Shown piece by piece: positions 1-64,000 of a stretch of 64,000 bases of DNA. The stretch is taken from contig DATIIB010000003.1 of the NCBI GenBank assembly GCA_035480055.1, positions 39,053 to 103,052 on the forward strand. The letters run 5' to 3'. Source of the stretch: Candidatus Saccharimonadales bacterium (GTDB taxonomy: Bacteria; Patescibacteriota; Saccharimonadia; Saccharimonadales; DASZAF01). A program made the translations under genes and the position numbers. Each line of letters begins with the position of its first letter. Positions within the stretch are counted from its first letter, which is position 1. A model generated the notes under the pieces. That model did no database searches. It was not told the DNA's origin and was given only the letters and a program-made list of their open reading frames with translations.

Positions 1-1
1 A

Positions 2-361
2 ATTTTCCAATCGATCAGCCCGAGTAGCCACACCCGCGAGCAAGGCAAAACGCACCTCGCTGTAGCTGGCGATAATGTCTCGGGGCCAATTGGGATCTTT
101 GTATTGCTCAAAGAAGTCAGCGCCGACGGACTAGCGTTGGTGCTGTATCTTATCGGAGTTATTTCGCTCACCTTGGCGGTAATGAATGCCTTGCCGATTC
201 CAGCTTTGGACGGCGGTCGTTTGTTCATCACTCTGCTTTTCCGCATGCGTCACAAAGTGCTTACCAAAGACCGTGAAGAGCAGATTCATGGATATGGCTT
301 TGCGGCGTTGATGGTATTAATCCTGTTAATTACGATTGTCGATGTCAAAAGATTCTTCTAA
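2..361 (+). CDS. rseP: Site-2 (RIP) zinc metalloprotease, M50/RseP family, C-terminal fragment; 5' end upstream of window
   Basis: The frame is open from nt 2. The NALPIPALDGGR motif plus a terminal TM helix is typical of RseP/M50. Confidence 0.7.
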   Translation: MFQSISPSSHTREQGKTHLAVAGDNVSGPIGIFVLLKEVSADGLALVLYLIGVISLTLAVMNALPIPALDGGRLFITLLFRMRHKVLTKDREEQIHGYGFAALMVLILLITIVDVKRFF

Positions 362-1091
362 TCAGCCGCCAGCCAGCGCACATCCAGTTGAATCGCCCGA
401 ACCTCGCCAATGGGGTTTTTGGGCGATCATCCTGGGCATTCTGGCGTTCCTTGGGTCGCAAGTGGTTATTGGGGCAATCGCCTATGGCATTGCGGGTAAA
501 GAGCTTTCCACCAGCGCGCAATTTTATACCTACGGCGGTTCATCATTGCTGACTTTGGCGCTGCTGTCGCGAATCCTCCGTCGTTACCATGCCACGTTTC
601 GTGATTTGGGTTTGCGAGCGTTTAAGCCCAAGTTTATCGGGTACGCCGCTGTGGCTTTGCCGGTGTATATCGTGCTTTCGGGCCTTACCACAAAGCTGGC
701 GACCTCGGTGCAGCCGCATTTTAACCTCGACCAAAAGCAAGATCTTGGATTCACGGGAGCTCATAGCATTCCAGAGCTTGTGATGGTGTTTGCGTCATTG
801 GTATTGCTGCCGCCCTTGCTCGAGGAATTATTGTTCCGCGGCTTTATCTTTAAAGGTGCGTTAAAGCATTTTCATCCAATTGTGGCTGCGCTGTTCACGA
901 GCGTGCTTTTTGGCGCCGCACATGGGCAGTGGAATGTGGGGCTTGATACTTTTTCGTTAAGCCTCGTCCTCTGTTTTTTGGCCTATAAAACCAAAAGTCT
1001 CTGGCCGGGTATTGTGCTGCATGCATCCAAAAACTGCATTGCTTTCTTCTATGTATTTATTGTTCCTCTGGTGCATTCAGGACATTTTTAG
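336..1091 (+). CDS. CPBP (CAAX/Abi) family intramembrane glutamic endopeptidase
   Basis: Multi-TM protein with EELLFRG and FGAAH motifs characteristic of the CPBP family. It overlaps the upstream gene by 26 nt. Confidence 0.7.
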   Translation: MSMSKDSSNQPPASAHPVESPEPRQWGFWAIILGILAFLGSQVVIGAIAYGIAGKELSTSAQFYTYGGSSLLTLALLSRILRRYHATFRDLGLRAFKPKFIGYAAVALPVYIVLSGLTTKLATSVQPHFNLDQKQDLGFTGAHSIPELVMVFASLVLLPPLLEELLFRGFIFKGALKHFHPIVAALFTSVLFGAAHGQWNVGLDTFSLSLVLCFLAYKTKSLWPGIVLHASKNCIAFFYVFIVPLVHSGHF

Positions 1092-1235
1092 TATTATAAA
1101 GGCGTTTATGGTAGCTCTTCAATTGCTCAACTATCGATTCCATGCTGGCATTATGCCTCTCCCGGCCCCGCGGCCGTAATTCCTTTTGACCTAGTTTTTT
1201 GAGCATTAATATTTTAGAAAGAGAGACTCACCATC

Positions 1236-2948
1236 ATGAGATCGTCACAATTATTTGGCAAAACATCCAAGAGCGAAGGGCTTGATTACAAGATTGCCTC
1301 GCACCGCTTGCTCACTCAAGCTGGATATATCCGCGAATCAACCGCCGGCCGGCTTTTCTTTTTGCCACTTGGCCAGCGTGTCCAAAACAAAATTATCGAT
1401 GTGGTGCGCAAGCATATGGAGGGTATTGGCGCACAGGAAGTGCTGATGCCAACCTTGCATCCTTTGGAGCTCTGGCAAGAGACCAACCGTACGACCACAG
1501 TTAGCTTTGAGCTAATGACCATTAAAGACCGCCGCGATGCCGAATTTGCGCTTGGCGGCACGGCCGAGGAAATGGCTGTTGATCTGGTGCGCAAATTCAA
1601 TGTCAGCTACAAGGATCTTCCGTTTAGTATTTACCAGTTCAGCATGAAGTTCCGCGACGAAATGCGGGCTCGTGGTGGTTTGTTGCGCGTCCGCGAATTC
1701 ATTATGAAAGACGCCTACAGCTTTGGCACCGAGGCGCAGTTCAAAAAAACGTACCAACAATATTGGGACGCCTACGCGGCCGCGTTTACCGAGCTTGGCC
1801 TCAAAACCGATGTGGTCGCTGCCGACAATGGCTACATTGGCGGCGAATACTGCCACGAATTTGTTAGCGAAAGCGACGCAGGTGAGAGCCGCTACTTTAT
1901 CGATGAAACAAGTGGCTATGCCGCGCACGAAGATGTAGCTACCTTTCAGGTTGATGAGAAGAACCTCGACGAAGAGCTCCAAGAGTTGAAACCGGTCGAA
2001 GCGGTTCGCGGCACTACCATGGAAGATGGCGTGAAGCTCCACAATATGCCACTGTGGCAGCAGATTAAAGATGTACTGTACTTTGATGAGGCGACGAAAC
2101 GCTATATCTTGGCTATTATCCGCGGTGATTTTGATGTTAACGAAACCAAACTCATGCAGGCTGCAGGCGCATGGGAACTACGTTCAGCTACCGAGGAAGA
2201 AATTCGTGACGACCTCGGGAGTGAACCAGGCTTTATCTCGCCTGTTGATTTTGCCAAACAAGGCAAAAACAGCGGGCATACAGTAGTCATTGTGGCAGAC
2301 AAAAGCCTCCGGACTGTCAGAAACGCCTATGGTGGGGCGAACCGCAAACACCAAGATCTCCTGAGCATTAACATCGACCGCGATTATGTTCCTGACATCG
2401 AAGCAGACATCGCGCTTGCGCAGCCAGGTATGAAAAGCCTCAAGGGTGGCGAACTGATTGAGAAGAAGGGGATTGAAGTTGGGAATATCTTCCAACTTGG
2501 CTATCACTACACCAATCTGATGAAGGACGCTGAGTACACCGACGATGCGGGCACGCGTCAAAAATATTATATGGGTTGTTATGGCATTGGCATTGGCCGC
2601 ACTATGGCTGCTATTGTGGACGCGCATCACGACGAAAAAGGTATTATTTGGCCAGATGCAATTGCCCCTTACCGCGTGTATCTTGCTCGGCTAGGGGGCG
2701 ACGAAGCAGTGGTCCAAGCTGCAGACGAGCTCTACCAAAAACTCCAGGCAGCGCACATTGACACTCTCTACGACGATCGCGACATCTCTGCAGGCCAAAA
2801 GTTTGCAGACGCAGACCTTACCGGAATCCCTCATCGCGTCGTAGTGAGCGCCCGAACTTTAAAAGAAAATGCTATTGAATATAAGCAACGTGACAAGGAC
2901 GCTGCAGAAGTAATTTCTCTCGACGAGCTCTTGGCAAGTCGGTTGTAA
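1236..2948 (+). CDS. proS: Prolyl-tRNA synthetase (bacterial type with insertion/editing domain)
   Basis: 570 aa with class II aaRS motifs, a central insertion domain and a C-terminal anticodon-binding region. The N-terminus RSSQLFGKT..SHRLL.QAGYIR is typical of ProRS. Confidence 0.9.
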   Translation: MRSSQLFGKTSKSEGLDYKIASHRLLTQAGYIRESTAGRLFFLPLGQRVQNKIIDVVRKHMEGIGAQEVLMPTLHPLELWQETNRTTTVSFELMTIKDRRDAEFALGGTAEEMAVDLVRKFNVSYKDLPFSIYQFSMKFRDEMRARGGLLRVREFIMKDAYSFGTEAQFKKTYQQYWDAYAAAFTELGLKTDVVAADNGYIGGEYCHEFVSESDAGESRYFIDETSGYAAHEDVATFQVDEKNLDEELQELKPVEAVRGTTMEDGVKLHNMPLWQQIKDVLYFDEATKRYILAIIRGDFDVNETKLMQAAGAWELRSATEEEIRDDLGSEPGFISPVDFAKQGKNSGHTVVIVADKSLRTVRNAYGGANRKHQDLLSINIDRDYVPDIEADIALAQPGMKSLKGGELIEKKGIEVGNIFQLGYHYTNLMKDAEYTDDAGTRQKYYMGCYGIGIGRTMAAIVDAHHDEKGIIWPDAIAPYRVYLARLGGDEAVVQAADELYQKLQAAHIDTLYDDRDISAGQKFADADLTGIPHRVVVSARTLKENAIEYKQRDKDAAEVISLDELLASRL

Positions 2949-2973
2949 TACGCTTTAATAATCAGTTTGCCCA

Positions 2974-2982
2974 TGGTATAAT
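2974..2982 (+). promoter_or_regulatory. Extended -10 (TGGTATAAT) of the greA promoter; predicts a ~88-nt leader
   Basis: Consensus TGnTATAAT; the greA ATG lies 95 nt downstream with its own SD. Confidence 0.5.
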
Positions 2983-3076
2983 GTGGGCACCAGCTATATG
3001 TGGAGGGAAGCTCGGTGTCTGTATTATGCCAATCAGACTCCGGGCTATTTCAAGTGAATGCAGTAAAGGACTTATT

Positions 3077-3535
3077 ATGAAAAAAGACTACCAATTGACC
3101 AAAGAGGGTCGTACAGAATTAGAGAAAGAGTTAGAAGCCTTAAAATCGCGCCGCAGCGAGATCGCTGAAAAGATTAAAGCCGCCCGCGATTTTGGCGACT
3201 TGAGCGAGAACGCTGAATACGACGCTGCTCGTGACGAACAGGCACAGGTGGAAAGCCGTATCTCAGAAATCGAAGAGATCTTGCAGAACTCATCGCTTAT
3301 TGTGGGCACAAATGGCGATGGCACGATTGCTCTTGGCAGCAAAGTGACATTGGAATCCGAACGTGGTGTGGTTGAATACACCCTGGTGAGCTCTGTCGAG
3401 GCTGATCCAGCTGAAAAGAAAATCTCAGATGAATCACCAATCGGCCAGGCTCTGGTAGGCAAGAAACAAGGCGACGAAGTAGAGATTGCGACTCCCTCTG
3501 GGAGCGTTACCTTCAAGATTAAAAAGGTACAGTAG
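3077..3535 (+). CDS. greA: Transcription elongation factor GreA
   Basis: 152 aa with an N-terminal coiled coil (LTKEGRTELEKELEALK) and a C-terminal GreA/B domain. An AAAGGA SD lies 7 nt upstream. The ORF-track start at 2981 lies inside the -10 box and is rejected. Confidence 0.9.
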   Translation: MKKDYQLTKEGRTELEKELEALKSRRSEIAEKIKAARDFGDLSENAEYDAARDEQAQVESRISEIEEILQNSSLIVGTNGDGTIALGSKVTLESERGVVEYTLVSSVEADPAEKKISDESPIGQALVGKKQGDEVEIATPSGSVTFKIKKVQ

Positions 3536-3569
3536 TCCGCTCGTACCGTCACTTGATCTCAGCCAAACG

Positions 3570-3610
3570 ACCACCGTCTAAAATTTGAAGGGCGGTGGTT
3601 TCGCTTTCAG
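3570..3610 (+). terminator. Putative intrinsic terminator after greA
   Basis: Stem ACCACCG (3570-76)/CGGTGGT (3593-99) followed by TTTCGCTTTC. The loop is long and the U-tract interrupted. Confidence 0.4.
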
Positions 3611-3618
3611 GGGTGACC

Positions 3619-3627
3619 TGGTACAAT
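3619..3627 (+). promoter_or_regulatory. Extended -10 (TGGTACAAT) upstream of lysS
   Basis: 11 nt between the hexamer and ATG 3639. Confidence 0.5.
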
Positions 3628-3638
3628 AAAAAGCAATT

Positions 3639-5162
3639 ATGGCAACACTCAAAGAACTTCGCGACGAGCGACTTCGAAAGCTCGAAGAACTCAAAACTCT
3701 CGGTATTAATCCATATCCAGCTGAAAGTAATCGCACGCATGTACTGCGGGTGATTCACGACGATTTTGCGCAGCTAGAAGGCTTGGAAGTGAGCGTGACC
3801 GGGCGGATTACTAATATCCGTAAATTTGGCAAAATCGCTTTTGTGGTTATTAAAGACGCAAGCGGCACGCTGCAGCTTTTTTTGGGCGCTGACAAAATGG
3901 AACCACTGCAGGCGATGGATAGCCAAGTGGGATTCGATCAACTTCCACTCCTGGACAGCGGCGATTTTATCGAAGCACATGGGAAGGTTATCAAAACCAA
4001 GACTGACGAAATTTCAGTAGAAGTGGACAAAATCCGCTTGCTGTCCAAGAGCCTGCGACCGCTGCCAGCTTCGCACTCTGGTCTGACGAACAAAGAAGAG
4101 CGCTTACGCCGCCGTTATGTTGATACCAACATCAATCCAGATGTCTATCAGCGGTATATCCGTCGCAGCATGTTTTGGCAGGCCACACGCCACTTTTTGC
4201 TCGATAAAGATTTTATTGAGATTAATATTCCGGTACTCGAAAACACCACTGGTGGCGCAGATGCCACTCCATTTGTGACGCATATGGATGCGCTTGATCA
4301 AGATTTTTACTTGCGCATTAGCCACGAGCTCCCACTCAAACGCCTGCTGGTCGGTGGCTACGAAAAAGTTTTTGATATTGGTCCGCGCTTCCGCAACGAA
4401 AATTATTCCGACGAGCACCTTCCTGAGCATGTGGCCATGGAGTGGTATTGGGCCTATGCCGACTGGGAAATGGGCATGAAGCTCACCGAAGAAATGACTC
4501 GCTATGTGGCGGACAAAACGTGGGGCACGCGCCAATTTAAATTGCTCAATGGTCACGAGATAGACCTTGGCGCCGATGGCCAGGATTGGCCTCGTGTCAG
4601 TTTTGTAGAAGTGATCCGCGAGCACTATGGCATCGATGTATTTAACTGCACGCTCGAAGAAGTGCAAACCAAATTGAAAGAAAATAATCTGGAAGTAGAG
4701 AAGCAGGACAATAAAGCCCGCGGTATCGATAAATTGTGGAAGAAAATTCGGGTGACATTGCCTGGCCCTGCATTCTTAGTGGACATGCCGACCTTTTTGC
4801 AGCCCTTGGCCAAGACTCAGCCCGGTCATCCTGAGCTTACTGAGCAATTTAATATGATTTTGGGCGGCACCGAGGCCTGTAAGGCCTATTCGGAACTGAA
4901 TGATCCCATTGACCAACTACGCCGTTTTAAAGAGCAGCAGGCCATGCGAGACGCCGGCGATGACGAAGCACAGATGCTGGATATCGATTACGTGGAAGCT
5001 TTGGAATACGCGATGCCCCCAGCCTGTGGGTTTGGCTGGAGCGAACGACTTTTTTGGATGTGCGAAGGTGTCACCGCTCGCGAAGGTGTGGTCTTTCCGC
5101 AACTCAGACGCGATATCGACGAAGTAACCAAAGGAATCTATGGACCAGACATCCTCGGGTGA
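3639..5162 (+). CDS. lysS: Lysyl-tRNA synthetase, class II
   Basis: 507 aa with an N-terminal OB anticodon-binding domain and a class II core (FRNE, GGxxAxPF-like motifs). Confidence 0.9.
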   Translation: MATLKELRDERLRKLEELKTLGINPYPAESNRTHVLRVIHDDFAQLEGLEVSVTGRITNIRKFGKIAFVVIKDASGTLQLFLGADKMEPLQAMDSQVGFDQLPLLDSGDFIEAHGKVIKTKTDEISVEVDKIRLLSKSLRPLPASHSGLTNKEERLRRRYVDTNINPDVYQRYIRRSMFWQATRHFLLDKDFIEINIPVLENTTGGADATPFVTHMDALDQDFYLRISHELPLKRLLVGGYEKVFDIGPRFRNENYSDEHLPEHVAMEWYWAYADWEMGMKLTEEMTRYVADKTWGTRQFKLLNGHEIDLGADGQDWPRVSFVEVIREHYGIDVFNCTLEEVQTKLKENNLEVEKQDNKARGIDKLWKKIRVTLPGPAFLVDMPTFLQPLAKTQPGHPELTEQFNMILGGTEACKAYSELNDPIDQLRRFKEQQAMRDAGDDEAQMLDIDYVEALEYAMPPACGFGWSERLFWMCEGVTAREGVVFPQLRRDIDEVTKGIYGPDILG

Positions 5163-5598
5163 GGCCAGTCCAGTCTTCGTTGCCCTCGCCACAGTCTATC
5201 GCCGGAAAGACAACCGGTTCGAATTCTTGGTGATTAAGCGTGTGCCTGATGATGGCGGCTTTTGGCAGCCGATTACCGGCGGCATTGACGCAGGTGAGAC
5301 GCCGCGCGAAACCGTCATTCGCGAAATCGCCGAAGAAGTAGGAATTAGCGAGTTGCTGCATGTCAGCGAAGAATTAGCGCGTCATGAGTTTGAGCTCGAT
5401 GACGGCCGGCGAGCAAGCGATATCCTGCACGCGGTGGAAGTGCCTGTGCACGCTGAAGTCGTACTGAGCCACGAACACGAGGACCATCATTGGCTGCCAC
5501 TTGAGGATGCCATTGCCTTACTCAAATTTGATACCAATAAAGCGGCTATGCGACTTGCGCTCCAATATGCGCAGGCAAATCTCCCGCCCGAGGCTTGA
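5140..5598 (+). CDS. NUDIX hydrolase
   Basis: Contains the Nudix box GGIDAGETPRETVIREIAEEVG. It overlaps the lysS end by 23 nt. Confidence 0.8.
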   Translation: MDQTSSGEASPVFVALATVYRRKDNRFEFLVIKRVPDDGGFWQPITGGIDAGETPRETVIREIAEEVGISELLHVSEELARHEFELDDGRRASDILHAVEVPVHAEVVLSHEHEDHHWLPLEDAIALLKFDTNKAAMRLALQYAQANLPPEA

Positions 5599-5678
5599 CC
5601 AATTTGTTTGCGGGCTGCTATGATCTCCTCACCATGACACATATGTCTCAGAACTCCTGGCAATGGCCGCAACTTACT

Positions 5679-5706
5679 CACTCGTGGCGAGTGTAGCTTT
5701 TTGTTT
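5679..5706 (+). terminator. Putative intrinsic terminator after the NUDIX gene
   Basis: Stem CACTCG/CGAGTG with a 3-nt loop, followed by TAGCTTTTTGTTT. Confidence 0.45.
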
Positions 5707-5721
5707 ACGTAAAAATATGAG

Positions 5722-5744
5722 TCGCCACAAATGTGGTGATTTTT
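5722..5744 (+). terminator. Second terminator-like hairpin (or 5' stem-loop/attenuator) just upstream of the 5762 gene SD
   Basis: Stem TCGCCAC/GTGGTGA followed by TTTTT, 6 nt before AAGGAG. Confidence 0.35.
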
Positions 5745-5761
5745 AGTTGTAAGGAGTTTTT

Positions 5762-6475
5762 ATGAAACCAACACCCCGAATTTTAATTGTGGGCGCCCAG
5801 CATGGCACCGAACGCCTTGGTCCTCGTGTGTATCGCTTTATTCAGCGCCATCATCCCGAGAAACTTGCCTACATCGATTACCTTTGTGGTAACCCCAAAG
5901 CAGAACGGCAGCACCTTCGTTTCGTAGAAACCGATCTTAACCGCAGCTACGATGCGACTATTCCACGCAGTTACGAGGAGAAACGGGCACAAAAAATACT
6001 AGAGCGTATTTCTGCCGGTACGTATGACTATGTGCTGGATATTCACACCTCTTTTACCGACGTTGATCGGTTTTTGATTACCGCGCGCATGGACAAGACA
6101 ATACAGGAGATTATTAGTGCCTCGCCTTTTTCCAGGGTAGTGGTGATGCCGCCGCATATCGCGAGCAGTGCGCTTATTGGCCACGTGCCGCAGGCGGTCT
6201 CGATTGAATATAACAATGTGCTTGCCAGGAGCCACCAAGCCTTGCAGGAGGTATTGCTTTTGCTGGACAACCTCATACAACGCCAATTCATGCCGCAATT
6301 CCGCGACATATTTTATGTTGAAGACAAGATTCCTTTAGATAGCGACTTTGATATAGACAGCCCTAATTTCCAGCTGTGTCCGCAGGGTTTTTACCCTGTA
6401 ATTGCTGGGCGAGGCGTGACCTACACGCACTACAAAGGCTTTGCGGCGCGAACTAAAGAAGCTGTCGTGATGTAG
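5762..6475 (+). CDS. Succinylglutamate desuccinylase/aspartoacylase (AstE/AspA) family zinc hydrolase
   Basis: GAQHGTERLG ... TDLNRSY ... LDIHTS pattern is typical of the AstE_AspA family. An AAGGAG SD lies upstream. Confidence 0.55.
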   Translation: MKPTPRILIVGAQHGTERLGPRVYRFIQRHHPEKLAYIDYLCGNPKAERQHLRFVETDLNRSYDATIPRSYEEKRAQKILERISAGTYDYVLDIHTSFTDVDRFLITARMDKTIQEIISASPFSRVVVMPPHIASSALIGHVPQAVSIEYNNVLARSHQALQEVLLLLDNLIQRQFMPQFRDIFYVEDKIPLDSDFDIDSPNFQLCPQGFYPVIAGRGVTYTHYKGFAARTKEAVVM

Positions 6476-6591
6476 AGCGAAACAGAGGAGTCCTCCTCAG
6501 GCTTATCCCAGGCTCCTCGGCTTTTATAGGGGTGCGCTACGAAGCGTCTGTTGTTTTTTCATGATGTGGAAAACTTCGGTCGCTAATGGCG

Positions 6592-6620
6592 TTTACGCTT
6601 AGGTACTTTGCCACTATACT
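6592..6620 (+). promoter_or_regulatory. Promoter-like TTTACG-17 nt-TATACT upstream of the LCP gene
   Basis: -35/-10 hexamers with a 17-nt spacer. Confidence 0.45.
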
Positions 6621-6669
6621 AGGTACTTGAAGCGAAAAACAGCAAACCATAGCTAAATGCTAGGAATAA

Positions 6670-8271
6670 TTGATTTTGAGAAGTTTAGACGGATTCAACC
6701 GCCAAGATCGCATTCCCCGTCGTCCTCGGAAAGATGGGGGAACGGGTGCGCATCCTGGCTTTCAACTACCACAGCCGGTTGCCAAAGGCTCGCCTGCGAG
6801 TAACGCGGGCATTTCGCAGAATAAGGCCATCGACCTTGGGACTATTTCTCCTGACCTTGATATTGAGGAGCCGTCACGAAGCAAAAAACGCCGTCGAGGC
6901 CTTTTTGGACGCCGCCGCAAAGAAGGCAAAAAGCGCTGGAGCCGTCGCAAGAAGATTATTGTTAGTATTATTAGTGTTTTCCTGCTGGTCGGAGCTGCAA
7001 TTGGCGGCTACATGGGCTGGAAAGTGTTGCATTCTACGGCGCAGGTCTTTAAAGGGAATCCTTTTACAGCAGTTTTTAGCAATACTCCCCTCAAGACCGA
7101 TCAGTACGGACGGAGTAACATCTTGTTGTTTGGTACCTCCGAAGATGACCCTGGCCACCCTGGCGGCGACCTCACCGACTCTATTATGGTGATCAGTGTT
7201 GACCAAAAGCAGCACAACGCCTTTATTATGAGTGTCCCGCGCGATCTATGGGTGAAGTTTGATAAGACATGTGCCAGTGGTTATGCTGGCAAAATCAACG
7301 AAGTCTATCTGTGCGGCAAAACTGGCGGCGATGAAACTTCTGGCCAAGAGGCGCTGCGTTCCAAGGTGGGCGAAGTATTTGGCATGGATCTGCAATATGC
7401 TGTACATGTAAATTACGAAGTGCTTCGCAATTCAGTGGACGCGCTTGGCGGTGTAGACATCACCATTAATAGCGGCGATCCTCGAGGAATTCTTGATCGC
7501 AACTTTGACTGGCGCTGTAACTACAAGTGTTACCTGGTGAAATGGCCCAACGGTCCTGTTCACTTGGATGGCGAACATGCGCTCTACTTGTCGCAAGCTC
7601 GTAACGACGCCGGCGGCTACGGATTGCCTCGAGGTAACTTTGACCGTGAAGCCAACCAACGTAAGATTATGCTCGCCGCTAAAGACAAGGCAGCGTCTGT
7701 GGGCTTCCTGGCGAACCCAATCAAGGTGACTAAACTGATTGACTCACTTGGCCAGAATGTGCGCACCAACTTCCAAGCAGCAGAAATCAAAACATTGATT
7801 GACATTGCAAAGAACACCGATTCTAAGAGTATTCAATCGATCAGTCTCGTTGACCAAGTGCCGGCGCTGTTTACCACTGGCGCTGCACCAACTGGCGCGA
7901 GCATTGTGCGCCCAGCAACCAGCGGTCTGTATGACTATAGCGGTCTGTCTGCCTTTACCAAGGCGTATCTCTCGGGCAATGGCGCGCTCATCCAAGAAAA
8001 CGCTCAGGTTGATGTCTTGAACGGCACAAGCACGCCAGGCCTGGCTCAGACCAAGGCCGACGCCTTAGCCCAAGAGGGAATTAAGATCGGCGCAGTGAGC
8101 AATGTTCCGGACGGCACTTACAATAGCGTAAAACTCTATGACCTCAGTAAGGGCGCAAAGCCAGCGACCAAGAAAAAGCTGGAGCAGGTCCTTGGTATCA
8201 CCACTACCACCGAGCCTTTGCCAAGCACGGTCAAAAGTACTGCATCATTTGTAGTGATTGTCGGCCAGTAG
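6670..8271 (+). CDS. LytR-CpsA-Psr (LCP) family cell-wall glycopolymer transferase with LytR_C domain
   Basis: Basic cytoplasmic N-terminus, one TM, and an LCP core (NILLFGTSEDD...DSIMVISVD...SVPRDLWV). The C-terminal segment VDVLNGT..GLA is like LytR_C. Non-ATG start; exact start uncertain. Confidence 0.8.
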   Translation: MILRSLDGFNRQDRIPRRPRKDGGTGAHPGFQLPQPVAKGSPASNAGISQNKAIDLGTISPDLDIEEPSRSKKRRRGLFGRRRKEGKKRWSRRKKIIVSIISVFLLVGAAIGGYMGWKVLHSTAQVFKGNPFTAVFSNTPLKTDQYGRSNILLFGTSEDDPGHPGGDLTDSIMVISVDQKQHNAFIMSVPRDLWVKFDKTCASGYAGKINEVYLCGKTGGDETSGQEALRSKVGEVFGMDLQYAVHVNYEVLRNSVDALGGVDITINSGDPRGILDRNFDWRCNYKCYLVKWPNGPVHLDGEHALYLSQARNDAGGYGLPRGNFDREANQRKIMLAAKDKAASVGFLANPIKVTKLIDSLGQNVRTNFQAAEIKTLIDIAKNTDSKSIQSISLVDQVPALFTTGAAPTGASIVRPATSGLYDYSGLSAFTKAYLSGNGALIQENAQVDVLNGTSTPGLAQTKADALAQEGIKIGAVSNVPDGTYNSVKLYDLSKGAKPATKKKLEQVLGITTTTEPLPSTVKSTASFVVIVGQ

Positions 8272-8274
8272 CCG

Positions 8275-8280
8275 TATACT
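8275..8280 (+). promoter_or_regulatory. -10-like TATACT, 6 nt from the DUF2207 ATG
   Basis: TATACT at 8275-80; ATG at 8287. Confidence 0.35.
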
Positions 8281-8286
8281 AAGGAC

Positions 8287-10065
8287 ATGAAGCGGAAGAT
8301 AAGCTTGCTTGGCGCGATTGCCGCGCTGCTCATGCCGATATGGCTCATTCAGGCAAAGCCTGCTCACGCTAGCGCCAACGATTTTACTGTTAGTTCGTTC
8401 ACCGCAGACTATTACCTTGGTCGCGATAGCAATCAAGCCTCGCAGATGAAGGTTGATGAAAAAATCGTAGCCGAGTTTCCGAATTTTGACCAAAATCATG
8501 GTATCCTCCGAGCGATTCCTCAGACTTACAAAGGCCATTCGCTGCATTTGGCAATCCAAAAAGTGACCGACGGCAACGGTGCGTTGCTCCATTACAGCAG
8601 CTCGACCGCTAATGGTAATCTGGTGCTCAAAATTGGAGACGCCAAAACCTACGTGCACGGCACCCAAGCATATGACATTGTGTACACACTTCATGATGTG
8701 ACCACCGCGTATAGCGATCACGACGAACTCTATTGGGACGTCAATGGCGATCAATGGCCGCAAACCTTTGGCTCAGTCGTCGCTCACGTCCATATACCGA
8801 CCGACTTAGCGGATCGCTGGCAATCTGGTGGCCGTTGTTTTGTTGGTCAATACGGCGTAGCGGCCGAGCAGTGTCAGATGACTAGCTCGACCGAGGCCGG
8901 CGGAAAGGTCGAGACGATCACAAGCTCGCGACCTTTGCAGTCGCACGAAACGCTCACGTACGTCATGGGGTTTTCTCAAGCTACGTTCGGTACGTATCAT
9001 CGATCTACGAGTGAGATCGTCCGAGATATAGCGCTTGTGGTCGGGTTTGGCGTACTGCCGCCGCTGGTGGCAACCGGGGTGATGTTTACTCGGTGGCGCC
9101 GTCAGGGCAAAGACCCCAAAGGGCGCGGAACCATTGTGCCCGAGTACCTGCCGCCCACGGCAACCAGCGTGCTGGGCAGTGGGGTAGTGCTCAAAGAAAA
9201 ATTATTGCCAGCGGCAATCACCGCCCAGGTTATTGATCTTGCGGTGCGACATTATCTCAAGATTTATGAAGTCACAGTGGATCGTAAGATTCGTGCGGAC
9301 TACACGCAGTATGAGATCGAGCTGGTCCGTTCGCCGCAAGACTTGCGGACAGAAGAGCTCGAGGTGGTACATATACTGTTTGGCGATCACCCCAGCGTCG
9401 GCGCGCGCGTCCAACTCGAAAAGCTCAAAGCCAGCTTGTCCACAAAGGTACGTGCTTTAGGCAAAATGGTGAGTGCACGCGTTGCAGCCGAAGGGCTGTT
9501 TAAAGGCGACCCAGCTCGTGCCGCGCGTCCTTACACGACCGTAGGATCTGTGCTTATTGTGGCTGGTTTTTTTGTGCTGCCGTATTCGCTTGGTTTGGTT
9601 TTGGCAGGAGTGATTGTACTCGCTTTTGGCCATGCCATGCCAGTGCGTACACCCAAAGGCGTAACCCTCCGCGAGTATCTCTTGGGTCTTAAAATGTATA
9701 TGCAAGTTGCAGAGGCTGAACGAATCAAGATTTTGCAAAGCCCTCACGGCGAGCTCACCGAGAAGATCGATGTGAGTGACAAAACGCAATTGGTCAAACT
9801 GTACGAAAGGTTACTGCCATACGCAATGCTGTTTGGCATTGAACAAGACTGGGCCAAGGAATTCGCGTCATTGTATGAATCGCCACCAGATTGGTATGTG
9901 GGATCTTCCACCTTTAATGCCGTCTGGTTTGCCACAAGCCTGACCAGCTTTAGCGCGAGCAGTGCCAAAAGCTTTATGCCACCAAGTAGTTCGGGCGGAA
10001 GTGGTCTGGGTGGTGGTGGCTTCGCCGGCGGAGGCGGAGGCGGTGGTGGCGGCGGAGGCTGGTAG
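8287..10065 (+). CDS. DUF2207 family membrane protein with Gly-rich C-terminal tail
   Basis: Signal peptide, large extracytoplasmic N-domain, several TM helices and a terminal GGGGFAGGGGGGGGGGGW tail typical of DUF2207. Confidence 0.65.
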   Translation: MKRKISLLGAIAALLMPIWLIQAKPAHASANDFTVSSFTADYYLGRDSNQASQMKVDEKIVAEFPNFDQNHGILRAIPQTYKGHSLHLAIQKVTDGNGALLHYSSSTANGNLVLKIGDAKTYVHGTQAYDIVYTLHDVTTAYSDHDELYWDVNGDQWPQTFGSVVAHVHIPTDLADRWQSGGRCFVGQYGVAAEQCQMTSSTEAGGKVETITSSRPLQSHETLTYVMGFSQATFGTYHRSTSEIVRDIALVVGFGVLPPLVATGVMFTRWRRQGKDPKGRGTIVPEYLPPTATSVLGSGVVLKEKLLPAAITAQVIDLAVRHYLKIYEVTVDRKIRADYTQYEIELVRSPQDLRTEELEVVHILFGDHPSVGARVQLEKLKASLSTKVRALGKMVSARVAAEGLFKGDPARAARPYTTVGSVLIVAGFFVLPYSLGLVLAGVIVLAFGHAMPVRTPKGVTLREYLLGLKMYMQVAEAERIKILQSPHGELTEKIDVSDKTQLVKLYERLLPYAMLFGIEQDWAKEFASLYESPPDWYVGSSTFNAVWFATSLTSFSASSAKSFMPPSSSGGSGLGGGGFAGGGGGGGGGGGW

Positions 10066-10067
10066 CC

Positions 10068-11729
10068 TTAGCCATTTGCCGGTTGCAACACCAATGTTTC
10101 GCCACCCAGATTCTTGGCAAAATAACTGTCGTGACTGACAAAAAGCAGCGCGCCATGATAACTGGTCAGAGCGTTTTCAAGTTCCTCGATCGACGGCAGG
10201 TCCAAGTGGTTGGTTGGTTCGTCGAGCACCAATAGGTTGGGATTATTCGCCAGCATCTTGATAATCTGCAAGCGGGCTTTTTGGCCACCACTCAGGCTAG
10301 AAACCGGCAGGTGCCCGTCCTCGTATGGGTTAAAGAGGTAGTCGCTCATAATGCGCTTTACCAACTCATCGGTCACTGGCATCTCCAGTTGGTGATAGGT
10401 TTGCTCAATTGCTTCAGCCAGATTAAGCGACAGAAGGGAAGTATCCACCTCTTGGTCGTACACGCTCAGGCGCAGTTTACCGTCAGTAAAGATACTTCCC
10501 GCACGCCAGGTCGTTGCTCGCGCGCCATGGCTCGCATCAACAATCGCTCGAATCAGCGTGGTTTTGCCCACACCATTGCGCCCTACCAACTGTAGCCGAT
10601 CGCCATGCTTCAAGCGGAAGCTAATGGGCGAAAAGAGCGGCGCGTCGGTATAGCCCAGCTGTAGCTCGTCAATGTGAAGGAGTTCGCGAGCGCCTTCGCT
10701 GGTTCTGGTTTTGTTAATACGAATATTTTTGGACTTATATTTTTCGTAATTATCACTGACTTTTTTGTTAAGGTTTTCAGCCGATTCGCGGTCGATCCAA
10801 AAGTTGGGTTTATCGATCGATTGCAACTCTTCAATTTCGTCCACCGCTTTTTGCTCAAGCCGTTTAAATCTGGCAATGGTGTCTGGGTCGCGGGCTTTTT
10901 CTTTGAGCCGCCGGTAGTTAATCAGAGAGCTCTTAAGGTTTTCAATGCGTCGCCGGCTCACCTCGTATCCGTGCATTTGCGCGGCGGTGCTGGTGGCGTT
11001 TTGTTTGAGGTAGGCGTCGTAGTTGCCTTTAAAGCTGGTGGCTTTGCCGTCTTTAATCTCAATGATGCGGTCAACATAGTGCAGAACATCACGGTCGTGA
11101 CTGATCACCACCACCGCATACTTCACACTTTTGAGCCATTCAATAAACGACTGCTTGGCCAAATAATCCATGTGGTTGGTTGGTTCGTCAATCAAGGCGA
11201 GGTCAGCAGCGGAGTGCTCAATGCGCACCAGCTCGACAAAGCGTTTTTGGCCACCGCTCAGACGCTTCATGGGGGCACGAGCCATTTCTTCATCAATTTG
11301 ATAATCGGTCAGGCTATGCAAAATTGCATCCTCAATATTGTAATAGCCCAGGCTACTAAAATGCTCGAGTGCATTCGAATAAGCTTCGATTTTTTTAAGA
11401 TCATCGCCCATAGTCTCGGGATATGTATCAATGATGTGTTTCATCCGGGCGTAATCGGGCAGGTTGGTGATGATGTAATCGAGTGCGCTCTGATCGCCAA
11501 TATCGTGATGCTCTTGAGCAGTGCTGACGATGCGCGTGCCGTTGCGAAAGATCACTTCACCGGCTTCGCTCTGCTCCTGGTTGGTAAGCATGCGAAAGAG
11601 CGTGGTTTTGCCCACGCCATTGCGCCCAATGATCGCCAATTTTTCTTTGGCGTCGACCGAAAAGGTCAGGTGATTAAAAAGTTGTTTTGTGCCAAGGCTT
11701 TTGGCGTCAATGTCGATTGAAAGGAGCAT
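10068..11729 (-). CDS. ABC-F family ATPase (two ABC domains, no TM domain)
   Basis: Two Walker A sites (GRNGVGKTT twice), two LSGGQK signatures and an inter-domain linker. The ATG at 11729 gives a typical ABC-F N-terminus; the ORF-track TTG at 11789 is less likely. Confidence 0.85.
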   Translation of the reverse strand: MLLSIDIDAKSLGTKQLFNHLTFSVDAKEKLAIIGRNGVGKTTLFRMLTNQEQSEAGEVIFRNGTRIVSTAQEHHDIGDQSALDYIITNLPDYARMKHIIDTYPETMGDDLKKIEAYSNALEHFSSLGYYNIEDAILHSLTDYQIDEEMARAPMKRLSGGQKRFVELVRIEHSAADLALIDEPTNHMDYLAKQSFIEWLKSVKYAVVVISHDRDVLHYVDRIIEIKDGKATSFKGNYDAYLKQNATSTAAQMHGYEVSRRRIENLKSSLINYRRLKEKARDPDTIARFKRLEQKAVDEIEELQSIDKPNFWIDRESAENLNKKVSDNYEKYKSKNIRINKTRTSEGARELLHIDELQLGYTDAPLFSPISFRLKHGDRLQLVGRNGVGKTTLIRAIVDASHGARATTWRAGSIFTDGKLRLSVYDQEVDTSLLSLNLAEAIEQTYHQLEMPVTDELVKRIMSDYLFNPYEDGHLPVSSLSGGQKARLQIIKMLANNPNLLVLDEPTNHLDLPSIEELENALTSYHGALLFVSHDSYFAKNLGGETLVLQPANG

Positions 11730-11897
11730 AGAAGGAGTCTCGTTTAAGGAAATAACAGAGTGAAGCGAGGCGTTTTGAGGGCGCCTCAAAAAAACTGTTT
11801 AGCAGCCGCCGCTCATCGCGTGCTGGATCTCTCTGTTAAAACTCCTACTCATGATGTAATTATTATATCCGAAAGCGCGATTAGTGCCAAATCGGCG

Positions 11898-11903
11898 TAT
11901 ACT
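11898..11903 (+). promoter_or_regulatory. -10-like TATACT, 6 nt from the gdh ATG
   Basis: TATACT at 11898-903; ATG at 11910. Confidence 0.45.
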
Positions 11904-11909
11904 GCAGAT

Positions 11910-13127
11910 ATGAATACAAGCATGTTAGATACCGCTCGGACGGCAATTCGTCAGGCGGCTACAAAATTGGGTTACGACAGTGCGACGATCGAGGGATTGC
12001 TTGAAGCCGAGGCTGAGCATGTGTTTGAAATTGAGCTTAGCAATGGCAAAAAATTTCCCGCGTACCGCGTGCAGCATAATAGCAAACTTGGGCCGTACAA
12101 GGGTGGTATTCGTTTTCACCCCCAGGTCACCTTGGACGAAGTGCGGGCGCTGGCCACGTTGATGTCGCTTAAGACGGCAGCGGCTGGTCTGCCACTCGGC
12201 GGCGGGAAGGGCGGTATCGCGGTTGATCCGCGCGGATTGACCCCGGCTGAACTTGAAGAGCTGGCGCGTCGCTATGCCAAACACCTGAGTCCGCATATTG
12301 GGCCGCAAAAAGATATTCCAGCACCGGACGTCAATACGAATGCGCAAATTATCGACTGGATGGTGGACGAGCTCACGGCTGAAAAAGGCGAGGACGCCAA
12401 AGCCACTCTGACCGGCAAGTCGATTGCCGGTGGCGGGAGTGAAGGCCGCGCCGCAGCTACCGGCCGAGGTGGCGTGATCGCACTGATGCAATTATTGCGG
12501 TACCTTGGCAAGGCCGACCAGCCGCTGACTGTGGCGCTGCAAGGCTTTGGTAATGTTGGCTATTATTTTGCCGAAGTGCTGCGCGAGTATCCGAATGTGA
12601 CGCTGGTGGCCATCGCTAATAGCAAGACAACTATTTATGCCAAAGATGGTCTGGACGTCACACAACATGCCTCGTCGGATGATACGCCAAAGCTTGAGCA
12701 ACTTGATGGATTTGCGGTTGCTGACAAACTCGCGAGTGACGCGGTGATTGGGGTGAACGCTGACATTCTGGTTTTGGCGGCACTTGAAGATGCGGTCACT
12801 GCTCACAACGCTGACACAGTGAAGGCAAGTGTGATTGTAGAGCTCGCCAACGGGCCGGTAAATGCCAGCGCAGACGAAAAGTTGGCCAAAGGTGGCGTGC
12901 TTGTTTTGCCAGATATTATTGCCAATGCCGGCGGTGTGATTGTCTCATACCTCGAGTGGCAGCAGAATCTTCAGGGCGTGCATTGGGATGAAGCCGATGT
13001 GAATGCGCAGTTGGAAACACATATGCAGCAAGCGATGAAAGCGGTACTCAAACGTTTTGACCAGCCCGGCGCAACGCTCAAATCGGCAGCTTTTGAGTAT
13101 GCTTTGACGAGGTTGTTGGACGTATGA
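11910..13127 (+). CDS. gdh: Glutamate dehydrogenase
   Basis: GPYKGGIRFHP, LPLGGGKGG and GFGNVG motifs of the Glu/Leu/Phe/Val dehydrogenase family. The ATG at 11910 follows a TATACT box by 6 nt. Confidence 0.85.
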   Translation: MNTSMLDTARTAIRQAATKLGYDSATIEGLLEAEAEHVFEIELSNGKKFPAYRVQHNSKLGPYKGGIRFHPQVTLDEVRALATLMSLKTAAAGLPLGGGKGGIAVDPRGLTPAELEELARRYAKHLSPHIGPQKDIPAPDVNTNAQIIDWMVDELTAEKGEDAKATLTGKSIAGGGSEGRAAATGRGGVIALMQLLRYLGKADQPLTVALQGFGNVGYYFAEVLREYPNVTLVAIANSKTTIYAKDGLDVTQHASSDDTPKLEQLDGFAVADKLASDAVIGVNADILVLAALEDAVTAHNADTVKASVIVELANGPVNASADEKLAKGGVLVLPDIIANAGGVIVSYLEWQQNLQGVHWDEADVNAQLETHMQQAMKAVLKRFDQPGATLKSAAFEYALTRLLDV

Positions 13128-13822
13128 TTCATATTCGTAATGTCACCAAAACGTATGGCCGACGGCAGAACAGGTTTGTAGCCATCGACGACATTTCGTT
13201 TGATGTGCCCGAGGGCACATCGGTGGCCATTATGGGTAAATCTGGCTCTGGCAAATCCACCTTGATGCACGCCATCTCTGGACTTGATCGTCCCCAAAAA
13301 GGCCAAGTGATTATTGGTGATAAAGACATTTTGCAGCTGCATGGTCATGAACTGGATAGGTTTCGGGCCAACGAGATGGGATTTATTTTTCAGTCGTTCT
13401 TTGTGGAGGGCAATGCCAGTTGCTACCATAATGTTGCGTTGCCACTGGAGATTGCCAGGCTTCGTCCCTGGAAGCGCAAAAAATTAATCCTCGAGGCGCT
13501 CGAAAAAGTAGAAATGAGCGACAAAGTACATGCTCCGGCACGTGATCTTTCGGGTGGCCAAAAACAACGCCTGGCAATTGCCCGGGCGATTGTGAACAGC
13601 CCAAAGCTTATCTTTGCCGATGAACCCACGGGTAACTTGGACTCGGGTACTGGCGAGCGCATTATGGATTTGCTGTTTGATCTCAATCGCAAGATGGGCA
13701 GCACCTTGTTTATTGTGACGCATGATGCCGACCTGGCGAATCGCTGCAAACTGCGCATTCATGTCAAGGACGGCCGCATTGTCAGCATGGCGGGCCAGAC
13801 CAAAAAGGAGAAACAGTCGTAA
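13124..13822 (+). CDS. ABC transporter ATP-binding protein (MacB/LolD-like)
   Basis: Walker A GKSGSGKST, signature LSGGQKQR, Walker B LIFADEPTGNLD. ATGA overlap with gdh. Confidence 0.9.
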   Translation: MIHIRNVTKTYGRRQNRFVAIDDISFDVPEGTSVAIMGKSGSGKSTLMHAISGLDRPQKGQVIIGDKDILQLHGHELDRFRANEMGFIFQSFFVEGNASCYHNVALPLEIARLRPWKRKKLILEALEKVEMSDKVHAPARDLSGGQKQRLAIARAIVNSPKLIFADEPTGNLDSGTGERIMDLLFDLNRKMGSTLFIVTHDADLANRCKLRIHVKDGRIVSMAGQTKKEKQS

Positions 13823-15117
13823 TGCGTTTGGTTGACAGCATCCGCCGCAGTGGTCGCAACTTGCGTCATGCCAAATTACGCACCATTCTGACCATGGCAG
13901 CCATTTCGATCGGCGCGTTTGCCTTAATGCTGACCCTGGCGGCGGGCAAAGGCGCTCAGCTTTTTGTGGACCGACTGGTAAGTAGTAATTTTAATCCCAA
14001 AACGATTTATGTGTACAGAGATACCAGCACCAAGGACAATCCTTTTGCCGCTTCTGATGATCAACCGCAAGAATATAACGGCACGACGAGCACAACAGCC
14101 ACAGCTTCGCCCACCGGAGTGACCGCTCAGCAATATTTGCACCAAGATGACCTGGACAAAATTGCCAAAATTGCCAAGGTCGATCATGTGTCGCCAACGC
14201 TGCAGCTGACGGTTGATTATGTGACTGCGCCTGGCGCAAAGAAGTTTCAGACGCAAGTGGTGAGTGATGATGCCGGCGCCCAATATGAATCCCTGGCTGG
14301 AACCATTCCTGCCAAACTGCAAGATAGCCAGGTTATTTTGCCCGAGACATACTTGGGTGCGCTGGGATTTAGCTCGCCTCAGAGTGCGATCGGCAAATCG
14401 CTGACCATCCAATTTAGTAAAGGGGTGAATGGTGATATTCCCGCTCAGCAATTTACGATTGTCGCTGTGGCCAAAAAACCGAACGGCCTCTTGGGCGGCG
14501 CAAAAGACGTGGTGTTGGCGCAGCACGCTATGAGTGAGATCTATAAACAGCAGCGAAGCGAAGCGGATCCTGTGTACCTGACCGCGTTAATCTACGCCAA
14601 AGACGGCAACGACGATACCCTGATGAGCATCAAAGACACATTGAGCGACCAGAACTATAAAGCCCTCAGCGCCAAAGATGTTGCGCAGTCAATCACCATG
14701 GTGGTGCATATTGTGCAATATTTTGTGGCCGGGTTTGGAGTGATCGCCTTGTTTGTTTCAATCTTTGGCGTGGTGAATACGCAGCTGATTAGCGTGTTGG
14801 AACGGACGCGCGAGATTGGTTTGATGAAGGCGCTCGGTATGAGCGGCGCCGGCATCTTGCGGTTGTTTACCTTTGAGGCCGCGTGGATCGGTTTTGGCGG
14901 CGCGAGTATTGGCATTTTCCTGGCGTTTCTAGCTAGCATTTTTGCCAACCCTATGATCACCGACAAGCTGAACTTGGGCGGCAATTTGCTCATCTTCAAG
15001 GCAGGCGACGTGCTGCGTTTGATAATCAGCCTGATGATTATCGCAGCATTGGCCGGGCTGTTGCCTGCTTGGAAAGCGGCACGGCTCAACCCGATTGAAG
15101 CATTGCGGACGGAGTAG
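13822..15117 (+). CDS. ABC transporter permease, MacB/FtsX-like (4 TM with large extracytoplasmic domain)
   Basis: N-terminal TM, a ~260-aa external domain and a C-terminal FtsX-type 3-TM bundle (REIGLMKALG). TAATG overlap with the ATPase gene. Confidence 0.85.
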   Translation: MRLVDSIRRSGRNLRHAKLRTILTMAAISIGAFALMLTLAAGKGAQLFVDRLVSSNFNPKTIYVYRDTSTKDNPFAASDDQPQEYNGTTSTTATASPTGVTAQQYLHQDDLDKIAKIAKVDHVSPTLQLTVDYVTAPGAKKFQTQVVSDDAGAQYESLAGTIPAKLQDSQVILPETYLGALGFSSPQSAIGKSLTIQFSKGVNGDIPAQQFTIVAVAKKPNGLLGGAKDVVLAQHAMSEIYKQQRSEADPVYLTALIYAKDGNDDTLMSIKDTLSDQNYKALSAKDVAQSITMVVHIVQYFVAGFGVIALFVSIFGVVNTQLISVLERTREIGLMKALGMSGAGILRLFTFEAAWIGFGGASIGIFLAFLASIFANPMITDKLNLGGNLLIFKAGDVLRLIISLMIIAALAGLLPAWKAARLNPIEALRTE

Positions 15118-15147
15118 AGAACTTAGGTCGTTTTTAAGAGGTGGTAG

Positions 15148-15156
15148 TGATATAAT
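15148..15156 (+). promoter_or_regulatory. Extended -10 (TGATATAAT), 6 nt from the serS ATG
   Basis: Consensus TGnTATAAT; ATG at 15163. Confidence 0.55.
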
Positions 15157-15162
15157 GCGGAT

Positions 15163-16458
15163 ATGTTAGACATCCGTTATATCCGCGAGAATCCCCAAAA
15201 AGTCCAAACCGCTGCCGAGTCCAAAGGTTACTCGGTGGACATTTCGCATCTTTTGAGCCTGGACGAGAACCGCCGCGAGTTGCAAACCAAGGTTGAAGAA
15301 GTGCGTCGGGAGCGCAACGAATTGGCCGACGGCTTAAAACAAACCAAGCCAACTCCTGAGCAAATCACCAGAGGTAAAGCGCTCAAAACTCAGGTTGCCG
15401 AAATTGAAGATCGCTTGCGCGTGGTTGACGAAGAGTTTATGACGTTACTCAAAAAAGTGCCCAACATGCCGCTTGAAGATGTGCCTGTTGGCGCGTCCGA
15501 AGACGAGAACGTGGTGGTTAAAACGGTCGGTGAGTTGCCAAAGTTTGATTTTGAACCCAAGAACCACTGGGAGATTGGCCAAGCTCGTGGGTGGATCGAC
15601 AAAGAGCGAGCTGCCAAAGTAGCAGGCTCGCGTTTCGCCTATGTGATGGGTGATTTGGCGCGCCTGCATTTTGCCGTGCTGCAGTTTGCGCTGGATCGCT
15701 TGACTGACGAAAATGTTCTGCAGCAGATCGTTACTGACAATGGCTTAACAGCCAGCAGCAAACCCTTCGTGCCAGTGCTGCCACCGGCAATGATTCGCAC
15801 CGAAGTGTATGAAGCGACTGCCAGACTCAACGGTGAGGAACAAACCTACAAGCTGGCCGACGATGAACTCTGGCTCAACGCCAGTGCCGAACATAGCATG
15901 AGCCCGATGTATCAGAACGAAATCTTGGACGAATCCCAGTTGCCGCTCAGGTATCTGGGCTATACTACCGCTTTCCGTCGTGAGGCTGGAACGTATGGTA
16001 AGGACATGGAAGGCATTTTTCGCCTGCACCAATTTGACAAACTGGAGATGGAAAGCTTTACAGCAGCCGCTGATTCGCTGCAGGAACATTTGTTTATGGT
16101 GGCAGTTCAAGAATACTTGATGCAGCAACTCGAACTCCCATATCAGGTGGTGATGAAGTGTACCGCTGACATTGGTGGACCAAACGCGCGTGGAATCGAT
16201 ATTGACGTCTGGCTACCTGGCCAAAACATGTACCGCGAGACGCACACCGCTGATTTGATTACCGATTACCAAACGCGCCGACTCCAGACTCGTGTGCGGC
16301 ATGGGGATGGTACAATTGAGTTAGCACATACAAATGACGCAACTGCTTTTTCGCAGCGACCCCTGATTGGCATTATTGAAAACTATCAAACCGCCGATGC
16401 CCGTGTCCGTGTCCCGAAGGTGTTGCAGTCGTACTTAGGAGGGAAGGAAATTTTATGA
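15163..16458 (+). CDS. serS: Seryl-tRNA synthetase
   Basis: 431 aa with an N-terminal coiled-coil arm (MLDIRYIRENP) and class II core motifs (FRREAG, GxGxGxxR-like). Confidence 0.9.
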   Translation: MLDIRYIRENPQKVQTAAESKGYSVDISHLLSLDENRRELQTKVEEVRRERNELADGLKQTKPTPEQITRGKALKTQVAEIEDRLRVVDEEFMTLLKKVPNMPLEDVPVGASEDENVVVKTVGELPKFDFEPKNHWEIGQARGWIDKERAAKVAGSRFAYVMGDLARLHFAVLQFALDRLTDENVLQQIVTDNGLTASSKPFVPVLPPAMIRTEVYEATARLNGEEQTYKLADDELWLNASAEHSMSPMYQNEILDESQLPLRYLGYTTAFRREAGTYGKDMEGIFRLHQFDKLEMESFTAAADSLQEHLFMVAVQEYLMQQLELPYQVVMKCTADIGGPNARGIDIDVWLPGQNMYRETHTADLITDYQTRRLQTRVRHGDGTIELAHTNDATAFSQRPLIGIIENYQTADARVRVPKVLQSYLGGKEIL

Positions 16459-16859
16459 TTAAGCAAATTGCTATTGTTGGCGACGGGGTGGAGCTGAAGG
16501 ACGACGTCAAGAAATACATTACCAAAAAGATTGGGAAGCTCGACCGTTATATCCCACGCCATGCGCGCAAATCGGTGCATGCCGAGGTGAAGATGCGCGA
16601 AACCACTCACAAAAGCGTTCAGAACAATAATAAATACGAGTGTGAAGTGTTAATCCACTTGCCTGGCGAACAGGCAACGGCCAAAGAGGCGACGCTGAAC
16701 ATGTTCGCAGCCGTGGATATTGTGGAGAGCAAGCTCAAGAATCAGCTGCATCGCTACAAAGAGCAAGCGATCAAAGACCGGCGCGTCAGCCGTGAGCGCT
16801 TGCGTACCGCATTGCGTCGTTTGGCACCCGTTGGCAGCGAAGAGACAAATATAGAGTAG
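16455..16859 (+). CDS. hpf: Ribosome hibernation/ribosome-associated inhibitor factor (HPF/RaiA family)
   Basis: 134 aa. A pattern like V.L.D.VK.YI.KK..KL.RY is typical of the sigma54-modulation/HPF family. ATGA overlap with serS. Confidence 0.7.
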   Translation: MIKQIAIVGDGVELKDDVKKYITKKIGKLDRYIPRHARKSVHAEVKMRETTHKSVQNNNKYECEVLIHLPGEQATAKEATLNMFAAVDIVESKLKNQLHRYKEQAIKDRRVSRERLRTALRRLAPVGSEETNIE

Positions 16860-16872
16860 AAAGAAGAGACGA

Positions 16873-19473
16873 ATGAAGGCAGTTTTTAAAAAAATCCTTG
16901 GTGATCCTCAGGCAAAGACCGTCAAACGGCTGCGTAAAAAAGTAGCCGAAGTAAACGCACTTTCTGATAAATACAAAAAGATGACCGACGCTCAGCTGCG
17001 CAAGCAGACCGACATGCTGAAAGATCGGCTGAATAAAAAGAAGACCAAACTTGACGACTTGTTGCCTGACGCTTTTGCGTTGGTTCGCGAAGCAGCCGAT
17101 CGCAGTCTGGGAATGCGCCACTACGATGTCCAGCTGATCGGTGGCATGGTGCTCAATGAAGGGAATGTTGCCGAGCTCAAGACCGGTGAAGGTAAGACCT
17201 TGATGGCCACCTTGCCGAGCTACCTAAACGCGCTAACTGGTAAAGGTGTGCACGTGGTTACTGTCAACGACTATCTGGCCCAGCGTGACGCTGGGTGGAT
17301 GGGCGAGGTGCATCACTTTTTGGGCATGAGCACTGGTGTGATTATTGCCGACGAGTCCTTTATTTACGATCCAGCATTCGACAATCCTGCGCACGACGAT
17401 CCTCGCGTTCGCAAACTGCGTCCGTGTACGCGCAAGGAAGCGTATGCAGCCGACATCACCTATGGCACCAACAACGAGTTTGGTTTTGACTACCTGCGCG
17501 ACAACATGGTCAACGATGTTGAGCTCTTGCGCCAACGCGGCCTCTATTTTGCCATTGTGGACGAAGTCGACTCGATCTTGATTGACGAAGCCCGCACCCC
17601 GCTGATTATCTCTGCGCCAGCAGCGCAGAGCCCAGAGAATTATCAGCTTTTTGCTCGACTCGCCAAAAAGCTCGTTCCCGAGGATTATGTGTTGGACGAA
17701 AAACGCCGCCAGGTTGCCCTCAGCGATGAAGGTGTCGAAAAAGTCCAAAAAATGCTGGGCGTTAAAAACTTATTTGCGCCAGAAAACGTGCACTTGGTGT
17801 ATCACATGGACCAATCGTTGAAGGCCGAGACGCTCTTTAAACTGGACAAAGATTATGTTGTGGCCAGCGATGGGGAAGTGATTATTGTTGACGAATTCAC
17901 CGGCCGGTTAATGCATGGCCGTCGCTACAACGAAGGCTTGCACCAGGCGATCGAAGCCAAAGAAGGTGTAGAAGTCAAACAAGAGAGCATGACCCTGGCG
18001 ACTGTGTCGTTCCAGAACTATTTCCGTATGTATGACAAACTTTCGGGCATGACCGGTACGGCATTGACCGAAGAAGAAGAGTTCCAGCAGATCTATGGCT
18101 TGGATGTGGTGGTGGTACCGCCAAACCGCCCAATGATTCGTAAAGACCTGTCAGACAAAATGTTCCGCAGCGAAGCAGGGAAGTTTAAGGCGCTGATCAA
18201 AGACGTCAAGGAGCTGCATGAAGCTGGACAGCCGGTACTTTTGGGTACTGCTTCGATTCAGAAGAACGAAATCCTGACGAAACTCCTCGAGAAAGCAGGC
18301 ATTCCGCACGAAGTACTGAACGCCAAAAACAACGAGCGCGAAGCGGCCATCGTTGCCAAAGCCGGCCAAAAAGGCGCGGTCACCGTTGCCACCAACATTG
18401 CTGGCCGTGGAACCGACATTGTGCTTGGTGAAGGCGTGAAGGAGCTTGGTGGACTGGTAGTTATTGGGTCGGAGCGTCACGAATCTCGCCGCATCGACAA
18501 CCAGTTGCGTGGCCGTTGTGGCCGCCAAGGTGACCCTGGCATGACGCAGTTTTACGTGTCTGCAGAAGACGACTTGCTGCGTATTTTCCAAGGCGAACGT
18601 ATTGCTGGCCTGATGAACCGCCTGCGCATTCCCGAGGATGAACCAATCCAAAACCGAACTTTTAGCCGCACGCTCGAAGCTGCGCAGAAAAAAGTTGAAG
18701 GCTTTAACTTTGATGTGCGGAAACATGTGGTGCAATATGACAACGTGATGAACCGGCACCGCCGCGCAATCTATAGCATTCGTCAGGACGCTTTGCAAAG
18801 CAAAGATATCAGCGGTGTGATTCAAGACTTACTTGCAAAAGAAGTGCGTGCGCTGACCGCGATTAGCCCCAAGGCCAACAAGCAGTTTACTGAAGAGTTT
18901 ACCTCGGTCATTCCTATCAGCAGTGATGACGTAAAGAAAATCATTGCGGCCAACGAGAAGGAACGTTACGATGTTGCCCTCAAGCTTGCCAAAGCGCAGT
19001 ACGAAGCTCGCGAAAAAGAGTTTACTCCAGAACTGTTGCGTCAAGTAGAGCGCGAAGTGGTGATGACCCTGCTGGACCAATTATGGATGCGGCACCTCGA
19101 GGATATGGACCATTTGCGCGAAGGTATTGGCCTACGTGGCTATGGCCAACGAGACCCATTGGTGGAATATCGTACCGAAGCGCAGCATTTGTTTGAAGCC
19201 TTTGAGGCAGTATTGCAAGCAGAGGTTATCCGGGCGCTCTTCCACGTTGAACGCAGCGATCTTGCTGCCGCGGCCAAAGAGGATATTGAAACCGACCTGA
19301 CCCGGGCTGCGGCCAACTCAATTGAGGTAGGCGTCAACGAAGTTGGTCAAGCAGCGGAGCACGCTGACTTTACTGCCAAATCTGCTGAGATCAAAAGTCA
19401 CAAGCAGGTGGCGCGCAAAAAACGCAAAGCTGAACGCCAAAACCGTAAAACCAAGTCCAAAAAACGCCACTAA
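16873..19473 (+). CDS. secA: Preprotein translocase ATPase SecA
   Basis: 866 aa with DEAD-like motor motifs (MRHYDVQLIGG, TGEGKT, DEVDSILIDEARTPLIIS, TNIAGRGTDI). Lys/Arg-rich C-terminal tail without a Cys zinc finger. Confidence 0.95.
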   Translation: MKAVFKKILGDPQAKTVKRLRKKVAEVNALSDKYKKMTDAQLRKQTDMLKDRLNKKKTKLDDLLPDAFALVREAADRSLGMRHYDVQLIGGMVLNEGNVAELKTGEGKTLMATLPSYLNALTGKGVHVVTVNDYLAQRDAGWMGEVHHFLGMSTGVIIADESFIYDPAFDNPAHDDPRVRKLRPCTRKEAYAADITYGTNNEFGFDYLRDNMVNDVELLRQRGLYFAIVDEVDSILIDEARTPLIISAPAAQSPENYQLFARLAKKLVPEDYVLDEKRRQVALSDEGVEKVQKMLGVKNLFAPENVHLVYHMDQSLKAETLFKLDKDYVVASDGEVIIVDEFTGRLMHGRRYNEGLHQAIEAKEGVEVKQESMTLATVSFQNYFRMYDKLSGMTGTALTEEEEFQQIYGLDVVVVPPNRPMIRKDLSDKMFRSEAGKFKALIKDVKELHEAGQPVLLGTASIQKNEILTKLLEKAGIPHEVLNAKNNEREAAIVAKAGQKGAVTVATNIAGRGTDIVLGEGVKELGGLVVIGSERHESRRIDNQLRGRCGRQGDPGMTQFYVSAEDDLLRIFQGERIAGLMNRLRIPEDEPIQNRTFSRTLEAAQKKVEGFNFDVRKHVVQYDNVMNRHRRAIYSIRQDALQSKDISGVIQDLLAKEVRALTAISPKANKQFTEEFTSVIPISSDDVKKIIAANEKERYDVALKLAKAQYEAREKEFTPELLRQVEREVVMTLLDQLWMRHLEDMDHLREGIGLRGYGQRDPLVEYRTEAQHLFEAFEAVLQAEVIRALFHVERSDLAAAAKEDIETDLTRAAANSIEVGVNEVGQAAEHADFTAKSAEIKSHKQVARKKRKAERQNRKTKSKKRH

Positions 19474-19496
19474 ATAACGCGAGGAAGCAAACAAAC

Positions 19497-20783
19497 ATGA
19501 AGCATTCGGTAGAAGAGATCGTATTAGAAAATGGCATGCGAGGGTTGCTAATTGACGTTCCGGAAGCGACAGTCATGAACTTTCGGTTTAACTTGCGAGC
19601 TGGTGATTACTTTGCCCCGCCAGAGCAAGTTGAAGCCGCGCACCTGATGGAACATATGGTGTTGGGCGCCAACGAACGATTCCGCACAGCGCGCAAATTT
19701 AATGCCGAATTCCAAAAAAACGGCGCCTATAATAATGCGATCACCAGTTATGTCTCCATGGACTACGTTGCCGAATGCGCCGACTTTGAGTGGGAGCGAG
19801 TGCTGGATTTGCTATTGTTGGCAATGAGCAAGCCATACTTTACCCAGGAAGAATTTGAAGCTGAATTTGGCAATGTTAAAGAAGAACTCATTGGCTACCT
19901 TAACAGTCATAACCGCATTTTGCATGACGAACTCGCGCAACAGTTTGATGCCAGTGGCCGCTATAAAACCGATAGCCAACATTTGGAAACTCTCAAAGAA
20001 GTTGATATCAGTGCAGTCAAGGCGCATTACAAAAAGACGCATCTTTCGGATAACATCCGATTTGTGATTGCCGGCCGGATTCACGGCCGCAAACGGCGGA
20101 TCGAGCAATTGCTCGGCGAAGCAGATTTTGGACGCGGCGAACGTTTTGCCTATCCAACAGCGTCGGTTAAGGGGCTTGACCGACCGTTTTATATTGATCG
20201 ACAGGAGTTTACTAACATGTTGTTTGGGTTGCGCACCTTTAAACTCCGCCGTCTGAGCGATGATGAGCAAGATGCGCTGAGTATGGTTGATACCATGCTC
20301 ACCGACACGCTGCACTCTCTGATTTTGGGCGAAGCCCGCGAAAAAGGTTTGGTCTATGGCATTTGGTCGGCATTTGATGCTGGTAGCAACACGACCTCCT
20401 GGGACTTTGGGGCACAGGTGAGTCAGGAAAATATCGAAGCCCTGTTTGATATTGTGATCAAACAAATCCAACGTATTCAACGCGGCGATATCGACCGCGA
20501 TGACATTGAAATGGCTAAGCAATATCGGCTTGGTGCGTTCCAGATGGGCTCACAAACGGTGGGCAGCTTTGTACGACGGTACGGCGGCCGGTACTTCTTT
20601 GATGGGACGATTGACGATTATAGTACTATTCCGGAACGCATTAAATCGGTTAATAAAACCCGAATGGTGGATGCAGTGCGAACCATGTTTGAGGACAATG
20701 TCTGGGGACTTGGAGTGCTGAGCAAGGACCAGGCGGAATACTCAGAGACGTTACGTAAAAAGCTTGAGGCATTATGGGGCTAA
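19497..20783 (+). CDS. M16 family zinc peptidase (pitrilysin-like)
   Basis: Inverted zinc motif HLMEH near the N-terminus; two-domain length of about 430 aa. Confidence 0.75.
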   Translation: MKHSVEEIVLENGMRGLLIDVPEATVMNFRFNLRAGDYFAPPEQVEAAHLMEHMVLGANERFRTARKFNAEFQKNGAYNNAITSYVSMDYVAECADFEWERVLDLLLLAMSKPYFTQEEFEAEFGNVKEELIGYLNSHNRILHDELAQQFDASGRYKTDSQHLETLKEVDISAVKAHYKKTHLSDNIRFVIAGRIHGRKRRIEQLLGEADFGRGERFAYPTASVKGLDRPFYIDRQEFTNMLFGLRTFKLRRLSDDEQDALSMVDTMLTDTLHSLILGEAREKGLVYGIWSAFDAGSNTTSWDFGAQVSQENIEALFDIVIKQIQRIQRGDIDRDDIEMAKQYRLGAFQMGSQTVGSFVRRYGGRYFFDGTIDDYSTIPERIKSVNKTRMVDAVRTMFEDNVWGLGVLSKDQAEYSETLRKKLEALWG

Positions 20784-22072
20784 AACTGGCAATCTTGGGG
20801 TTTGGGGACGAAGGCCAATCGGCGTATCGGTACTTTAAAGCGCAAGGTGCAGAGATAACTGTATTTGACGAAGCCGCCAAGCCAAAATATACCGTGCCCA
20901 GCGATGTGAAGCTGGTCACTGGTGCCGATGCCTTTGAAAACCTGATGGGTTTTGATAAGGTGTTGCGCGGCAGTCCGGCGATTCGCCCAGACCGATTCGA
21001 AACAGATGGCGAACGGACTTCGATAACCAAAGAGTTTTTTCGACTCTGTCCTACTAAAAAGATTATTGGCGTTACAGCCACCAAAGGAAAGGGGACGATT
21101 ACCACTCTTGTCCGCGATATCTTGCAAGCTGCGGGGCTACAGGCGCATCTCGCTGGTAATGTTGGCGTGCCAGCGCTGGATATTCTGGATGAGATTGGTC
21201 AGGAAGATGTAGCGGTGCTGGAACTTTCTAGTTTTCAACTGTGGGACATGGAAGAAAGTCCGCACATCGCGGTCGTGGGGATGATCGAGCCTGAGCATTT
21301 AGAGGTACATAAAGATTTTGCCGAGTACGTGGGCGCCAAGGCGAACATTGCCAAATTCCAAACCGCTGAAGATATGGTTATATATCACCCTACCAATACG
21401 CACAGTGCGGCAATCGCGGCGCAGTCTGCAGGTCAAAAAATACGCTACAATTCTCCCGAAGGGGCAATGGTGCAAGGTGATGCGATTGTGATTGATGGCC
21501 AAAGGATTGTCGCAACATCGGAGGTAGGTATCCCGGGCGCACACAATTTGGATAACATTTGTGCGGCAATTACCGCCGCCTGGCAATATACTCAGGATGT
21601 TGCCGCAATTGCCACAGCGGTGCGTGCTTTTAAAGGGCTCGAGCATCGTTTGCAATTTGTGCGCGAGGTAGGGGAAGTGAGCTATTATAACGACAGTATT
21701 TCCACAACCGTTGGTTCGGTGATCGCGGCCATCCAAGCTTTTGAGCCTGCTCACGAGATTTTGATTATCGGCGGAAGTTATAGCAAGGGCGTTGATTTTG
21801 CTGCTTTAGCTGACTGCATTGCCGAAAAGAAACCCAAGCAAGTCCTCTTTGTGGGGCCAATCGGTGAAGAAATCGCCGCGCTTGCGACCGCTCGGGGCTA
21901 TCACGGCGAGGTCTACAACAAGTGGCAGATGGCCGAGATTGTGAAGCGGGCTGCCGAGTTGGCTAAACCTGGCGATAAAGTAATTCTTTCTCCAGCGACC
22001 GCGAGCTTTGGTGACTTTGCCAATTACAAAGATCGCGGCAACCAGTTTAAAGCTGCGGTAGAAAAGCTGTAA
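20774..22072 (+). CDS. murD: UDP-N-acetylmuramoylalanine--D-glutamate ligase
   Basis: Mur ligase P-loop GVTATKGKGT, an N-terminal Rossmann-like domain and a C-terminal Mur ligase domain. Located outside the dcw cluster. Confidence 0.8.
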   Translation: MGLKLAILGFGDEGQSAYRYFKAQGAEITVFDEAAKPKYTVPSDVKLVTGADAFENLMGFDKVLRGSPAIRPDRFETDGERTSITKEFFRLCPTKKIIGVTATKGKGTITTLVRDILQAAGLQAHLAGNVGVPALDILDEIGQEDVAVLELSSFQLWDMEESPHIAVVGMIEPEHLEVHKDFAEYVGAKANIAKFQTAEDMVIYHPTNTHSAAIAAQSAGQKIRYNSPEGAMVQGDAIVIDGQRIVATSEVGIPGAHNLDNICAAITAAWQYTQDVAAIATAVRAFKGLEHRLQFVREVGEVSYYNDSISTTVGSVIAAIQAFEPAHEILIIGGSYSKGVDFAALADCIAEKKPKQVLFVGPIGEEIAALATARGYHGEVYNKWQMAEIVKRAAELAKPGDKVILSPATASFGDFANYKDRGNQFKAAVEKL

Positions 22073-22075
22073 GAT
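22070..22075 (+). promoter_or_regulatory. -10-like TAAGAT, 6 nt from the prfB ATG
   Basis: TAAGAT at 22070-75; ATG at 22082. Confidence 0.35.
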
Positions 22076-22081
22076 ACAGTC

Positions 22082-23155
22082 ATGGGACCACTTTCGCAGC
22101 GTATTCAAGAACTAGCCGCCAAAGTTGCTCAAGGCGTGCAGCAGGCTAAGGTGAGTGATCTTGAAGCGCAAGCGATCGAGCTTACCAACCAGATTGCCGC
22201 GCCTGATTTTTGGCAAGATAACCAGCATGCTCAAGAAGTCACCAAGCAGCACGCTAAACTTGTGGCGCATATTGAGCCTTGGCGAACGTTGGAACATGGT
22301 CTCAATGACTTACGCGAGCTAGCCGAGATGAACGACACCGAGATGCTCAAAGAAATGGCTATCCAATTGGACGAGCTTGAAAAGACTTATGCCCAGCTGG
22401 AGTTTAGTTTGCGCTTCTCTGGCCCATACGACGCGCATGATGCTATTCTGCGTTTGTATGCAGGCGCTGGCGGCACCGACGCCCAAGATTGGACCGAGAT
22501 GTTGCAGCGTATGTATCTGCGTTGGGCTGAAGCTCACGATATGAAAGCTGAGGTGATCGACCAATCTGCTGGCGAAGAGGCTGGACTCAAAAGCGCCACC
22601 ATTATGATTAGCGGACCGCATGCCTATGGCAAGTTAAAAGGTGAGCACGGCGTGCACCGTTTAGTGCGCCTTAGTCCATTCAACGCTGACCATTTGCGGC
22701 AAACTTCCTTTGCGATGGTCGAGGTCTTGCCGCAAATTGACGAGCCTAAAGATGTTGAGCTAAGCCCTGATGATCTCCGCATTGATGTCTACCGTTCTGG
22801 TGGTAATGGTGGACAGAGTGTAAATACTACTGATTCTGCCGTACGGATTACGCATGTGCCGACAGGCATTGTTGTCGCGATTCAAAATGAACGTTCACAG
22901 CTCCAAAATCGCGAAACCGCCATGAAAGTGTTACGTTCCAAGTTGGCACAATTACAGGTTGAACAGCACAAAGAGCGTATCGATGATCTTAAAGGGCCGA
23001 ATCAATCTGCCGAGTGGGGAAACCAAATCCGCAACTATGTGCTGCATCCGTACACACTAGTTAAAGACACGCGCACCAAGCACGAAGAACACGACGCCCA
23101 AGCGGTGCTGGATGGGGCGATCGATCCGTTTATTAGTGCGTATTTGCAGAAGTAG
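22082..23155 (+). CDS. prfB: Peptide chain release factor 2 (single uninterrupted frame)
   Basis: SPF tripeptide (RLSPFNA) and GGQ (GGNGGQSVN). I saw no internal in-frame UGA frameshift site. Confidence 0.9.
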   Translation: MGPLSQRIQELAAKVAQGVQQAKVSDLEAQAIELTNQIAAPDFWQDNQHAQEVTKQHAKLVAHIEPWRTLEHGLNDLRELAEMNDTEMLKEMAIQLDELEKTYAQLEFSLRFSGPYDAHDAILRLYAGAGGTDAQDWTEMLQRMYLRWAEAHDMKAEVIDQSAGEEAGLKSATIMISGPHAYGKLKGEHGVHRLVRLSPFNADHLRQTSFAMVEVLPQIDEPKDVELSPDDLRIDVYRSGGNGGQSVNTTDSAVRITHVPTGIVVAIQNERSQLQNRETAMKVLRSKLAQLQVEQHKERIDDLKGPNQSAEWGNQIRNYVLHPYTLVKDTRTKHEEHDAQAVLDGAIDPFISAYLQK

Positions 23156-23187
23156 TACAATCTTATTTGAGCCGCCCATTCCTCTTA

Positions 23188-23196
23188 TGGTACAAT
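23188..23196 (+). promoter_or_regulatory. Extended -10 (TGGTACAAT), 7 nt from the ftsE GTG
   Basis: Hexamer at 23191-96; GTG at 23204. Confidence 0.45.
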
Positions 23197-23203
23197 TCTT
23201 GAT

Positions 23204-23887
23204 GTGATCCTACTTGACCGCGTGACCAAAATTTATGGCAAAGAGACGACTGCGCTAAACCGTGTAAGCCTTCATATCGAACCTCGAGAGTTCGTAATTA
23301 TTGTGGGCACTAGCGGGGCAGGCAAGTCGACGCTCTTAAAGTTGCTGACTCGCGAAGAGCGACCTACCAGTGGCAAAATTGTGGTTGGCGGTATTGATTA
23401 TGAAACACTTAAGAACCGCGATATTCCTTTGCTGCGACGCAAAATCGGTACAGTCTTCCAAGATTTTAAACTGCTACAGAACCGTACAGTGTTTGAAAAC
23501 GTGGCTTTTGCCCTGGAGATTGTGGGCATGAGCAACCGAGAGATTCGCCATACTGTGCCAAAAGTGATCGAGATTGTTGGGCTGACTGGCAAAGAAAAAA
23601 ACTTCCCAAGCGAACTTTCAGGCGGTGAGCGTCAGCGCGTGGCAATCGCCCGGGCGATTGTCCGCCAGCCGAAGATCTTGATCGCCGACGAGCCAACCGG
23701 CAACTTAGATCCCAAGCACAGCTGGGACATTGTGCGCATTTTGGAAAAGATTAACAAATACGGTACCACAGTGATTTTGACCACCCACAACCAAGACATT
23801 GTGAACAAATTGAAGCGTCGCGTGATTACCATTAACCATGGCAAGGTGGTCAAAGATCAGGCCAGGGGAGTGTATACGCAGTCATGA
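23204..23887 (+). CDS. ftsE: Cell division ATP-binding protein FtsE
   Basis: Walker A GTSGAGKST, LSGGERQR, ILIADEPTGNLD. GTG start. ATGA overlap with ftsX. Confidence 0.85.
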   Translation: MILLDRVTKIYGKETTALNRVSLHIEPREFVIIVGTSGAGKSTLLKLLTREERPTSGKIVVGGIDYETLKNRDIPLLRRKIGTVFQDFKLLQNRTVFENVAFALEIVGMSNREIRHTVPKVIEIVGLTGKEKNFPSELSGGERQRVAIARAIVRQPKILIADEPTGNLDPKHSWDIVRILEKINKYGTTVILTTHNQDIVNKLKRRVITINHGKVVKDQARGVYTQS

Positions 23888-24846
23888 GACGTTTCTTTAT
23901 TGTTTTCCGGCGGCAGTGCAAGACCGGACTAATTAACTTCATTCGTAACTCGTGGTTGTCCACGGCAGCTACGGCTATTATGGTGGTGACGCTGTCGATT
24001 ATCCTTTCCACGCTCATCGCCAACATGACCTTCACGCGAATGGTGAAGACCATCACGGATAAAATTGACGTGTCGGTGTATTTGGTAGATGACATTAGCC
24101 CTAAAGACCAAGCGCGCTTTCGGAACGAGCTGAAAGCTCAGCCCAATGTAAAGGATGTGACATACATCAGCAAAGCCCAGGCCCTTGATATTTACCGGGC
24201 GCAAAACCAGGATAATTTGGAGTTGCAGAATGCCATTTCGCAAAGCGACAACTACTTGCCGTCTTCGTTCCAGATCAAAACCAAGGATCCTAACAAGATT
24301 GAAGACATTGCACGAGTCATCAACGAACCCACCAATTTGAAGCTGCAATCAGACAAGCCATCGTATTCAGGTGACCGTAAGCAGGCGATTGATCGGATTG
24401 TCTCGATTGCTCGCTTTTTCCGCATCGCCGGAGTTGCCGCCAGTGTCGGCTTTGCAGTTATTTCGATTTTGATTATTTTTAACACTATCCGCATGGCCAT
24501 TTTTAACCGCCGCGACGAAATCGAAATTATGAAATTGATTGGGGCAACGCGTGGGTATATCCGTGGGCCATTTCTTATTGAAGCTTCGCTGTATGGCATA
24601 ATTGCGGGCAGCGTAACGCTCGCGGTAAGTTACACGTTGCTCCTGGGCCAGGCTGACAATATTGCTTCGTACATTCCAGAAGTACTCTACACTCGCGACT
24701 TTATGAAAGAACATGTGCTACTCATTAGTGCCGCCACAGTGCTGCTGGGTATGCTGATCGGTGTCCTCTCGTCGTTGCTTGCAACCAAGCGATACCTGCG
24801 AGTTTATACCGCCAAGCATCGCTTCCGTTTGCGCCGCAAAAGCTGA
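23884..24846 (+). CDS. ftsX: Cell division permease-like protein FtsX
   Basis: 4-TM FtsX topology with a large first extracytoplasmic loop; follows ftsE. Confidence 0.85.
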   Translation: MRRFFIVFRRQCKTGLINFIRNSWLSTAATAIMVVTLSIILSTLIANMTFTRMVKTITDKIDVSVYLVDDISPKDQARFRNELKAQPNVKDVTYISKAQALDIYRAQNQDNLELQNAISQSDNYLPSSFQIKTKDPNKIEDIARVINEPTNLKLQSDKPSYSGDRKQAIDRIVSIARFFRIAGVAASVGFAVISILIIFNTIRMAIFNRRDEIEIMKLIGATRGYIRGPFLIEASLYGIIAGSVTLAVSYTLLLGQADNIASYIPEVLYTRDFMKEHVLLISAATVLLGMLIGVLSSLLATKRYLRVYTAKHRFRLRRKS

Positions 24847-24854
24847 AGCTCATA

Positions 24855-24883
24855 TTGACAAACCAGACATTTCGATTAATAAT
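24855..24883 (+). promoter_or_regulatory. Promoter-like TTGACA-17 nt-AATAAT upstream of the PcsB-like gene
   Basis: Perfect -35 hexamer. The predicted TSS falls at about the GTG 24889/ATG 24895 start. Confidence 0.5.
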
Positions 24884-24888
24884 TTATA

Positions 24889-26100
24889 GTGTTTATGGTT
24901 CATAAAACAGACATATTCCACGCTAAAATTCGAGCTTCCCTCAAGAGAGTAGCAGGGTATAGTGCCTTGGTTATTGCCGCATTAGCAATGATGTGTAGCT
25001 CGACGTTGCCGGTCTACGCCGATCAATACGATGATCAGATTAATGCGCTCAAGCAACAGCAGGCGCAGAGTCAAGCACAGGCCAACCAGCTTGGTGCCCA
25101 AGCAAATGATTTGCAAGGGCAGATTAATGTTCTTGAAAACCAGATTGCTTCGGTCCGCGCTCAGATCGCCGCAAACCAGCAGCGCTATAACGATTTATCA
25201 GGCCAGATTGACGTGGCCAAAAAGGAACTCGCTCATCAGCGCGAAGTCCTTGGTAAAAACATTAAGGCGATGTACATTGAAGGAAAAGTTTCGACCGTTG
25301 AGATGCTTGCCTCGAGTAAAAATATCAGCGAATATCTTGATAAACAGCAGTACCGAAACACCGTAAAAGATAAAATATCAGACACGATTGTTTCTATTAA
25401 AGATCTCGAGAAACAACTCGCCGATCAGCAAGCAGAAGTGGTCAAGCTGCTCGATACGCAAAAGACTTTGCAGGCCGATCTTGCTGCCAAGCAGTCGGAG
25501 GCTGACCAAAAGCTGGCGCAAACTAATCAGGCCAAGTCGCAATTCGACACGCAAGTGGCTGATTTGGCAGCACAAATCGGACAGCTCAAGAGCGCCCAGG
25601 CACAAATGTATGCCAACCTGTCGGCCGGCGGGAGCTCAATCGCTAGCAAAGGTGCGTATGGTTCATTGCAATGGCGCAACAAAACAGCGGGTGTCAACTG
25701 TGGTGGCGGGTATGACTCGCAGCTTTGTAGCGCGTATCCTGATTCGATCATTGATTCCTGGCAGCTCTATAACCGAGAATGTGTCTCGTATGCAGCGTGG
25801 GCTATGCAGTATCGCTTTGGCCACCATGTCTCTGGCTTCCATGGAGCAGGCAACGCCTACCAGTGGCCAGGCACGGTTCCTGCGAATGGCGATGGCTACA
25901 CCGATGAGACCCCAGCTTCTGGCTCAGTCGTCATTATTCCACCTTCGATTATCGGTGGTGTAGGTCACGCAGCAGTTGTGGAGCAGGTGTATGGCGATGG
26001 TTGGATTCGAGTAAGCCAATATAACTTCGACCCGTATGCATATAGCACCATGGACCTCAAGGTTGTCTCTGGGCTGGCGTTCGTGCACTTTACGCATTAG
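24889..26100 (+). CDS. Secreted coiled-coil + CHAP-domain peptidoglycan hydrolase (PcsB-like)
   Basis: Signal peptide (…LPVYA/DQ) followed by ~220 aa of Q/A/L-rich coiled coil. The C-terminal CHAP domain has a catalytic Cys (NRECVSYAAW) and His (GHAAVVE). Alternative ATG start at 24895. Confidence 0.8.
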   Translation: MFMVHKTDIFHAKIRASLKRVAGYSALVIAALAMMCSSTLPVYADQYDDQINALKQQQAQSQAQANQLGAQANDLQGQINVLENQIASVRAQIAANQQRYNDLSGQIDVAKKELAHQREVLGKNIKAMYIEGKVSTVEMLASSKNISEYLDKQQYRNTVKDKISDTIVSIKDLEKQLADQQAEVVKLLDTQKTLQADLAAKQSEADQKLAQTNQAKSQFDTQVADLAAQIGQLKSAQAQMYANLSAGGSSIASKGAYGSLQWRNKTAGVNCGGGYDSQLCSAYPDSIIDSWQLYNRECVSYAAWAMQYRFGHHVSGFHGAGNAYQWPGTVPANGDGYTDETPASGSVVIIPPSIIGGVGHAAVVEQVYGDGWIRVSQYNFDPYAYSTMDLKVVSGLAFVHFTH

Positions 26101-26428
26101 GAACTCCTGGGTTCGCCCTTCAATCCTCCTACGATCCTCCCTTCAGCCCACTCCACAACTCCCACCCGCGGACTGTCCTCCTTGTTGGTAGCAGCGATAT
26201 ATCTGTTGTTTGGAAATGGATAGTCTTAGTATTTTATGTCCGCTCTTCGAGCGGCACATCTAGCCACCACTAATTCTCAAGTTCAAGAATGAACGGGTGA
26301 CACCTGACGGGGCTGCCCCAAAATTGTTTTATGTATTCATAAAAAATTTAGGGGCGGATCAGGTGGCAGGACCCGTGGAGTATGCTGAAGGGTGGAGCGT
26401 GGGAGAGGAGGGGCGGATCAGGGGAGGT
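26101..26428. other. 328-nt structured non-coding region filling the convergent gap between the CHAP hydrolase and femX-like genes; candidate ncRNA or MITE-like element
   Basis: The pyrimidine-rich left arm (26133-26156) is 20/24 complementary to the purine-rich right arm (26375-26398). Contains the core hairpin, a small CCGCTC-TTC-GAGCGG hairpin and two copies of GGGGCGGATCAGG (26351-63, 26410-22). Confidence 0.6.
26291..26380 (+). repeat. Copy 1 of a ~90-nt long-hairpin repeat element
   Basis: 83/90 identical to the reverse complement of 57885-57974. Folds into a ~35-bp imperfect hairpin with an AT-rich apex (GTTTTATG-TATT-CATAAAA). Confidence 0.85.
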
Positions 26429-27427
26429 TTAATGCCGCAATCTAGTTTTAAGAGCTTGCGCCCATTTCCAAGGATGATACAGCGGCTGGAGTGGAATATC
26501 ATACGCGGGTACATACTCGATCACCTCGCCGCCAAAACGCAGCTTAAACTGCGTTACCCCTTGCAGGCCGGGGTAATTTTTGCTGCCAATTCCCAAAAAG
26601 TCGTAGCTCCGTACACCTTCGTCTTTGAGCTGACGCATTATTTCAACGTGAAGAAGATAAGGCGCACTGACTTTCCGAGCTGCCTCATTGCTTGCGCCGT
26701 AGTAATAAATAGCTTGATTATTGAAGACGGTGTCGATGGCCCAGGCGATAGGTGATGCGCCTTCAAAGGCGACAAAAAAGCGCACCGTTCCGTCCAAGGA
26801 TTTGAGCATTGATTGATAGGTGCTGGCCGGGTGGACGTAGAATCCATCGCGCGAGGCAGTCTCGCTGAGAATGGCGTAGTAAGGTGCAAAATCAGCTGCT
26901 GCTTCAAGAGCTGGCACTTCGCGTATGGTAATTCCTGATTTGGCAGCTTTACGCATTCCGCGGCGTGCTCCATAGTCCATTCGCTCCAGGATTGTCTCGA
27001 AGTCGGGCGTCAAATCCACCACGGTTGTTTTTTCGATAAGTGACTTAGAATATGCCGGAAGCCCTTTGGCAGGCGGTTTGGGAAAATGCGCCCGGATGAA
27101 TAATGGCCGCGCAGTGCTTGCTTCCGCAACAACATCACGCAGCGTTTTCGCCACGTCATCGACAATAGCTTGGGTTGGTTCGACCAGCCAGGTGGGACCT
27201 TGATTAAGCCAAATGTAGCTATATCCGCGCATTGTTAATTCAACAGCATTCAAGAGTGCAACTTCTTGTTCGTTTTGACGGATCAAAAAAGTACCAAGAG
27301 ACCGTCGCCCAGGAATCGTGGATTGAAACTCTCCCCAGAGAGGGGATTGCTCAATTGGAAAGCGCGTCTCGGGGTGAGAGTGAATAAGTTTGGTGTACAG
27401 CTCTGCACTAATTTTTTCAGCTCGCAT
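26429..27427 (-). CDS. FemABX-family peptidoglycan-bridge aminoacyltransferase (FemX-like)
   Basis: 332 aa. The C-terminal pattern YYYGASNEAARKVSAPYLLHVEIMRQLKDEGVRSYDFLGIG is typical of the FemAB/lipid II aminoacyltransferase family. An AAGGA SD lies upstream of ATG 27427. Confidence 0.75.
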   Translation of the reverse strand: MRAEKISAELYTKLIHSHPETRFPIEQSPLWGEFQSTIPGRRSLGTFLIRQNEQEVALLNAVELTMRGYSYIWLNQGPTWLVEPTQAIVDDVAKTLRDVVAEASTARPLFIRAHFPKPPAKGLPAYSKSLIEKTTVVDLTPDFETILERMDYGARRGMRKAAKSGITIREVPALEAAADFAPYYAILSETASRDGFYVHPASTYQSMLKSLDGTVRFFVAFEGASPIAWAIDTVFNNQAIYYYGASNEAARKVSAPYLLHVEIMRQLKDEGVRSYDFLGIGSKNYPGLQGVTQFKLRFGGEVIEYVPAYDIPLQPLYHPWKWAQALKTRLRH

Positions 27428-27463
27428 ACAGATTATCCTTACGGCTATCTTTTTGGGTATCAG

Positions 27464-27478
27464 CATGATAATATCATG
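27464..27478. promoter_or_regulatory. Perfect 7-1-7 palindrome CATGATA-A-TATCATG in the femX-like/ctpA divergent promoter region
   Basis: Reads as an extended -10-like TGATAATAT on the + strand and TGATATTAT on the - strand. Possible shared operator or overlapping divergent promoters. Confidence 0.4.
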
Positions 27479-27509
27479 AAAGTAACGACAATCTCTAGAA
27501 GGTGAGTAC

Positions 27510-28727
27510 ATGGGATATATGGCAAGTCAGCAAAAAATGGTGGCAAAGTTAAAAAATTGGGGCCGAAAATCGGTACCCTTTATAATTGTGGCAGTAATTG
27601 CTTTTGGCATGGGCGTCAAGCTAAGTGGCTTCGACCTTACCTCACTTGAAAGAAATAAAAATAGCAAAGCGCCAGCAGACCTTAACTACACGTCTGTCGA
27701 GCAGTTATACGACCGACTGCGCCAAAAGTATGATGGTAACCTCGACGCGGAAAAACTTATCGACGGCATGAAGAAAGGCTTGGTTGAAGCAACTGGCGAC
27801 CCATATACGACCTACTTTACGCCCAAAGAAAGCCAAGACTTCCAGGATTCGCTCGATGGGAAATTCTCTGGTATTGGTGCCGAGCTTGGCAAAAAGGACG
27901 GCCAGTTGGTGGTGGTTTCTCCTCTGGAAGGCTTCCCAGCTCAAAAAGCAGGCGTGAAGACTGGCGATATTATCTTGCAAGTAAATGGCGAAGATGCCAG
28001 CAAATGGAGCGTTGACCAAGCGGTGAGCAAAATCCGCGGTGATAAAGGCACGACAGTTAAAATTCAAGTGGCTCGCGACCAAAAGCCGCTCGAATTTACC
28101 ATCACCCGCGATGACATCACCATTCCAAGCGTGAAGTACGAAGTAACCAGCGACAACATTGGTTATATGCAAATCTCACGCTTTGCCGAAGACACCGGGG
28201 CATTAGCTCAAAAGGCTGCCGATGAATTCAAGAGCAAGAATGTCAAAGGCGTGGTGCTCGATCTTCGCGGTGATGGCGGTGGTTATCTCGACGCAGCAGT
28301 CTCAGTGTCAAGCTTGTGGCTAGACAACGGCCAGACGGTGGTTCAAGAACGCCAGGGCAACAAAGTTGTTGATACTCTGCAGGCAAAGGGCGGCAATGTG
28401 CTCAAGGGATTTCCAACGGTGGTATTGATTGATGGCGGCTCAGCCAGTGCCAGTGAGATTACTGCTGGTGCGCTCCAAGACACCGCCAATGCCAAACTGG
28501 TCGGCGTCAAAAGCTTTGGAAAGGGCAGCGTTCAAGAGTTGCAAAAACTCAACGACGGATCTGAACTCAAGGTGACGGTAGCTCGCTGGTACACACCAAA
28601 AGGTAAAAACATTGACAAAGAAGGTATCTCGCCTGATATTGAAGTCAAGATGAACGACGACGATGTGGCGGCAAATCGGGACCCGCAAAAAGACCGCTCA
28701 TTCTCTTTCATCAATACTAAGCAATAA
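27510..28727 (+). CDS. ctpA: Carboxy-terminal processing (S41) peptidase with PDZ domain
   Basis: N-terminal TM, PDZ domain (GIGAELG...GFPAQKAGVKTGDIIL) and an S41 core (DLRGDGGGYL, GSASASEI, SFGKGSVQ). Confidence 0.85.
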   Translation: MGYMASQQKMVAKLKNWGRKSVPFIIVAVIAFGMGVKLSGFDLTSLERNKNSKAPADLNYTSVEQLYDRLRQKYDGNLDAEKLIDGMKKGLVEATGDPYTTYFTPKESQDFQDSLDGKFSGIGAELGKKDGQLVVVSPLEGFPAQKAGVKTGDIILQVNGEDASKWSVDQAVSKIRGDKGTTVKIQVARDQKPLEFTITRDDITIPSVKYEVTSDNIGYMQISRFAEDTGALAQKAADEFKSKNVKGVVLDLRGDGGGYLDAAVSVSSLWLDNGQTVVQERQGNKVVDTLQAKGGNVLKGFPTVVLIDGGSASASEITAGALQDTANAKLVGVKSFGKGSVQELQKLNDGSELKVTVARWYTPKGKNIDKEGISPDIEVKMNDDDVAANRDPQKDRSFSFINTKQ

Positions 28728-28733
28728 ACATTG

Positions 28734-28742
28734 TGCTACAAT
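28734..28742 (+). promoter_or_regulatory. Extended -10 (TGCTACAAT) upstream of the receiver-only regulator
   Basis: 21 nt to ATG 28764, with AAGG in between. Confidence 0.4.
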
Positions 28743-28763
28743 GTGAATAATTAAGGCAGATTC

Positions 28764-29144
28764 ATGGACGCTAAAAAGAAAATTCTGTTAGTCGAAGACG
28801 ACGAAGCGCTTGCAAAAGTATATATTGCCCGGCTTGAACTTGAGGGCTTTGAAGTAAAGCACGTCAGCAATGGCGAAGAAGCGCTTTCGGTCGCGGTAAG
28901 CTACAAGCCAGACCTCATTCTGCTTGATGCGATGATGCCCAAGATTACCGGCTTTGATGTGCTTGATATTCTTCGAAACACTCCCGAGACAATGAATGTA
29001 CGTATCATTATGCTGACAGCGCTTAGCCAAGCCAAAGACCGCGAGCGCGCCGAAAAACTTGGTGTTGATGATTACCTGGTGAAGTCGCAAGTCGTGATTA
29101 GCGATGTGATTGAGCGCGTCAAGCATCACCTTGGTATGGAGTAA
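28764..29144 (+). CDS. Single-domain (receiver-only) response regulator
   Basis: 126 aa of CheY-like receiver (LLVEDDE, DLILLDAMMP, ...LVKS) with no output domain. Confidence 0.85.
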   Translation: MDAKKKILLVEDDEALAKVYIARLELEGFEVKHVSNGEEALSVAVSYKPDLILLDAMMPKITGFDVLDILRNTPETMNVRIIMLTALSQAKDRERAEKLGVDDYLVKSQVVISDVIERVKHHLGME

Positions 29145-29173
29145 GAGCTAACGTTTTAGTTTTGTAATTTCCT

Positions 29174-30691
29174 ATGTTTACTGATTTCGCTGGCTTTGAG
29201 CCAGGTGATACTTCCAGTTTTGAGTTCCCTGATGGAGCCCCTCGTCCCGCAGCGCAGGATGGTGCTGCTTCTGATGAGGCGCCGCCCGTCCCACTTGAGG
29301 AGGCACTTGCCGAGGGTTTGTCTCCGGCACTAGTGCTTGATTCCACAGAATCAGCCAGTGGTGAAGTGCTTAAGGGGCCTCTACAGCCAGCAGAAGCAAT
29401 CGGACAATGCGCAGTTGCCGCAAGCGGTGAGGAATCACTTGCACTGATCACAGTCAACATACCTTCCGATAGTGAACCAGGCGATTCGGGTGGTAGCGGA
29501 GCTGAGGATACTGATGGTAGCCCAACAGCTCCCCAGGAGATAGTTATTCCAGAGACCCAAGCCGGAGGTGCAGGAGGCGGAAAGGTGCCAGGAGAGAGGC
29601 TGCCCGCTCCTGGCGAAGAAGGTGGCGAAGGGAATGAAGATGATGGTAGGGAATCAGAAGGCACTGAAGCTGAGCAGCAGGCAGAGCTTCAGGAGCGCCC
29701 CCTATTTCCGGAATTCGATGATACTCAGCCGGAAGTAGGGCCAGAAGACCGAGAATACGTGAGAGGTATTTTTGACTACATTGTGGATAGAAGCATGACT
29801 CGTGCACGTAGTAGTGCTGTACGGATGGAGGGCGAGGAGATTTGGGAAAAAGGTGAAGCGGTAATTACTACCGATGATATCCCCACGGAAGATGGCCGAA
29901 CAGGATTTGTTGCTGAGCACAGAGACCGGGACGAAGAAGTAGTAAGCCGTACGCTCGGTATTTATTGGTCTCATGAAGAGACAGGAATAACACGATATCA
30001 TTACTTCGGAAGAGGTAATGAGGAACCTGAAGTTACCAGAATGGATGAAGGAGGAGGAGGGTCTTCAGAGCGATCAGTTGAGCCAGCGGAAATTGACCGT
30101 CTATGCGAGTATGTTGACCTTAGCGTTGTCGCTGCAAGAATGGGAGCAGAACGCAAAAGGCATCAATTTACACCGGCCCAGTTGCGGAATACTGCAGCAC
30201 ATAGCCAGATCGAAATAGAGACCGTTGAGGTAGCGGACGAACACAAAGCTCCATATGCTATTGCTGGAGTGCTGCGAGCAGGCAACTATACCGAGAGTCT
30301 AGACACGTCTGACCAGTCTTTTGTTCTCCAATTGATTGAGGCACGGGCGGACGCGCACCTGGCTATATATGACAGCACGAATGATGGAAGGCCTGTAATG
30401 GGCATGGTCCAAGTGGGCGACTATACGCAAGAGTTGCATTGTGCTTATAAATACTTTCCACCAGGAAGAGGCCACGGAGAAAGTGTCTGTTCCGTGTTCT
30501 TAACGTATAAGAACCCAGACACACGCCGATCCGAGTTTAGAGAGATCCATAGGAATATCATAGCTGGGCTTTGGTCACATTTGGGACCGAAGGTCTCATC
30601 ATTGGAAGTCTGGGAGACACATGATAATACGCCCGAACAAGGGAAGGCAGTTCGCTATTATCTTCCGCTCGAAGGTCTAAGGTTGAAATAA
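29174..30691 (+). CDS. Hypothetical protein: ~170-aa acidic, disordered N-terminus plus ~330-aa unknown globular region
   Basis: Long ORF with coding-like periodicity. No motif recognised and no signal peptide. Codon usage is atypical for the window (many AGA/AGG/GGA/ATA). Confidence 0.6.
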   Translation: MFTDFAGFEPGDTSSFEFPDGAPRPAAQDGAASDEAPPVPLEEALAEGLSPALVLDSTESASGEVLKGPLQPAEAIGQCAVAASGEESLALITVNIPSDSEPGDSGGSGAEDTDGSPTAPQEIVIPETQAGGAGGGKVPGERLPAPGEEGGEGNEDDGRESEGTEAEQQAELQERPLFPEFDDTQPEVGPEDREYVRGIFDYIVDRSMTRARSSAVRMEGEEIWEKGEAVITTDDIPTEDGRTGFVAEHRDRDEEVVSRTLGIYWSHEETGITRYHYFGRGNEEPEVTRMDEGGGGSSERSVEPAEIDRLCEYVDLSVVAARMGAERKRHQFTPAQLRNTAAHSQIEIETVEVADEHKAPYAIAGVLRAGNYTESLDTSDQSFVLQLIEARADAHLAIYDSTNDGRPVMGMVQVGDYTQELHCAYKYFPPGRGHGESVCSVFLTYKNPDTRRSEFREIHRNIIAGLWSHLGPKVSSLEVWETHDNTPEQGKAVRYYLPLEGLRLK

Positions 30692-30695
30692 AAAA

Positions 30696-30730
30696 CAGCG
30701 CTCCTCGTGACGAAAAGCGCTGCGTATTTT
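30696..30730. terminator. Bidirectional intrinsic terminator between the convergent orphan gene and rpmA
   Basis: Stem CAGCGCT (30696-702)/AGCGCTG (30716-22), flanked by an upstream A-run (30689-95) and downstream CGTATTTT. Confidence 0.65.
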
Positions 30731-30751
30731 AGCTAATGTTTATTTGTAGTT

Positions 30752-31024
30752 TTATTCTACCACGACTTGTGTGCGTGTAGTGGTTTTTCCGGTAAATTTG
30801 CGGACTTTAATTTTGCGGAAGCCAACCACGCCATCTTTGGCAGCGTGAATGGTGAAGTTTCGGCTCATAAAAGTGCCGTCACCAGCGCGTTTGGTCTGGC
30901 CGATTTGGCGAACAATCACTTGGCCTTCCAAAACTTTTTGGCCGCCGTAAAGCTTGACGCCAAGGCGTTGTCCGGGAGAGTCTTTGGTATTCTTGGCGGA
31001 GCCCGCCGCTTTTACGTGTGACAT
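30752..31024 (-). CDS. rpmA: 50S ribosomal protein L27
   Basis: 90 aa; MSHVKAAGSAKNTKDSPGQRLGVKLYGGQ matches the conserved L27 N-terminus. A GAGGAAA SD lies inside the upstream gene end. Confidence 0.9.
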   Translation of the reverse strand: MSHVKAAGSAKNTKDSPGQRLGVKLYGGQKVLEGQVIVRQIGQTKRAGDGTFMSRNFTIHAAKDGVVGFRKIKVRKFTGKTTTRTQVVVE

Positions 31025-31025
31025 A

Positions 31026-32198
31026 TTATTTCCTCGTTAGTACTAACAGCTCACGAGCAACGATCTGATCGTGACGATGATAGATCAAATCTTGATCGCT
31101 CGCATGCTCAAAACTTATCCGATTATACCCGAGTTCCTCGAGTTGGTCAATAACTGGCAGGTGGTGAAAACGGTTTTGGACAAACCACGCCGGAATTGCG
31201 ACGCACAGGCGAGTGCCAGGCGTAAGTTGCGGCTGTAGGTTTTTAAGAAAACCGGTGGTGATTTGATTGCAGCCATGCATAATTTCTTGCAGTTTTTCTG
31301 ACGAAGGAACAGAGGTCAGCGGCTGACCGAGATAGGTTTCGCAGACCACGCGGTCGAGCGGGGGAGTCCACTGCAAGGTTTGGGCATCACCTGGGTCTAG
31401 TTTTATGGCGACATCGGTCAAATGGTATTTCTCGCGCAGCCATTCCAAATTTGTACGCGAAAAATCAATCATTTTTTGCTCAATATCGGTGCCATAGACT
31501 TTGCAGCCTAGCAAAATTGCTTCTTGCAAAACCACGCCGGTGCCACAAAAAGGATCAAGGACAACGTCACCCGGCTGTGTTTGGGCAAAGTGCAACATCA
31601 TTTGGGCGAGCTTGGGCGGCAGCATGCCTACGAATCCGCTCCGTTTGGGGCGGCCATAGTCGCGGTCGCTATACTCGTCGATGTTTTGGACCGAAATGGT
31701 GCGCGCCACAACCAGCGTGCCTTTATAGCTGACCATCAAAAGCTCGATATTGCGGGCATCGGTCAAGCGGTTATGCAACACTTGGGCGGTGTTGAGCTCG
31801 GCGGTTTTATTGGGCACCACTCGCACCGAACGACCGGCAGCTTTGGCAATTTTTTTAAGCGAAAAAGCACGTTTTTGCAGCATTGCCACAGGGATATTAC
31901 TGAGCGTGCCGTAGGCGCTGATGCCGAGCGAGATTTTGCCTTCGGGAAGATCAGCAACATGACCGCTGAGCCACTCACGGGCGGCATCGAAACCTTGGTC
32001 TGGCTTGGCATCTGCGAGCTGAGCGATTACTTCGCCAATTTTGAGTGTGCCTCCAAGCCGGGCTTGTTCCAGGGTGTGTGCGGTGTCGTCGACCAGCGCG
32101 GTGGTAGGGCTCAGACGGGTAATTGCGGCCGCGCCAACTTGCGCTTCAAGCTCCGCAAGCGACAGGGCAGGTTGACGACCAAGTATACATAGTTTCAT
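31026..32198 (-). CDS. Class I SAM-dependent (RNA/N6-adenine type) methyltransferase, UPF0020/Trm11-like
   Basis: 390 aa with SAM motif I VLDPFCGTGVVLQEA in the C-terminal half and an N-terminal substrate-binding-like domain. Its stop lies 1 nt from the rpmA start. Confidence 0.55.
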   Translation of the reverse strand: MKLCILGRQPALSLAELEAQVGAAAITRLSPTTALVDDTAHTLEQARLGGTLKIGEVIAQLADAKPDQGFDAAREWLSGHVADLPEGKISLGISAYGTLSNIPVAMLQKRAFSLKKIAKAAGRSVRVVPNKTAELNTAQVLHNRLTDARNIELLMVSYKGTLVVARTISVQNIDEYSDRDYGRPKRSGFVGMLPPKLAQMMLHFAQTQPGDVVLDPFCGTGVVLQEAILLGCKVYGTDIEQKMIDFSRTNLEWLREKYHLTDVAIKLDPGDAQTLQWTPPLDRVVCETYLGQPLTSVPSSEKLQEIMHGCNQITTGFLKNLQPQLTPGTRLCVAIPAWFVQNRFHHLPVIDQLEELGYNRISFEHASDQDLIYHRHDQIVARELLVLTRK

Positions 32199-32207
32199 AT
32201 ATTCTCC

Positions 32208-32213
32208 ATTATA
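32208..32213 (-). promoter_or_regulatory. -10 TATAAT (minus strand), 9 nt from the methyltransferase ATG (32198)
   Basis: The minus strand reads TTTACAGAGTATAATGGAGAATATATG. Confidence 0.45.
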
Positions 32214-32270
32214 CTCTGTAAAGGCCCAAAACCCCTAGCCCTTGCACTGGCCTGAAGCGAACGCAAATAG

Positions 32271-32276
32271 TATAAT
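32271..32276 (+). promoter_or_regulatory. -10 TATAAT, 7 nt from ATG 32284
   Basis: TATAAT at 32271-76. Confidence 0.5.
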
Positions 32277-32283
32277 CGTCACA

Positions 32284-33291
32284 ATGAAGCTCCGTGCCTG
32301 GATTAACGTTATTACGCTTGTCGCGCTTGTCGTGGTGGTGATTTTGACGCGGCACCAATTTACCCAAGTCTTTGCCAACCTCCATCAACTCAGTTTGATA
32401 GCAGTGGTAGCGCTGGTTTGCATTGAATTTTATAATTTTTATACCAATGCCAAAATGTACCAGGAGTACCTGAAGGCGTTAGGCGAGAAGGTGGGAACGC
32501 TTGATTTATTTACGATCTCGCTGGAGCTCAACTTCGTGAATTTGGTTTTTCCAAGTGGCGGGTTTTCGGGCTTTTCGTATTTTTCGATGCGTCTGAAGCC
32601 CCAAGGCGTATCAACTGCCAAGTCAACCATGGTGCAGGCCGCACGTTTTGGACTGCTGTTTACCACCTTTTTACCGCTGCTGTTGCTGGGCATGTTTGTG
32701 CTGGCTGTTGCGGGCCGGGCGAGTCACCTGACGATTTTGATTGGCTCGTCGATCACCACATTAACAGTGGTCGGAAGCTTGTTGGCGCTGTATATTGTGA
32801 GCAGCGAGACACGCATTCGATCCTTTACGCTTTTTCTGCCCAAGATGATCAATTATGTGACGCGAGCGTTGCACCGGCGCAACCGAGAACTGATTGACAT
32901 TGCCAAAGTCGAAAAAGTGCTCAAAGAATTGCACGAAGATTATCTCTTGATCGCCAAAGACGCAGGCAAACTAAAGAAAGCTTTTTTTTGGGCATTTATG
33001 GGCAACTTTACCGAGTTGGCGGTGATTTACTTGGCGTTCGTAGCCTATGGACATTGGATTAATCCTGGCGCACTGGTGATCGGGTATGCGATTGCCAATT
33101 TTGCAGGCGTGATGTCGCTCTTTGGTGGTGTGGGCGTGTACGAATTCTTAATGACTTCAGTGATGGCTTCGGCCGGCGTGCCAGCGGCCTTGGCGCTCTC
33201 GGCGACCATTTTATACCGCGTGCTCAACATGGTGATTTTTGTGCCAATCGGCTACGCGCTCTACCGGCGCAACTTTTTGAAAGCAAAATAA
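32284..33291 (+). CDS. Integral membrane protein, lysylphosphatidylglycerol-synthase-TM/flippase-like (UPF0104) family
   Basis: About 8 TM helices with a central cytoplasmic loop; overall resemblance to the LPG_synthase_TM family. Assignment by pattern only. Confidence 0.5.
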   Translation: MKLRAWINVITLVALVVVVILTRHQFTQVFANLHQLSLIAVVALVCIEFYNFYTNAKMYQEYLKALGEKVGTLDLFTISLELNFVNLVFPSGGFSGFSYFSMRLKPQGVSTAKSTMVQAARFGLLFTTFLPLLLLGMFVLAVAGRASHLTILIGSSITTLTVVGSLLALYIVSSETRIRSFTLFLPKMINYVTRALHRRNRELIDIAKVEKVLKELHEDYLLIAKDAGKLKKAFFWAFMGNFTELAVIYLAFVAYGHWINPGALVIGYAIANFAGVMSLFGGVGVYEFLMTSVMASAGVPAALALSATILYRVLNMVIFVPIGYALYRRNFLKAK

Positions 33292-34478
33292 TGGAGGATC
33301 TGGTCCTTACTCCAGCCGAATGTGTCGCGCTGATCAACCAAACGCTAGAGATTGCGTACCCCACGGTCTTAGTGGAAGGTGAGGTCGCTTCGTTTAAATA
33401 CAACCGCGATAAATATGTCTTTTTTGATATTAAAGATGACGAAGCTACCCTGGGTTGTTTTATGATGGCCTTTCAGTTGCGTACACCGCTGGAAGATGGC
33501 ATGCGGGTAAAAGTGTTGGCTGAACCGCGGTTGACGCGCTGGGGGAAGTTCAGTCTGACAATTCGCCAAGTAATGCCCGTGGGTGAGGGGAGTATCAAGC
33601 GAGCGTTTGAGATGTTGCGAGCCAAGCTGGAGCTGGAAGGGTTGCTGGATGCGGCACGTAAACGATCGTTGCCAGCCTTGCCGCGGCGGATCGGAGTGAT
33701 TAGTTCGATTGAATCAGCAGGCTATGCAGACTTTGCCAAGATTGTGAATGCTCGGTGGGGTGGACTAACCATTCAGGTTGCTGATGTGCAGGTTCAGGGG
33801 CTGCCAGCGGTGGAGCAGAACATTGCGGCCATTCAGTATTTTAACCAGCAGGCTGATCCAGTTGATGTGCTGGTGATTATCCGCGGCGGCGGCAGTGCCG
33901 ATGATTTGGCCGCCTACAACGATGAACTATTGGTGCGGGCAATTGCCGCCAGCCGTATTCCAACTTTGGTGGGCGTGGGCCACGAGGTCGATACCTCGCT
34001 CGCGGATCTGGTCGCTGATGTACGAGCCGCCACGCCAAGCAATGCTGCGCAATTGGTCGTGCCTGACCGACGGGAGTTGTTGGCCCACATTGAAGCAACT
34101 CGCCAGCGACTGTCGCGTCAAATCGCTGGATATCACAACCTGCAGCGGCAACATATCAGCCATGCGCAGCAGCGCATTGCGCAGGCGGTCGACTTTGGCC
34201 ACGCCAGATTGCAACTTGGCCACACTACGGAGCGTCTGGCTTCGCGGCAACGCCATGTGATGGAGCAAGTTCGGCAACGCTTGCTCGGGAACGTGCGGAG
34301 TTTGCGTCAACTTGACCCCCAAACAGTGCTGCGTCGCGGGTATGCTTTAGTGCGAAACGCCGACGACACCTGCATAGCCTCTGGCCAAAAGCTTCATGTT
34401 GGCGATATGATACAAGTGGAATTCACCGATTCAGTAGTGCAAAGCGAGGTACACCATGTCCGATCCAAAACCACCTAA
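33291..34478 (+). CDS. xseA: Exodeoxyribonuclease VII large subunit
   Basis: N-terminal OB fold (VEGEVASFKYNRDKYVFFDIKD), catalytic core (GVISSIESAGYADF, IIRGGGSADDL) and a C-terminal helical region. Confidence 0.85.
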   Translation: MEDLVLTPAECVALINQTLEIAYPTVLVEGEVASFKYNRDKYVFFDIKDDEATLGCFMMAFQLRTPLEDGMRVKVLAEPRLTRWGKFSLTIRQVMPVGEGSIKRAFEMLRAKLELEGLLDAARKRSLPALPRRIGVISSIESAGYADFAKIVNARWGGLTIQVADVQVQGLPAVEQNIAAIQYFNQQADPVDVLVIIRGGGSADDLAAYNDELLVRAIAASRIPTLVGVGHEVDTSLADLVADVRAATPSNAAQLVVPDRRELLAHIEATRQRLSRQIAGYHNLQRQHISHAQQRIAQAVDFGHARLQLGHTTERLASRQRHVMEQVRQRLLGNVRSLRQLDPQTVLRRGYALVRNADDTCIASGQKLHVGDMIQVEFTDSVVQSEVHHVRSKTT

Positions 34479-34674
34479 AGCAACTTACGAAGAAAAACTG
34501 GCCGAGCTAGAAGCCATCATGGAATGGTTTGATTCCGATGCGGTAACTCTGGATGCCAGCATGAAACAGTTTGAGCGCGGTATGAAACTGGCCGAGGAAC
34601 TTGAGAAAGAACTACGGTCGGCCGAAAATCGCGTCGAGCAGATCAAGCAGAAATTCACCAAGGCAAACGGATAG
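34456..34674 (+). CDS. xseB: Exodeoxyribonuclease VII small subunit
   Basis: 72 aa; YEEKLAELEAIM..LD.S...FERG..L pattern. Overlaps xseA by 23 nt. Confidence 0.85.
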   Translation: MSDPKPPKATYEEKLAELEAIMEWFDSDAVTLDASMKQFERGMKLAEELEKELRSAENRVEQIKQKFTKANG

Positions 34675-34678
34675 ACAT

Positions 34679-35182
34679 ATGATTTTTTGGATAGTTTGTG
34701 CGGTAATACTATTGTTTGCTTTTGTGATTTTCTTTGGCGCGCCGTATCTACCAACCAAGCGGCATCAGGTGGCAGTGGCTTTGGAACTCTTGCAGGTTCG
34801 GGCCGGCGCGACCATTGTGGATTTGGGCTCGGGAGACGGCATCCTTTTAAAAGCCGCCGCCCGGCAGGGTGCAGTGGTGTATGGATACGAGCTCAACCCA
34901 ATTCTGTGTGCGGTTTCGTGGCTGCGATGTCTTCGCTATCGCCAGCAGGTGCACATTCGCTGTGCTAATTTTTGGCACGTGGAATTGCCTGCTGACACCA
35001 CTGGCGTGTATATCTTCCTTCTACATCGCTACATGAAACGGCTTGATGACAAGATGACTACCGAAGCCAAACGGCTCGGACACACGGTGCAACTGGCCAG
35101 TTTTACCTTTGCCATTCCAGGCAAACAGGCGGCGGCGGTGCGTGACGGGGTGTTTTTATATACCTATTCGGGCAAGCATTAG
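34679..35182 (+). CDS. Membrane-anchored class I SAM-dependent methyltransferase
   Basis: N-terminal TM helix followed by motif I IVDLGSGDGILL and YGYELNP. Confidence 0.6.
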   Translation: MIFWIVCAVILLFAFVIFFGAPYLPTKRHQVAVALELLQVRAGATIVDLGSGDGILLKAAARQGAVVYGYELNPILCAVSWLRCLRYRQQVHIRCANFWHVELPADTTGVYIFLLHRYMKRLDDKMTTEAKRLGHTVQLASFTFAIPGKQAAAVRDGVFLYTYSGKH

Positions 35183-35239
35183 CTTTACAAATTGCCCCTT
35201 AGTCTCGTAAGATATGGATAAGATGAAAAGGATTGTACG

Positions 35240-35893
35240 ATGAAGTCTCGTGAAGCTGGCATCCTCAATGTGCTATTAGTTCCAGTAATTGTGCTTTGTA
35301 TTCTTGCTGCTGGCGTGACCGCCTTTGGCGCGTGGTCGTATACCAAATATCAGGATTACAAAAATAATACTGATCAAAAGGTAGCAGCGGCCGTCACCGA
35401 TGCCAAACAAAAGCAGCAGACGGAACTTGCAGCCCAATTTGCCGAACAAGCCAAATCGCCGACGCGCAAATTTAGTGGGCCAGAACAACTCGGCACCGTT
35501 GGGGTAACTTATCCCAAGACCTGGAGCGTGTATGTCGGCCAGGACGGCAGTACGGACAACCAGTTTGAAGCCTACTTCAATCCTGATGTCGTGCCACCAA
35601 TTACCGATCACAAATATACATATGCGCTGCGCATTACCATTCAACAACGCGATTACGCTGACTTTTTGAAGACGTTTGATTCGCAAATTCAGAAGGGTCT
35701 TCTAAAGGCTACTCCCATCAAGCTGCAATCTGGCGAAGGAATGCGCCTGGACGGTACCTTCGTGAATAAGACCGAAGGTGCAATGGTGCTCTTTGCACTC
35801 CGCGACAAGGTGGTGCAAGTGTATACCGAGTCCAAAGAATTTGTCCCTGACTTTGATAAAACAATTCTTCCCACGCTGACGTTTATCCCATAG
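35240..35893 (+). CDS. Hypothetical membrane-anchored extracytoplasmic protein
   Basis: One N-terminal TM, a coiled linker and a ~140-aa beta-rich domain. No family recognised with confidence. Confidence 0.6.
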   Translation: MKSREAGILNVLLVPVIVLCILAAGVTAFGAWSYTKYQDYKNNTDQKVAAAVTDAKQKQQTELAAQFAEQAKSPTRKFSGPEQLGTVGVTYPKTWSVYVGQDGSTDNQFEAYFNPDVVPPITDHKYTYALRITIQQRDYADFLKTFDSQIQKGLLKATPIKLQSGEGMRLDGTFVNKTEGAMVLFALRDKVVQVYTESKEFVPDFDKTILPTLTFIP

Positions 35894-35937
35894 TGCGTTG
35901 TCTGCTACACTTGTAGGAGAAGGGTAGAGTTTTACGC

Positions 35938-36630
35938 GTGCAACCAATTTCGCCACTAACCGCTACTGCGCATGAACTTAAATCGCCGCTGACACTGGTC
36001 AGTGGCCTTTCTGCGACGCTTTTGGCCGAAGGTGAGCCGCTCAGCCTTCGCCAACGTGAATACTTGGAGCGGATCCTTCTCTCGAGTGATCGCATGCTGC
36101 GCGTAGTGCAAGGACTGGTGGACGCGTACCGGGTGGAGCAGGCCTCGTTTCAACTAGCACTTGAGCCGGTGAATGTGCGTCAGGTTGCCGAAGAGGTGGC
36201 GCACGAGTTATATCCTTACAGCCAAAAACTTGGCCAAACGGTGAGCGTTCGTGTGCGCCGCCAGACTACTTTGGTGGTCGCCAATCGTTTATTGCTGAAC
36301 GAAGCACTGTTTAATCTAGTGGACAACGCTTTAAAGCATAGTCGAGGCAGCGAGGTGATCATCGGTGGCCGCTTGCAAAAAGAACACACCAGGCTGTCGG
36401 TGGCTAACGACGGCGCACAACTGAGCGAAGCCGACTTCCAACAGCTTGAAAGGCGTCTCGGCGGCGAGGCTCAGCCACTCCGCGCGCAAGGAAACAGTAG
36501 TGGCATTGGCTTGTACATTGTGCGGCAGCTTATCACCGCCATGGGCGGCAAGCTTGGCTTGGAGCGCGCTACCAGCGGTACCAGCATCTACCTCGACCTC
36601 TTTACCTCTACACAACTCCAACTTTTTTAA
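35938..36630 (+). CDS. Minimal soluble histidine kinase (DHp + CA only)
   Basis: H-box HELKSPL starts at residue 12. N-box LVDNALKHS, G1 ANDG and G2 GIGLYIV are present. An in-frame TAG 4 codons upstream of the GTG start rules out a longer N-terminus. Confidence 0.75.
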   Translation: MQPISPLTATAHELKSPLTLVSGLSATLLAEGEPLSLRQREYLERILLSSDRMLRVVQGLVDAYRVEQASFQLALEPVNVRQVAEEVAHELYPYSQKLGQTVSVRVRRQTTLVVANRLLLNEALFNLVDNALKHSRGSEVIIGGRLQKEHTRLSVANDGAQLSEADFQQLERRLGGEAQPLRAQGNSSGIGLYIVRQLITAMGGKLGLERATSGTSIYLDLFTSTQLQLF

Positions 36631-36632
36631 CC

Positions 36633-37025
36633 ATGAAAACCATACTCCTTATCGAAGACGACGCCTGGCTGGGCGAACTGTATAGCGACGTGCTCCGTGC
36701 CGCTGGCTTTGCGGTGGTGCATGCCCTAGACGGCCAAACAGGTATCGAAAAATTAGACGAAACCCCAATCGATCTCATCATCCTGGACTTGCTCCTCTCT
36801 GGGCATAACGGCATTGGAGTGCTGCATGAGCTGCGGTCGTATCCTGACTTGGCTGAGATTCCTGTCATTATCCAAAGCAACCTTGAGCCCGAGCGGAGCG
36901 GGTTGCACCGCGATGCGTGGCACGCGTATGGGGTGGTGGAATACATCTTTAAGGTTGACGCGCGCCCGCAAGAGTTGGTTCGGGCAGCTAGCCGAATTAT
37001 AGGAGCGCCGCATGAAACAGTTTAA
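36633..37025 (+). CDS. Single-domain (receiver-only) response regulator
   Basis: 130 aa of CheY-like receiver (LLIEDDA, DLIILDLLL); starts 3 nt after the kinase stop. Confidence 0.85.
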   Translation: MKTILLIEDDAWLGELYSDVLRAAGFAVVHALDGQTGIEKLDETPIDLIILDLLLSGHNGIGVLHELRSYPDLAEIPVIIQSNLEPERSGLHRDAWHAYGVVEYIFKVDARPQELVRAASRIIGAPHETV

Positions 37026-37680
37026 AACCACAGCCATTGTGCTGCGACGTGTGAATTATGGCGAGGCTGATCGGATTATCAGTTTTATTACCTCTGACCA
37101 CGGCAAAGTAAGCGCGATTGCCAAAGGCGTGCGCCGCTCGGGGAGTAAACTTGGTGGTGGGCTCGAACCGTTTAGCGAATCGACCATTACTTTTGGGGCG
37201 GGCAGGGGAGAACTTGCGATCGTGCTTTCTACTCGTCTGGAGAAGTTTTACAAAAATATTATGACCGATTACGACCGGCTGCAACTTGGCTACGAAGCGC
37301 TCAAGCTGGTCGACCGCTCAACCGAAGACGTGGTGGATCGTTCGTTCTACGAGCTACTGCGCCGCACCTTTATCTATTTGGACGAACTAAGTATTGCAAC
37401 AGGCTTTACCGAATTGTGGTTTCGCATGCAGCTCGAAGATTTGCTAGGCCGTTCGCCAGATCTCACCACCGACATTGAAGGAAACAAGCTGCAAGAAGAC
37501 GCAACCTATACCTACGATGTCCATGAACGCGGTCTGGCCAAAAGTGGCTTTGGAAATCTAACCGCAGCGCATATTAAGCTACTAAGGTTGGCGCGAGACC
37601 ACTCGCCGGCTGTGCTGGCCCAGGTGCAGGGTGCGGAACAACTTCTGCCGGGGTGCTTGGAGTTTGTGCGGATTCTGTAG
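37012..37680 (+). CDS. recO: DNA repair protein RecO
   Basis: 222 aa; an N-terminal OB pattern like T.AIVLRRVNYGEADRII.F.T...GK...AKG.RR is typical of RecO. Overlaps the regulator by 14 nt. Confidence 0.8.
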   Translation: MKQFKTTAIVLRRVNYGEADRIISFITSDHGKVSAIAKGVRRSGSKLGGGLEPFSESTITFGAGRGELAIVLSTRLEKFYKNIMTDYDRLQLGYEALKLVDRSTEDVVDRSFYELLRRTFIYLDELSIATGFTELWFRMQLEDLLGRSPDLTTDIEGNKLQEDATYTYDVHERGLAKSGFGNLTAAHIKLLRLARDHSPAVLAQVQGAEQLLPGCLEFVRIL

Positions 37681-37873
37681 CTTCAATATGGAAGTAGCGG
37701 ACGACACCATCTTCGCCAATTTCGGCTCTTGGAGCGCTGCCCACAGTAATTGTCGTAACAGCCAGGCCCAGCATATCCTGTGCTTCGCGAGTTGGTTCTT
37801 GCTCAGCGTTAGTGATAGTAGTATTGTCGGCTGCCTCGTGAGACGTTGAAGTTCCTGACGCTTCGGTGTTCAT
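37574..37873 (-). CDS. Possible small acidic protein (99 aa), convergently overlapping the recO 3' end
   Basis: ATG preceded by AAGGGA 5 nt upstream. The first ~60 codons fill an otherwise empty 340-nt gap. No homology recognised, and the 107-nt overlap with recO is suspicious. Confidence 0.25.
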   Translation of the reverse strand: MNTEASGTSTSHEAADNTTITNAEQEPTREAQDMLGLAVTTITVGSAPRAEIGEDGVVRYFHIEATESAQTPSTPAEVVPHPAPGPAQPASGLAPTLVA

Positions 37874-38007
37874 AGATTTCCCTTATTGATTAAACAAAGT
37901 ATTAGTCCAGGTATACGCGCATGGGCGATGCTTGTCAAGGAGGCCATCTGAGGTTGTAGTATATAAAACTGCAAAAGCGGAGACTGGTCGATGCTCACTT
38001 CTTGAGG

Positions 38008-38013
38008 TATAAT
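38008..38013 (+). promoter_or_regulatory. -10 TATAAT, 7 nt from the glyQS ATG
   Basis: TATAAT at 38008-13; ATG at 38021. Confidence 0.5.
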
Positions 38014-38020
38014 CGCCTCA

Positions 38021-39394
38021 ATGAGTAATGTGACTTTAGATGATATAACCAGTTTGTGTAAGCGCCGCGGATTTGTGTATCCGGGTAGCGAGATTTATGG
38101 CGGTGAGGCTGGCTTGTACGACTTTGGCCCAAACGGGGTAGAGTTGCTCAACAACATCAAGAAATCCTGGTGGAAAGCCAATGTCTATGACCGCGATAAT
38201 TTTGTGGGTCTGGATTCTGCTATTTTCAAACACCCTAAGGTCTGGGAAGCTTCAGGTCACATCGGCGGCTTTTCTGACCCGCTGGCAGAGTGCAAGGTCT
38301 GCCACACCCGGATCCGCGTGGATAAAGAGCTCGAAGCAGTTGGTGTTACCGCTGACGAAAAGATGAGCGAAGAAGAACTCAACAAGCTATTTGACGAAAA
38401 CCGAGACAAAATCAAATGCCCCAAGTGTGGAAGCAAAGATTTTAGCAGCGTCAAAGCCTTTAACCTGCTGGTAAAGTCCAACCTGGGCGATTTTACCGGG
38501 GAAGAAGAGCGACCAGTATATTTGCCTGGTGAAGCTTGTCAAGGTATCTACCTCAACTTCAAAAACGTGGTCGACACCATGCCGGTCAAAATTCCCTTTG
38601 GCATTGCGCAAATTGGTAAAGCGTTTCGGAACGAGATTAGCCCACGTAATTTTCTGTTCCGCACCCGCGAGTTAGAGCAGGCGGACACTCAGTATTTTGT
38701 GAAGCCACACGAGAATAAAGAAGCTTACGAACAGATTAAGCAAACTCGTTGGAAGTGGTATCTTTCGCTCGGTATCAAAGAAGAAAACCTGCGCTGGAAG
38801 CAGCATGAGAATCTGGTATTTTACGCTGCCGACGCCTGGGATATTGAATATAATTATCCGTCACTTGGTTTTGATGAAGTGGAAGGTGTGCATGATCGCA
38901 CCAATTATGATTTGACGCAGCACATGAAGTTTTCTGGCGTGGACTTGCAGTACACTGACCCAACCACGCATGAAAAATACATTCCGTGGATTTTGGAAAC
39001 CTCGATGGGAATGGGCCGAATCTTTTTGGCCGTACTATGCAACGCCTATACTGTTGAAGAGTTGCCAAATGGCGAAACGCGCACCGTTTTGAAACTACAG
39101 CCAGAGCTTGCGCCAGTCAAAGTGGCTGTTTCGCCACTGCTTAAGAACAAGCCAGAGCTGGTAGAAAAAGCCCGCGAAGTGTTTGTCACGCTCAAAAAAG
39201 AGCTTGGTAACGTGGTATGGGACGATAACGGCAACATCGGTAAACGCTATCGCCGCCAAGACGAAATCGGCACGCCATTTTGCGTGACTATCGACTTTGA
39301 TACCTTGCAGGACAACACGGTGACGGTACGAAACCGCGATACCACCGAGCAAGAACGCGTACCCATTGAGGAACTATTGCAACACATTGCGTAA
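38021..39394 (+). CDS. glyQS: Glycyl-tRNA synthetase (homodimeric alpha2 type)
   Basis: 457 aa; an N-terminus like ....CKRRGFVYPGSEIYGG is typical of GlyQS. Class II motifs and a C-terminal anticodon-binding domain. Confidence 0.9.
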   Translation: MSNVTLDDITSLCKRRGFVYPGSEIYGGEAGLYDFGPNGVELLNNIKKSWWKANVYDRDNFVGLDSAIFKHPKVWEASGHIGGFSDPLAECKVCHTRIRVDKELEAVGVTADEKMSEEELNKLFDENRDKIKCPKCGSKDFSSVKAFNLLVKSNLGDFTGEEERPVYLPGEACQGIYLNFKNVVDTMPVKIPFGIAQIGKAFRNEISPRNFLFRTRELEQADTQYFVKPHENKEAYEQIKQTRWKWYLSLGIKEENLRWKQHENLVFYAADAWDIEYNYPSLGFDEVEGVHDRTNYDLTQHMKFSGVDLQYTDPTTHEKYIPWILETSMGMGRIFLAVLCNAYTVEELPNGETRTVLKLQPELAPVKVAVSPLLKNKPELVEKAREVFVTLKKELGNVVWDDNGNIGKRYRRQDEIGTPFCVTIDFDTLQDNTVTVRNRDTTEQERVPIEELLQHIA

Positions 39395-40446
39395 TGGACA
39401 CTGTCAAAACGCCGTATATTAAGTACCACGGAAGCGTTCTGCTGCAGGACGTGACAGTGCTGGCTATTCCCGAGACGATCACGGTTGAGGGATATACATT
39501 GCACCGCAAAAAAGAATTTCATATCACGCTTACCAATCGCGAAAAGTTGGCGGCAAGTATTGATCCATCACGGGTTGCAGAGATTGCCAAGGAGCTCGAG
39601 GAAGAATTCAAGGCGTATCATGCGGCCCACCCGGTTGTGGAGTATGAACTGGAAAACACATTTTACTTTGTGCAAAGCGACTCGCGCAAATCGGTCATCG
39701 CTATGGCCAAAGTGCCGGCGCTTAAGGGATTCTTTACGCGAGTGCGCCAAAAATATGGCGTGAATGTGCCAGAGCAACCAACGCATGTGACGCTCTATAC
39801 CTTATTGCCGGATACCGTCGGCATTGGCTTACGCTCGCTGCAGGAATTGCACCAGCTGAGCACCAAAATCCAGCTGGATCTGCGAGTGACGCCCAATATT
39901 TTGCCGCGAGCTAAGTTTGGCAACCCCATCTTACGCCAAAAAGCGAGGCTGCTTACGCCCCAAGAAATTTGCAGTGAGCATATGCAAAATCTGATCGCTG
40001 ACATTCGCTACACGTTGCTTAAAAAGCCATACGGTGTCGGCATGGCTGCGCCCCAGGTGGGGGAGAGCTTGGCGTTTTCGGTGATTGGCATCAAGCCCAC
40101 GCCAACTCGCCCGAACCGCGAGAAATTTGATATGATCATCTGTAATCCCGAAATCATAGAAATATTTGGCCGTCGCACCAGTATGTGGGAAGGGTGCATC
40201 AGCTGCGGCACTGGCACCGATACGCTGTACGCCAAAGTGCCGCGCTACAAAAAAATCAAACTGCGTTGGCTCGACGAGCACGCTCAATCACATGAGGAAA
40301 TCTTGGAGGGTCTGCCGGCTCATGTTGCCCAACACGAGGTGGATCATCTGCAGGGCATACTGTTTGTGGATCGCGTCAAGGATACCACGAGTTACATGAT
40401 GGCCGACGAGTTTAAAAAACGAGTGGCCAAGCCAAACAAAAAATAG
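39394..40446 (+). CDS. def: Fusion protein: N-terminal 2H-phosphoesterase-like domain + C-terminal peptide deformylase
   Basis: The C-terminal ~180 aa carries all three PDF motifs (GVGMAAPQVG, EGCIS, HEVDHLQG). The N-terminal ~170 aa carries two H-x-T-x motifs (HITL at aa 43, HVTL at aa 131) spaced as in LigT/2H enzymes. TAATG overlap with glyQS. Confidence 0.75.
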   Translation: MDTVKTPYIKYHGSVLLQDVTVLAIPETITVEGYTLHRKKEFHITLTNREKLAASIDPSRVAEIAKELEEEFKAYHAAHPVVEYELENTFYFVQSDSRKSVIAMAKVPALKGFFTRVRQKYGVNVPEQPTHVTLYTLLPDTVGIGLRSLQELHQLSTKIQLDLRVTPNILPRAKFGNPILRQKARLLTPQEICSEHMQNLIADIRYTLLKKPYGVGMAAPQVGESLAFSVIGIKPTPTRPNREKFDMIICNPEIIEIFGRRTSMWEGCISCGTGTDTLYAKVPRYKKIKLRWLDEHAQSHEEILEGLPAHVAQHEVDHLQGILFVDRVKDTTSYMMADEFKKRVAKPNKK

Positions 40447-40450
40447 CCGC

Positions 40451-41128
40451 ATGACAAACTCAGAACTTCCTTTGCAAAAGATTGTGTGGGACCTTGATGG
40501 TACCATCGTGGACAGCTTTAGTATCCACGAAGCTATCCTTGAGCAAGTATTGCCAGTACATGATCTGGAGCTGCCACCGCGTGAAGAGCTGTTGGCGCAT
40601 TTTCATGGACAGTTGCATGAATCGATTGGCGGTTTGCTTGGAGCGCGCGTTTCTGAAGCGCAACTGCAGCAGATTATCAAAGATTTTCTGGTTGTTGATG
40701 ACGCATATATTACGCACCCCGACGATCATTTTTTCCGCGACGCAGTTGATCTGGCGAACCGGGCGTATGCGCAGGGCATTGAGCAACTTGTAGTGACCAA
40801 TCGTGCGCACGGCGTTGACCGAGGGAACGCCAGCCCACGGACGATGCTCCAAAATTCGGCTTTGCGCCATATGATCAACCGGGTGATTTGTGGCGATGAG
40901 GGCGAGCACCGCAAGCCAGCTGCCGCGGTGCTTCAGGGTGTGGACTTTGATCCAGGCACCACTCTGGTGGTTGGCGATCAGTTTGTTGACGCCCGTTTTG
41001 CCTGTAATCTAGGCGCCCGTGCAGTGTTGGTCTGTCGCCATGATGCTATCCCGCATCTCGAGCAACTGCCGGAAGGCTGGCAGGCGAGTGTGCAGATTGT
41101 TCATTCTCTTGACGAAGTCCAGCTGTAG
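40451..41128 (+). CDS. HAD-superfamily hydrolase (phosphatase-like)
   Basis: Motif I WDLDGTIVDS, motif II TNR, motif IV GDQFVD. Confidence 0.75.
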   Translation: MTNSELPLQKIVWDLDGTIVDSFSIHEAILEQVLPVHDLELPPREELLAHFHGQLHESIGGLLGARVSEAQLQQIIKDFLVVDDAYITHPDDHFFRDAVDLANRAYAQGIEQLVVTNRAHGVDRGNASPRTMLQNSALRHMINRVICGDEGEHRKPAAAVLQGVDFDPGTTLVVGDQFVDARFACNLGARAVLVCRHDAIPHLEQLPEGWQASVQIVHSLDEVQL

Positions 41129-41131
41129 CTC

Positions 41132-41140
41132 TGCTATACT
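41132..41140 (+). promoter_or_regulatory. Extended -10 (TGCTATACT), 6 nt from the rnhA ATG
   Basis: Hexamer at 41135-40; ATG at 41147. Confidence 0.45.
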
Positions 41141-41146
41141 TACCAC

Positions 41147-41563
41147 ATGATTGTCTACCACACTGACGGCAGCGCCAGTCCTAATCCAGGCCCAGGCGGC
41201 TTTGCAGTTATTCGCAATATGACGCCCCAGGTGCTGGGTCGCGAGCCAAATACCACAAACATCCGTATGGAAGGCAAGGCGATTATTGCCGCGCTAAAAG
41301 ACGCCGGCGGTGACCCGTGCGAGATCCATACGGACAGCGAATTTTGGATCAATGTGATTACCAAATGGTCGCTTGGCTGGGAAAAGAATGGCTGGAAGAA
41401 AAAAGGCGGCGAGATCAAAAACCTCGACATTGTGCGAGAAGTCTGCCCGCTCTTTCGCAATGCGCAGGCAACACTGATATGGGTTCGTGGACACAATAAC
41501 GATCCAGGCAATGAACTCGCCGACGAATGGGCGAACAAAGCCCGCCGCGGCGCAGTACTTTAA
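41147..41563 (+). CDS. rnhA: Ribonuclease HI
   Basis: 138 aa; YHTDGSASPNPGPGGFAV, ...EG.A.I.AL, HTDS and NE.AD.A are catalytic DEDD-type motifs. Confidence 0.85.
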   Translation: MIVYHTDGSASPNPGPGGFAVIRNMTPQVLGREPNTTNIRMEGKAIIAALKDAGGDPCEIHTDSEFWINVITKWSLGWEKNGWKKKGGEIKNLDIVREVCPLFRNAQATLIWVRGHNNDPGNELADEWANKARRGAVL

Positions 41564-42063
41564 AGGTAAGAGCCAGGAACGTCTGGATCAACGGTTTGCA
41601 AACTTGCAACCTGCTCGTCGATCCTCTTGAGCATGCTTATTTCGTGCGGAGTTGCCGCAAGGCCTGCGAATGTTAGCTTGGGCTCAGCCCCGATAATAAG
41701 ACCACTTGGTGATCTCTCCTCCTTCCAAATCTCTGCGGGTTCAAGTCGCGTTGCTAAGACTTTGGCCCCAAGCAACTTCTTTCGCCAGGCCGCTGCACTC
41801 GCGTCGGCGAGTTCTCCCAAATTTTGGTACGAAGGATCGCTGACTGCGTGGGCTGCACGATCTGCCTCGTCGTTACCTGTCGGAGTGAACCTCAGCCCTT
41901 CAGGTGGCAAAGCCAGCTTGGAAGGCTGTTGCGGTAACTCAACCTCTGCCAGCACTGCTGCTAAAAAAGTGGTGACGACTAATCCGCTTGGTCGTTCTTC
42001 GACCCGTTGGTAATCGGCACGGATAAGCCCTGTGTGAACTTCGTGATTAAACGTATATGGCAT
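41560..42063 (-). CDS. Hypothetical protein (167 aa)
   Basis: A perfect AAGGAGG SD lies 4 nt upstream of the ATG, 11 nt downstream of the PsiE-like gene. No family recognised. Confidence 0.6.
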   Translation of the reverse strand: MPYTFNHEVHTGLIRADYQRVEERPSGLVVTTFLAAVLAEVELPQQPSKLALPPEGLRFTPTGNDEADRAAHAVSDPSYQNLGELADASAAAWRKKLLGAKVLATRLEPAEIWKEERSPSGLIIGAEPKLTFAGLAATPHEISMLKRIDEQVASLQTVDPDVPGSYL

Positions 42064-42074
42064 AAATCCTCCTT

Positions 42075-42512
42075 TTAATCCTCGTGGTCAGGCGCGAACT
42101 TGACTACGCTAATGCGTACCGCAGCTAATGTGGCAATAACCACCGATATGCTTATAGATTGCTGCAAATCTGCCTGCTTGAACCACAAGCGGACTACCTC
42201 GTTAAGCATAATGATCAAAATAGTATCAACAATGTAGCGAACATGCACGCGACCGTCTTTGAGATAGCCCAAAACCGTAATGGTCACCTCTACCAAAGCT
42301 AAGATAAAGACGATATCTAGCAAAATATTTTGCAAAAGAGTGCTTAACGGTTTATGAATATCACTCAGCAAATCATAACCCGATTTCACCACTCCCATAG
42401 CCAGAGCGAGCGTAGTGATGACTACCAAGATATTGAGCAGAATTCGGGTGACAGTGGCAAAATAGACGGTCACTTGGGTGAAGATTCGTTGGTGTTTGAC
42501 AATAAGCTTCAT
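42075..42512 (-). CDS. PsiE-like (phosphate-starvation-inducible E family) membrane protein
   Basis: 4 TM helices of PsiE-like size and pattern. The ATG at 42512 is preferred over the TTG at 42521. Confidence 0.55.
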   Translation of the reverse strand: MKLIVKHQRIFTQVTVYFATVTRILLNILVVITTLALAMGVVKSGYDLLSDIHKPLSTLLQNILLDIVFILALVEVTITVLGYLKDGRVHVRYIVDTILIIMLNEVVRLWFKQADLQQSISISVVIATLAAVRISVVKFAPDHED

Positions 42513-42561
42513 CGTCTCCAATTTGTATCAGGTTTTGCCTTTTATGTAAAACAGCGCCAAG

Positions 42562-42590
42562 TTGCCAAGCCGGTTACTTCCGCGCATACT
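42562..42590 (+). promoter_or_regulatory. Promoter-like TTGCCA-17 nt-CATACT upstream of the AlkD-like gene
   Basis: The hexamer ends 3 nt before ATG 42594 and 9 nt before ATG 42600, favouring 42600 as a leaderless start. Confidence 0.45.
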
Positions 42591-42593
42591 TAG

Positions 42594-43310
42594 ATGGACA
42601 TGACAGCAGCAGAGGTTACAAAGGCGCTACGAGCGCACGCCAGTGCAGAGGATGCGGTGTTTTTGCAGCGCTTTTTTAAAACTGGAGAAGGGGAGTATGG
42701 GGCTGGCGATGTTTTTATTGGCGTCCGGGTTCCGGCAACTCGTGCAGTCTGCAAGCAGTTTAAAGAGCTGCCGCTTACCGAAATCCAAAAATTGCTCGAC
42801 AGCAACGTGCATGAATATCGCTTGGCAGCACTGATCCTACTGGGGAACAAATATGCCAAGGCAGATCCCGCCACGCAAAAACAGATCTATACTCTGTATC
42901 TCCAAAACGTCGCCGCTGGACGAGTCAACAATTGGGATCTGGTGGATAGCTCGGCAGAGTTGATTGTGGGACCGTATTTGGAGGACCGACCGCGTGAGCC
43001 TTTGGCGCGACTGGCTAAGAGCGACAATCTTTGGCAAAAGCGAGTGGCAATGGTGAGCACCTTTTATTATCTGAAGCATGGCGACCCTGTGACCACTATC
43101 GAAATTGCCGAAATACTCCTGCATGATCCCAATGATCTTATCCAAAAAGCGGTTGGCTGGATGCTACGAGAAATGGGCAAAAAAGTGGACGAAGAAGTGC
43201 TCATCGACTTCCTGGAAAAGCATGCCGCTACCATGCCACGGACCATGCTGCGCTATGCGATTGAACGTCTCTCGCCGACTCAAAAAGCGCATTTTATGGC
43301 GGTAAAGTAA
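42594..43310 (+). CDS. DNA alkylation repair protein (AlkD-like HEAT-repeat glycosylase family)
   Basis: A.FLQRFFKTGEGEYGAGD.FIGVRVP..R followed by a HEYR..A..LL pattern, typical of the DNA_alkylation family. An alternative leaderless ATG lies at 42600. Confidence 0.7.
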   Translation: MDMTAAEVTKALRAHASAEDAVFLQRFFKTGEGEYGAGDVFIGVRVPATRAVCKQFKELPLTEIQKLLDSNVHEYRLAALILLGNKYAKADPATQKQIYTLYLQNVAAGRVNNWDLVDSSAELIVGPYLEDRPREPLARLAKSDNLWQKRVAMVSTFYYLKHGDPVTTIEIAEILLHDPNDLIQKAVGWMLREMGKKVDEEVLIDFLEKHAATMPRTMLRYAIERLSPTQKAHFMAVK

Positions 43311-43319
43311 TGGTATACT
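43311..43319 (+). promoter_or_regulatory. Extended -10 (TGGTATACT) upstream of the DUF2268-like gene
   Basis: 22 nt to ATG 43342, with an AAGGGA SD in between. Confidence 0.4.
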
Positions 43320-43341
43320 CACTCTATCGAAAGGGACGCAG

Positions 43342-43977
43342 ATGAAAGTTTTGTTTGCCGAATCGCGCTTTTGGAATACACACCCCGAACTCCAGGAGGA
43401 GTACAAAAAAGAGGTTGCGACGACGTTTCGCGAAGTCAGAAAGTTATTGCCCTCGATTCACAAATCGATCACCTTTGTGGTGCAGGTGAATAAACATGAA
43501 ACCATGCCAGAGTACGGGACCGGCGGTGCGACGCGTAATAGCGAGCTTATACTGCTCTTTTTGGATTCCAAATTGCCATACGGTGAAAGAGGGTTGCTGG
43601 CAAATACCCGCGAGATAGTGTTCCATGAACTCAACCACGCTGCGCGCTATGCGATTCCCATTTGGCATAAAAGCTTTTTGGACAGCTGCTTGATGGAAGG
43701 ACTTGCGACCGTGTTTGAGCGTGACCGAGCGGGGAGTAAGCCACTGTATGGTATTTACGACTTAAGCGAAGTAACCGACTGGCTACGCGAGCTGCAAGAG
43801 GGAAATCCGGAAAGCAGATGGCAGGAATATATGTTTCGGCACGGAGACGGACGTCGATGGATTGGCTACAAAGTGGGGACGTATCTTATCGATGAAGCTC
43901 TGCAACGCAGCGGCAAGAGTATCGAAGCGCTGACGCTCATGGAATGTCAGGATATCCTCAAGGCTGCACAGTTCTAA
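43342..43977 (+). CDS. DUF2268-like predicted zinc metalloprotease
   Basis: HELNH (HExxH) motif in a ~210-aa protein resembling the DUF2268 family. Confidence 0.5.
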   Translation: MKVLFAESRFWNTHPELQEEYKKEVATTFREVRKLLPSIHKSITFVVQVNKHETMPEYGTGGATRNSELILLFLDSKLPYGERGLLANTREIVFHELNHAARYAIPIWHKSFLDSCLMEGLATVFERDRAGSKPLYGIYDLSEVTDWLRELQEGNPESRWQEYMFRHGDGRRWIGYKVGTYLIDEALQRSGKSIEALTLMECQDILKAAQF

Positions 43978-44093
43978 CTCAGTCGCGCAACATGCTAGCG
44001 CCTTTCTTGAAAGTACGGCATACTACATAGAGCAAGAGCACACCACGTGTGACTCTTTCTTTTATGCTAAAACTAACAAGGAAATACAGACAC

Positions 44094-45071
44094 ATGGACC
44101 AAGACCAACAGCAGCAACAGCCCTCACTCCATCAACAAGAGACCGATATTTTTGCCTGGGCCGGCCATGTGGAAAGCGCCAGAGACGCCTTGGAAGTGGA
44201 TCTGTATTTGTTTAACAAAAAATACACCGTGTATAGTGCCCATGTTGCGCGCGAGTTAGAACTGCAGCTCAAGCAGCTCTTTCTGTTTGAAATGCTTAAT
44301 TACGTGTCCTCAGGACCTGATCAGGGCATGGTGGTGCGAACTTTTGAGGAAGCCGAAGGTGAAGAGCTGGTGATTCAGCGAACCCAGCTGGCAAATGTGG
44401 AAAACGCGACATATATCTTGCATCAGATTGAAGAACCGGACGAGGAAGTGCAGCTTTTCCGCGATGATGAACATGACTTCAAACGTATCAAAGGTATTGT
44501 GGCGCGTTTTTCGCACCCCAGTATGCCGCGACCGTTTTACGTGGTGAAGCTGGTGCAGCAATCGCAGGTGCTAAAGGGCAAAACGGCTTGGCTGCTGGAT
44601 GGCAACAGCTTTAAGCCATTTACCGCTGATGCCGGTTTTAAAGTTGCGCCAGATAATCAGGTGGTCATTGTGGCAGAGGATATCTTCGTCTTTAATCAAC
44701 GCCGATTTGAAACCCTTTTTGGCTACAATGCCAAGCAACAACTTATTGCCAAGCAAAAGGTGGCCCAGATCGAAAACCTCTACAAGCTGAGCTTTCCAGA
44801 AGGTATGGACCTTAATAGCCTGGTCAAAGACAAAAAAAGCACGATCAAAAAGTTGCAGAACCTTGAAGTTGGCCGCGTTAAGCAAGACGAGCTATTGGAT
44901 CACGCCGAAGAGATGGGCGTGGAGCTCATGACCGACGAAGGCGGAGCGATTATCATCATGGATGGCAAAGATCTGGATAAGTTTGTTAATTTGCTCAACG
45001 ATGATTATGTGGAGTCGGGCTTAACCGGCACTAAGTATGAGATTCGCGGCAAACGAGTGCTTGGCGAATAA
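44094..45071 (+). CDS. Hypothetical protein, possibly DUF4868/KwaB-like
   Basis: 325 aa with a Gln-rich N-terminus. Overall length and sequence style (…DIFVFNQRRFETLFGY…, C-terminal LLNDDYVESGLTGTKY) remind me of DUF4868 proteins. Unverified without an HMM search. AAGGAAA SD upstream of ATG 44094. Confidence 0.35.
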   Translation: MDQDQQQQQPSLHQQETDIFAWAGHVESARDALEVDLYLFNKKYTVYSAHVARELELQLKQLFLFEMLNYVSSGPDQGMVVRTFEEAEGEELVIQRTQLANVENATYILHQIEEPDEEVQLFRDDEHDFKRIKGIVARFSHPSMPRPFYVVKLVQQSQVLKGKTAWLLDGNSFKPFTADAGFKVAPDNQVVIVAEDIFVFNQRRFETLFGYNAKQQLIAKQKVAQIENLYKLSFPEGMDLNSLVKDKKSTIKKLQNLEVGRVKQDELLDHAEEMGVELMTDEGGAIIIMDGKDLDKFVNLLNDDYVESGLTGTKYEIRGKRVLGE

Positions 45072-45076
45072 GCCAC

Positions 45077-45859
45077 TCAGTACGTAATTTCGAGTGGCTC
45101 ACCAAGCTGCCACATTGCTTCAAACAACTGAAACATCATCTGGTAGAGCGTGGGATGGTGGATCTCGAGTGCATGGGGATTTTCCTTGCTGTAATCAAGA
45201 AGGGTGACTACATTGTCGTAGATATAGACTTCAAAACTGATGGTGAGGATTTTTGGATCGATGTGCCGTAAAAAGGCGCGACTTGGAGCGAAGGGCTCAA
45301 GATCGGCAGCTTTGGCTTCGGTGTCGTTGGTGAGATCGTAGCTGATGAGCTGGCGTTCGATTTGGCGTTCGCGGTGGCGTTTGGTAAATGCAGCGTCAAG
45401 GTGTTGGGAGAGGTGCGCAGCTTCAAATACGCGGTATTCTTGAGTTGCCTTGGTGAGGTTCCAGTTGGCTTGTTTGAGGCCAGCCAAACCGTAGTAGTGA
45501 TGCGTTGTGGCTTTGGGACCGCTTGCTCCGGCTAGGTGCTGCAGTAATTCGCTCATATCTTTTAAATCATGTTTGAGCGCAGTTGTTTCAGCTTCACGCA
45601 TGGCGATCGTAGCTTCCAGATTCTCCAGCGGCAAGGATCGGAATAAGGTGCCGTAACTTAATTGCTCGCTGCTCACCAGCCCCTTGGCCTGCAATGTTTC
45701 GAGGTGCCGATAGGTTTGCGTGCGGCTACTGCCGGTTGCTTTGCTGAGCTGCAAAGCCGAAACAGGCCCGAGCTTCACCAGCGCGATGTAGGCTTTGGCC
45801 GCGGCGGCATCAATATCGACATGGCTCAGGTAAGTTTGCAACTGCGATTGGGTGTCCAT
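45077..45859 (-). CDS. TrmB-family transcriptional regulator
   Basis: N-terminal winged HTH (AAKAYIALVKLGPVSALQLSKATGSSRTQTYRHLETLQAKGLV) plus a TrmB-type C-terminal domain. The start at 45859 follows a TATACT box by 6 nt; the longer ORF-track N-terminus is rejected. Confidence 0.75.
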   Translation of the reverse strand: MDTQSQLQTYLSHVDIDAAAAKAYIALVKLGPVSALQLSKATGSSRTQTYRHLETLQAKGLVSSEQLSYGTLFRSLPLENLEATIAMREAETTALKHDLKDMSELLQHLAGASGPKATTHHYYGLAGLKQANWNLTKATQEYRVFEAAHLSQHLDAAFTKRHRERQIERQLISYDLTNDTEAKAADLEPFAPSRAFLRHIDPKILTISFEVYIYDNVVTLLDYSKENPHALEIHHPTLYQMMFQLFEAMWQLGEPLEITY

Positions 45860-45865
45860 AGGTGC

Positions 45866-45871
45866 AGTATA
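45866..45871 (-). promoter_or_regulatory. -10 TATACT (minus strand), 6 nt from the TrmB-regulator ATG (45859)
   Basis: The minus strand reads GCTATACTGCACCTATG. Confidence 0.45.
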
Positions 45872-45878
45872 GCGTAGT

Positions 45879-45950
45879 TGTCCGATTTTTTGGACACATG
45901 TTTGTGGAGAATGTGGACAACCATGTACAGTGTGTCCAGACATAAGGACA
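45879..45950. promoter_or_regulatory. Two TGTCC-N8-GGACA palindromes (plus two lone half-sites nearby): candidate TrmB-regulator operators
   Basis: TGTCC 45879-83/GGACA 45892-96 and TGTCC 45933-37/GGACA 45946-50, with centres 54 nt apart. Extra half-sites lie at 45853-57 and 45915-19, all within the 97-nt divergent intergenic region. Confidence 0.6.
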
Positions 45951-45956
45951 AGTAGG

Positions 45957-46547
45957 ATGAGAAACGTTTTATTAATGGTGGGAAGTGGGTTGCCGACGCT
46001 CTCGACCATTGTGTACATTATTTCGGTGGTGCAGGGTAAGACCAAACCACATCGCACCACGTACACCTTGTTTGTGCTGATTACGAGTCTGACGTTTGCC
46101 TCATTGCTTGCCAGTCATGACCGATCTGGTATTTGGTTGGCCGGAGTGTCTGTGCTGCAAACACTGGCGATTTGCGGACTCGCATTTAAGTGGGGGATGG
46201 GTGGCAAGGATCCTTTTGACGTACTTTGCGTGTTGCTGTGTGTGGGTGGCATCGCAGTATGGCTGGCAACAGGGGAGTCGCTGATCGGTCTGTTGGCTGC
46301 GATTGTGGCCGACTTTTTGGCTTTGCTGCCGGCGCTGCGTAAAATGTGGCGACATCCGTATACCGAAATCTGGACTTTTTATGCCCTCGATACGGTAGCA
46401 GCACTGGCAATTGTGGCGGCTGGGCCATACGGTTGGCGCGCGGTTTTGTATCCCGGGTATCTTAGCAGTGTTAACTTTTTGTGCGTGGCCATTATTGCCT
46501 GGCGCCAACGCCAAAAACGGATTGCCTCGTTGCCGCTTGCGCAGTAG
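45957..46547 (+). CDS. 7-TM membrane protein with apparent 3+1+3 internal repeat (PQ-loop/SWEET-like topology?)
   Basis: Seven hydrophobic helices. The post-TM1 segment (VQGKTKPHRTTYTLF) resembles the post-TM5 segment (LRKMWRHPYTEIWTFY). Divergent from the TrmB regulator. Confidence 0.55.
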   Translation: MRNVLLMVGSGLPTLSTIVYIISVVQGKTKPHRTTYTLFVLITSLTFASLLASHDRSGIWLAGVSVLQTLAICGLAFKWGMGGKDPFDVLCVLLCVGGIAVWLATGESLIGLLAAIVADFLALLPALRKMWRHPYTEIWTFYALDTVAALAIVAAGPYGWRAVLYPGYLSSVNFLCVAIIAWRQRQKRIASLPLAQ

Positions 46548-46585
46548 AGTGGGAGAGAAGTTATCGTAACCAAAGGAGGTGGGTT

Positions 46586-47089
46586 GTGCCAAAGTTGAGC
46601 GCAGGTATCCTGGTATATCGTGGCAGTCAGCAGCAACTGGAGGTGTTCTTGGTGCATCCTGGCGGGCCGTTCTGGGCCAAAAAGGACAAAGGTGCGTGGT
46701 CGTTGCCTAAGGGCGAATATGCCGAAGGTGAAACCCCTTGGGAGGCGGCGAAGCGTGAATTTCAAGAAGAAACAGGCCAGCCAGTGCCTGGTGGTGAGCC
46801 ATTGGAACTCGGCCAGGTAAAATACGGCAACAAAATTTTAACCGCGTGGGCAATAGCGGGCGAGATGGATGCTAGTCGTGTGTCTAGCAATATGTTTAGC
46901 ATGGAATGGCCGCCGCGGTCGGGCAAGACCCAGGAATTTCCAGAGGTAGACCGGGCGGGTTGGTTCACGCCAGCTGTTGCTCAGACTAAGTTGGTGAGTG
47001 GGCAGGTAGAACTTGTTGACCGGTTGCTCCAAAAATTGGGCATTAGCCAGCCGCAAAACGACGAGCCAACACAGATTTCACTTCTCTAA
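46586..47089 (+). CDS. NUDIX hydrolase
   Basis: Nudix box GEYAEGETPWEAAKREFQEETG. GTG start 5 nt after a strong SD AAAGGAGGT. Confidence 0.8.
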   Translation: MPKLSAGILVYRGSQQQLEVFLVHPGGPFWAKKDKGAWSLPKGEYAEGETPWEAAKREFQEETGQPVPGGEPLELGQVKYGNKILTAWAIAGEMDASRVSSNMFSMEWPPRSGKTQEFPEVDRAGWFTPAVAQTKLVSGQVELVDRLLQKLGISQPQNDEPTQISLL

Positions 47090-47103
47090 AATAGCTCAAA
47101 CGA

Positions 47104-47112
47104 TGCTATAAT
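47104..47112 (+). promoter_or_regulatory. Extended -10 (TGCTATAAT) upstream of the 47134 gene (leadered, with SD)
   Basis: Followed by AAAGGAGG and ATG 47134. Confidence 0.5.
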
Positions 47113-47133
47113 TATAAGTGAAAGGAGGCGCCC

Positions 47134-47508
47134 ATGCGGTTCCATCCGGAGCATGACACACTGACCGTTACTCTAGAGGGTTGGGAAAGAGTCTGGGCGC
47201 TCAAAAAAAGTCTTGCCATCCCCGCGGCAGCGATTATGGCCGTTACCTTTACGCCAGACAGGCCACACAGAGTAGGGCAATGGACACCGCGGCTTCGTTT
47301 CCCTGGCACGGCGATTCCAGGAATATTCCTGGCCGGTACGTATCTGTGGCGCGGCGAGCGAGACTTCTGGTATCTACACTTAAGACGCCCCGGAGTGCTC
47401 ACTATTATCTGTCATCCAGGTGCGTTTGCCTACAACACAATCTGCCTGAGTTGCGACGAAGCCACCGGGCACGAACTCCTTTATTGGTGGAAGGCGCGCC
47501 AAAAATGA
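47134..47508 (+). CDS. Hypothetical protein (124 aa)
   Basis: TGCTATAAT promoter-like box and AAAGGAGG SD upstream. ATGA overlap with the next gene. No family recognised. Confidence 0.6.
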   Translation: MRFHPEHDTLTVTLEGWERVWALKKSLAIPAAAIMAVTFTPDRPHRVGQWTPRLRFPGTAIPGIFLAGTYLWRGERDFWYLHLRRPGVLTIICHPGAFAYNTICLSCDEATGHELLYWWKARQK

Positions 47509-48029
47509 ATGAAGATTTGTTTAATCCATATCCCGCAGCGTGCGGATTCATTGGCATCAATGGCGAGAAGCGTGATGCCAAGCTGGTGAAGTTTGACAGT
47601 ATTTTTGAGCTTGACTGTCCCCAAGCGGTCGAGGAGCTCACGAATGCCACAGTGCTATGCGACTTTGCAACGCTCAAGCCTCAGGAAGCGGTTGCCTTGT
47701 ATCTTCAGGGCGGCACAGCAAGTGGCACGGTATGGTTTGTTACTCGTGGGAGCAACCAAAGGCTCTACCTTGATGTCTATGATGCCGACCGCGGCCAGTT
47801 ATTGTTTGAAAATGGGCTGTGCAGACTGCTAAGTGCGTGCGCCGACACCAAAGAATGGGGTCAGGTGTGGGAAGCGGATCGCTCACGCGCCAAAGAAGGA
47901 TTCGGGTTGCGGGCCAAATTTGTAACTGAGAGAAATGGACACGTGAGTCACCTTGAAACGCTACTTGCAAGTCCGGTGCGCAGCTGCTCAAGTGTCGTTG
48001 TGGTGGATGACCCAGCGGTGTGGGGATAA
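47505..48029 (+). CDS. Hypothetical protein (174 aa)
   Basis: Translationally coupled (ATGA) to the 47134 gene. The ORF-track N-terminal extension from 47181 overlaps the upstream gene out of frame and is rejected. Confidence 0.55.
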   Translation: MNEDLFNPYPAACGFIGINGEKRDAKLVKFDSIFELDCPQAVEELTNATVLCDFATLKPQEAVALYLQGGTASGTVWFVTRGSNQRLYLDVYDADRGQLLFENGLCRLLSACADTKEWGQVWEADRSRAKEGFGLRAKFVTERNGHVSHLETLLASPVRSCSSVVVVDDPAVWG

Positions 48030-48045
48030 CGACTCGCCATGCATC

Positions 48046-48054
48046 TGATATAAT
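48046..48054 (+). promoter_or_regulatory. Extended -10 (TGATATAAT), 7 nt from the CDP-alcohol transferase ATG
   Basis: Hexamer at 48049-54; ATG at 48062. Confidence 0.55.
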
Positions 48055-48061
48055 CTGAGTA

Positions 48062-48685
48062 ATGTCTCAGATACTTAATTCTGTCCGTGATACAGTACGC
48101 CTTGTGATGCGCCAGGTTGCGCGTGGCCTCAATACTGCCAGCGGTGGAAAACTTCATCCAGATGCCGTCACTTTAATTGGACTGGCCATGCATGTGCCCA
48201 TTGCGGTGCTGATCGCCACTGGGCACAATGTCTGGGCGGCGGTGTTGTTGGTGATCTTTGGGCTCTTCGACACGCTTGATGGTGAGCTGGCGCGTTTGCA
48301 GCACCGGGCAAGCGAACGCGGCATGCTGCTTGATGCCGCAACTGATCGTATGAAAGAGGTGTTACTTTATATGGGTGCAGCCTACGTGTTGGCTTACGGC
48401 ACCACGCCTGGCCACGCAGTGTGGGCAGTAGCCGCGTGCGGTGCTTCACTGTGCGTCAGCTATATTAAAGCCAAAGGAGAGAGCGCGGTGGCCAGCAAAA
48501 AAACCATTCCTCACGCCGAGCTCAACCGCATGTTTAAAGATGGCATTGCGCCGTTTGAAGTGCGCATGGCTATCTTGGTGCTCGGATTGCTCGCCAATCA
48601 ACTGGTGTGGGCAGTAGCTATCGTCGCGCTGCTGGCCACCTATACCGCCTTCCAACGTCTGATTATGATTAGTAAAAAACTATGA
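48062..48685 (+). CDS. CDP-alcohol phosphatidyltransferase family membrane enzyme
   Basis: Signature DGELARLQHRASERGMLLDAATDR is consistent with D-G-x2-A-R-x8-G-x3-D-x3-D. About 6 TM helices. Confidence 0.85.
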   Translation: MSQILNSVRDTVRLVMRQVARGLNTASGGKLHPDAVTLIGLAMHVPIAVLIATGHNVWAAVLLVIFGLFDTLDGELARLQHRASERGMLLDAATDRMKEVLLYMGAAYVLAYGTTPGHAVWAVAACGASLCVSYIKAKGESAVASKKTIPHAELNRMFKDGIAPFEVRMAILVLGLLANQLVWAVAIVALLATYTAFQRLIMISKKL

Positions 48686-49338
48686 GCACGTACAAGGTTG
48701 ATCTTCATACTCATTCGCAAGCGTCCAAAGACGGCGCCTTAACCGAGGCCGATTACGAACGTGCGCTTACCAACGGGCAGCTTGACACTATCGCGATTAC
48801 CGACCACAACACGGCCGAGTTTGCTCTTGATCTGCGTCGGACACTTGGCGAACGCATTATTGTCGGCGAGGAAATAGCGACGCTGGAAGGGGAGATCATC
48901 GGCCTGTTTCTTACCGAAACAATCCCACCATTTTTGTCCGCCCGCGAAACGGTCAAGAGAATTAAGGCCCAAAAAGGTCTGGTCTATGTTCCGCATCCTT
49001 TTGAAACGGTTCGCAAAGGTATCACGGCCGAAGCGCTGGAGGGTATTGCCGAAAGCGTAGATATTATTGAGGTTCATAATGGGCGAGCGGTATTTCAGAA
49101 TCGCTCAGAGCTTGCGCGGGAATGGTCGGTGCAGCATGAAGTGCCCGGCGCGGCCAGTAGCGACGGGCATGGACCGCGGGGATGGGGAAGAACTTATTCG
49201 GTGGTGACCGCCATGCCAACTCGCCAAAATTTGGTGACATTGCTGCATCAAGCCACGTACGAGGCTCACTGGCCCGGCGTGCTTGGCGTGCTGTATCCCA
49301 AACTCAACAGGTTACGGAAAAAATTTGCCCATGGGTAA
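48682..49338 (+). CDS. PHP-domain metal-dependent phosphoesterase
   Basis: N-terminal VDLHTHSQASKDG, internal ITDHN and later H/D residues typical of PHP. ATGA overlap with the upstream gene. Confidence 0.75.
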   Translation: MSTYKVDLHTHSQASKDGALTEADYERALTNGQLDTIAITDHNTAEFALDLRRTLGERIIVGEEIATLEGEIIGLFLTETIPPFLSARETVKRIKAQKGLVYVPHPFETVRKGITAEALEGIAESVDIIEVHNGRAVFQNRSELAREWSVQHEVPGAASSDGHGPRGWGRTYSVVTAMPTRQNLVTLLHQATYEAHWPGVLGVLYPKLNRLRKKFAHG

Positions 49339-49888
49339 AGATATCTTGTTTGCATTGTGGTTTTTTGCGCCCGCAGGTATTGCCAATGCGTCACCGATTT
49401 TTGTCTCGCGATTTCCTGGGCTCAAAAACCTGAATACGCCAATGGATTTTGGGGCCACGTGGCGCGGCAAACGACTATTTGGCAAAAACAAAACGTGGCG
49501 CGGCTTAATCTCAGGAATGGTTATGGCAACCGTGACACTGGCGTTGCAACAATATGCTGTCCGTCATTTTGGCTGGGCGCAGACCCTTACGCGGCAGATT
49601 GATTATGCAAAGCTGCCATTGTTCGTTGTAGGGCCCTTGCTGGGCGCAGGGGCGCTTATCGGTGATGCAGTGGAAAGTTTCTTTAAGCGCCAGCGCGAAG
49701 TGCCGCCTGGACACGCGTGGTTCCCATTTGACCAGATCGACTATGTGGTAGGCGGCGCCATTGCTATGCTGCCCTTTGTGCGATTACATATGTGGCAATA
49801 TGTATGGTTAGTGGTGGTGTGGATTGTGCTGCATTTACTTGCAAGTTACGTAGGATTTTTGCTGCATCTTAAAGAACGTCCAATTTAG
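49331..49888 (+). CDS. CarS-like (DUF46, CDP-archaeol synthase family) membrane cytidylyltransferase
   Basis: 185 aa, ~5 TM. The N-terminal FFAPAGIANASPIF and the P.DFG...RGKRLFGKNKTWRG motif resemble CarS/DUF46. 8-nt overlap with the PHP gene. Confidence 0.6.
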   Translation: MGKDILFALWFFAPAGIANASPIFVSRFPGLKNLNTPMDFGATWRGKRLFGKNKTWRGLISGMVMATVTLALQQYAVRHFGWAQTLTRQIDYAKLPLFVVGPLLGAGALIGDAVESFFKRQREVPPGHAWFPFDQIDYVVGGAIAMLPFVRLHMWQYVWLVVVWIVLHLLASYVGFLLHLKERPI

Positions 49889-50876
49889 AGTTTGGCTCCG
49901 GCAGTACACCTGGCGGTTTGCCTTCAGTAAGACTGAGTCGTTCCAATGAAGCCAGTAGAGCGGTAGCCAGCCTTTGTCGGCCTGCATGGTGATGGCGGGT
50001 GATTGTCTCAAGCATTGATTCACCCTCTGGAGAAAGGTCGGCTGCGATGTCGTGCAAAAAGAAGGTGTCGTCTTCGTGGTACGTGCGCAAAAGATACTCG
50101 CTGAGGATACCAGGCGTCAGCGCCTGCACGCGGTAGGCCAGTAAGGTGAGGGTGTTGTACAATTGTTGCGTTTCTTTGGGCACCCGCAATGGCTGTGCCA
50201 ACTCAAAGGCATGCTGGAAGCTGCTGGCGATGCGCAGAAAATCGTGACTTGCGCCGAGCAGAATATCTAAGGCATCGTCCATGGCTTCAAAATGCACAAA
50301 CTGATCACGGCTGAGGTCGGTAATGTCGATATTTTGTGAGGTAAAAAAGTGTTCGACTTGTTGCCACGCGGTAGCCACCGCTTCCTCCAGGAGATGCTTC
50401 GGAAGCAACCCGTGACCTGGCAAATCTGCGGTGCCGGTCAGGTCAACGAGCAAGGCGCCGGTTGGTAGTTGGGTAAGCAGCGGTTCATATGCACTCATTG
50501 GCGACTGCGAAGCAATGTAGACTGTAAAACAGCTCAGCGGTGCTTGGTCGCATTGCTCTGGAGTAACAAAAAACACATGCGTGTCAGGGCTTTGAAGGGG
50601 AGTCTTGGCCGCGAACTGCATGTGCTGCATATGAGTGATGGTGTAGGTAAAGCGGAGGATCTTGTCGGCGTTAAGGGTGGAGGCTCGTTGCCGCTGAATG
50701 GTCCTGGCGAGCTTGAGCCATTGCTTGCGCGCAACCCTCATGGTAGAGAAAGGACTGTCGCAAATCACCAGCGCCTTGCCCAGATATTGCCGGGAATGCA
50801 GGTGACGCATCATGTCCGAGGCAAGCAAGGTAGTTTGATCTAACGGCTTTGGCCGCGCTTCAAAATAACGGTCCAT
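49869..50876 (-). CDS. Hypothetical protein (335 aa)
   Basis: Long ORF downstream of radC with its own GAAGGG SD-like sequence. No family recognised. Confidence 0.6.
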   Translation of the reverse strand: MDRYFEARPKPLDQTTLLASDMMRHLHSRQYLGKALVICDSPFSTMRVARKQWLKLARTIQRQRASTLNADKILRFTYTITHMQHMQFAAKTPLQSPDTHVFFVTPEQCDQAPLSCFTVYIASQSPMSAYEPLLTQLPTGALLVDLTGTADLPGHGLLPKHLLEEAVATAWQQVEHFFTSQNIDITDLSRDQFVHFEAMDDALDILLGASHDFLRIASSFQHAFELAQPLRVPKETQQLYNTLTLLAYRVQALTPGILSEYLLRTYHEDDTFFLHDIAADLSPEGESMLETITRHHHAGRQRLATALLASLERLSLTEGKPPGVLPEPNSKLDVL

Positions 50877-50982
50877 ATTCTGTACCCTTCAACGTTTATG
50901 GCTAACTCATAGGCTACGCATTAAATACGTATCCCGAACGCCAGTCATCATATCATAAAGCTACCGAAAGTTTACAACAGTT

Positions 50983-51648
50983 TTATAAAAGATGATGCTG
51001 GCTACAACTAAAGTAGTTAGTTTTTGTCACAACGATGTGATCTCGAACCGGGATGCCGAGCAAATGTCCGGCAGCTGTCAGTTGTTGTGTTAATGTTACA
51101 TCCTTGTAGCTCGGCGTCGGGTCACCGGACGGATGATTATGGGCCACAATGATGCACGCTGCACGGTCCATGATGGCATCGGCAAATACTTCTCGTGGAT
51201 GAGCGAGCACGGTATTAAGGGTGCCAATGGTGATCGTTCGCTGTGCGATCAACCGTTGTCCGCCATCGAGCGACATACAAATAAAATGCTCTTGCTGCCG
51301 GCTACGAATGTCATCCAAACGCGCCAAGATGTCATCAATGCCGCGGAGTGGTTCGCTGTCACGCACCAAATGTCGTTTGGCTAGTTCGAGCGCTGCCAGC
51401 AACTTACCCGCGTGACCAACGCTGATGCCTTTGATCGACGTGAGTGTTTCAAAGCTAAACGCGGCGGTGCCCTTATGTAGCTTTTTTTGGACGCGTCTGG
51501 CAAGATTACTGACATCGGTCTTGCCAGCGCCGTTGCCGATGAGCACTTCCAACAACTCAAAATCAGAGAGGGCGGCTGGGCCTTTGCGCTGCAATTTTTC
51601 GCGCGGGCGGTCTTGGAGCGGCAGTTGATATATTGATCGATGTGCCAT
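50983..51648 (-). CDS. radC: RadC-like JAB-domain protein (UPF0758)
   Basis: N-terminal HhH-like PRE.L...G...LSD.ELL..L.G and a C-terminal JAMM-like HNHPSGDPTPS. Confidence 0.85.
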   Translation of the reverse strand: MAHRSIYQLPLQDRPREKLQRKGPAALSDFELLEVLIGNGAGKTDVSNLARRVQKKLHKGTAAFSFETLTSIKGISVGHAGKLLAALELAKRHLVRDSEPLRGIDDILARLDDIRSRQQEHFICMSLDGGQRLIAQRTITIGTLNTVLAHPREVFADAIMDRAACIIVAHNHPSGDPTPSYKDVTLTQQLTAAGHLLGIPVRDHIVVTKTNYFSCSQHHLL

Positions 51649-51651
51649 AAT

Positions 51652-51691
51652 GCCCGGGAGTGTAGCACTTTGCTACCGCAATTCCCAGGGC
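51652..51691. promoter_or_regulatory. Nested inverted repeats in the radC/MBL divergent promoter region
   Basis: GCCCGGGA...TCCCAGGGC flanks GTAGCA-CTT-TGCTAC (51662-51676) and overlaps the radC -10-like box. Confidence 0.3.
51659..51667 (-). promoter_or_regulatory. Extended -10 (TGCTACACT, minus strand), 10 nt from the radC ATG (51648)
   Basis: The minus strand reads GTGCTACACTCCCGGGCATTATG. Confidence 0.4.
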
Positions 51692-51694
51692 GAG

Positions 51695-51700
51695 TATAAT
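51695..51700 (+). promoter_or_regulatory. -10 TATAAT, 6 nt from the MBL-fold gene ATG
   Basis: TATAAT at 51695-700; ATG at 51707. Confidence 0.5.
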
Positions 51701-51706
51701 AAAAGC

Positions 51707-52351
51707 ATGAAGATTACACGCTTTCCACAGTCATGTATATTGCTCGAAAAAGCCGGGCAGCAGATCGTTATCGACCCGGGTATGCATTTTTTGGGTACTC
51801 ATAAAACAGAGGAGCTCTTCGAGGTGGCAGCAGCGCTGTATACGCATCAGCACCCCGACCATTACGAGCCATCGATTGCCGACAGCTTGCTTCAAAAAGG
51901 CAAAGCGCTATATGCCAATTCGGCAACGGCGGAGCTGATTGGAAAAACTCGCTGCACCGTAGTGGCCGATGGTGAATCCTTTACGGTTGCCGGTTTCAAC
52001 ATCACCGCTCACGAATTGCCTCATTGCTTGTTGCCAGATGGTTCGGCAGGGCCGCAGAACACCGGATATGTGATCGATGGTGTCTTTTTCCATCCTGGTG
52101 ATGGCAAAGAGATGCAGGCGGCGCTGACCATTGATACAGTGGCGCTGCCTATTACCGGCCCAGACGTGAGTTTGCTTGATTCATTTAACTTTGCCAAAAA
52201 ACTTGGCGCGCGGCTGGCGATTCCTATCCACTTTGACTGGATGGGCGCTGACCCCACAGCCTATAAGTTGTTTGCCGAAGGATCAAAAATGCCTTTTGAG
52301 TTTCATCCGCTCAGCGATGGTGAATCATTGGAGATCCCTGACGGCAACTAA
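51707..52351 (+). CDS. Metallo-beta-lactamase fold hydrolase
   Basis: THQHPDHY (HxHxDH) motif; ~214 aa. Confidence 0.75.
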   Translation: MKITRFPQSCILLEKAGQQIVIDPGMHFLGTHKTEELFEVAAALYTHQHPDHYEPSIADSLLQKGKALYANSATAELIGKTRCTVVADGESFTVAGFNITAHELPHCLLPDGSAGPQNTGYVIDGVFFHPGDGKEMQAALTIDTVALPITGPDVSLLDSFNFAKKLGARLAIPIHFDWMGADPTAYKLFAEGSKMPFEFHPLSDGESLEIPDGN

Positions 52352-52360
52352 TGCTATAAT
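52352..52360 (+). promoter_or_regulatory. Extended -10 (TGCTATAAT), 8 nt from the GH1 ATG
   Basis: Hexamer at 52355-60; ATG at 52369. Confidence 0.55.
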
Positions 52361-52368
52361 CAACAACT

Positions 52369-53628
52369 ATGACTAAGGCGAAGCCGACGCCCACTCTCGA
52401 ATTCCCTAAAAAGTTTTTTTGGGGTGCCTCCACAGCTGCCCATCAAGTGGAAGGCGGCAATCATAACCAGTGGTCGGTGTGGGAGCTGGAAAATGCAGCC
52501 ACTCGCGCCCAGCAAGCCAAGTATGAATTTAAAGATTTGCCCGTATGGAACGACATAAAAGAGCAAGCCACCAAGCCAGCTAATTATATTTCGGGCAAAG
52601 CCGCTGATCATTATGTACGCTACGAAGCTGATTTTGATATTTTGACCGAGCTTAATATGAACGCCTTTCGATTTAGCATTGAATGGTCGCGAATCGAACC
52701 TGAAGAAGGAGTATGGGATCCGCTCGCACTCGAGCATTATCGGCTATATTTGCACGCTCTGAAGCGCCGGCATATTGAACCGATTGTCACATTGTGGCAT
52801 TGGACGCTTCCAGAATGGTTTGCGGCGAAAGGTGGATTTGAAAAACGGAGTAATGTTGCGTACTTCACGCGGTTTGCCGAAAAGGTGCTGCAAGAACTGG
52901 GGGCAGATTTTCGCTACGTGATTCCTTTGAATGAACCCGTTATTTATACCAACTTCAGCTATCGCGAACAGAACTGGCCGCCGGCTCAGGCGAGTAAGCG
53001 GCAGGCTTTAAAAGTCTACTGCAATCTGATTCGTGCGCACAAGCAAGTCTACCGCGCCGCGAAGCAGATCAACCGCAAATTTGTGGTGGGCAGCGCCGAA
53101 AACTGTGCGCATATTTACCCTGGCGATGATGCCTGGCTGTCGCGTCTAAGTGCCAAAGCGGCGATTTGGGGCAACGACTTCTTTTTGCGGCGGATTCGGC
53201 GCCAGCTTGATTTTATCGGGCTGAATTATTATTTTAGTAATCGCTTTTATGGCAATCGCGTGCACAACGAAGACGACCGGGTGAACGATATGGGCTGGGA
53301 CATGCAGCCGCAAGACATTGAATTTGTGCTGCGTCGGCTGCACGCCAAGTTCGATTTGCCGATTATCATTACCGAAAACGGCGTAGCAGATCACAAAGAC
53401 GAATGGCGCCAATGGTGGCTGATGGAAACGATTTTGGCCATGCAGCGCGCCATGGATAACGGAGTGAAACTCGAGGGATATTTGCACTGGAGTTTGTTAG
53501 ATAATTTTGAATGGGCTCATGGTTTTTGGCCCCGATTCGGTCTGGTTGAGGTAGACTTTACAACGCAAACGCGTACAATACGTGAAAGTGCCAAGTGGTT
53601 TGGCAAGACAATCAAAAAGTTACGATAA
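52369..53628 (+). CDS. Glycoside hydrolase family 1 beta-glucosidase
   Basis: FFWGASTAAHQVEGG, catalytic acid/base LNEP and nucleophile ITENG. Confidence 0.9.
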   Translation: MTKAKPTPTLEFPKKFFWGASTAAHQVEGGNHNQWSVWELENAATRAQQAKYEFKDLPVWNDIKEQATKPANYISGKAADHYVRYEADFDILTELNMNAFRFSIEWSRIEPEEGVWDPLALEHYRLYLHALKRRHIEPIVTLWHWTLPEWFAAKGGFEKRSNVAYFTRFAEKVLQELGADFRYVIPLNEPVIYTNFSYREQNWPPAQASKRQALKVYCNLIRAHKQVYRAAKQINRKFVVGSAENCAHIYPGDDAWLSRLSAKAAIWGNDFFLRRIRRQLDFIGLNYYFSNRFYGNRVHNEDDRVNDMGWDMQPQDIEFVLRRLHAKFDLPIIITENGVADHKDEWRQWWLMETILAMQRAMDNGVKLEGYLHWSLLDNFEWAHGFWPRFGLVEVDFTTQTRTIRESAKWFGKTIKKLR

Positions 53629-53640
53629 ACAGGACAGCAT

Positions 53641-54645
53641 ATGGAAGTGAATGGCGCACGGATCGTGGTTATTGGTGGCGGCACCGGAAGTTTTGCCTTG
53701 CTCAGTGGCTTAAAACATTACACTAAAGAATTGACCGCGCTGGTGAATATGGTTGACGATGGCGGCTCCACCGGCACGCTGCGAGATGAGCTTGGCGTCT
53801 TGCCTCCAGGCGATGCCCGGCAATGTTTGGTGGCGCTGTCGCATTCGCCCAAGGTGCGTGATCTTTTTAATTATCGTTTTGAAGAAGGCGCGTTACGCGG
53901 CCATGCGTTTGGTAACCTCTTTTTAACTGCTTTGGAAAAACTGACCGGCAGCTTTGCGGAAGCGATCGAAACCGCATCCGACGTACTGTGCGTGGAAGGG
54001 CGAGTGGTGCCGGCTACGCTGGACGATGTGCGTCTTAAGATGAGTTGGCCAGATACGCAGATGGTTCTTTCTGGCGAGCGGGTCATCGATACTGAGCAAT
54101 TTGCGCATGACCCGCGGCAAGCTGCCTTGAGCTTGGTTCCCGCAGCACGCGCTAATCCGGTTGGGCTACAGGCCATTGCCGACGCCGACATGGTGGTTTT
54201 GGCGCCTGGGGATCTGTATACGTCGCTCGGTCCGGTGTTGGTGGCCAAAGGATATCAGGAAGCTTTAGCGAATACCAAAGCAAAAATTGTCTACGTCTGT
54301 AATTTGGTAACCAAAAAAGGGCAAACCGACGGTTTTACGATCAGCGATCATGCTGCCGAGATTGAACGCTTTGCCGGCAGCCCCATTATTGATGTGCTTT
54401 TATATAATCAGAGCGAACCTCAGCAAAAACTTTTGGCAAAGTACGCCAAAGAAGGCGAGTATTGGGTGACAGCCGATAAGCCCACGCTTGCCGCTCAGCG
54501 ATACCGGTCAATCGCGGGGAACTTTTTGTCCGATACGTTGCCGCCCAAAGCGAGTAAAGCTGATCCACTGGCGCGGCAGCGGACGCTCATCCGTCATGAC
54601 CCAATTAAAATCGCCAAGGCACTGATGAAATTATATTTTGAATAG
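53641..54645 (+). CDS. yvcK: YvcK/CofD-family gluconeogenesis-morphology factor
   Basis: IVVIGGGTGSFALLSGLK, VNMVDDGGSTG.LR and PPGD.RQCL are typical of YvcK. Confidence 0.85.
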   Translation: MEVNGARIVVIGGGTGSFALLSGLKHYTKELTALVNMVDDGGSTGTLRDELGVLPPGDARQCLVALSHSPKVRDLFNYRFEEGALRGHAFGNLFLTALEKLTGSFAEAIETASDVLCVEGRVVPATLDDVRLKMSWPDTQMVLSGERVIDTEQFAHDPRQAALSLVPAARANPVGLQAIADADMVVLAPGDLYTSLGPVLVAKGYQEALANTKAKIVYVCNLVTKKGQTDGFTISDHAAEIERFAGSPIIDVLLYNQSEPQQKLLAKYAKEGEYWVTADKPTLAAQRYRSIAGNFLSDTLPPKASKADPLARQRTLIRHDPIKIAKALMKLYFE

Positions 54646-54688
54646 AAGTCGCTTGTCTGATTGCTCATACTCCAGTAAGCTAAAAGAC

Positions 54689-55540
54689 GTGCAAAAAACA
54701 TCAATCTCCACCGCTGTGATTGCCATGGCGGGGTGGGGGACCCGTTGGCTCCCGCTTACCAAATCAATTGAAAAGTGTATGTTACCTGTTGGAACTCGAC
54801 CGGTTATCGATTGGGTCGTTGCGGATTGTGTCAGGGCGGGCGTGACCCGAATTATTTTTGTGATTGGCAAAGAGCATGTTCAGATTCGTCATTATTACAG
54901 CCATAACGCAGAGTTAGAGCAATATCTAACCGATAAAAACAAAGTTTCGGCGCTGGAAGCGGTGCGCCAGCCGGAATATGAAGGCGTGCGTTTTGAGTTT
55001 GTAGTGCAGCCCAAGGACACCTATGGCACAGCGATTCCTCTGGCTCTGGCCGCTGCCAAACTGGATGCTGATGAATCTTTTCTATTTTTGAATGGCGATG
55101 ATTTTATTTACCGTCCGGATGGCGGCACCGAACTGGGCGATATGATTGCAGCGTGGCAAGAAAGTGGCGCCGATGGCGCAGTGATGACCAAAGTTATTCC
55201 CAAAGCAGAGGCAAGCAAATATGGCGTTGTGTTCAGTGACGCCGATGGCGCTTTTGTGAAGATTCACGAAAAGCCATCCCAGGCCGAGCTCGGCGATCTT
55301 GCGACGCCAAGCGTTAATCTGGGCAAATACATTCTTAACCCCCACATGCTGCGGCTAACCGCGGCGTATGTCGCTCAGCCAACCATTAATGCTGATGGTG
55401 AGTACTACGTGACGGATATCTGCAACCAAGCGGCCCAGGAAGGCCAACACTTGCGTGTGCACTATATTACCGGCGAGCACTTGGATGCCGGCAACCCCAC
55501 CAACTGGCTGCACGCCAACCAAACGGTGCTGCAGCAGTAG
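54689..55540 (+). CDS. Sugar-1-phosphate nucleotidyltransferase (UTP--glucose-1-phosphate uridylyltransferase-like)
   Basis: N-terminal AVIAMAGWGTRWLPLTKSIEKCMLPV resembles the GalU G-x-G-T-R-x-L-P motif. The GTG start at 54689 gives a canonical N-terminus; the ORF-track TTG is at 54638. Confidence 0.7.
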   Translation: MQKTSISTAVIAMAGWGTRWLPLTKSIEKCMLPVGTRPVIDWVVADCVRAGVTRIIFVIGKEHVQIRHYYSHNAELEQYLTDKNKVSALEAVRQPEYEGVRFEFVVQPKDTYGTAIPLALAAAKLDADESFLFLNGDDFIYRPDGGTELGDMIAAWQESGADGAVMTKVIPKAEASKYGVVFSDADGAFVKIHEKPSQAELGDLATPSVNLGKYILNPHMLRLTAAYVAQPTINADGEYYVTDICNQAAQEGQHLRVHYITGEHLDAGNPTNWLHANQTVLQQ

Positions 55541-55562
55541 TTATACACAGGCGTACAAGGAG

Positions 55563-55590
55563 CTCCCCAACAGGGGAGTTTTTATTTTTT
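55563..55590 (+). terminator. Strong intrinsic terminator after the nucleotidyltransferase gene, upstream of the dcw cluster
   Basis: Stem CTCCCC/GGGGAG with an AACA loop, followed by TTTTTATTTTTT. Confidence 0.8.
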
Positions 55591-55655
55591 GTCCACATAA
55601 CTGTGGATAACTAGGTGGGGAGCTGTATGCATTCTTGTGACAAATATACTTGCAA

Positions 55656-55703
55656 GTGGGTAGGAGTGGGTAGTAGACTATGGCTAGTGGGTAAGCGTGG
55701 GTA
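55656..55703 (+). promoter_or_regulatory. Four GTGGGTA direct repeats: candidate MraZ operator
   Basis: GTGGGTA occurs at 55656, 55666, 55687 and 55697 (offsets 0, 10, 31, 41 nt), upstream of mraZ. This resembles the 10-nt-phased TGGGN repeats bound by E. coli MraZ. Confidence 0.6.
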
Positions 55704-55768
55704 GCCAGACAAAGGCTAGTCACAAAAATAAAAACCACTGCACTATAAAAACATCTAAGGTGACCCGA

Positions 55769-56128
55769 GTGACAGATTACTTTGAGCGCAGACTCGACGA
55801 TAAGCGGCGGCTGACAATTCCAGCCGAGCTTCGGGCAGAATTTGCACAAGGAGTGGTCATAACTCGTGGCTTCCGGAACTACCTTCACCTCTATCCAAAG
55901 CAGGTGTGGGACGAGCAAGTTGAACCACAACTCAAGGGGAGTATCCTCGACGAGAAAGTGGCGGACTTAAACGTACAGTTTCGAAGTGGCAAGGCCGATA
56001 CCGAGCTTGATGGCAAGCAGGGTCGTGTCTCGATCGAGCAGCATTTGCTGGATTACGCTGGTATCACCAAAGAAGTAGTCGCGGTTCGCGCCGGTGCCTA
56101 TTGGCGGATAATGCCAAAAAGCGTCTAA
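55769..56128 (+). CDS. mraZ: Transcriptional regulator MraZ (short form)
   Basis: Two DxxxR-type SpoVT/AbrB-like motifs (LDDKRRLTIP, LDGKQGRVSI). The GTG at 55769 aligns the first motif as in E. coli MraZ. The ORF-track start at 55697 lies in the operator repeats. Confidence 0.75.
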   Translation: MTDYFERRLDDKRRLTIPAELRAEFAQGVVITRGFRNYLHLYPKQVWDEQVEPQLKGSILDEKVADLNVQFRSGKADTELDGKQGRVSIEQHLLDYAGITKEVVAVRAGAYWRIMPKSV

Positions 56129-56418
56129 GCGCAAGCAAGCCCTTGTTCATTAACAATTTGGCGACACAAGCAAAGCTTACGGCTCACTCCGAGGTCAGCT
56201 ATCTGGTAGTCAGTGGATGGCAGGTGAACACCATCAAAAGTAACGTTCAAGTACCTTATGCGAAAGCACAATAAAACACCTCCCAAAAAAACTCCACCTC
56301 ACACATAAGTCTCTCAAAAAACACTTAATGGGCTTTTCACTTAGAGATTTTCTTAGTAAAATCTCTCCACTACAACAGCTCCATTACACAAAAACAAAAA
56401 CATTGCACAAAAAACAAA

Positions 56419-56424
56419 TATACT
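56419..56424 (+). promoter_or_regulatory. -10-like TATACT upstream of rsmH (possible internal dcw promoter)
   Basis: 13 nt to GTG 56438 and 25 nt to ATG 56450. Confidence 0.3.
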
Positions 56425-56449
56425 GACTACTAGATAGGTGACCTCGAGA

Positions 56450-57358
56450 ATGAAAAAAAATACACCACCACAACAACTCCACATGCCGGTGCTGCTTGAG
56501 CAGACGCTACTAGTACTTGGGCCCAAGAAAGGCGAGAGCTATCTCGACTTGACGGCTGGGTATGGTGGCCATGCAAAAGCGGTAATCGACACCACAGGAG
56601 TGCCAAGCAAAGCGGTCTTAGTTGATCGTGATGAGAATGCCATTGCCGAGTTAGGCTCGTTCCAAGCGCAAGGGGCTACTTTGTTGCACACTGATTTTTA
56701 TCAGGCAGCACAGCAACTTGCCAAGAATGGCCAACGCTTTGATATGGTATTGCTTGATTTGGGGGTGTCGTCACCACAGCTAGACCGAGCTGAGCGTGGA
56801 TTCAGTTTTGCCCATGGCGGTCCTTTGGATATGCGCATGGACAATCGGGAACCACGAACTGCTGCCGATCTGGTAAATACCCTGGGTGAGACTGAGCTTG
56901 CCGAGTTAATTTGGAAGTATGGTGAAGAGCCAAAATCGCGGGCCATTGCTAAGGCAATCGTCCACAATCGACCCTTCACAACTACCGATCAACTCGCCAC
57001 AACCGTCGCCACCGCCACTCGTTGGGGAAGAAGCAAAGTTCATCCCGCAACGCGCACCTTTCAAGCATTACGCATCGCTGTCAACCGCGAGCTGGAACTG
57101 CTGGAATCAACACTCTCGTTATTGCCAAGTCTTTTGACTCCTGGCGGCAGAGTGGCGATTATCAGTTTTCATAGCCTCGAAGACCGGATCGTCAAACATT
57201 TTCTAAAAGATTTGACCGAAGCCGGCTACGAAGCAGAGTTCGCTCCACTGACCAAAAAACCAATCAGCGGTGCCACCGAAGACGTTCACAATCCGCGAGC
57301 CCGTAGCGCCAAGTTACGAGCCGCTGTGAAAATAAAAAACCAAAAAGAAAGGAGTTAG
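56450..57358 (+). CDS. rsmH: 16S rRNA (cytosine1402-N4)-methyltransferase RsmH
   Basis: HMPVLL.E, DLTAGYGGH, DLGVSS.QLD and FHSLEDR motifs. Alternative GTG start at 56438. Confidence 0.9.
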   Translation: MKKNTPPQQLHMPVLLEQTLLVLGPKKGESYLDLTAGYGGHAKAVIDTTGVPSKAVLVDRDENAIAELGSFQAQGATLLHTDFYQAAQQLAKNGQRFDMVLLDLGVSSPQLDRAERGFSFAHGGPLDMRMDNREPRTAADLVNTLGETELAELIWKYGEEPKSRAIAKAIVHNRPFTTTDQLATTVATATRWGRSKVHPATRTFQALRIAVNRELELLESTLSLLPSLLTPGGRVAIISFHSLEDRIVKHFLKDLTEAGYEAEFAPLTKKPISGATEDVHNPRARSAKLRAAVKIKNQKERS

Positions 57359-57361
57359 ATC

Positions 57362-57436
57362 ATGAGACAGACTATCCACGTCAAGATCAAAGACCTTACT
57401 CCAAAAGCTTACGAAGTACTGGTTCGCCAGGGCTAA
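57362..57436 (+). CDS. Possible 24-aa small ORF (MRQTIHVKIKDLTPKAYEVLVRQG)
   Basis: The ATG lies 7 nt after an AAAGGAG SD embedded in the rsmH 3' end. No conservation evidence is available. Confidence 0.15.
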   Translation: MRQTIHVKIKDLTPKAYEVLVRQG

Positions 57437-57447
57437 GCAAGCTTTTC

Positions 57448-57486
57448 GAGACTCACCAGCCACAAAAACAAAGGCTGGTGAGTCTC
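57448..57486 (+). other. Perfect 14-bp hairpin between rsmH and ftsL (not terminator-like)
   Basis: GAGACTCACCAGCC (57448-61), an 11-nt A/C loop, then GGCTGGTGAGTCTC (57473-86). Followed by an A-rich tract rather than a T-tract. Confidence 0.7.
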
Positions 57487-57524
57487 ACCAAAATAAAAAA
57501 TAAAAATAAGAAAGAATTCCACCA

Positions 57525-57860
57525 ATGTCTCAGTATGCTGCTGCAACCATGGAATCTCGCATGTGGCGACGCAACCAAAATACGGTGCGACATCAGATCG
57601 AAAAAGGTGGCCTCGGACCTGTAGCCCACGTAGTGTTAATTGCATTAATGCTGTGTGTGTTGGGCCTGATTTATCTTACGCAAATCACCAAAACAAGTAC
57701 GTACGGCTACGAGATTCAAAAATTACAATCGCAAAAAACTGCCCTTGCAGACCAAAAGCAGGTCTTGCAGGTTGAAGCCGCCAGATTGCAGGCTCTCGAC
57801 CAAGTGAAGAAGGGGAGTGTCGGCATGGTGCAGCCTGCGAATACGGATTACGTGCAGTAG
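57525..57860 (+). CDS. ftsL: Cell division protein FtsL-like (septum formation initiator)
   Basis: 111 aa with a short cytoplasmic tail, one TM and an extracytoplasmic leucine-zipper-like coiled coil. Sits at the canonical dcw position. Confidence 0.7.
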   Translation: MSQYAAATMESRMWRRNQNTVRHQIEKGGLGPVAHVVLIALMLCVLGLIYLTQITKTSTYGYEIQKLQSQKTALADQKQVLQVEAARLQALDQVKKGSVGMVQPANTDYVQ

Positions 57861-57884
57861 ATGTTAAAGATGATCTCCCTCAAC

Positions 57885-57974
57885 CTCCGCGGGTCCTGTC
57901 GCCTGATCCGCCCCTAAATTTTTTATGAATACATAAAACAATTTTGGGGCAGCCCCGTCAGGCACCACCCGCTC
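57885..57974 (-). repeat. Copy 2 of the ~90-nt long-hairpin repeat element (opposite orientation), between ftsL and ftsI
   Basis: The reverse complement aligns base-for-base with 26291-26380. Differences are concentrated in one stem segment and preserve pairing. Confidence 0.85.
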
Positions 57975-58041
57975 GTACCATGTGGAAGACGAGATGTTCG
58001 TAAGCGAAGTCTTGAGGGGAAAATGATAAAATGAAACATAA

Positions 58042-59790
58042 ATGAACCAACAAAGAACAACCATACACCGAGCCCATATGCTGTGGGGGTTTTTGGCGAT
58101 TTGCGGGTTGTTATTTGGAGTTCGTTTATTTTACTTGCAAGTTTTGCGCCATGATTATTACGAGACGCAAGCGGTTGCTGAACATCAAAAGAAGTTTGTG
58201 CTCCCCGCCAAGCGTGGGCTGATTTACGCTCATGACCGAACCGGCATTACACCGCTCGTCCTCAACCAACCGGTGTTTCTCCTGTACGCTGATCCGCGCT
58301 ACGTCCGCGACCCCAAGGCAACCGCTGAAACGATTGCTCATTACGTGGGCGGCGATATTAGTGAGTATCAAAAATTGCTCTCCCAGAGTGATCACTCATA
58401 TGTGGTGCTGGCCAAAAAGATCACCAAGAATCAAGCTGATGGCATTACCAAAGCGCAACTATACGGAGTGGGGCTCACTCAATCTGAAGAGCGGGTCTAT
58501 CCCGAAGGCGAGCTTGGCGCGCAGATGCTGGGCTTTGTCAACGACGAAGGGGTAGGGCAGTATGGCCTGGAAGGCGCGTTGGATGATCGTTTGCACGGCA
58601 CAGATGGTTTGTTAAAGGCGGTGACCGATGTGCGCGGTATTCCGCTTTCGATTACCAATCAGAATGTCATGAAGCCAGCCCAAGATGGGGCTAACGTGGT
58701 TCTCTCGGTTGATCGCAATGTGCAAGGCTACGCCGAGCAGGCCCTAAAGGCCGGACTGGATAAAGTGCATGCGACCAAAGGCAGCGCCTTGGTGATGGAC
58801 CCTCAAACCGGCGAAGTCATCGCCATGGCAAACTACCCAACGTACGATCCGTCTAAATATACCGATGTCAAAGATTACTCAGTCTTCCAGAACAAGACGG
58901 TCAGCGATCCGTACGAGGCCGGTTCGGACATTAAAGTACTGACCATGTCGGCTGGGATAAACGAAAACGTGGTGCACAAAACCACGCAATTCGACAATCG
59001 CAATCAAGTGCAAGTGGGCGACGCCACGATCCACAATGTAGAGCAACACACTGGGCCAACCACTATGCAACAGGTACTGGACCTGTCGCTTAACACTGGA
59101 GTGGTGTTTGTGCTGCAGCAACTTGGCGGCGGGAGCATCAACTACCAGGCGCGGCAGAAATTCTTCCATTACTTTACGGATAAGTTTGGCTTTGGTAAAA
59201 AGACCGGCATTGAGCAGGCCGGCGAAGCTCCGGGCTACATCTTTTCGCCCGACGATGAACAGGGCAATAATGTGCGATACGCCAACATGACGTTTGGACA
59301 GGGGATGACCGAAAGCATGATTCAGGTCGCTTCGGCTTTCAGTAGTGTCATTAATGGCGGCACCTACTACCAGCCGCATCTGGTGAGCGGGACCTATAAT
59401 GCTGACACAGAGCAGGTTACCAAGGAACTCCCCAAGGTTGAGCGAAGTGGCGTGGTTACTGCAGCAACTTCGGCTGAGATTCGCGACATGATTATTACCG
59501 CGCTGCGTGACACCCCAGCCCTGAAGGCTGCGAACCGCGCTGGCTATAACATTGGAGGTAAGACGGGCACCTCGCAGATTATCGATCCAAAGACGGGCCA
59601 GTATTCGGATAACAATGCGATCGGGACCTATGTCGGTTTCGGTGGTAATGAGACCCCTAAATATGTGATAATGGTACGTGTTGATGATTCTCAAGCCGGC
59701 GGCTATGCTGGTTCGGCCGCGGCCGCGCCTATCTTCGCCGATATCTCCAACTGGTTGCTTGATTACTATAAGATTCCGCCCGTAAAATAA
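58042..59790 (+). CDS. ftsI: Penicillin-binding protein 2B/FtsI-type transpeptidase
   Basis: N-terminal TM, PBP dimerisation domain and transpeptidase motifs (SxxK-type AGSDIKV, SLN, KTGTS). Confidence 0.9.
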   Translation: MNQQRTTIHRAHMLWGFLAICGLLFGVRLFYLQVLRHDYYETQAVAEHQKKFVLPAKRGLIYAHDRTGITPLVLNQPVFLLYADPRYVRDPKATAETIAHYVGGDISEYQKLLSQSDHSYVVLAKKITKNQADGITKAQLYGVGLTQSEERVYPEGELGAQMLGFVNDEGVGQYGLEGALDDRLHGTDGLLKAVTDVRGIPLSITNQNVMKPAQDGANVVLSVDRNVQGYAEQALKAGLDKVHATKGSALVMDPQTGEVIAMANYPTYDPSKYTDVKDYSVFQNKTVSDPYEAGSDIKVLTMSAGINENVVHKTTQFDNRNQVQVGDATIHNVEQHTGPTTMQQVLDLSLNTGVVFVLQQLGGGSINYQARQKFFHYFTDKFGFGKKTGIEQAGEAPGYIFSPDDEQGNNVRYANMTFGQGMTESMIQVASAFSSVINGGTYYQPHLVSGTYNADTEQVTKELPKVERSGVVTAATSAEIRDMIITALRDTPALKAANRAGYNIGGKTGTSQIIDPKTGQYSDNNAIGTYVGFGGNETPKYVIMVRVDDSQAGGYAGSAAAAPIFADISNWLLDYYKIPPVK

Positions 59791-59807
59791 GAGGAGCTTC
59801 CAATTTC

Positions 59808-60848
59808 ATGAGTGTCTTTACGACTGAACAGTTTTCCCAAGATGTGGCAACCGGCTTAATACTCGCATTTCTGGGCTTCGCAATCGCCATGGTGCTGACG
59901 CCTTTGTACACGGCGCTGGCTTACCGTTACAAATTCTGGAAAAAACCTCGCAAAACATCGGTCACTGGTGAGACCGCAAAGGTGTTTCAAAAGCTGCACG
60001 CGGCCAAGCATCGCCGTCATATTCCAACCATGGCTGGAGTGGTGACGGTGCTGAGTGTTGGGTCGGTGACCTTTTTGTTTAACTTGGATCGACAGCAAAC
60101 CTGGTTACCATTGGCTGCCATGGCTGGAGCGGCGGCAGTCGGGTTGATCGACGATCTGATTAACATCCGCGGTGTTGGGCAGGGCGTTGCCGGGCTTAAC
60201 TCCAAAATTAAATTTTTGCTCATTACCTTGGTTGCCTTGGCTGGCGGCTGGTACTTCTTTTACAAGCTTGGCTACGATGCGATCCACATTCCGTTTGTTG
60301 GCAACTGGCAGCTTGGAATGTGGCTGATTCCGATCTTTGCCTTTGTGATCGTGGCTACAGCTAACGCGGTAAATATCAGTGATGGTTTGGACGGTCTGGC
60401 CGGTGGTTTGCTGACCATTGCTTTTGCAGTTTATGGGATGATTGCCTTTTTGCAAGACAACATTGGCATTGCCGGCTTCTGCGTGACGCTGGTAGGCGCG
60501 TTGCTCGCGTATGTGTGGTTCAATATTTATCCGGCGCGTTTCTTTATGGGCGACGTGGGGTCGTTTGCATTAGGAACGGCCTTGGGCGTGGTGGCCATGC
60601 TCACCAATACTTTGGCTTTGCTGCCGATTATCGGTTTGGTCTTTGTGGCCGAAGCGGGTTCAGCTTTGATTCAAATTCTGTCCAAAAAGATTCTGCACCG
60701 TAAGATCTTTTTATCAGCACCGATTCATCACCATCTTGAGGCGCTGGGCTGGCCGGAGACCAAAGTGACTATGCGCTTTTGGGTAATCGGTGCCGTTTCG
60801 GGTGTGCTGGGTCTGATCATTGCTCTGGTGGGAGGGCATATTATCTGA
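59808..60848 (+). CDS. mraY: Phospho-N-acetylmuramoyl-pentapeptide transferase
   Basis: 10-TM protein with NAVNISDGLDGLA, MGDVGS and HHH.E motifs. Confidence 0.9.
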   Translation: MSVFTTEQFSQDVATGLILAFLGFAIAMVLTPLYTALAYRYKFWKKPRKTSVTGETAKVFQKLHAAKHRRHIPTMAGVVTVLSVGSVTFLFNLDRQQTWLPLAAMAGAAAVGLIDDLINIRGVGQGVAGLNSKIKFLLITLVALAGGWYFFYKLGYDAIHIPFVGNWQLGMWLIPIFAFVIVATANAVNISDGLDGLAGGLLTIAFAVYGMIAFLQDNIGIAGFCVTLVGALLAYVWFNIYPARFFMGDVGSFALGTALGVVAMLTNTLALLPIIGLVFVAEAGSALIQILSKKILHRKIFLSAPIHHHLEALGWPETKVTMRFWVIGAVSGVLGLIIALVGGHII

Positions 60849-62074
60849 TGGAACGCTTTCGTCGCCATCGTCCAGATTACCTCATCACCTTGAGTATGGT
60901 GGTGCTGATGTTGCTGGGTTTGGTGATCATTTACGCGGTCAGTCCGGCTTTGGCCGAGCGCATTAACGCGACAGGTCAAGGCGGGAACTTGGACCACAAC
61001 CACTTTATGTATCGCCAGTTGGGCTACTTGGTCATTGGCGTGATTGCCTTTTTGGTCACGGCATTTGTGCCGCTTGATTTCTGGCGGAAATGCCGCACGC
61101 AGATCTTTGGTGCCGCAGTGGTTTTGAGCGTGCTGCTCGTTCTTTTGCCAGGCGCTTTGACCATTAGCGTGAACGGGGCCACACGTTGGATTAACCTTGG
61201 ATTTATCTCTTTTCAGCCAGCTGAGCTGTTGAAGTTTGGGCTGGTAATCTTTATGGCAGCATTTCTGTCATCGCGGATTCGCGAGCAAAAGCTGGATAGT
61301 CGTGACGAAACGATTATGCCGCTGGTTATTATCCTTGGGCTGGTGAGCCTTTTGGTCGTCGTTGCTCAAAAAGATATGGGAACGATGTTTGCGCTGCTGG
61401 CAATCTTTCTTGTTTCGCTGTACATGGCCGGAGTGAATCGCCGCAATATGGCCATGCTGATTGGGGGAATAATTGCCGCGGGCGTACTGCTGGTGGTGAC
61501 CTTTCCACACCGCATGGCACGTATTTTGACTTTCTTAAATCCCCAAGGTGACCCCAATGGCGCTGGGTATCACATCAATCAAGCGCTGATCGCGGTTGGC
61601 AGTGGCGGATTTAGTGGTCGCGGTTTGGGGCAGAGCATTCAAGCCTTCGGTTACTTGCCAGAGGCGGCGAACGATTCAATCTTTGCCATCTTAGCCGAGA
61701 AGTTTGGATTTATCGGCACTATTATCGTGTTATGTATTTTTGGCTTCCTGTTCTTCCGTATTATCCGAGTGATGGAACGTGCGCCGACCGATTACATGCG
61801 GCTTCTTGTGGCTGGGGTATTCGGCTGGTTGGTCGCTCACACTTTGGTAAATATTGGCGCCATGTTGAGTGTATTGCCACTTACTGGGGTGACATTACCG
61901 TTTTTGAGTTTTGGTGGCACAAGCTTGCTGTTTATTATGGCTGCGCTTGGGCTAGTGGTTAACGTATCCCGTTACACGGTACATAGCTCTGGAAAGGAGG
62001 AGGCGACCAATGCGAATACTCGTCGCGGGCGGCGGCTCGGGGGGTCACGTCACCCCAGTCTTAGCAATTCTTGA
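60848..62074 (+). CDS. ftsW: SEDS-family peptidoglycan polymerase FtsW
   Basis: 10-TM SEDS pattern (RWINLGFISFQPAELLK, DMGT, PEAANDSIFA, LPLTGVTLPFLSFGG). TGATG overlap with mraY. Confidence 0.9.
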   Translation: MERFRRHRPDYLITLSMVVLMLLGLVIIYAVSPALAERINATGQGGNLDHNHFMYRQLGYLVIGVIAFLVTAFVPLDFWRKCRTQIFGAAVVLSVLLVLLPGALTISVNGATRWINLGFISFQPAELLKFGLVIFMAAFLSSRIREQKLDSRDETIMPLVIILGLVSLLVVVAQKDMGTMFALLAIFLVSLYMAGVNRRNMAMLIGGIIAAGVLLVVTFPHRMARILTFLNPQGDPNGAGYHINQALIAVGSGGFSGRGLGQSIQAFGYLPEAANDSIFAILAEKFGFIGTIIVLCIFGFLFFRIIRVMERAPTDYMRLLVAGVFGWLVAHTLVNIGAMLSVLPLTGVTLPFLSFGGTSLLFIMAALGLVVNVSRYTVHSSGKEEATNANTRRGRRLGGSRHPSLSNS

Positions 62075-63203
62075 AGCCCTTTCTCAGACACAGCCGGATC
62101 TGCAGATCTGTTTTGTGTGTGACAAAAAATTTGCACCACAAGCGCGGACGATTTTGGCGCGTTCGAGTTTACCGATCACCCTAAAAACGGTGCAAGCTGG
62201 CAAGCTTCGTCGTTACTATGGAGTTCCGTTGTGGAAACAGTTACTGGATATTCCTACAGTTCTGCTGAATATCCGCGACAGTTTTTTGATTGGTATAGGC
62301 TTGGTGCAGAGCTTTTTGCTCCTCGGAAAGTTCAAGCCCGCGGTGGTATTCGGCAAAGGTGGCTTTGTCTGCTTGCCCGTGGGCATTGCGACGCATTGGC
62401 GAAAAATTCCATTGGTTATTCATGATTCCGACGCGCACCCCGGGCTGACTAATCGAGTGCTGGCCAAATGGGCAACCGCCATTGCTACTGGCACGCCGCT
62501 CGAGAATTACAATTATGACCGAACGAGAAGCAAGTATGTGGGCGTTCCGGTGGCAACTCAATTCCAACCGCCAACTCCAGAGGAGCAAGCCGCGCTCAAG
62601 AAAAAATATGTGAGCGATCCAACGCATCGTTTAGTAACCATGGTCGGTGGCGGTCTTGGTGCAGGTTCACTCAACAAAGCCATGCTGGCGATTGCTCCTA
62701 CCCTTGTTAAAGAAGGTGTGGAGGTTATTATGGTCACGGGAACGCTGCATGGTGACGCAGTTACTGCCGAATTGCAGCAGGTGCTCAAAGATCCAGCCGA
62801 TCAACGCATGTATCATGTCGAACCGTTTGTAGATGCTGAGAAGATGGCTGATATACTTGCCGCGGCCGATGCTGTGGTGAGCCGGGGTGGGGCAACAGCG
62901 ATGGCGGAGTTGAGCGCGCTTGGCAAAGCAACGGTGTTGGTGCCAAGTCCGCACCTTACCGGTGGGCAACAACTCAAGAATGCCAAGGCTTTTGAAGAGG
63001 CGGGCGCGGTCGTATTGGTCGAAGATACCAAGCTGCAAAAGAATAGTACAATTTTAGAACACGCTTTATTATGGATTCTCAAGAATCCCGCCACTCAAAA
63101 GACCTTGCAGACACATATTCTTACTTTTGCCAAACCGCAGGCGGCGAAAGAAGTAGCTGAGATGATAATCGAAGCAGCAGGGCAGGGGAGAAGCGAGCGA
63201 TGA
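62010..63203 (+). CDS. murG: UDP-N-acetylglucosamine--N-acetylmuramyl-(pentapeptide) pyrophosphoryl-undecaprenol GlcNAc transferase
   Basis: MRILVAGGGSGGHVTPVLAI N-terminus and C-terminal VSRGGATAMAEL. GGAGGAGG SD. Overlaps the ftsW end by 65 nt. Confidence 0.9.
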   Translation: MRILVAGGGSGGHVTPVLAILEALSQTQPDLQICFVCDKKFAPQARTILARSSLPITLKTVQAGKLRRYYGVPLWKQLLDIPTVLLNIRDSFLIGIGLVQSFLLLGKFKPAVVFGKGGFVCLPVGIATHWRKIPLVIHDSDAHPGLTNRVLAKWATAIATGTPLENYNYDRTRSKYVGVPVATQFQPPTPEEQAALKKKYVSDPTHRLVTMVGGGLGAGSLNKAMLAIAPTLVKEGVEVIMVTGTLHGDAVTAELQQVLKDPADQRMYHVEPFVDAEKMADILAAADAVVSRGGATAMAELSALGKATVLVPSPHLTGGQQLKNAKAFEEAGAVVLVEDTKLQKNSTILEHALLWILKNPATQKTLQTHILTFAKPQAAKEVAEMIIEAAGQGRSER

Positions 63204-64000
63204 AGCTACTTGGGAGGCGTAAAAAAGAGGTGCCGCCGCGAAGGCGGGCAGCGAGCGTACGACTTGAAGACGAGAGTAATAAATTCCGTCGTAGCGCCAC
63301 GTTAACCGGAAGCTTGTCTGATGATGTTCGAGCTGGCGCTGAAGAACGCGCCCAATTACAGACCGCTCGCACAGAAGCTCAAGCGAAGCGAAAAAAACAA
63401 CGACGCTTTGTGCGTCGATTGATTACGGCAGGCATTTTTGGTCTGCTACTGTTGGCACTTGCGATGAATTTGGTGCGTACTTCTACGGTGACGTATGCTG
63501 GACATCCAAGCCACTTACCCAGCACTACGCCGTATAGTACCTCTGCTAAGGAGTTTACTGGAAGCAGCTTGGGTAATCGCCTGGTGCTTACCATTAACAC
63601 CGCCAAGCTCGGCGCCTATATCATGCAGCAGCACAAGGAAGTCGCCAGTGTGCAGGTGGACCGTCGGGTATTCCATAGTACGCTTGATATTACGGTCACT
63701 TTGCGCAAGCCAGTACTTATCTGGCAGACCACGCACGATGCGCAGGCCTTTTATGTTGACGCGAACGGGACAAGTTTTAGCGTAAATGCCTATGGCAATG
63801 ATCAGCAGTTGGTGCATGTGAACGACGAAAGCGGCGTGCCCGCGGAACTTGGCGTTCCGGTGGCATCCAGTCGGCAGATTAGCTTTTTGGGACAGTTCGT
63901 CGGGCAACTCGCCCAGTCTTCGCAGAACAAACTGCAGGTGACGAAGATTGTGTTTCCATCCTCATCCACCAAAGAGATCGACGTCTATATTACCGGACGC
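63200..64000 (+). CDS. ftsQ: Cell division protein FtsQ-like (POTRA domain), 3' end beyond window
   Basis: My own translation is open from ATG 63200 to the window end (267 codons). Basic N-terminus, one TM and a POTRA-like segment VASVQVDRRVFHSTLDITVTLRKPVLIWQT...FYVDANG. ATGA overlap with murG. Not in the ORF track because there is no stop in the window. Confidence 0.7.
   Translation, partial: MKLLGRRKKEVPPRRRAASVRLEDESNKFRRSATLTGSLSDDVRAGAEERAQLQTARTEAQAKRKKQRRFVRRLITAGIFGLLLLALAMNLVRTSTVTYAGHPSHLPSTTPYSTSAKEFTGSSLGNRLVLTINTAKLGAYIMQQHKEVASVQVDRRVFHSTLDITVTLRKPVLIWQTTHDAQAFYVDANGTSFSVNAYGNDQQLVHVNDESGVPAELGVPVASSRQISFLGQFVGQLAQSSQNKLQVTKIVFPSSSTKEIDVYITGR

Follow-up and report, generated by a model that had tools for sequence, protein, structure and literature searches.

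A 90-nt element that folds into one long hairpin occurs twice, in opposite orientation, in the 64,000-nt stretch of Candidatus Saccharimonadales DNA that was analysed (hereafter, the window). FtsI and FemAB homologues placed the window in a Saccharibacteria (Saccharimonadales) MAG, GCA_964479845.1, on the 143.6-kb contig CAYZNG010000003.1. On the sequence evidence laid out below, we see about an even chance that the element belongs with the small palindromic repeats of the MITE, REPIN or Correia-ERIC kind, as a lineage-specific, non-autonomous member for which we infer mobility. The coordinates of both copies, of their surroundings and of the corresponding spacers in relatives are collected in Table 1.

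Table 1. Features of the two element loci in the window and of corresponding spacers in related genomes.
Feature	Genome	Position	Strand	Length	Remarks
Copy 1 of the 90-nt hairpin element	window	26291-26380	+	90 nt	32 pairs; invariant core 26303-26363
Copy 2 of the 90-nt hairpin element	window	57885-57974	-	90 nt	inverted relative to copy 1; invariant core 57902-57962
CHAP-domain hydrolase gene	window	24889-26100	+		downstream of ftsE/ftsX
FemAB gene	window	26429-27511	-		convergent with CHAP gene
Outer palindrome, left pyrimidine-rich arm	window	26095-26172	+		pairs with 26373-26435
Outer palindrome, right purine-rich arm	window	26373-26435	+		overlaps final bases of copy 1
Third exact GGGGCGGATCAGG	window	26410-26422	+		in outer right arm; z 6.8
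CCTGGGTTCGCCC, degenerate pairing partner of 26410-26422	window	26106-26118	+		in outer left arm; compare the element's CCTGATCCGCCCC, reverse strand
ftsL-ftsI spacer	window	57861-58041	+	181 nt	holds copy 2
ftsL-ftsI spacer	L033			169 nt	FtsI 73% identical to window; short, different hairpin
ftsL-ftsI spacer	L037			268 nt	FtsI 73% identical to window; ~220-nt hairpin, z -6.6
ftsL-ftsI spacer	L047/L048			20 nt	FtsI 65% identical to window; empty
mraZ-mraW spacer	window	56129-56449	+
mraZ-mraW spacer	L033	8108-8423
mraZ-mraW spacer	L037	8013-8324
mraZ-mraW spacer	L047	2255-2566

Realignment of the two copies reproduced the ungapped identity at 83 of 90 positions that the first-pass annotation had reported, and a pattern built on a 31-nt core occurs exactly twice in the window, with 0 occurrences expected from shuffles. 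Homology between the copies stops at the base of the hairpin, and the flanks beyond it are unrelated. A repeat longer than the hairpin was rejected on both sides, as the similarity of the tails on the 3' side was not significant (p 0.53) and an extension on the 5' side requires many gaps. The 3' stem of the element, GGGGCGGATCAGG, has three exact occurrences in the window, compared with 0.04 expected, and the element also contains a perfect 11-bp palindrome, GGGGCTGCCCC. Two full copies and one fragment are thus present in about 70 kb of annotated sequence, which comprises the window and ~5.8 kb beyond it (L031). The pseudo-peptide that the copies had been noted to share was confirmed as the translation of the sole frame open across the whole element, and it had no match among 5.8 billion predicted proteins. 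A coding reading was dropped because this search, a six-frame query, had no match; judged by its sequence, the 90-nt element is non-coding.

Both copies were predicted to form the same unbranched, single hairpin. The extended hairpin proposed at first reading therefore stands, with a stem of 32 pairs instead of ~35 bp. Folding energies as RNA were -40.2 kcal/mol (z -5.4) for copy 1 and -41.8 kcal/mol (z -4.9) for copy 2, and as ssDNA the element adopts the same structure (-25 kcal/mol, z -6.4). Folds of the complementary strands are a little weaker (-36.0 and -39.3 kcal/mol for copies 1 and 2, respectively) because U-G pairs turn into A-C mismatches. Fold stability was rejected as a means of choosing the functional strand, as the strands of the element are only 2.5-4 kcal/mol apart and DNA and RNA folds are equally good. 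A kink-turn in the internal loop was also rejected, since the A that it requires is a G in copy 2.

The seven differences between the copies (element positions 3, 10, 11, 12, 74, 76, and 86) are all transitions, and all of them fall in the basal 29 nt, which are 76% identical, with the central 61 nt identical throughout. Two pairs carry compensatory changes from A-U to G-C, namely 12:74 and, in the basal helix of the common structure, 3:86; pair 11:75 changes from C-G to U-G, and internal loop positions 10 and 76 are swapped from A/G to G/A. None of the seven differences breaks a pair. The changes from A-T to G-C and from C-G to T-G that the first-pass annotation described within a 4-bp segment correspond to pairs 12:74 and 11:75, and its statement that pairing is kept was borne out, with pair 3:86 as a second compensatory change that it had overlooked. 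In a simulation of seven random transitions, the probability that all pairs stay intact, with two or more of them changed on both sides, was about 0.002. Under uniform placement, the probability of 0 differences in the 61-nt core and 7 in the 29-nt base was about 0.00025, and this very uneven divergence argues against a simple neutral recent duplication. The structural inference rests on n = 2 sequences, a number at which the shuffle control of the covariation tool is uninformative.

A constraint on the hairpin is plausible from these comparisons. The earlier proposal of selection on a hairpin rather than passive duplication agrees with pairing kept beyond chance and with the uneven divergence; what it left joined, an RNA or a mobile DNA hairpin, stays joined, as compensatory changes alone do not separate these two in our analysis. 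Compensatory changes across REPIN hairpins were reported to be common by Bertels and Rainey (PMC3116915), and such changes are therefore no indication of an RNA gene by themselves.

Both copies lie beside cell-division or cell-wall genes, as had been noted from the letters, copy 1 in the spacer between the CHAP and FemAB genes and copy 2 between ftsL and ftsI. The CHAP/FemAB spacer is 328 nt long; copy 1 starts 190 nt past the CHAP stop codon, and 48 nt separate its end from the FemAB stop codon. From stop codon to stop codon (26095-26435), the whole spacer folds into one compound hairpin of ~340 nt, in which copy 1 is nested together with smaller hairpins (-155.9 kcal/mol and z -8.4 for the + strand, -138.1 kcal/mol for the - strand). 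Alignment of the outer arms gave 46 matches, 7 + 3 wobble-type mismatches and 5 other mismatches; the G-U counts of the outer palindrome (7 vs. 3) do not differ significantly and were discarded as a basis for choosing a strand. The third exact GGGGCGGATCAGG and its degenerate partner, one in each outer arm, read as a decayed or older partial copy of the element's middle stem.

Several smaller observations were made at this locus. The outer palindrome reaches into both convergent genes (26095-26100 and 26429-26435). The CHAP and FemAB genes both end in ...CAT plus a stop codon, and their last codons pair with each other, possibly by coincidence. Upstream of copy 1, a small stable hairpin at 26236-26259 (+) consists of CCGCTC-TTC-GAGCGG extended by flanking pairs and has a T-rich run before it, not after it.

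Orthologous CHAP/FemAB spacers from two relatives (L039 and L041) were also whole-spacer palindromes, that is, in 3 of 3 genomes examined, and their sequences are unrelated. The L039 spacer measures 310 nt (z -8.2) and takes part in a 324-nt multi-branch fold at 3452-3775, and the L041 spacer measures 160 nt (z -12.6 for 6997-7170), with an outer stem of 29 perfect base pairs around a canonical bidirectional terminator. So perfect a long stem suggests that the palindrome arose recently, as DNA, rather than having been maintained over a long time at the level of RNA.

Copy 2 is located within the dcw cluster mraZ-rsmH-ftsL-ftsI-mraY-ftsW-murG, between ftsL (57525-57860) and ftsI (58042-59790). 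It starts 24 nt past the ftsL stop codon and ends 67 nt before the start of the ftsI ORF, or 103 nt before the ftsI start of the public gene call. The fillers of this spacer in the window, L033, and L037 showed no significant similarity to each other, nor did those of the relatives to the element, and the FtsI proteins of L033 and L037 are 81% identical. Homology of the element to the L033 hairpin looked suggestive in a MAFFT alignment and was rejected, as local-alignment scores were the same as those of shuffles. The arms of the L037 hairpin (9733-9990) are made of tandem ~20-nt modules, GTCATCCTGA and GTCATGCTGAGC. In the outgroup L047/L048, where the spacer is empty, the FtsL C-termini and FtsI starts are orthologous to those of the window (stop and start codons). 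The GGGGCGGATCAGG motif was absent from the relatives' loci, and none of the palindromes of L041, L039, and L037 had a second copy in the ~20 kb covered in each genome. The mraZ-mraW and mraW-ftsL spacers, unlike ftsL-ftsI, can still be aligned across the relatives examined. The simplest reading of the ftsL-ftsI site would be that palindromic DNA has been inserted or replaced there repeatedly and independently.

Only the CHAP/FemAB spacer and three dcw spacers were unusually structured in the window, the 13 other spacers being ordinary. The mraZ-mraW (rsmH) spacer is about 310 nt long in four Saccharibacteria, and its conservation is far above that predicted from the flanking proteins. It contains a long-range helix of ~27 bp, formed by CTCCGAGGTCAGCTATCTGGTAGTCAGTG with CTGACTACTAGATAGGTGACCTCGAG just upstream of rsmH, which encloses an invariant A/C-rich tract, AAAACACCTCCCAAAAAAACTCCACCTCACACATAAGTCTCTC, with an anti-Shine-Dalgarno-like CCTCC. 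The fold is stronger on the + strand (z -5.8) than on the - strand (z -1.5), and the spacer had no Rfam match, making it a candidate for a structured dcw-operon leader or ncRNA not described before. Two strong hairpins (z -6.8) lie in the mraW-ftsL spacer (57359-57524), at 57402-57446 and 57448-57486. In the second, the 14-bp stem is perfect, the tract behind it is A-rich instead of U-rich, and neither strand forms a canonical terminator; its structure is kept in L033 and L037, with six compensatory pairs.

Searches for known families, further copies and partner enzymes were consistently negative. At gathering thresholds there were 0 Rfam matches in the whole window, in agreement with the earlier reading that saw no signature of a riboswitch, ribozyme, SRP, tmRNA, RNase P, or 6S RNA; at permissive thresholds, the sole matches in the vicinity of the element were to generic models of miRNA-precursor hairpins, which scored 17-19 bits where 72-102 would be needed. 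No tRNA or tmRNA gene was present in the window. Across 185,579 species genomes of GTDB, a gapped 21-base pattern (GGGGCTGCCCCN{25,40}GGGGCGGATC) gave 30 matches, all of them chance matches of the pattern blocks alone in high-GC genomes, and no further copy. A 20-mer scan of JGI metagenomes likewise gave a single chance match without the 3' arm and no further copy, and the element was not found in two scans of IMG/VR or in BLAST searches of plasmids and phages. Sensitive BLAST over the window and related loci revealed no new copy, and a covariance model built from both copies recovered, in 160 kb of the same material, only those copies and same-strain fragments. Pfam scans of the window ORFs together with the annotations of L031 showed housekeeping genes, with no transposase, RAYT, IS200-type gene, integrase, or reverse transcriptase in ~70 kb. 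As to the earlier suggestion of an IS200/REP-type ssDNA hairpin, the element folds equally well as DNA, and the ~70 kb contain neither a RAYT nor an IS200-type gene. Among the housekeeping genes, an ORF at 44049-45071 (+) encodes a KwaB-like domain of the Kiwa anti-phage system (PF16162, E 1e-13). We found no description of palindromic repeats in Saccharibacteria in the literature.

In Logan assemblies of short reads from the same strain, contigs break off within the element (L032, 1-44; contig ends of L043 and L044). In the relative L042, a contig end falls inside a perfect palindrome that is single-copy, and assembly breaks were therefore discarded as a sign that the element is multicopy. 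Long hairpins break de Bruijn assemblies in these genomes, and such elements are therefore probably under-represented in public MAGs.

The element was also compared with the defining features of known classes. REP and REPIN sequences have conserved ends and a variable spacer, whereas here the core is identical and the differences are basal; by sequence reading, the arms contain no foldable sub-palindrome. A REPIN doublet was rejected on this inverted conservation and on arms without REP-like sub-palindromes. Of the two hallmarks of a MITE, terminal inverted repeats and a target-site duplication, the inverted repeats are given by the arms by construction, and sequence reading revealed no duplication at either copy; ATGA/GGAG, which border the homology at copy 1, and ACGA/GGAG, which border it at copy 2, are not direct repeats. 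No IS element that could be a MITE parent was present in the window. A scan for intrinsic terminators returned nothing at either copy, and the tails of the element (GGAGUAUG and GGAGGUUG on one strand, UUCAUUCUUG and UCGUACCAUG on the other) have no terminator-like U tract. A Rho-independent terminator, which requires a GC-rich stem of 5-20 bp directly followed by a U tract, was rejected because that tract is missing. An integron attC site was rejected as well, as there is no GTTRRRY at the 3' end, the 5' AATGAAC and TACGAGC do not fit RYYYAAC, and the window encodes no integrase.

Polycistronic mRNAs can carry intercistronic or 3' stabiliser hairpins, such as the REP stabilisers of the malEFG operon in E. 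coli. The element resembles these in its place just past a stop codon in or at the end of an operon, in its long stable stem and in the missing U tract, but such stabilisers are usually locus-specific and kept at orthologous positions, whereas the element has 92%-identical copies at unlinked loci. REPINs of Pseudomonas and Enterobacteria (PMC3116915) are, like the element, extragenic and non-coding, form one hairpin of ~90-100 nt in ssDNA or mRNA, occur in both orientations and in nested or clustered arrangements, and commonly show compensatory changes. However, a REPIN consists of two REP units in inverted arrangement, its ends conserved and its spacer variable, and REPINs are present in tens to hundreds of copies and flank a RAYT gene, in contrast to the invariant centre, variable ends, and 2-3 copies of the element, with no RAYT in about 70 kb. 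The Correia elements of Neisseria (PMC2649163), ERIC/IRU, RUP/BOX, SMAG, and Rickettsia palindromic elements share with it the form of ~100-150 nt of inverted-repeat DNA in spacers, including spacers within operons. Elements of these families are also lineage-specific and co-transcribed, with hairpins that RNase III can bind or cut, which can alter the expression of neighbouring genes; co-transcription and RNase III processing are described for Correia elements (PMC2649163). These families nevertheless number tens to hundreds of copies, are bounded by defined terminal inverted repeats with target-site duplications (TA in Correia) and often have an IS relative; apart from inverted arms, no such feature was found for the element. 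Because it has no target-site duplication, no partner enzyme in about 70 kb, a low copy number, and an inverted conservation, we assign the element to the general palindromic-repeat kind only, neither to REPINs nor to a specific MITE or other named family, and hold this assignment to be about as probable as its opposite.

Weighing these data, a palindromic insertion is favoured by a repeated unit that coincides with one 90-nt hairpin and sits in two unlinked intergenic spacers in opposite orientations, by an ftsL-ftsI spacer that is empty in the outgroup and filled with unrelated hairpins in sister genomes, by the nesting of copy 1 in a larger palindrome that carries the degenerate stem motif, by unusual structure confined to cell-envelope spacers of the window, and by substitutions that preserve pairs. 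Against a mobile repeat stand the count of only two full copies and one fragment in about 70 kb, with none in the public collections searched, and the missing target-site duplication, together with the lack of a transposase, RAYT, integrase, or reverse transcriptase in the window or L031; for a MITE or REPIN, moreover, the conservation is inverted, as the ends vary and the centre is invariant. We consider doubtful, if possible, that the element is instead a dedicated cis-acting RNA hairpin common to two peptidoglycan and division transcripts, at which RNase III would process the transcript, the message upstream would be stabilised at its 3' end, or a shared RNA-binding regulator would attach, with the core as the recognised part. 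Such a hairpin would fit the cell-envelope context of both loci, to which strong structure in the window is restricted. Its copies become co-oriented when the - strand is read at copy 1 (the femAB 3' UTR) and the + strand at copy 2 (intercistronic between ftsL and ftsI), with a stop codon 24-48 nt before each; the core is invariant, all changes are pair-preserving transitions with possible wobble intermediates, and the mraW-ftsL hairpin with its six compensatory pairs indicates that the same operon uses conserved hairpins. However, the co-oriented strand is the one that folds less well (-36.0 and -39.3 vs. -40.2 and -41.8 kcal/mol), its U-G pairs having become A-C mismatches, the element has neither a terminator-like U tract nor an Rfam family, and the ftsL-ftsI spacer is empty in the outgroup and differently filled in sister genomes. 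Judged by locus context, inserted palindromic DNA is more likely than a dedicated RNA gene, and in our analysis the mobile-element and RNA readings are compatible with each other rather than exclusive.

Passive segmental duplication of an existing hairpin, for example of a part of 26095-26435 copied once to ftsL-ftsI and having neither mobility nor function, we regard as quite unlikely. Only two copies are known and copy 1 is embedded in a larger palindrome, both as such an event would have it, and the pair-preserving changes would then stem from intrastrand template switching in the palindrome, not from selection; template switching in quasi-palindromes can yield complementary double changes in a single event and is thus a possible source of them. 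The duplicated unit, however, matches the boundaries of the hairpin, divergence is 0/61 in the core against 7/29 at the base, the A/G to G/A swap at 10/76 and the wobble at 11:75 are not products of template switching, and relatives repeatedly carry unrelated hairpins at these sites. That a protein (a regulator, nucleoid protein, or recombinase) binds the element as double-stranded or cruciform DNA, at a site centred on GGGGCTGCCCC and the thrice-repeated GGGGCGGATCAGG, appears very unlikely: the motif count of three against 0.04 expected, the invariant 61-nt core and the equal folding of both strands as DNA would suit it, but a site of this type does not need 32 self-complementary base pairs and leaves the basal compensatory changes unexplained, the motif is missing at the relatives' loci, and no candidate binding protein was identified. 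More far-reaching, and in our estimation unlikely, is a proposal with two forms. Either the hairpin serves regulation or processing at both loci, as a site for a protein or RNase III that would couple the expression of femAB and ftsI, and belongs to a wider, undescribed structured-RNA layer in the cell-envelope operons of Saccharibacteria, the same dcw cluster having the strongly conserved, structured ~310-nt mraZ-mraW spacer and the covarying mraW-ftsL hairpin; or it marks an undescribed way of making and moving palindromes in CPR genomes without known hairpin transposases.

If the element is a non-autonomous palindromic repeat, as we prefer to read it, palindromic DNA would have been repeatedly inserted or copied into the few permissive spacers of a compact genome, with pre-existing hairpins probably favoured as targets. 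An intact hairpin would be required, either while it is mobilised as ssDNA or in the RNA after co-transcription, and we propose that this need accounts for the transition-only, pair-preserving changes. The invariant 61-nt core may be what an enzyme acting in trans, from a gene elsewhere, recognises, or may have been kept uniform through gene conversion. Copy 2, being inside the dcw operon, would be present in that mRNA as a duplex of roughly 30 bp, and could take on a secondary role as an RNase III or stability site, as is the case for known palindromic repeats.

From the literature that we found, interspersed palindromic repeats are apparently undescribed so far in Saccharibacteria or other CPR bacteria, whose ~1-Mb genomes have very little non-coding DNA. 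A new RNA class is not supported for the element, and a family of two copies is a modest addition to the well-known class of palindromic repeats; more interesting as leads are the mraZ-mraW spacer, conserved and structured, and the palindromes that recurrently fill whole spacers at orthologous sites. If the element is mobile, it would mean that even the reduced genomes of these epibionts tolerate hairpin DNA, with fast turnover in a few spacers. The essential dcw operon contains one of these spacers, and a 30-bp mRNA duplex there would likely affect the expression of ftsI.

Follow-up and report, generated by a model that had tools for sequence, protein, structure and literature searches.

The gap at 26101-26428 of the window (the whole 64-kb stretch of Candidatus Saccharimonadales DNA that was analysed) contains a real and previously undescribed structured element, which belongs to a small conserved family of the Saccharimonadales (the Saccharibacteria/TM7 group). 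The unit conserved in this family is a bulged hairpin of ~85 nt, hereafter the core, found twice in the window and once in each of two relatives, in the gap between the genes for a CHAP-domain hydrolase and FemX (CHAP|femX) or in that between ftsL and ftsI (ftsL|ftsI). To our knowledge, the non-coding RNAs and repeat elements of Saccharibacteria and of other Patescibacteria (the candidate phyla radiation, CPR) have scarcely been described, and a targeted literature search on this subject returned nothing relevant.

A closed structure between two convergent cell-wall genes

Two cell-wall genes bound the gap, which extends from the stop codon of the CHAP-domain ORF to that of the FemAB-family ORF (Table 1). 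The first-pass annotation had described it as unusually long and as lacking a plausible ORF. It is long but not unique, as other gaps in the window measure 340, 414 and 309 nt. Three mechanically called ORFs (51-152 aa) overlap it, none of them supported. The peptide encoded by the one open frame of the core (PDGAAPKLFYVFIKNLGADQ) had zero matches among 5.8 billion proteins, which led to the rejection of both a small protein and an in-frame, RPE-like insertion. A scan for tRNA and tmRNA genes found none. The composition of the two sides is as first described, pyrimidine-rich on the left with CCTCC/CTCCAC motifs and purine-rich on the right with GGAGG/GTGGAG motifs: the left side (26104-26170) is 73% pyrimidine and the right side (26364-26426) 75% purine, against a window average of 52% purine.

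Folding both strands against shuffled controls, a check proposed at the outset, gave stabilities far beyond chance. The plus strand of the gap folds at -152.5 kcal/mol (shuffles, -108.2 +/- 4.7; z -9.45) and the minus strand at -137.4 kcal/mol (z -6.9). Among the window gaps of at least 80 nt it has the strongest fold and is a clear outlier; this ranking included four coding stretches (59791-60104, 60456-60778, 62075-62240 and 63039-63514, covering mraY, murG and their surroundings), which did not affect the order. In the predicted fold, the pyrimidine-rich and purine-rich arms are joined in an outer helix of 47 bp, so that pairing extends from 3 nt past the CHAP stop to 2 nt short of the femX stop. 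The complementarity reported earlier between 26133-26156 and 26375-26398 (20 of 24 positions) was recovered inside an inverted repeat of 31 nt with 84% complementarity, itself a part of this helix, and the small hairpin CCGCTC-TTC-GAGCGG lies in the spacer at 26240-26254. The outer helix has 4 G.T and 5 A.C mismatches, an even balance that gives no strand-specific RNA signal, so that a G.U excess was rejected as uninformative. The proposal that the whole gap is one structured unit thus describes the closed structure in this window, but the unit conserved in relatives is the ~85-nt core.

Table 1. Features of the two copies of the element and of their neighbours in the window.
Feature	Position	Strand	Remarks
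CHAP-domain hydrolase ORF	24889..26100	+	closes ftsE-ftsX-CHAP row
Pyrimidine-rich left arm	26104..26162	+	forms 47-bp outer helix with 26369-26426
Left-arm stretch	26139..26156	+	CCCTTCAGC..ACTCCAC; counterpart of copy 2 left arm
Spacer, 5' side of rod	26163..26292	+	no counterpart on 3' side; contains small hairpin
Core hairpin copy 1	26293..26376	+	model R2, 71.8 bits; covariation over four instances
Proximal 14-mer	26350..26363	+	AGGGGCGGATCAGG; 3' strand of core's lower helices
Purine-rich right arm	26369..26426	+	inner end (to 26376) overlaps core; holds distal 14-mer
Distal 14-mer	26409..26422	+	AGGGGCGGATCAGG; outermost helix, pairs with outer left arm 26108-26121
FemAB-family transferase ORF (femX-like)	26429..27511	-	converges on CHAP gene
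ftsL-like gene	57525..57860		neighbour of copy 2
Copy 2 composite	57874..58020	-	fold z -3.7
Copy 2 right arm	57890-57874	-	GCGGAGGTTGAGGGAGA
Core hairpin copy 2	57889..57972	-	model R2, 73.1 bits; antisense to dcw operon
Copy 2 spacer		-	33 nt, with small hairpin
Copy 2 left arm	58020-58004	-	TCCCCTCAAGACTTCGC
ftsI/PBP gene	from 58042 or 58078		neighbour of copy 2, which lies between ftsL-like gene and ftsI

A duplicated 13-mer had also been reported in the right-hand part of the gap. It is present as an exact 14-mer, and a direct repeat of at least 14 nt occurred in 0 of 2000 shuffles, where the longest was 12. The idea attached to it, that the left half of the core could pair with either copy in mutually exclusive folds, did not survive calculation: when this half was forced onto the distal 14-mer, the energy was -88.7 kcal/mol compared to -152.5 kcal/mol, and the ensemble probability was 0. 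A riboswitch-like switch between the two 14-mers would cost ~64 kcal/mol and is energetically excluded for the full-length strand. The outermost helix (CTCCTGGGTTCGCCC:GGGGCGGATCAGGGGAG), of which the distal 14-mer is a part, resembles the lower helices of the core, and could have been left by an older copy, lying further out, in which the present one is nested.

The core hairpin and its second copy

The core of copy 1 is stable in isolation (-40.2 kcal/mol, z -5.2). Its base is a 6-bp helix (ACGGGT:ACCCGT), followed by an internal loop (5' GA, 3' GCAGG) and a 7-bp helix (CACCTGA:TCAGGTG). Above these are a CGGGG bulge and an apical helix of ~20 bp with a bulged G at 26326, an A/T-rich tip and a TATT loop. 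The 3' flank of this core is GGCAGGACCC.

Copy 2 lies 31.5 kb away, in inverted orientation. The central 61 nt of the two cores are identical at 61 of 61 positions, and 26291-26380 is 92% identical to the inverted 57885-57974; this is the only long dispersed repeat of the window. With nhmmer, the homology stretches to ~100 nt, reaching 26386 in the right arm of copy 1. The order of parts previously noted for the element at 57.9 kb (pyrimidine arm, spacer with small hairpin, core and purine arm, in the orientation of the core) was borne out on the minus strand. The spacers are unrelated in sequence, that of copy 1 being ~100 nt longer.

Outside the central part the two copies have diverged, the arms being ~70% alike while the central part of the core is 100% identical. 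The lower core helix is CACCTGA:TCAGGTG in copy 1 and TGCCTGA:TCAGGCG in copy 2, and the basal pair changes in a compensating manner from A-T to G-C. Compensating changes also separate the arm helices, where ACTCCAC:GTGGAGT corresponds to CTTCGC:GCGGAG, and CCCTTCAGC:GCTGAAGGG to CCCTCAA:TTGAGGG; among these differences, one A-T pair is replaced by G-C, one G-C pair by A-T, and one whole T-A pair is lost. Contigs of short-read assemblies break inside the repeat at these loci.

The hairpin is conserved at orthologous junctions in relatives

Orthologous junctions were taken from relatives through homologues of FemX and FtsI with 57-73% protein identity; their loci are labelled L003 to L041. The nearest femX homologue found in GTDB species representatives had 40% identity, and those loci were of little use. 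None of the CHAP|femX gaps of the relatives contains sequence that can be aligned to the window gap. Several of them are extremely structured all the same. They are 310 nt in L003 (z -9.35), 160 nt in L005 (z -12.5; a terminator-like hairpin is enclosed by a perfect closing stem of 29 bp) and 252 nt in L022 (z -2.3). The ftsL|ftsI gap measures 181-217 nt in the window, 169 nt in L036, 268 nt in L038 (z -6.7) and 20 nt in L041. L041 and L022 are on the same contig, and the element is absent from the 20-nt gap of L041. The orthologous ftsL|ftsI site therefore differs in presence and absence of the element, an appearance that the loss of a resident element would also produce.

Covariance models recovered the core despite the unalignable sequence. 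Model R1, for which only the two window cores were used, matched L022 at 4156-4259 with 34.5 bits (E about 1e-5), in the orthologous femX|CHAP gap, and L036 at 2336-2443 with 17 bits, in the ftsL|ftsI gap. A model of the window copies plus L022, from which L036 was excluded (R3), matched L036 at 2352-2435 with 41.3 bits (E 5e-7), again in the orthologous ftsL|ftsI gap; its best unrelated match in 93 kb was a terminator hairpin at 18.6 bits. When all four sequences were combined (R2), the 64-kb window, a further 9 kb of its contig, ~29 kb of the L022 genome, and L003, L005, L023 and L038 yielded no additional copy. Two copies are thus seen in 73 kb of the source contig and one in ~29 kb of the L022 genome, and the core was found at no third site in ~130 kb of sequence from these genomes.

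The four sequences, folded independently, give one common shape. A 6-bp basal helix (ACGGGT:ACCCGT, GCGGGT:ACCCGC, ACGGGT:GGCCGT and CTGAGT:GCTCAG in the instances) is followed by an internal loop (5' GR, 3' RCAGG; ACGAG in L036) and a helix of 7-8 bp. Above it are a G-rich 5' bulge, an A/U-rich apical helix of ~20 bp interrupted by one bulged base, and a tetraloop (UAUU, CUUG, CUUG). The single-stranded G-rich loop motifs (GG / ACAGG and the GGG bulge) are conserved, while the apical helix differs completely between lineages. In an alignment of the four (A7), fitted by hand to the structure and representing three independent lineages, pairing is kept in 92% of cells, and both sides have changed in 17 of the 34 pairs, a value reached by 0 of 500 shuffles; when the 3' partner was slid by 1-3 columns, just 2-6 pairs were double-changed. 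Template switching at quasi-palindromes can yield 'compensatory' changes without selection.

Since the central 61 nt of the window copies are identical, whereas the apical helix is lineage-specific and the flanking helices have already diverged, gene conversion rather than recent transposition probably keeps the two central parts alike.

The larger architecture is less widely shared. The first-pass annotation had proposed a composite element of 180-330 nt, and this layout is present in both window copies, but the relatives keep just the ~85-nt core hairpin: L022 has arms whose sequence is unrelated to that of the window arms, and in L036 long arms are not evident. In other relatives, different hairpins occupy the same gaps. 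Those of L003, L005 and L038 were left out of the family, as they were recognised by neither R2 nor R3, and matches in L012 and L019 were rejected as ordinary extended terminator hairpins.

Position, orientation and searches for known families

In all four instances the element lies 20-52 nt beyond a stop codon, that of femX (window), ftsL (window and L036) or CHAP (L022), and has one fixed orientation toward that gene, such that it is the strand complementary to the core that reads in sense with the gene. As a result, the elements of the window and L022 are mirror images of each other in the convergent gap. Of the two strands, the core strand, which bears the G-rich loops, gives the more stable fold in every instance (by 4.2, 2.5, 0.8 and 8.5 kcal/mol). 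The active strand is ambiguous, as the better-folding strand is antisense to the adjoining gene.

No terminator-like site was found in 26101-26428 or in the L022 gap, the two CHAP|femX gaps that carry the core, and no U-tract follows the hairpin on either strand. Promoter-like and terminator-like sites are likewise absent from inside the element. The L003 gap has a canonical bidirectional terminator, and in the L005 gap a terminator that a simple scan had missed was seen by eye.

Searching Rfam 15 with the whole window gave no family at its gathering score. At E values up to 10, the only matches were hairpins of the miRNA-precursor type, with 15-25 bits compared to gathering scores of 47-136 bits. 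The core was absent, by exact pattern, from viral contigs, GTDB genomes and JGI metagenomes; a gapped pattern gave nine matches, all due to chance in high-G+C DNA. Comparison of the gap with plasmids and phages by blastn returned nothing. Four further candidates were set aside: a dif/Xer site (by eye; wrong half-site arrangement, and two copies), a K-turn in the 2x5 internal loop (by eye; no tandem G.A pairs), SRP or 6S RNA (no model match, and two copies) and a template/variable repeat pair of a DGR (by eye; differences not adenine-specific).

Discussion

What does the hairpin do behind these genes? We tentatively favour a locus-bound structured element, inherited at the CHAP|femX and ftsL|ftsI junctions, which acts as a single-stranded hairpin, most likely RNA, behind the stop codons of envelope genes, and whose window copies have been homogenised by gene conversion. 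A conserved shape with changed stems, conserved loop bases and a restriction to two syntenic junctions lead us to prefer an inherited element that works as a folded single strand, and we infer that its active form is RNA. Counted against this are the ambiguity of the strand, the balanced mismatches of the outer helix, the small number of lineages and the hand-fitted alignment. The opposite orientations in the window and L022 and the empty ftsL|ftsI gap of L041 also count against it, and fit a mobile or dispensable element.

At 20-52 nt past a stop codon, such a hairpin could delimit, insulate or process transcripts. In the convergent CHAP|femX gap it would substitute for a terminator, and in the ftsL|ftsI gap it might be a processing or attenuation site. 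In the window, complementary pyrimidine-rich and purine-rich arms extend the rod. A doubtful extension of this reading is that a functional RNA specific to the Saccharimonadales marks the transcripts of the CHAP hydrolase (FtsEX-associated) or FemX, and of FtsL/FtsI. It would be a cis element for one RNA-binding protein or nuclease, or a cis-antisense RNA, and would link the remodelling of peptidoglycan to septation in these ultra-small episymbionts, its paralogous copies co-evolving with the partner.

Alternatively, the element could be a mobile, non-autonomous repeat of palindromic type, comparable to the MITE-like REPIN, ERIC or Correia (CREE) elements, which copies itself into intergenic sites rich in hairpins and affects transcripts only incidentally. 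We consider this a serious rival, though on balance unlikely. Two near-identical inverted copies 31.5 kb apart, and assembly contigs that break within the repeat, are what such an element would leave, as are the differing orientation relative to flanking genes and the empty ftsL|ftsI site of one relative. The duplicated 14-mer and the core-like outermost helix could mean that a copy is nested in an older one, and the unrelated long hairpins at the same junctions in relatives, including the perfect 29-bp inverted repeat, suggest turnover. However, the copies occupy just two syntenic junctions in three lineages, with none elsewhere in ~130 kb, and the core was absent from all viral, genome, metagenome, plasmid and phage collections searched. 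The termini are the least conserved part, whereas those of MITEs are usually the best conserved. A search for target-site duplications at the borders 26104/26426, 26139/26392 and 57874/58020 found none that was convincing at either copy, only a 4-nt ATGA near both ends of copy 2. The conserved GTAG/CGTC tag of REP sequences is absent: GACG/CGTC is present but at differing places in the window copies, L022 and L036, and there is no GTAG at the foot of the hairpin. The ~55 window proteins scanned (~64 kb of genome) contain no Y1_Tnp domain, and no transposase, Y1/RAYT, integrase or reverse-transcriptase domain. Of the two identities first suggested, a novel ncRNA or a MITE-like element, both are thus still in play, but a MITE with long terminal inverted repeats is unsupported, given the lack of target-site duplications and of a transposase among the proteins scanned, the poorly conserved termini and the two syntenic sites.

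The better folding of the core orientation over its complement in four of four instances would also suit an independently transcribed sRNA read from the core strand, whose 3' part would be antisense to the end of femX, CHAP or ftsL and would regulate these genes. The conserved single-stranded G-rich loop motifs, the distance, always 20-52 nt, between the core 3' end and the stop codon of the gene on the opposite strand, and a terminator-like hairpin with a T-run downstream of copy 2 (minus strand, 57761-57739) are in keeping with this. We nevertheless regard it as improbable. No promoter-like site was found upstream of any copy in that orientation, the site at 57761-57739 has no counterpart in L036 and the number of such sites is within chance expectation, and the nearly fully paired 85-nt rod leaves little free sequence for targets.

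A role at the level of DNA is more improbable still. The element would then be a cruciform or single-stranded DNA hairpin serving as a protein-binding or recombination site, for example one that inverts the 31.5-kb segment, or an attC- or Xer-like site. The copies are mutually inverted, both strands fold well, the mismatch types of the outer helix are strand-symmetric, and the layout loosely recalls attC, with a basal helix, an unpaired spacer, a second helix bearing extrahelical bases and, at the end, a variable stem. However, the window and the contig of L022 and L041 agree in the spacing (~30 kb) and relative orientation of femX and ftsI, so no inversion is seen. The attC core sites GTTRRRY/RYYYAAC are absent from the hairpin base, with neither a cassette array nor an integrase, and the A/T-rich palindrome reads TTATG-N4-CATAA, which is not a dif arrangement, and is present in two copies. 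GC skew is monotonic, placing the copies on opposite replication strands, which argues against a hairpin formed only on the lagging-strand template.

That these are long, fast-evolving terminator hairpins with no specific role, and resemble those of relatives only as generic hairpins do, is scarcely credible: the relatives' junctions do bear different long hairpins, the hairpin models also catch terminator-like hairpins at 17-19 bits, and Rfam matches are only to generic miRNA-precursor hairpins, but L022 and L036 scored 34.5 and 41.3 bits against models built without them (background 13.8-18.6 bits), loop motifs, bulge position and helix lengths are common to the instances, and no U-tract follows the hairpin on either strand.

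The preferred reading, an inherited hairpin acting most likely as RNA, would if correct add a lineage-specific regulatory feature to cell-division and peptidoglycan genes in organisms whose growth control is poorly understood. If the element is instead a palindromic repeat, elements of the REPIN/ERIC type persist even in genomes of ~1 Mb. In practical terms, the element disrupts short-read assembly at both loci, and a covariance model is now available to look for further copies.

Comparison with known systems

A bidirectional intrinsic terminator shares with the element a stable hairpin soon after both convergent stop codons, and the two CHAP|femX gaps that bear the core have no other terminator-like site. 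The element differs in the absence of U- and A-tracts beside the stem, in having a G+C-rich base and an A/U-rich tip, and in the position of its second copy between the co-transcribed ftsL and ftsI.

The attC sites of integrons conserve structure but not sequence, and are homogeneous within the chromosomal arrays of one genome. The element resembles them in its conserved structure without conserved sequence and in the succession of basal helix, spacer, second helix and variable terminal stem. In contrast to attC, it lacks R'/R'' sites, a cassette array and an integrase, and sits in the dcw operon.

The ERIC (or IRU) sequences of enterobacteria are imperfect palindromes of ~127 bp whose central inverted repeat is highly conserved; they are found in transcribed intergenic regions in either orientation. 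Their variants carry internal insertions at fixed points, to which the 33-nt and ~130-nt spacers of the window copies can be compared. There is no sequence relationship, the phylum is a different one, and ERIC copies are scattered over many loci.

The Correia elements of Neisseria (CREE/NEMIS) are co-transcribed with their neighbours and fold into a long RNA hairpin, which may be cut or protected by RNase III (PMC2649163, PMC2229807). They too are elements of 100-150 bp with inverted-repeat arms around a conserved core, located inside operons and at gene ends (PMC2649163, PMC2229807). However, CREE end in well-conserved repeats of 26 bp, have a TA target duplication and an IHF site, and number in the hundreds (PMC2649163, PMC2229807), whereas the present element is least conserved at its termini, shows no duplication and apparently has a very low copy number.

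REPINs are doublets of REP sequences that form hairpins and are mobilised by RAYT transposases (PMC3116915, PMC3733652). They normally number tens to hundreds at non-syntenic sites, whereas just two copies of the present element occur in 73 kb, both at junctions where relatives also carry one; it lacks the conserved GTAG/CGTC tag, and the window proteins scanned include no RAYT. Like the element described here, REPINs are bulged intergenic hairpins of ~100 nt that occur in either orientation and are near-identical within a genome but different between genomes, and the host roles proposed for them are mRNA stabilisation and termination (PMC3116915, PMC3733652).

Covariation and contig breaks in the two repeat copies

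The two copies of the element differ in a coordinated manner at three sites, positions 26155, 26293 and 26376 of copy 1 and their equivalents in copy 2. Base 26376 is T in copy 1 and C in copy 2, and its possible partners are a purine of the basal helix and a purine of the left arm. Both purines change along with it, which implies that a 2-nt 'RC' is duplicated, with one on each side of the spacer.

Short-read contigs from Logan for the same organism end within the repeat, two (L001 and L002) at window position 26356 and one (L035) at 57933. The L035 end is exactly the break expected of a k=31 graph at the 61-nt exact repeat. The L001 and L002 ends lie 22 nt before the expected break point, implying that 26356-26385 has another sequence context in those samples.

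Beside copy 1, an ATG at 26433, 5 nt after a GGAGG, opens a 107-codon frame antisense to femX (26423-26755, +); the frame is probably spurious.

Hairpins at orthologous junctions

A perfect 29-bp inverted repeat forms the closing stem of the orthologous CHAP|femX gap in a related genome (L005 5003-5162) and surrounds a hairpin with A5 and U5 on its flanks. This hairpin looks like a bidirectional terminator, in which case the same 29-nt sequence would end both convergent mRNAs. In another relative, the ftsL|ftsI gap (L038 2233-2500) is a 268-nt pyrimidine/purine hairpin (folding z-score against shuffles −6.7 to −8.1) with the internal repeats GTCATCCTG and TGTCATGCTGAGC; it was not recognised by the covariance models of the core.

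Separately, a domain resembling KwaB of the Kiwa defence system (E 1e-13) is present in the protein encoded at 44049-45071 (+). Just past the right end of the window, a 641-nt convergent gap (L040 11995-12635) precedes a gene for a TrwB/DUF87-type ATPase and is without unusual structure (z about +1).

Other structured gaps of the dcw operon

The sense strand of the mraZ|mraW gap was consistently structured in three genomes (z −5.5 to −6.3). Folding of the mraW|ftsL gap from three genomes gave sense-strand z-scores of −6.7 to −8.4, and L041 was compared by alignment only. A box, GAC..TTACTCCA, is conserved in this gap in the window, L036, L038 and L041. The gap also contains a hairpin of 11-14 bp (57448-57493 in the window), which shows compensating changes and precedes an A-rich tail. 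Rfam gave no match for the mraW|ftsL gap. It may be a second undescribed RNA motif of the dcw operon.

Coordinates of two dcw operon gaps in the window and related loci
Gap	Window	L036	L038	L040	L041	Length (nt)
mraZ|mraW	56129-56437	608-923	513-824	3976-4296		~312-321
mraW|ftsL	57359-57524	1833-1995	1731-1896		9482-9677

What the first reader, a model, noticed from the sequence alone, without database searches (positions are those of the whole stretch)
57861..58041. The second copy of the structured element is inserted inside the dcw operon, between ftsL and ftsI
ftsL and ftsI are usually adjacent or overlapping. Here a 181-nt spacer holds the hairpin repeat (57885-57974, antisense relative to copy 1). 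It is bracketed by TCCCTCAA (57876-83) and TTGAGGGG (58012-19), which can pair over 8 bp. On the dcw mRNA this would form a very stable structure directly upstream of ftsI, whose ATG at 58042 has no visible SD. It could act as a processing or stability site, a translational regulator of ftsI, or a partial terminator that uncouples mraZ-rsmH-ftsL from ftsI-mraY-ftsW-murG. The other copy follows the FtsEX-associated hydrolase gene, so a link to envelope or division gene expression is possible but unproven.
Basis: partly seen in the sequence, partly recalled or inferred. Interest (0 to 1): 0.6.

Follow-up and report, generated by a model that had tools for sequence, protein, structure and literature searches.

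The report
Dispersed hairpin repeat inserted in dcw operon
The hairpin between ftsL and ftsI is real, but it is one copy of a previously undescribed family of about 90-base palindromic repeats scattered through Saccharibacteria genomes next to unrelated genes, so it looks like a REP/MITE-type insertion and not a dedicated cell-division regulator.

Summary
A 90-nt imperfect hairpin lies at 57885-57976 in a 181-nt ftsL-ftsI spacer. An inverted copy, 92% identical, lies at 26289-26380.

The window is a Saccharibacteria MAG. Relatives with 58-66% FtsI identity have only 19-20 nt between ftsL and ftsI, so the spacer is a lineage-specific insertion.

The hairpin belongs to a dispersed family. Seven more members turned up in three other Saccharibacteria assemblies. 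They sit beside ClpP, Kup, MarR, ValRS/FemAB, GT2/signal peptidase and FemAB/CHAP genes, in both orientations. One of those sites is empty in a close relative.

Stems covary strongly (15 compensated pairs; 0 of 500 shuffles reach this), while bulges and loops are invariant. Wobble pairs are one-sided: 18 G·U cells on one strand against 1 on the other. In the dcw operon the favoured strand is antisense to the mRNA.

There is no Rfam match, no U-tract terminator and no promoter consensus. The 8-bp "bracket" is no better than chance.

Best reading: a REPIN/MITE-like palindromic repeat carried as a passenger hairpin in the dcw transcript. An effect on ftsI expression is possible but untested. No transposase partner was found in the sequence available.

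The parts
57861..58041 (+). 181-nt ftsL-ftsI spacer; derived, because more distant relatives have 19-20 nt here
57885..57976 (-). Copy 2 of the ~90-nt hairpin repeat. The strand with G·U pairs ('R' strand: GGGUGG..CGGGGCUGCCCC..AGGGGCGGA..CAGGACCC) is the minus strand, antisense to the dcw operon. The mRNA carries the complementary 'F' form.
26289..26380 (+). Copy 1 of the repeat, R strand on the plus strand, in the 328-nt gap between the convergent CHAP-hydrolase and FemAB genes
26409..26422 (+). Solo 14-nt fragment AGGGGCGGATCAGG, an exact duplicate of part of the 3' arm of copy 1. Read as a remnant of another copy.
26126..26405 (.). Outer inverted repeat (26126-26156 / 26375-26405, 31 nt, 84% complementary) that encloses copy 1. 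This is the most structured intergenic region in the window (-152 kcal/mol).
57876..58019 (+). It pairs in the MFE fold but is not beyond chance.
57525..57860 (+). FtsL-like ORF (111 aa), assigned by position only
58042..59790 (+). ftsI (PBP dimerisation + transpeptidase domains); start supported by N-terminal conservation
24889..26100 (+). CHAP-domain hydrolase downstream of ftsE/ftsX; left neighbour of copy 1
26429..27511 (-). FemAB-family transferase; right neighbour of copy 1

Best explanation
The element is one copy of a dispersed, non-coding, ~90-nt imperfect-palindrome repeat family of Saccharibacteria. It is most like a REPIN/REP or a small MITE. Shown: it occurs in several copies per genome, in intergenic DNA, in both orientations and next to unrelated genes. 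Orthologous sites can be empty or filled. Its helices are kept by compensatory change while a 5-nt bulge (CGGGG), an internal loop (RCAGG) and the block AGGGGCGGA stay invariant. Wobble pairs sit on one strand only. Inferred: the family spreads, or is maintained, through a single-stranded intermediate in which that one strand folds and is recognised by a protein. A Y1/HUH-type transposase, as for REPINs, is the obvious candidate, but none was seen. One copy landed in the short ftsL-ftsI junction in the ancestor of this lineage. Because the operon must still express ftsI-mraY-ftsW-murG, the hairpin is most likely transcribed through and carried as a passenger stem-loop (about -39 kcal/mol) in the dcw mRNA. 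Any effect there would be a by-product of the kind described for REP, ERIC and Correia elements: a 3'-exonuclease barrier, an RNase III substrate, or loss of ftsL-ftsI translational coupling. It would not be a purpose-built division switch.
For: Repeat and fold. Host identity. Family members found by pattern and by covariance model: L076, L078, L079 (two copies), L080 and L081 from metagenome Ga0164242; L090 from Ga0496124; L087 from Ga0395523. Neighbouring genes are unrelated in function. Covariation: 92.9-94.2% of cells paired, 15 pairs changed on both sides, 0/500 shuffles reach the observed values, and slid-partner controls drop to 35-55% paired. Strand asymmetry: 18 G·U against 1 A·C cells; G·A to A·G swap opposite each other at alignment A6 columns 12/82; the R strand is more stable in all six elements folded. 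Empty sites: ftsL-ftsI is 19-20 nt in L082, L083 and L084. The FemAB-ValRS gap is 115 nt without the element in L091, against 411 nt in L080 and 624 nt in L090, where the hairpin lies in opposite orientations. In the orthologous FemAB-CHAP gap, the L087 member has a different position and the opposite orientation from window copy 1. There are partial copies next to copy 1 and a chimeric copy in L076. No Rfam family matches. REPINs are described as ~89-bp hairpin-forming doublets whose spacer varies but always keeps a hairpin (PMC3337134).
Against: No transposase or recombinase was found among the roughly 40 window ORFs scanned, and the rest of the genome could not be reached. Copy number looks low: 2 copies in 64 kb, and 6 on five contigs totalling about 360 kb. 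No consistent target-site duplication flanks the copies. The short palindrome GGGGCWGCCCC is on one arm only, so the element is not a clean REP doublet. Palindromes can keep complementarity by arm-to-arm templated repair without selection. That process would not give one-sided G·U or G·A pairs, however. The two closest relatives also carry long hairpins at the same junction. This could mean the junction is under selection for a structure and is not merely a tolerant insertion site.
Confidence: 0.6

Rival explanations
1. Dedicated cis-acting RNA element of the dcw mRNA. The hairpin would be selected at this junction as a processing or stability site, a partial terminator, or a translational regulator that sets FtsI and downstream expression relative to MraZ-RsmH-FtsL.
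For: All three members of the closest clade carry a long hairpin in this spacer: window 181 nt, L071 169 nt, L074 268 nt. The L071 hairpin resembles the family in block order and lies in the same orientation. The sense-strand fold is very stable in the window (-39 kcal/mol, z -5.9). In the MFE fold the spacer ends pair, bringing the ftsL stop next to the ftsI start.
Against: The same element sits beside unrelated genes and in both orientations. G·U pairs favour the antisense strand. In L071 the sense strand is the weaker fold: RNA -29 against -40 kcal/mol, and as ssDNA z -1.5. There is no U-tract. More distant relatives manage with 19-20 nt. L074, the nearest relative of L071 (81% FtsI identity), has a different hairpin sequence.
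Confidence: 0.15
2. Host-beneficial generic 3'-end hairpin. The family would be kept because it ends or stabilises transcripts (a U-less terminator or exonuclease block), and would spread by duplication or recombination and not by transposition.
For: Six of eleven placements put the R strand in the sense direction downstream of a gene. Two begin 5-10 nt after a stop codon (Kup in L081, ClpP in L076). Several lie between convergent genes. Other convergent gaps in relatives hold unrelated long palindromes.
Against: Other copies lie upstream of genes or antisense inside an operon (window copy 2, L078, L080, L090). There is no U-tract after either strand. The invariant bulge and loop sequences are not needed for a simple stability hairpin.
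Confidence: 0.15
3. A strand-specific small or antisense RNA gene transcribed from the R strand. In the dcw operon this would be an antisense RNA across the ftsL-ftsI junction.
For: There is one-sided G·U and G·A pairing and there are invariant unpaired nucleotides on the R strand.
Against: No promoter consensus lies on either strand of the spacer. The flanks are not conserved between copies. Two copies start 5-10 nt after an upstream stop codon, which leaves no room for a promoter. No Rfam family matches.
Confidence: 0.05
4. A folded single-strand recombination site of the integron attC type or similar.
For: The design is conceptually similar: structure is conserved while stems vary, there are extrahelical bases, and there is strand selectivity.
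Against: The conserved ends are CGGGT/ACCCG, not RYYYAAC/GTTRRRY. There is no cassette array. No integrase was found among the ORFs scanned. Copies are 30 kb apart and in opposite orientations.
Confidence: 0.03

Closest known systems
REPINs / REP sequences mobilised by RAYT transposases (Bertels & Rainey; PMC3337134)
   Same: [quoted passage not shown] Conserved blocks are separated by segments that differ between copies but always keep pairing. There are more complex nested or paired arrangements (L079 doublet, copy-1 region). Related copies are found in several lineages of one phylum.
   Different: No RAYT or other transposase was seen. Copy number appears low. The short palindrome GGGGCWGCCCC occurs on one arm only. 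The host is a reduced-genome Saccharibacterium (CPR); my literature searches found no report of such elements there.
Correia (CREE/NEMIS) elements of Neisseria and ERIC elements of enterobacteria
   Same: These are palindromic repeats of 100-150 bp that are inserted within operons and co-transcribed, folding into mRNA hairpins. CREE can bind RNase III and be cleaved or protected by it, altering expression of neighbouring genes (PMC2649163). This is the best model for what copy 2 might do to the dcw mRNA.
   Different: CREE has defined terminal inverted repeats, a TA target duplication, IHF sites and promoter-forming ends. None of these was found here. No sequence similarity was tested or expected.
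E. coli REP elements as local 3'UTR regulators
   Same: These are hairpins placed just after stop codons or between genes of an operon, with context-dependent effects on mRNA decay and termination (bioRxiv 10.64898/2026.03.23.713779; established REP literature, from my own knowledge).
   Different: E. coli REPs are 35-40 nt. This element is about 90 nt, with five helical segments and a conserved 5-nt bulge.
Intrinsic (Rho-independent) terminator or attenuator
   Same: A stable GC-rich stem-loop located between genes.
   Different: No U-tract follows either strand. The apical third is AT-rich. The genes downstream are essential and have no promoter consensus of their own.

Membership tests
REPIN/REP (RAYT-associated) | Dispersed extragenic copies within one genome, in both orientations | tested here: met
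   There are 2 copies plus one fragment in the 64-kb window, and 6 copies on 5 contigs of metagenome Ga0164242. All are intergenic.
REPIN/REP (RAYT-associated) | Hairpin-forming unit with conserved REP blocks and a variable spacer that keeps pairing | tested here: met
   92.9-94.2% of cells are paired, 15 pairs show changes on both sides, and 0/500 shuffles reach the observed values. Helix 2 varies at all 7 pairs, while the blocks CGGGGCUGCCCC, AGGGGCGGA and CAGGACCC are invariant or nearly so.
REPIN/REP (RAYT-associated) | Two copies of one short imperfect palindrome (REP) in inverted orientation | tested here: inconclusive
   The arms are related as an inverted pair, but GGGGCWGCCCC is present on one arm only. 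The other arm has GGGGCGGA.
REPIN/REP (RAYT-associated) | Single-copy RAYT (Y1/HUH transposase) gene in the genome, usually flanked by REPs | not testable with these tools
   Only the window and flanks of 10 kb or less were reachable. About 40 window ORFs scanned with Pfam show no transposase.
REPIN/REP (RAYT-associated) | Tens to hundreds of copies per genome | not testable with these tools
   No complete genome of a carrier could be scanned. The observed density is about 1 per 30-60 kb.
MITE | Presence/absence polymorphism at orthologous sites | tested here: met
   The ftsL-ftsI spacer is 19-20 nt in L082-L084 against 181 nt here. The FemAB-ValRS gap is 115 nt and empty in L091, against 411 and 624 nt and filled in L080 and L090.
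MITE | Target-site duplication flanking terminal inverted repeats | tested here: not met
   No consistent direct repeat is seen at the ends of the nine copies. In L079, L080 and L090 the hairpin lies inside a larger unit bounded by ACACCGCTNNNGTCGTT inverted repeats. The window copies lack these.
Intrinsic terminator | GC-rich stem followed by a U-tract | tested here: not met
   No terminator-like site was reported in 57861-58041. The flanks of all copies lack T runs.
Any Rfam 15 RNA family | Covariance-model score at or above the gathering threshold | tested here: not met
   There are 0 hits at gathering threshold in the whole window. A permissive scan of the spacer gives only microRNA-precursor hairpin noise, E>=0.3.
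Integron attC site | R''/R' core sites RYYYAAC ... GTTRRRY at the ends of the folded site | tested here: not met
   The conserved ends are (R)CGGGT ... ACCCG(Y).

The most novel reading that the evidence does not exclude
The hairpin is the folded substrate of an undescribed, strand-specific REPIN-like system in Saccharibacteria/CPR, with a protein partner that reads the invariant CGGGG bulge and RCAGG loop. Its repeated occupation of the ftsL-ftsI junction in one clade (window, probably L071, and a different palindrome in L074) would reflect co-option to uncouple or tune FtsL and FtsI synthesis in these tiny episymbiotic cells.
Probability: 0.1. Interest if true: 0.6.

Novelty: new member of a known kind. 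Interest (0 to 1): 0.35.

Why it matters
Saccharibacteria have about 1-Mb streamlined genomes with short intergenic regions, so a self-propagating structured repeat is not expected there, and I found no report of one. The family gives a ready-made covariance model for a census of CPR genomes. It is also a marker for strain-level presence/absence typing. It explains why assemblies of these genomes break at certain intergenic sites. An insertion of a -39 kcal/mol hairpin between two essential, normally near-contiguous division genes is a natural experiment on how much structure the dcw transcript tolerates. If the element does alter the ftsI:ftsL ratio, that would be an example of a repeat being co-opted in a minimal genome.

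Tried and rejected
1. The genome-contig scan with GATCCGCCCC N15-45 GGGGCAGCCCC gave 68 hits, all chance matches in GC-rich genomes and none in Saccharibacteria. That scan was wasted, and the source species' representative was not recovered.
2. An exact look-up of the FtsL-like protein found nothing on record.
3. I considered a twister-type ribozyme, because of words such as CCGCCCCTAAA and GGGTCC, and other known RNAs. Rfam gave nothing.
4. A viral-contig scan gave 2 chance hits with no model match.
5. Promoter and terminator consensus scans found nothing in the spacer.
6. Extended homology of the flanks between copy 1 and copy 2 is not significant beyond about 8 nt on each side.
7. A search for more copies or fragments in the window found only the 14-nt fragment at 26409-26422.
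8. The L071 spacer hairpin scores 19-25 bits against the models. A 501-kb control of unrelated DNA reaches 23.6 bits, so homology of L071 is only 'possible'. It is supported by position, orientation and strand asymmetry, not by score.
9. Replication-strand bias: the two window copies are in opposite orientations although GC skew does not change sign across the window. There is therefore no support for a strict lagging-strand rule.
10. Pfam scans for a transposase in the window found none.

Full report
WHAT IS THERE. The window is part of a Saccharibacteria (Saccharimonadales) MAG, GCA_964479845.1, contig CAYZNG010000003.1. The FtsI protein has a 100% match there, and named homologues are all Saccharibacteria. 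Pfam confirms mraZ (55697-56128), rsmH (56438-57358), ftsI (58042-59790), mraY, ftsW and murG. The 111-aa ORF at 57525-57860 has no FtsL/DivIC hit even at E<=10, so it is 'ftsL' by position only. The ftsI start at 58042 is supported by conservation of the first 12 residues in relatives, although the public annotation starts later. The spacer is therefore 181 nt.

THE REPEAT. A whole-window repeat search finds one long inverted pair, 26291-26380 against 57885-57974: 90 nt, 92% complementary. Both copies fold into a long imperfect hairpin on either strand. The core gives RNA -39.3 and -41.8 kcal/mol, with z from -4.8 to -5.9. As ssDNA the z-scores are -5.6 to -6.8. It is 7 Watson-Crick pairs plus one G·U, and 17% of shuffled flanks do as well. 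Copy 1 lies between the convergent CHAP hydrolase (after ftsE/ftsX) and a FemAB gene. That 328-nt gap is the most structured in the window (-152 kcal/mol). It contains an outer 31-nt inverted repeat and an extra exact 14-nt fragment of the element.

NOT A KNOWN RNA, TERMINATOR OR PROMOTER. Rfam gives no hit at gathering thresholds. A permissive scan gives only generic microRNA-hairpin noise. There are no tRNAs or tmRNA. The consensus scan finds no terminator (no T run follows either strand) and no sigma-70-like promoter in the spacer.

THE SPACER IS AN INSERTION. In syntenic dcw clusters of relatives with 65, 66 and 58% FtsI identity (L082, L083, L084), the ftsL-ftsI gap is 20, 19 and 20 nt. 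The mraZ-rsmH (~310 nt) and rsmH-ftsL (~165-195 nt) gaps keep their length in every relative. Only the three closest genomes have a long spacer: window 181 nt, L071 169 nt, L074 268 nt. The last ~20 nt before the ATG (TGATARARTRGAA...) are alike in the three. The extra DNA therefore sits between the ftsL stop and this segment.

A FAMILY, NOT A PAIR. A metagenome scan with a loop-tolerant pattern found five related copies on five contigs of one JGI metagenome, Ga0164242. That organism is also a Saccharibacterium, because ValRS homologues at 79-82% identity are named Saccharibacteria/Patescibacteria. A covariance model built from these recovered all of them. It also found a divergent second copy next to the first in L079 (59 bits). 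It found a copy in L090, from a 94%-ValRS relative (94 bits). It found a diverged member in the FemAB-CHAP gap of L087, at 29.5 bits and E 1.5e-4 before it was used for training. No further copy exists in the window or in 277 kb of Saccharibacteria loci. Neighbouring genes are a GT2 glycosyltransferase and signal peptidase (convergent), ValRS and FemAB (divergent), Kup, ClpP and MarR. The orientation relative to the neighbours is mixed.

EMPTY AND FILLED SITES. The FemAB-ValRS gap is 115 nt and lacks the element in L091 (86% ValRS). It is 411 nt in L080 and 624 nt in L090 (94% ValRS). In these two the hairpin sits in a unit bounded by ACACCGCTNNNGTCGTT inverted repeats, and the hairpin lies in opposite orientations in the two genomes. 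In the orthologous FemAB-CHAP gap, window copy 1 and the L087 member differ in both position and orientation. Other relatives carry unrelated long palindromes there. L076 is a chimera of two copy types. Contigs L070, L078 and L081 end inside or next to the element. All of this is the behaviour of a mobile or recombining repeat.

STRUCTURE IS SELECTED, ON ONE STRAND. On the model-based alignments, 92.9-94.2% of cells form standard pairs, and 15 of 30 pairs show changes on both sides. No shuffle out of 500 reaches the observed values, and sliding the partners drops pairing to 35-55%. These alignments were fitted to the model. However, helices 1-3 are ungapped, and the same pairs appear in the MAFFT/RNAalifold analysis. 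Helix 2 changes at all seven pairs, whereas the bulge CGGGG, the loop RCAGG and the blocks GGGGCUGCCCC and AGGGGCGGA are invariant or nearly so. Non-Watson-Crick cells are one-sided. There are 18 G·U cells at 8 positions on the strand I call R, against a single A·C cell, which would be G·U on the other strand. Two opposite loop positions swap G·A to A·G. The R strand is the more stable strand in all six elements folded. The counts involve perhaps 6-7 independent events, so this is good evidence but not overwhelming. In the dcw operon the R strand is the minus strand, so the mRNA carries the less favoured complement.

THE SISTER LINEAGES. The L071 spacer hairpin matches the models over their full length, on the same strand as window copy 2 (19.1 and 24.6 bits, E 0.03-0.01). 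It shows the same order of blocks, and its R strand folds much better than its sense strand (ssDNA z -4.0 against -1.5). A control of 501 kb of unrelated DNA reaches 23.6 bits, so I rate homology as possible, about even odds. L074 is closer to L071 (81% FtsI identity) than either is to the window (73%). It has a different ~200-nt hairpin built from GTCATCCTGA-type repeats. One possibility is that one ancestral insertion was later diverged, homogenised or replaced. The other is that the junction is a repeatedly used, tolerant landing site. I cannot separate these.

MECHANISM. Shown: dispersal, empty/filled sites, covariation, strand asymmetry, and the absence of terminator or promoter signals. 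Inferred: spread through a folded single strand recognised by a protein, as for REPINs and IS200/IS605-type elements. REPINs are ~89-bp hairpins with a variable but always-pairing spacer (PMC3337134). Also inferred: read-through transcription of copy 2 as a passenger hairpin. Possible consequences, by analogy with Correia elements (RNase III binding or cleavage, PMC2649163) and E. coli REPs (context-dependent 3'UTR effects, bioRxiv 10.64898/2026.03.23.713779), are altered stability of the upstream segment or loss of ftsL-ftsI coupling. None of this is testable here.

LIMITS. No transposase was found, but only ~40 ORFs of one 64-kb window were examined. Copy number per genome is unknown. There are no transcript data. 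The evidence that envelope genes are over-represented near copies is biased, because the FemAB neighbours seen at three loci include one locus that I examined on purpose.

VERDICT. The 'division-specific regulator' reading is not supported. The element is a new family within the known class of bacterial interspersed palindromic repeats, seen here in a phylum where I found no previous report.

Noticed in passing
window 57443-57484: There is a perfect 14-bp hairpin (GAGACTCACCAGCC ... GGCTGGTGAGTCTC) in the rsmH-ftsL gap, followed by an A-rich run on the plus strand. The minus strand was flagged as terminator-like by the consensus scan.
   Followed up: no
window 58042-58078: The public annotation of FtsI (P0001, 570 aa) starts 12 codons downstream of the ATG at 58042. 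The first 12 residues are conserved in relatives, so the longer ORF is the better call.
   Followed up: partly
L074 9733-10000: The ftsL-ftsI spacer of a 73% relative is a ~200-nt hairpin (-98 kcal/mol) built from GTCATCCTGA/GTCATGCTGAG-type repeats. This is a different palindrome family at the same junction.
   Followed up: partly
L086 6003-6162: The FemAB-CHAP intergenic region of a relative is a near-perfect 160-nt palindrome (-107 kcal/mol), unrelated in sequence to the element studied. L085 has another palindrome. Convergent gaps in this clade seem to collect long palindromes.
   Followed up: no
L079 5768-6112; L080 2060-2270; L090 1190-1620: The hairpin is embedded in a larger unit bounded by ACACCGCTNNNGTCGTT inverted repeats, with a small hairpin and a CACGTAG module. 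L079 holds two hairpins tail to tail. L080 and L090 hold the hairpin in opposite orientations at the same site.
   Followed up: partly
L078 1-123 and L081 8878-9000; L070 1-44: The start of L078 and the end of L081 are exact reverse complements over 123 nt, and L070 begins at the apex of copy 2. Assemblies break at this element.
   Followed up: no
window 44049-45071: This ORF has a KwaB-like (Kiwa anti-phage) domain. A KwaB-like gene also lies near the dcw cluster in L084.
   Followed up: no
window 26429-27511; L087 5001-6011; L080 2290-3291; L090 140-1126: Family members lie next to FemAB-family genes at three loci in different genomes. One of these was inspected on purpose, so the sample is biased. 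It might be chance or a preferred neighbourhood.
   Followed up: no
window 55558-55583: A canonical terminator-like hairpin with a T-tract lies just upstream of mraZ. It suggests that the dcw unit starts after it.
   Followed up: no
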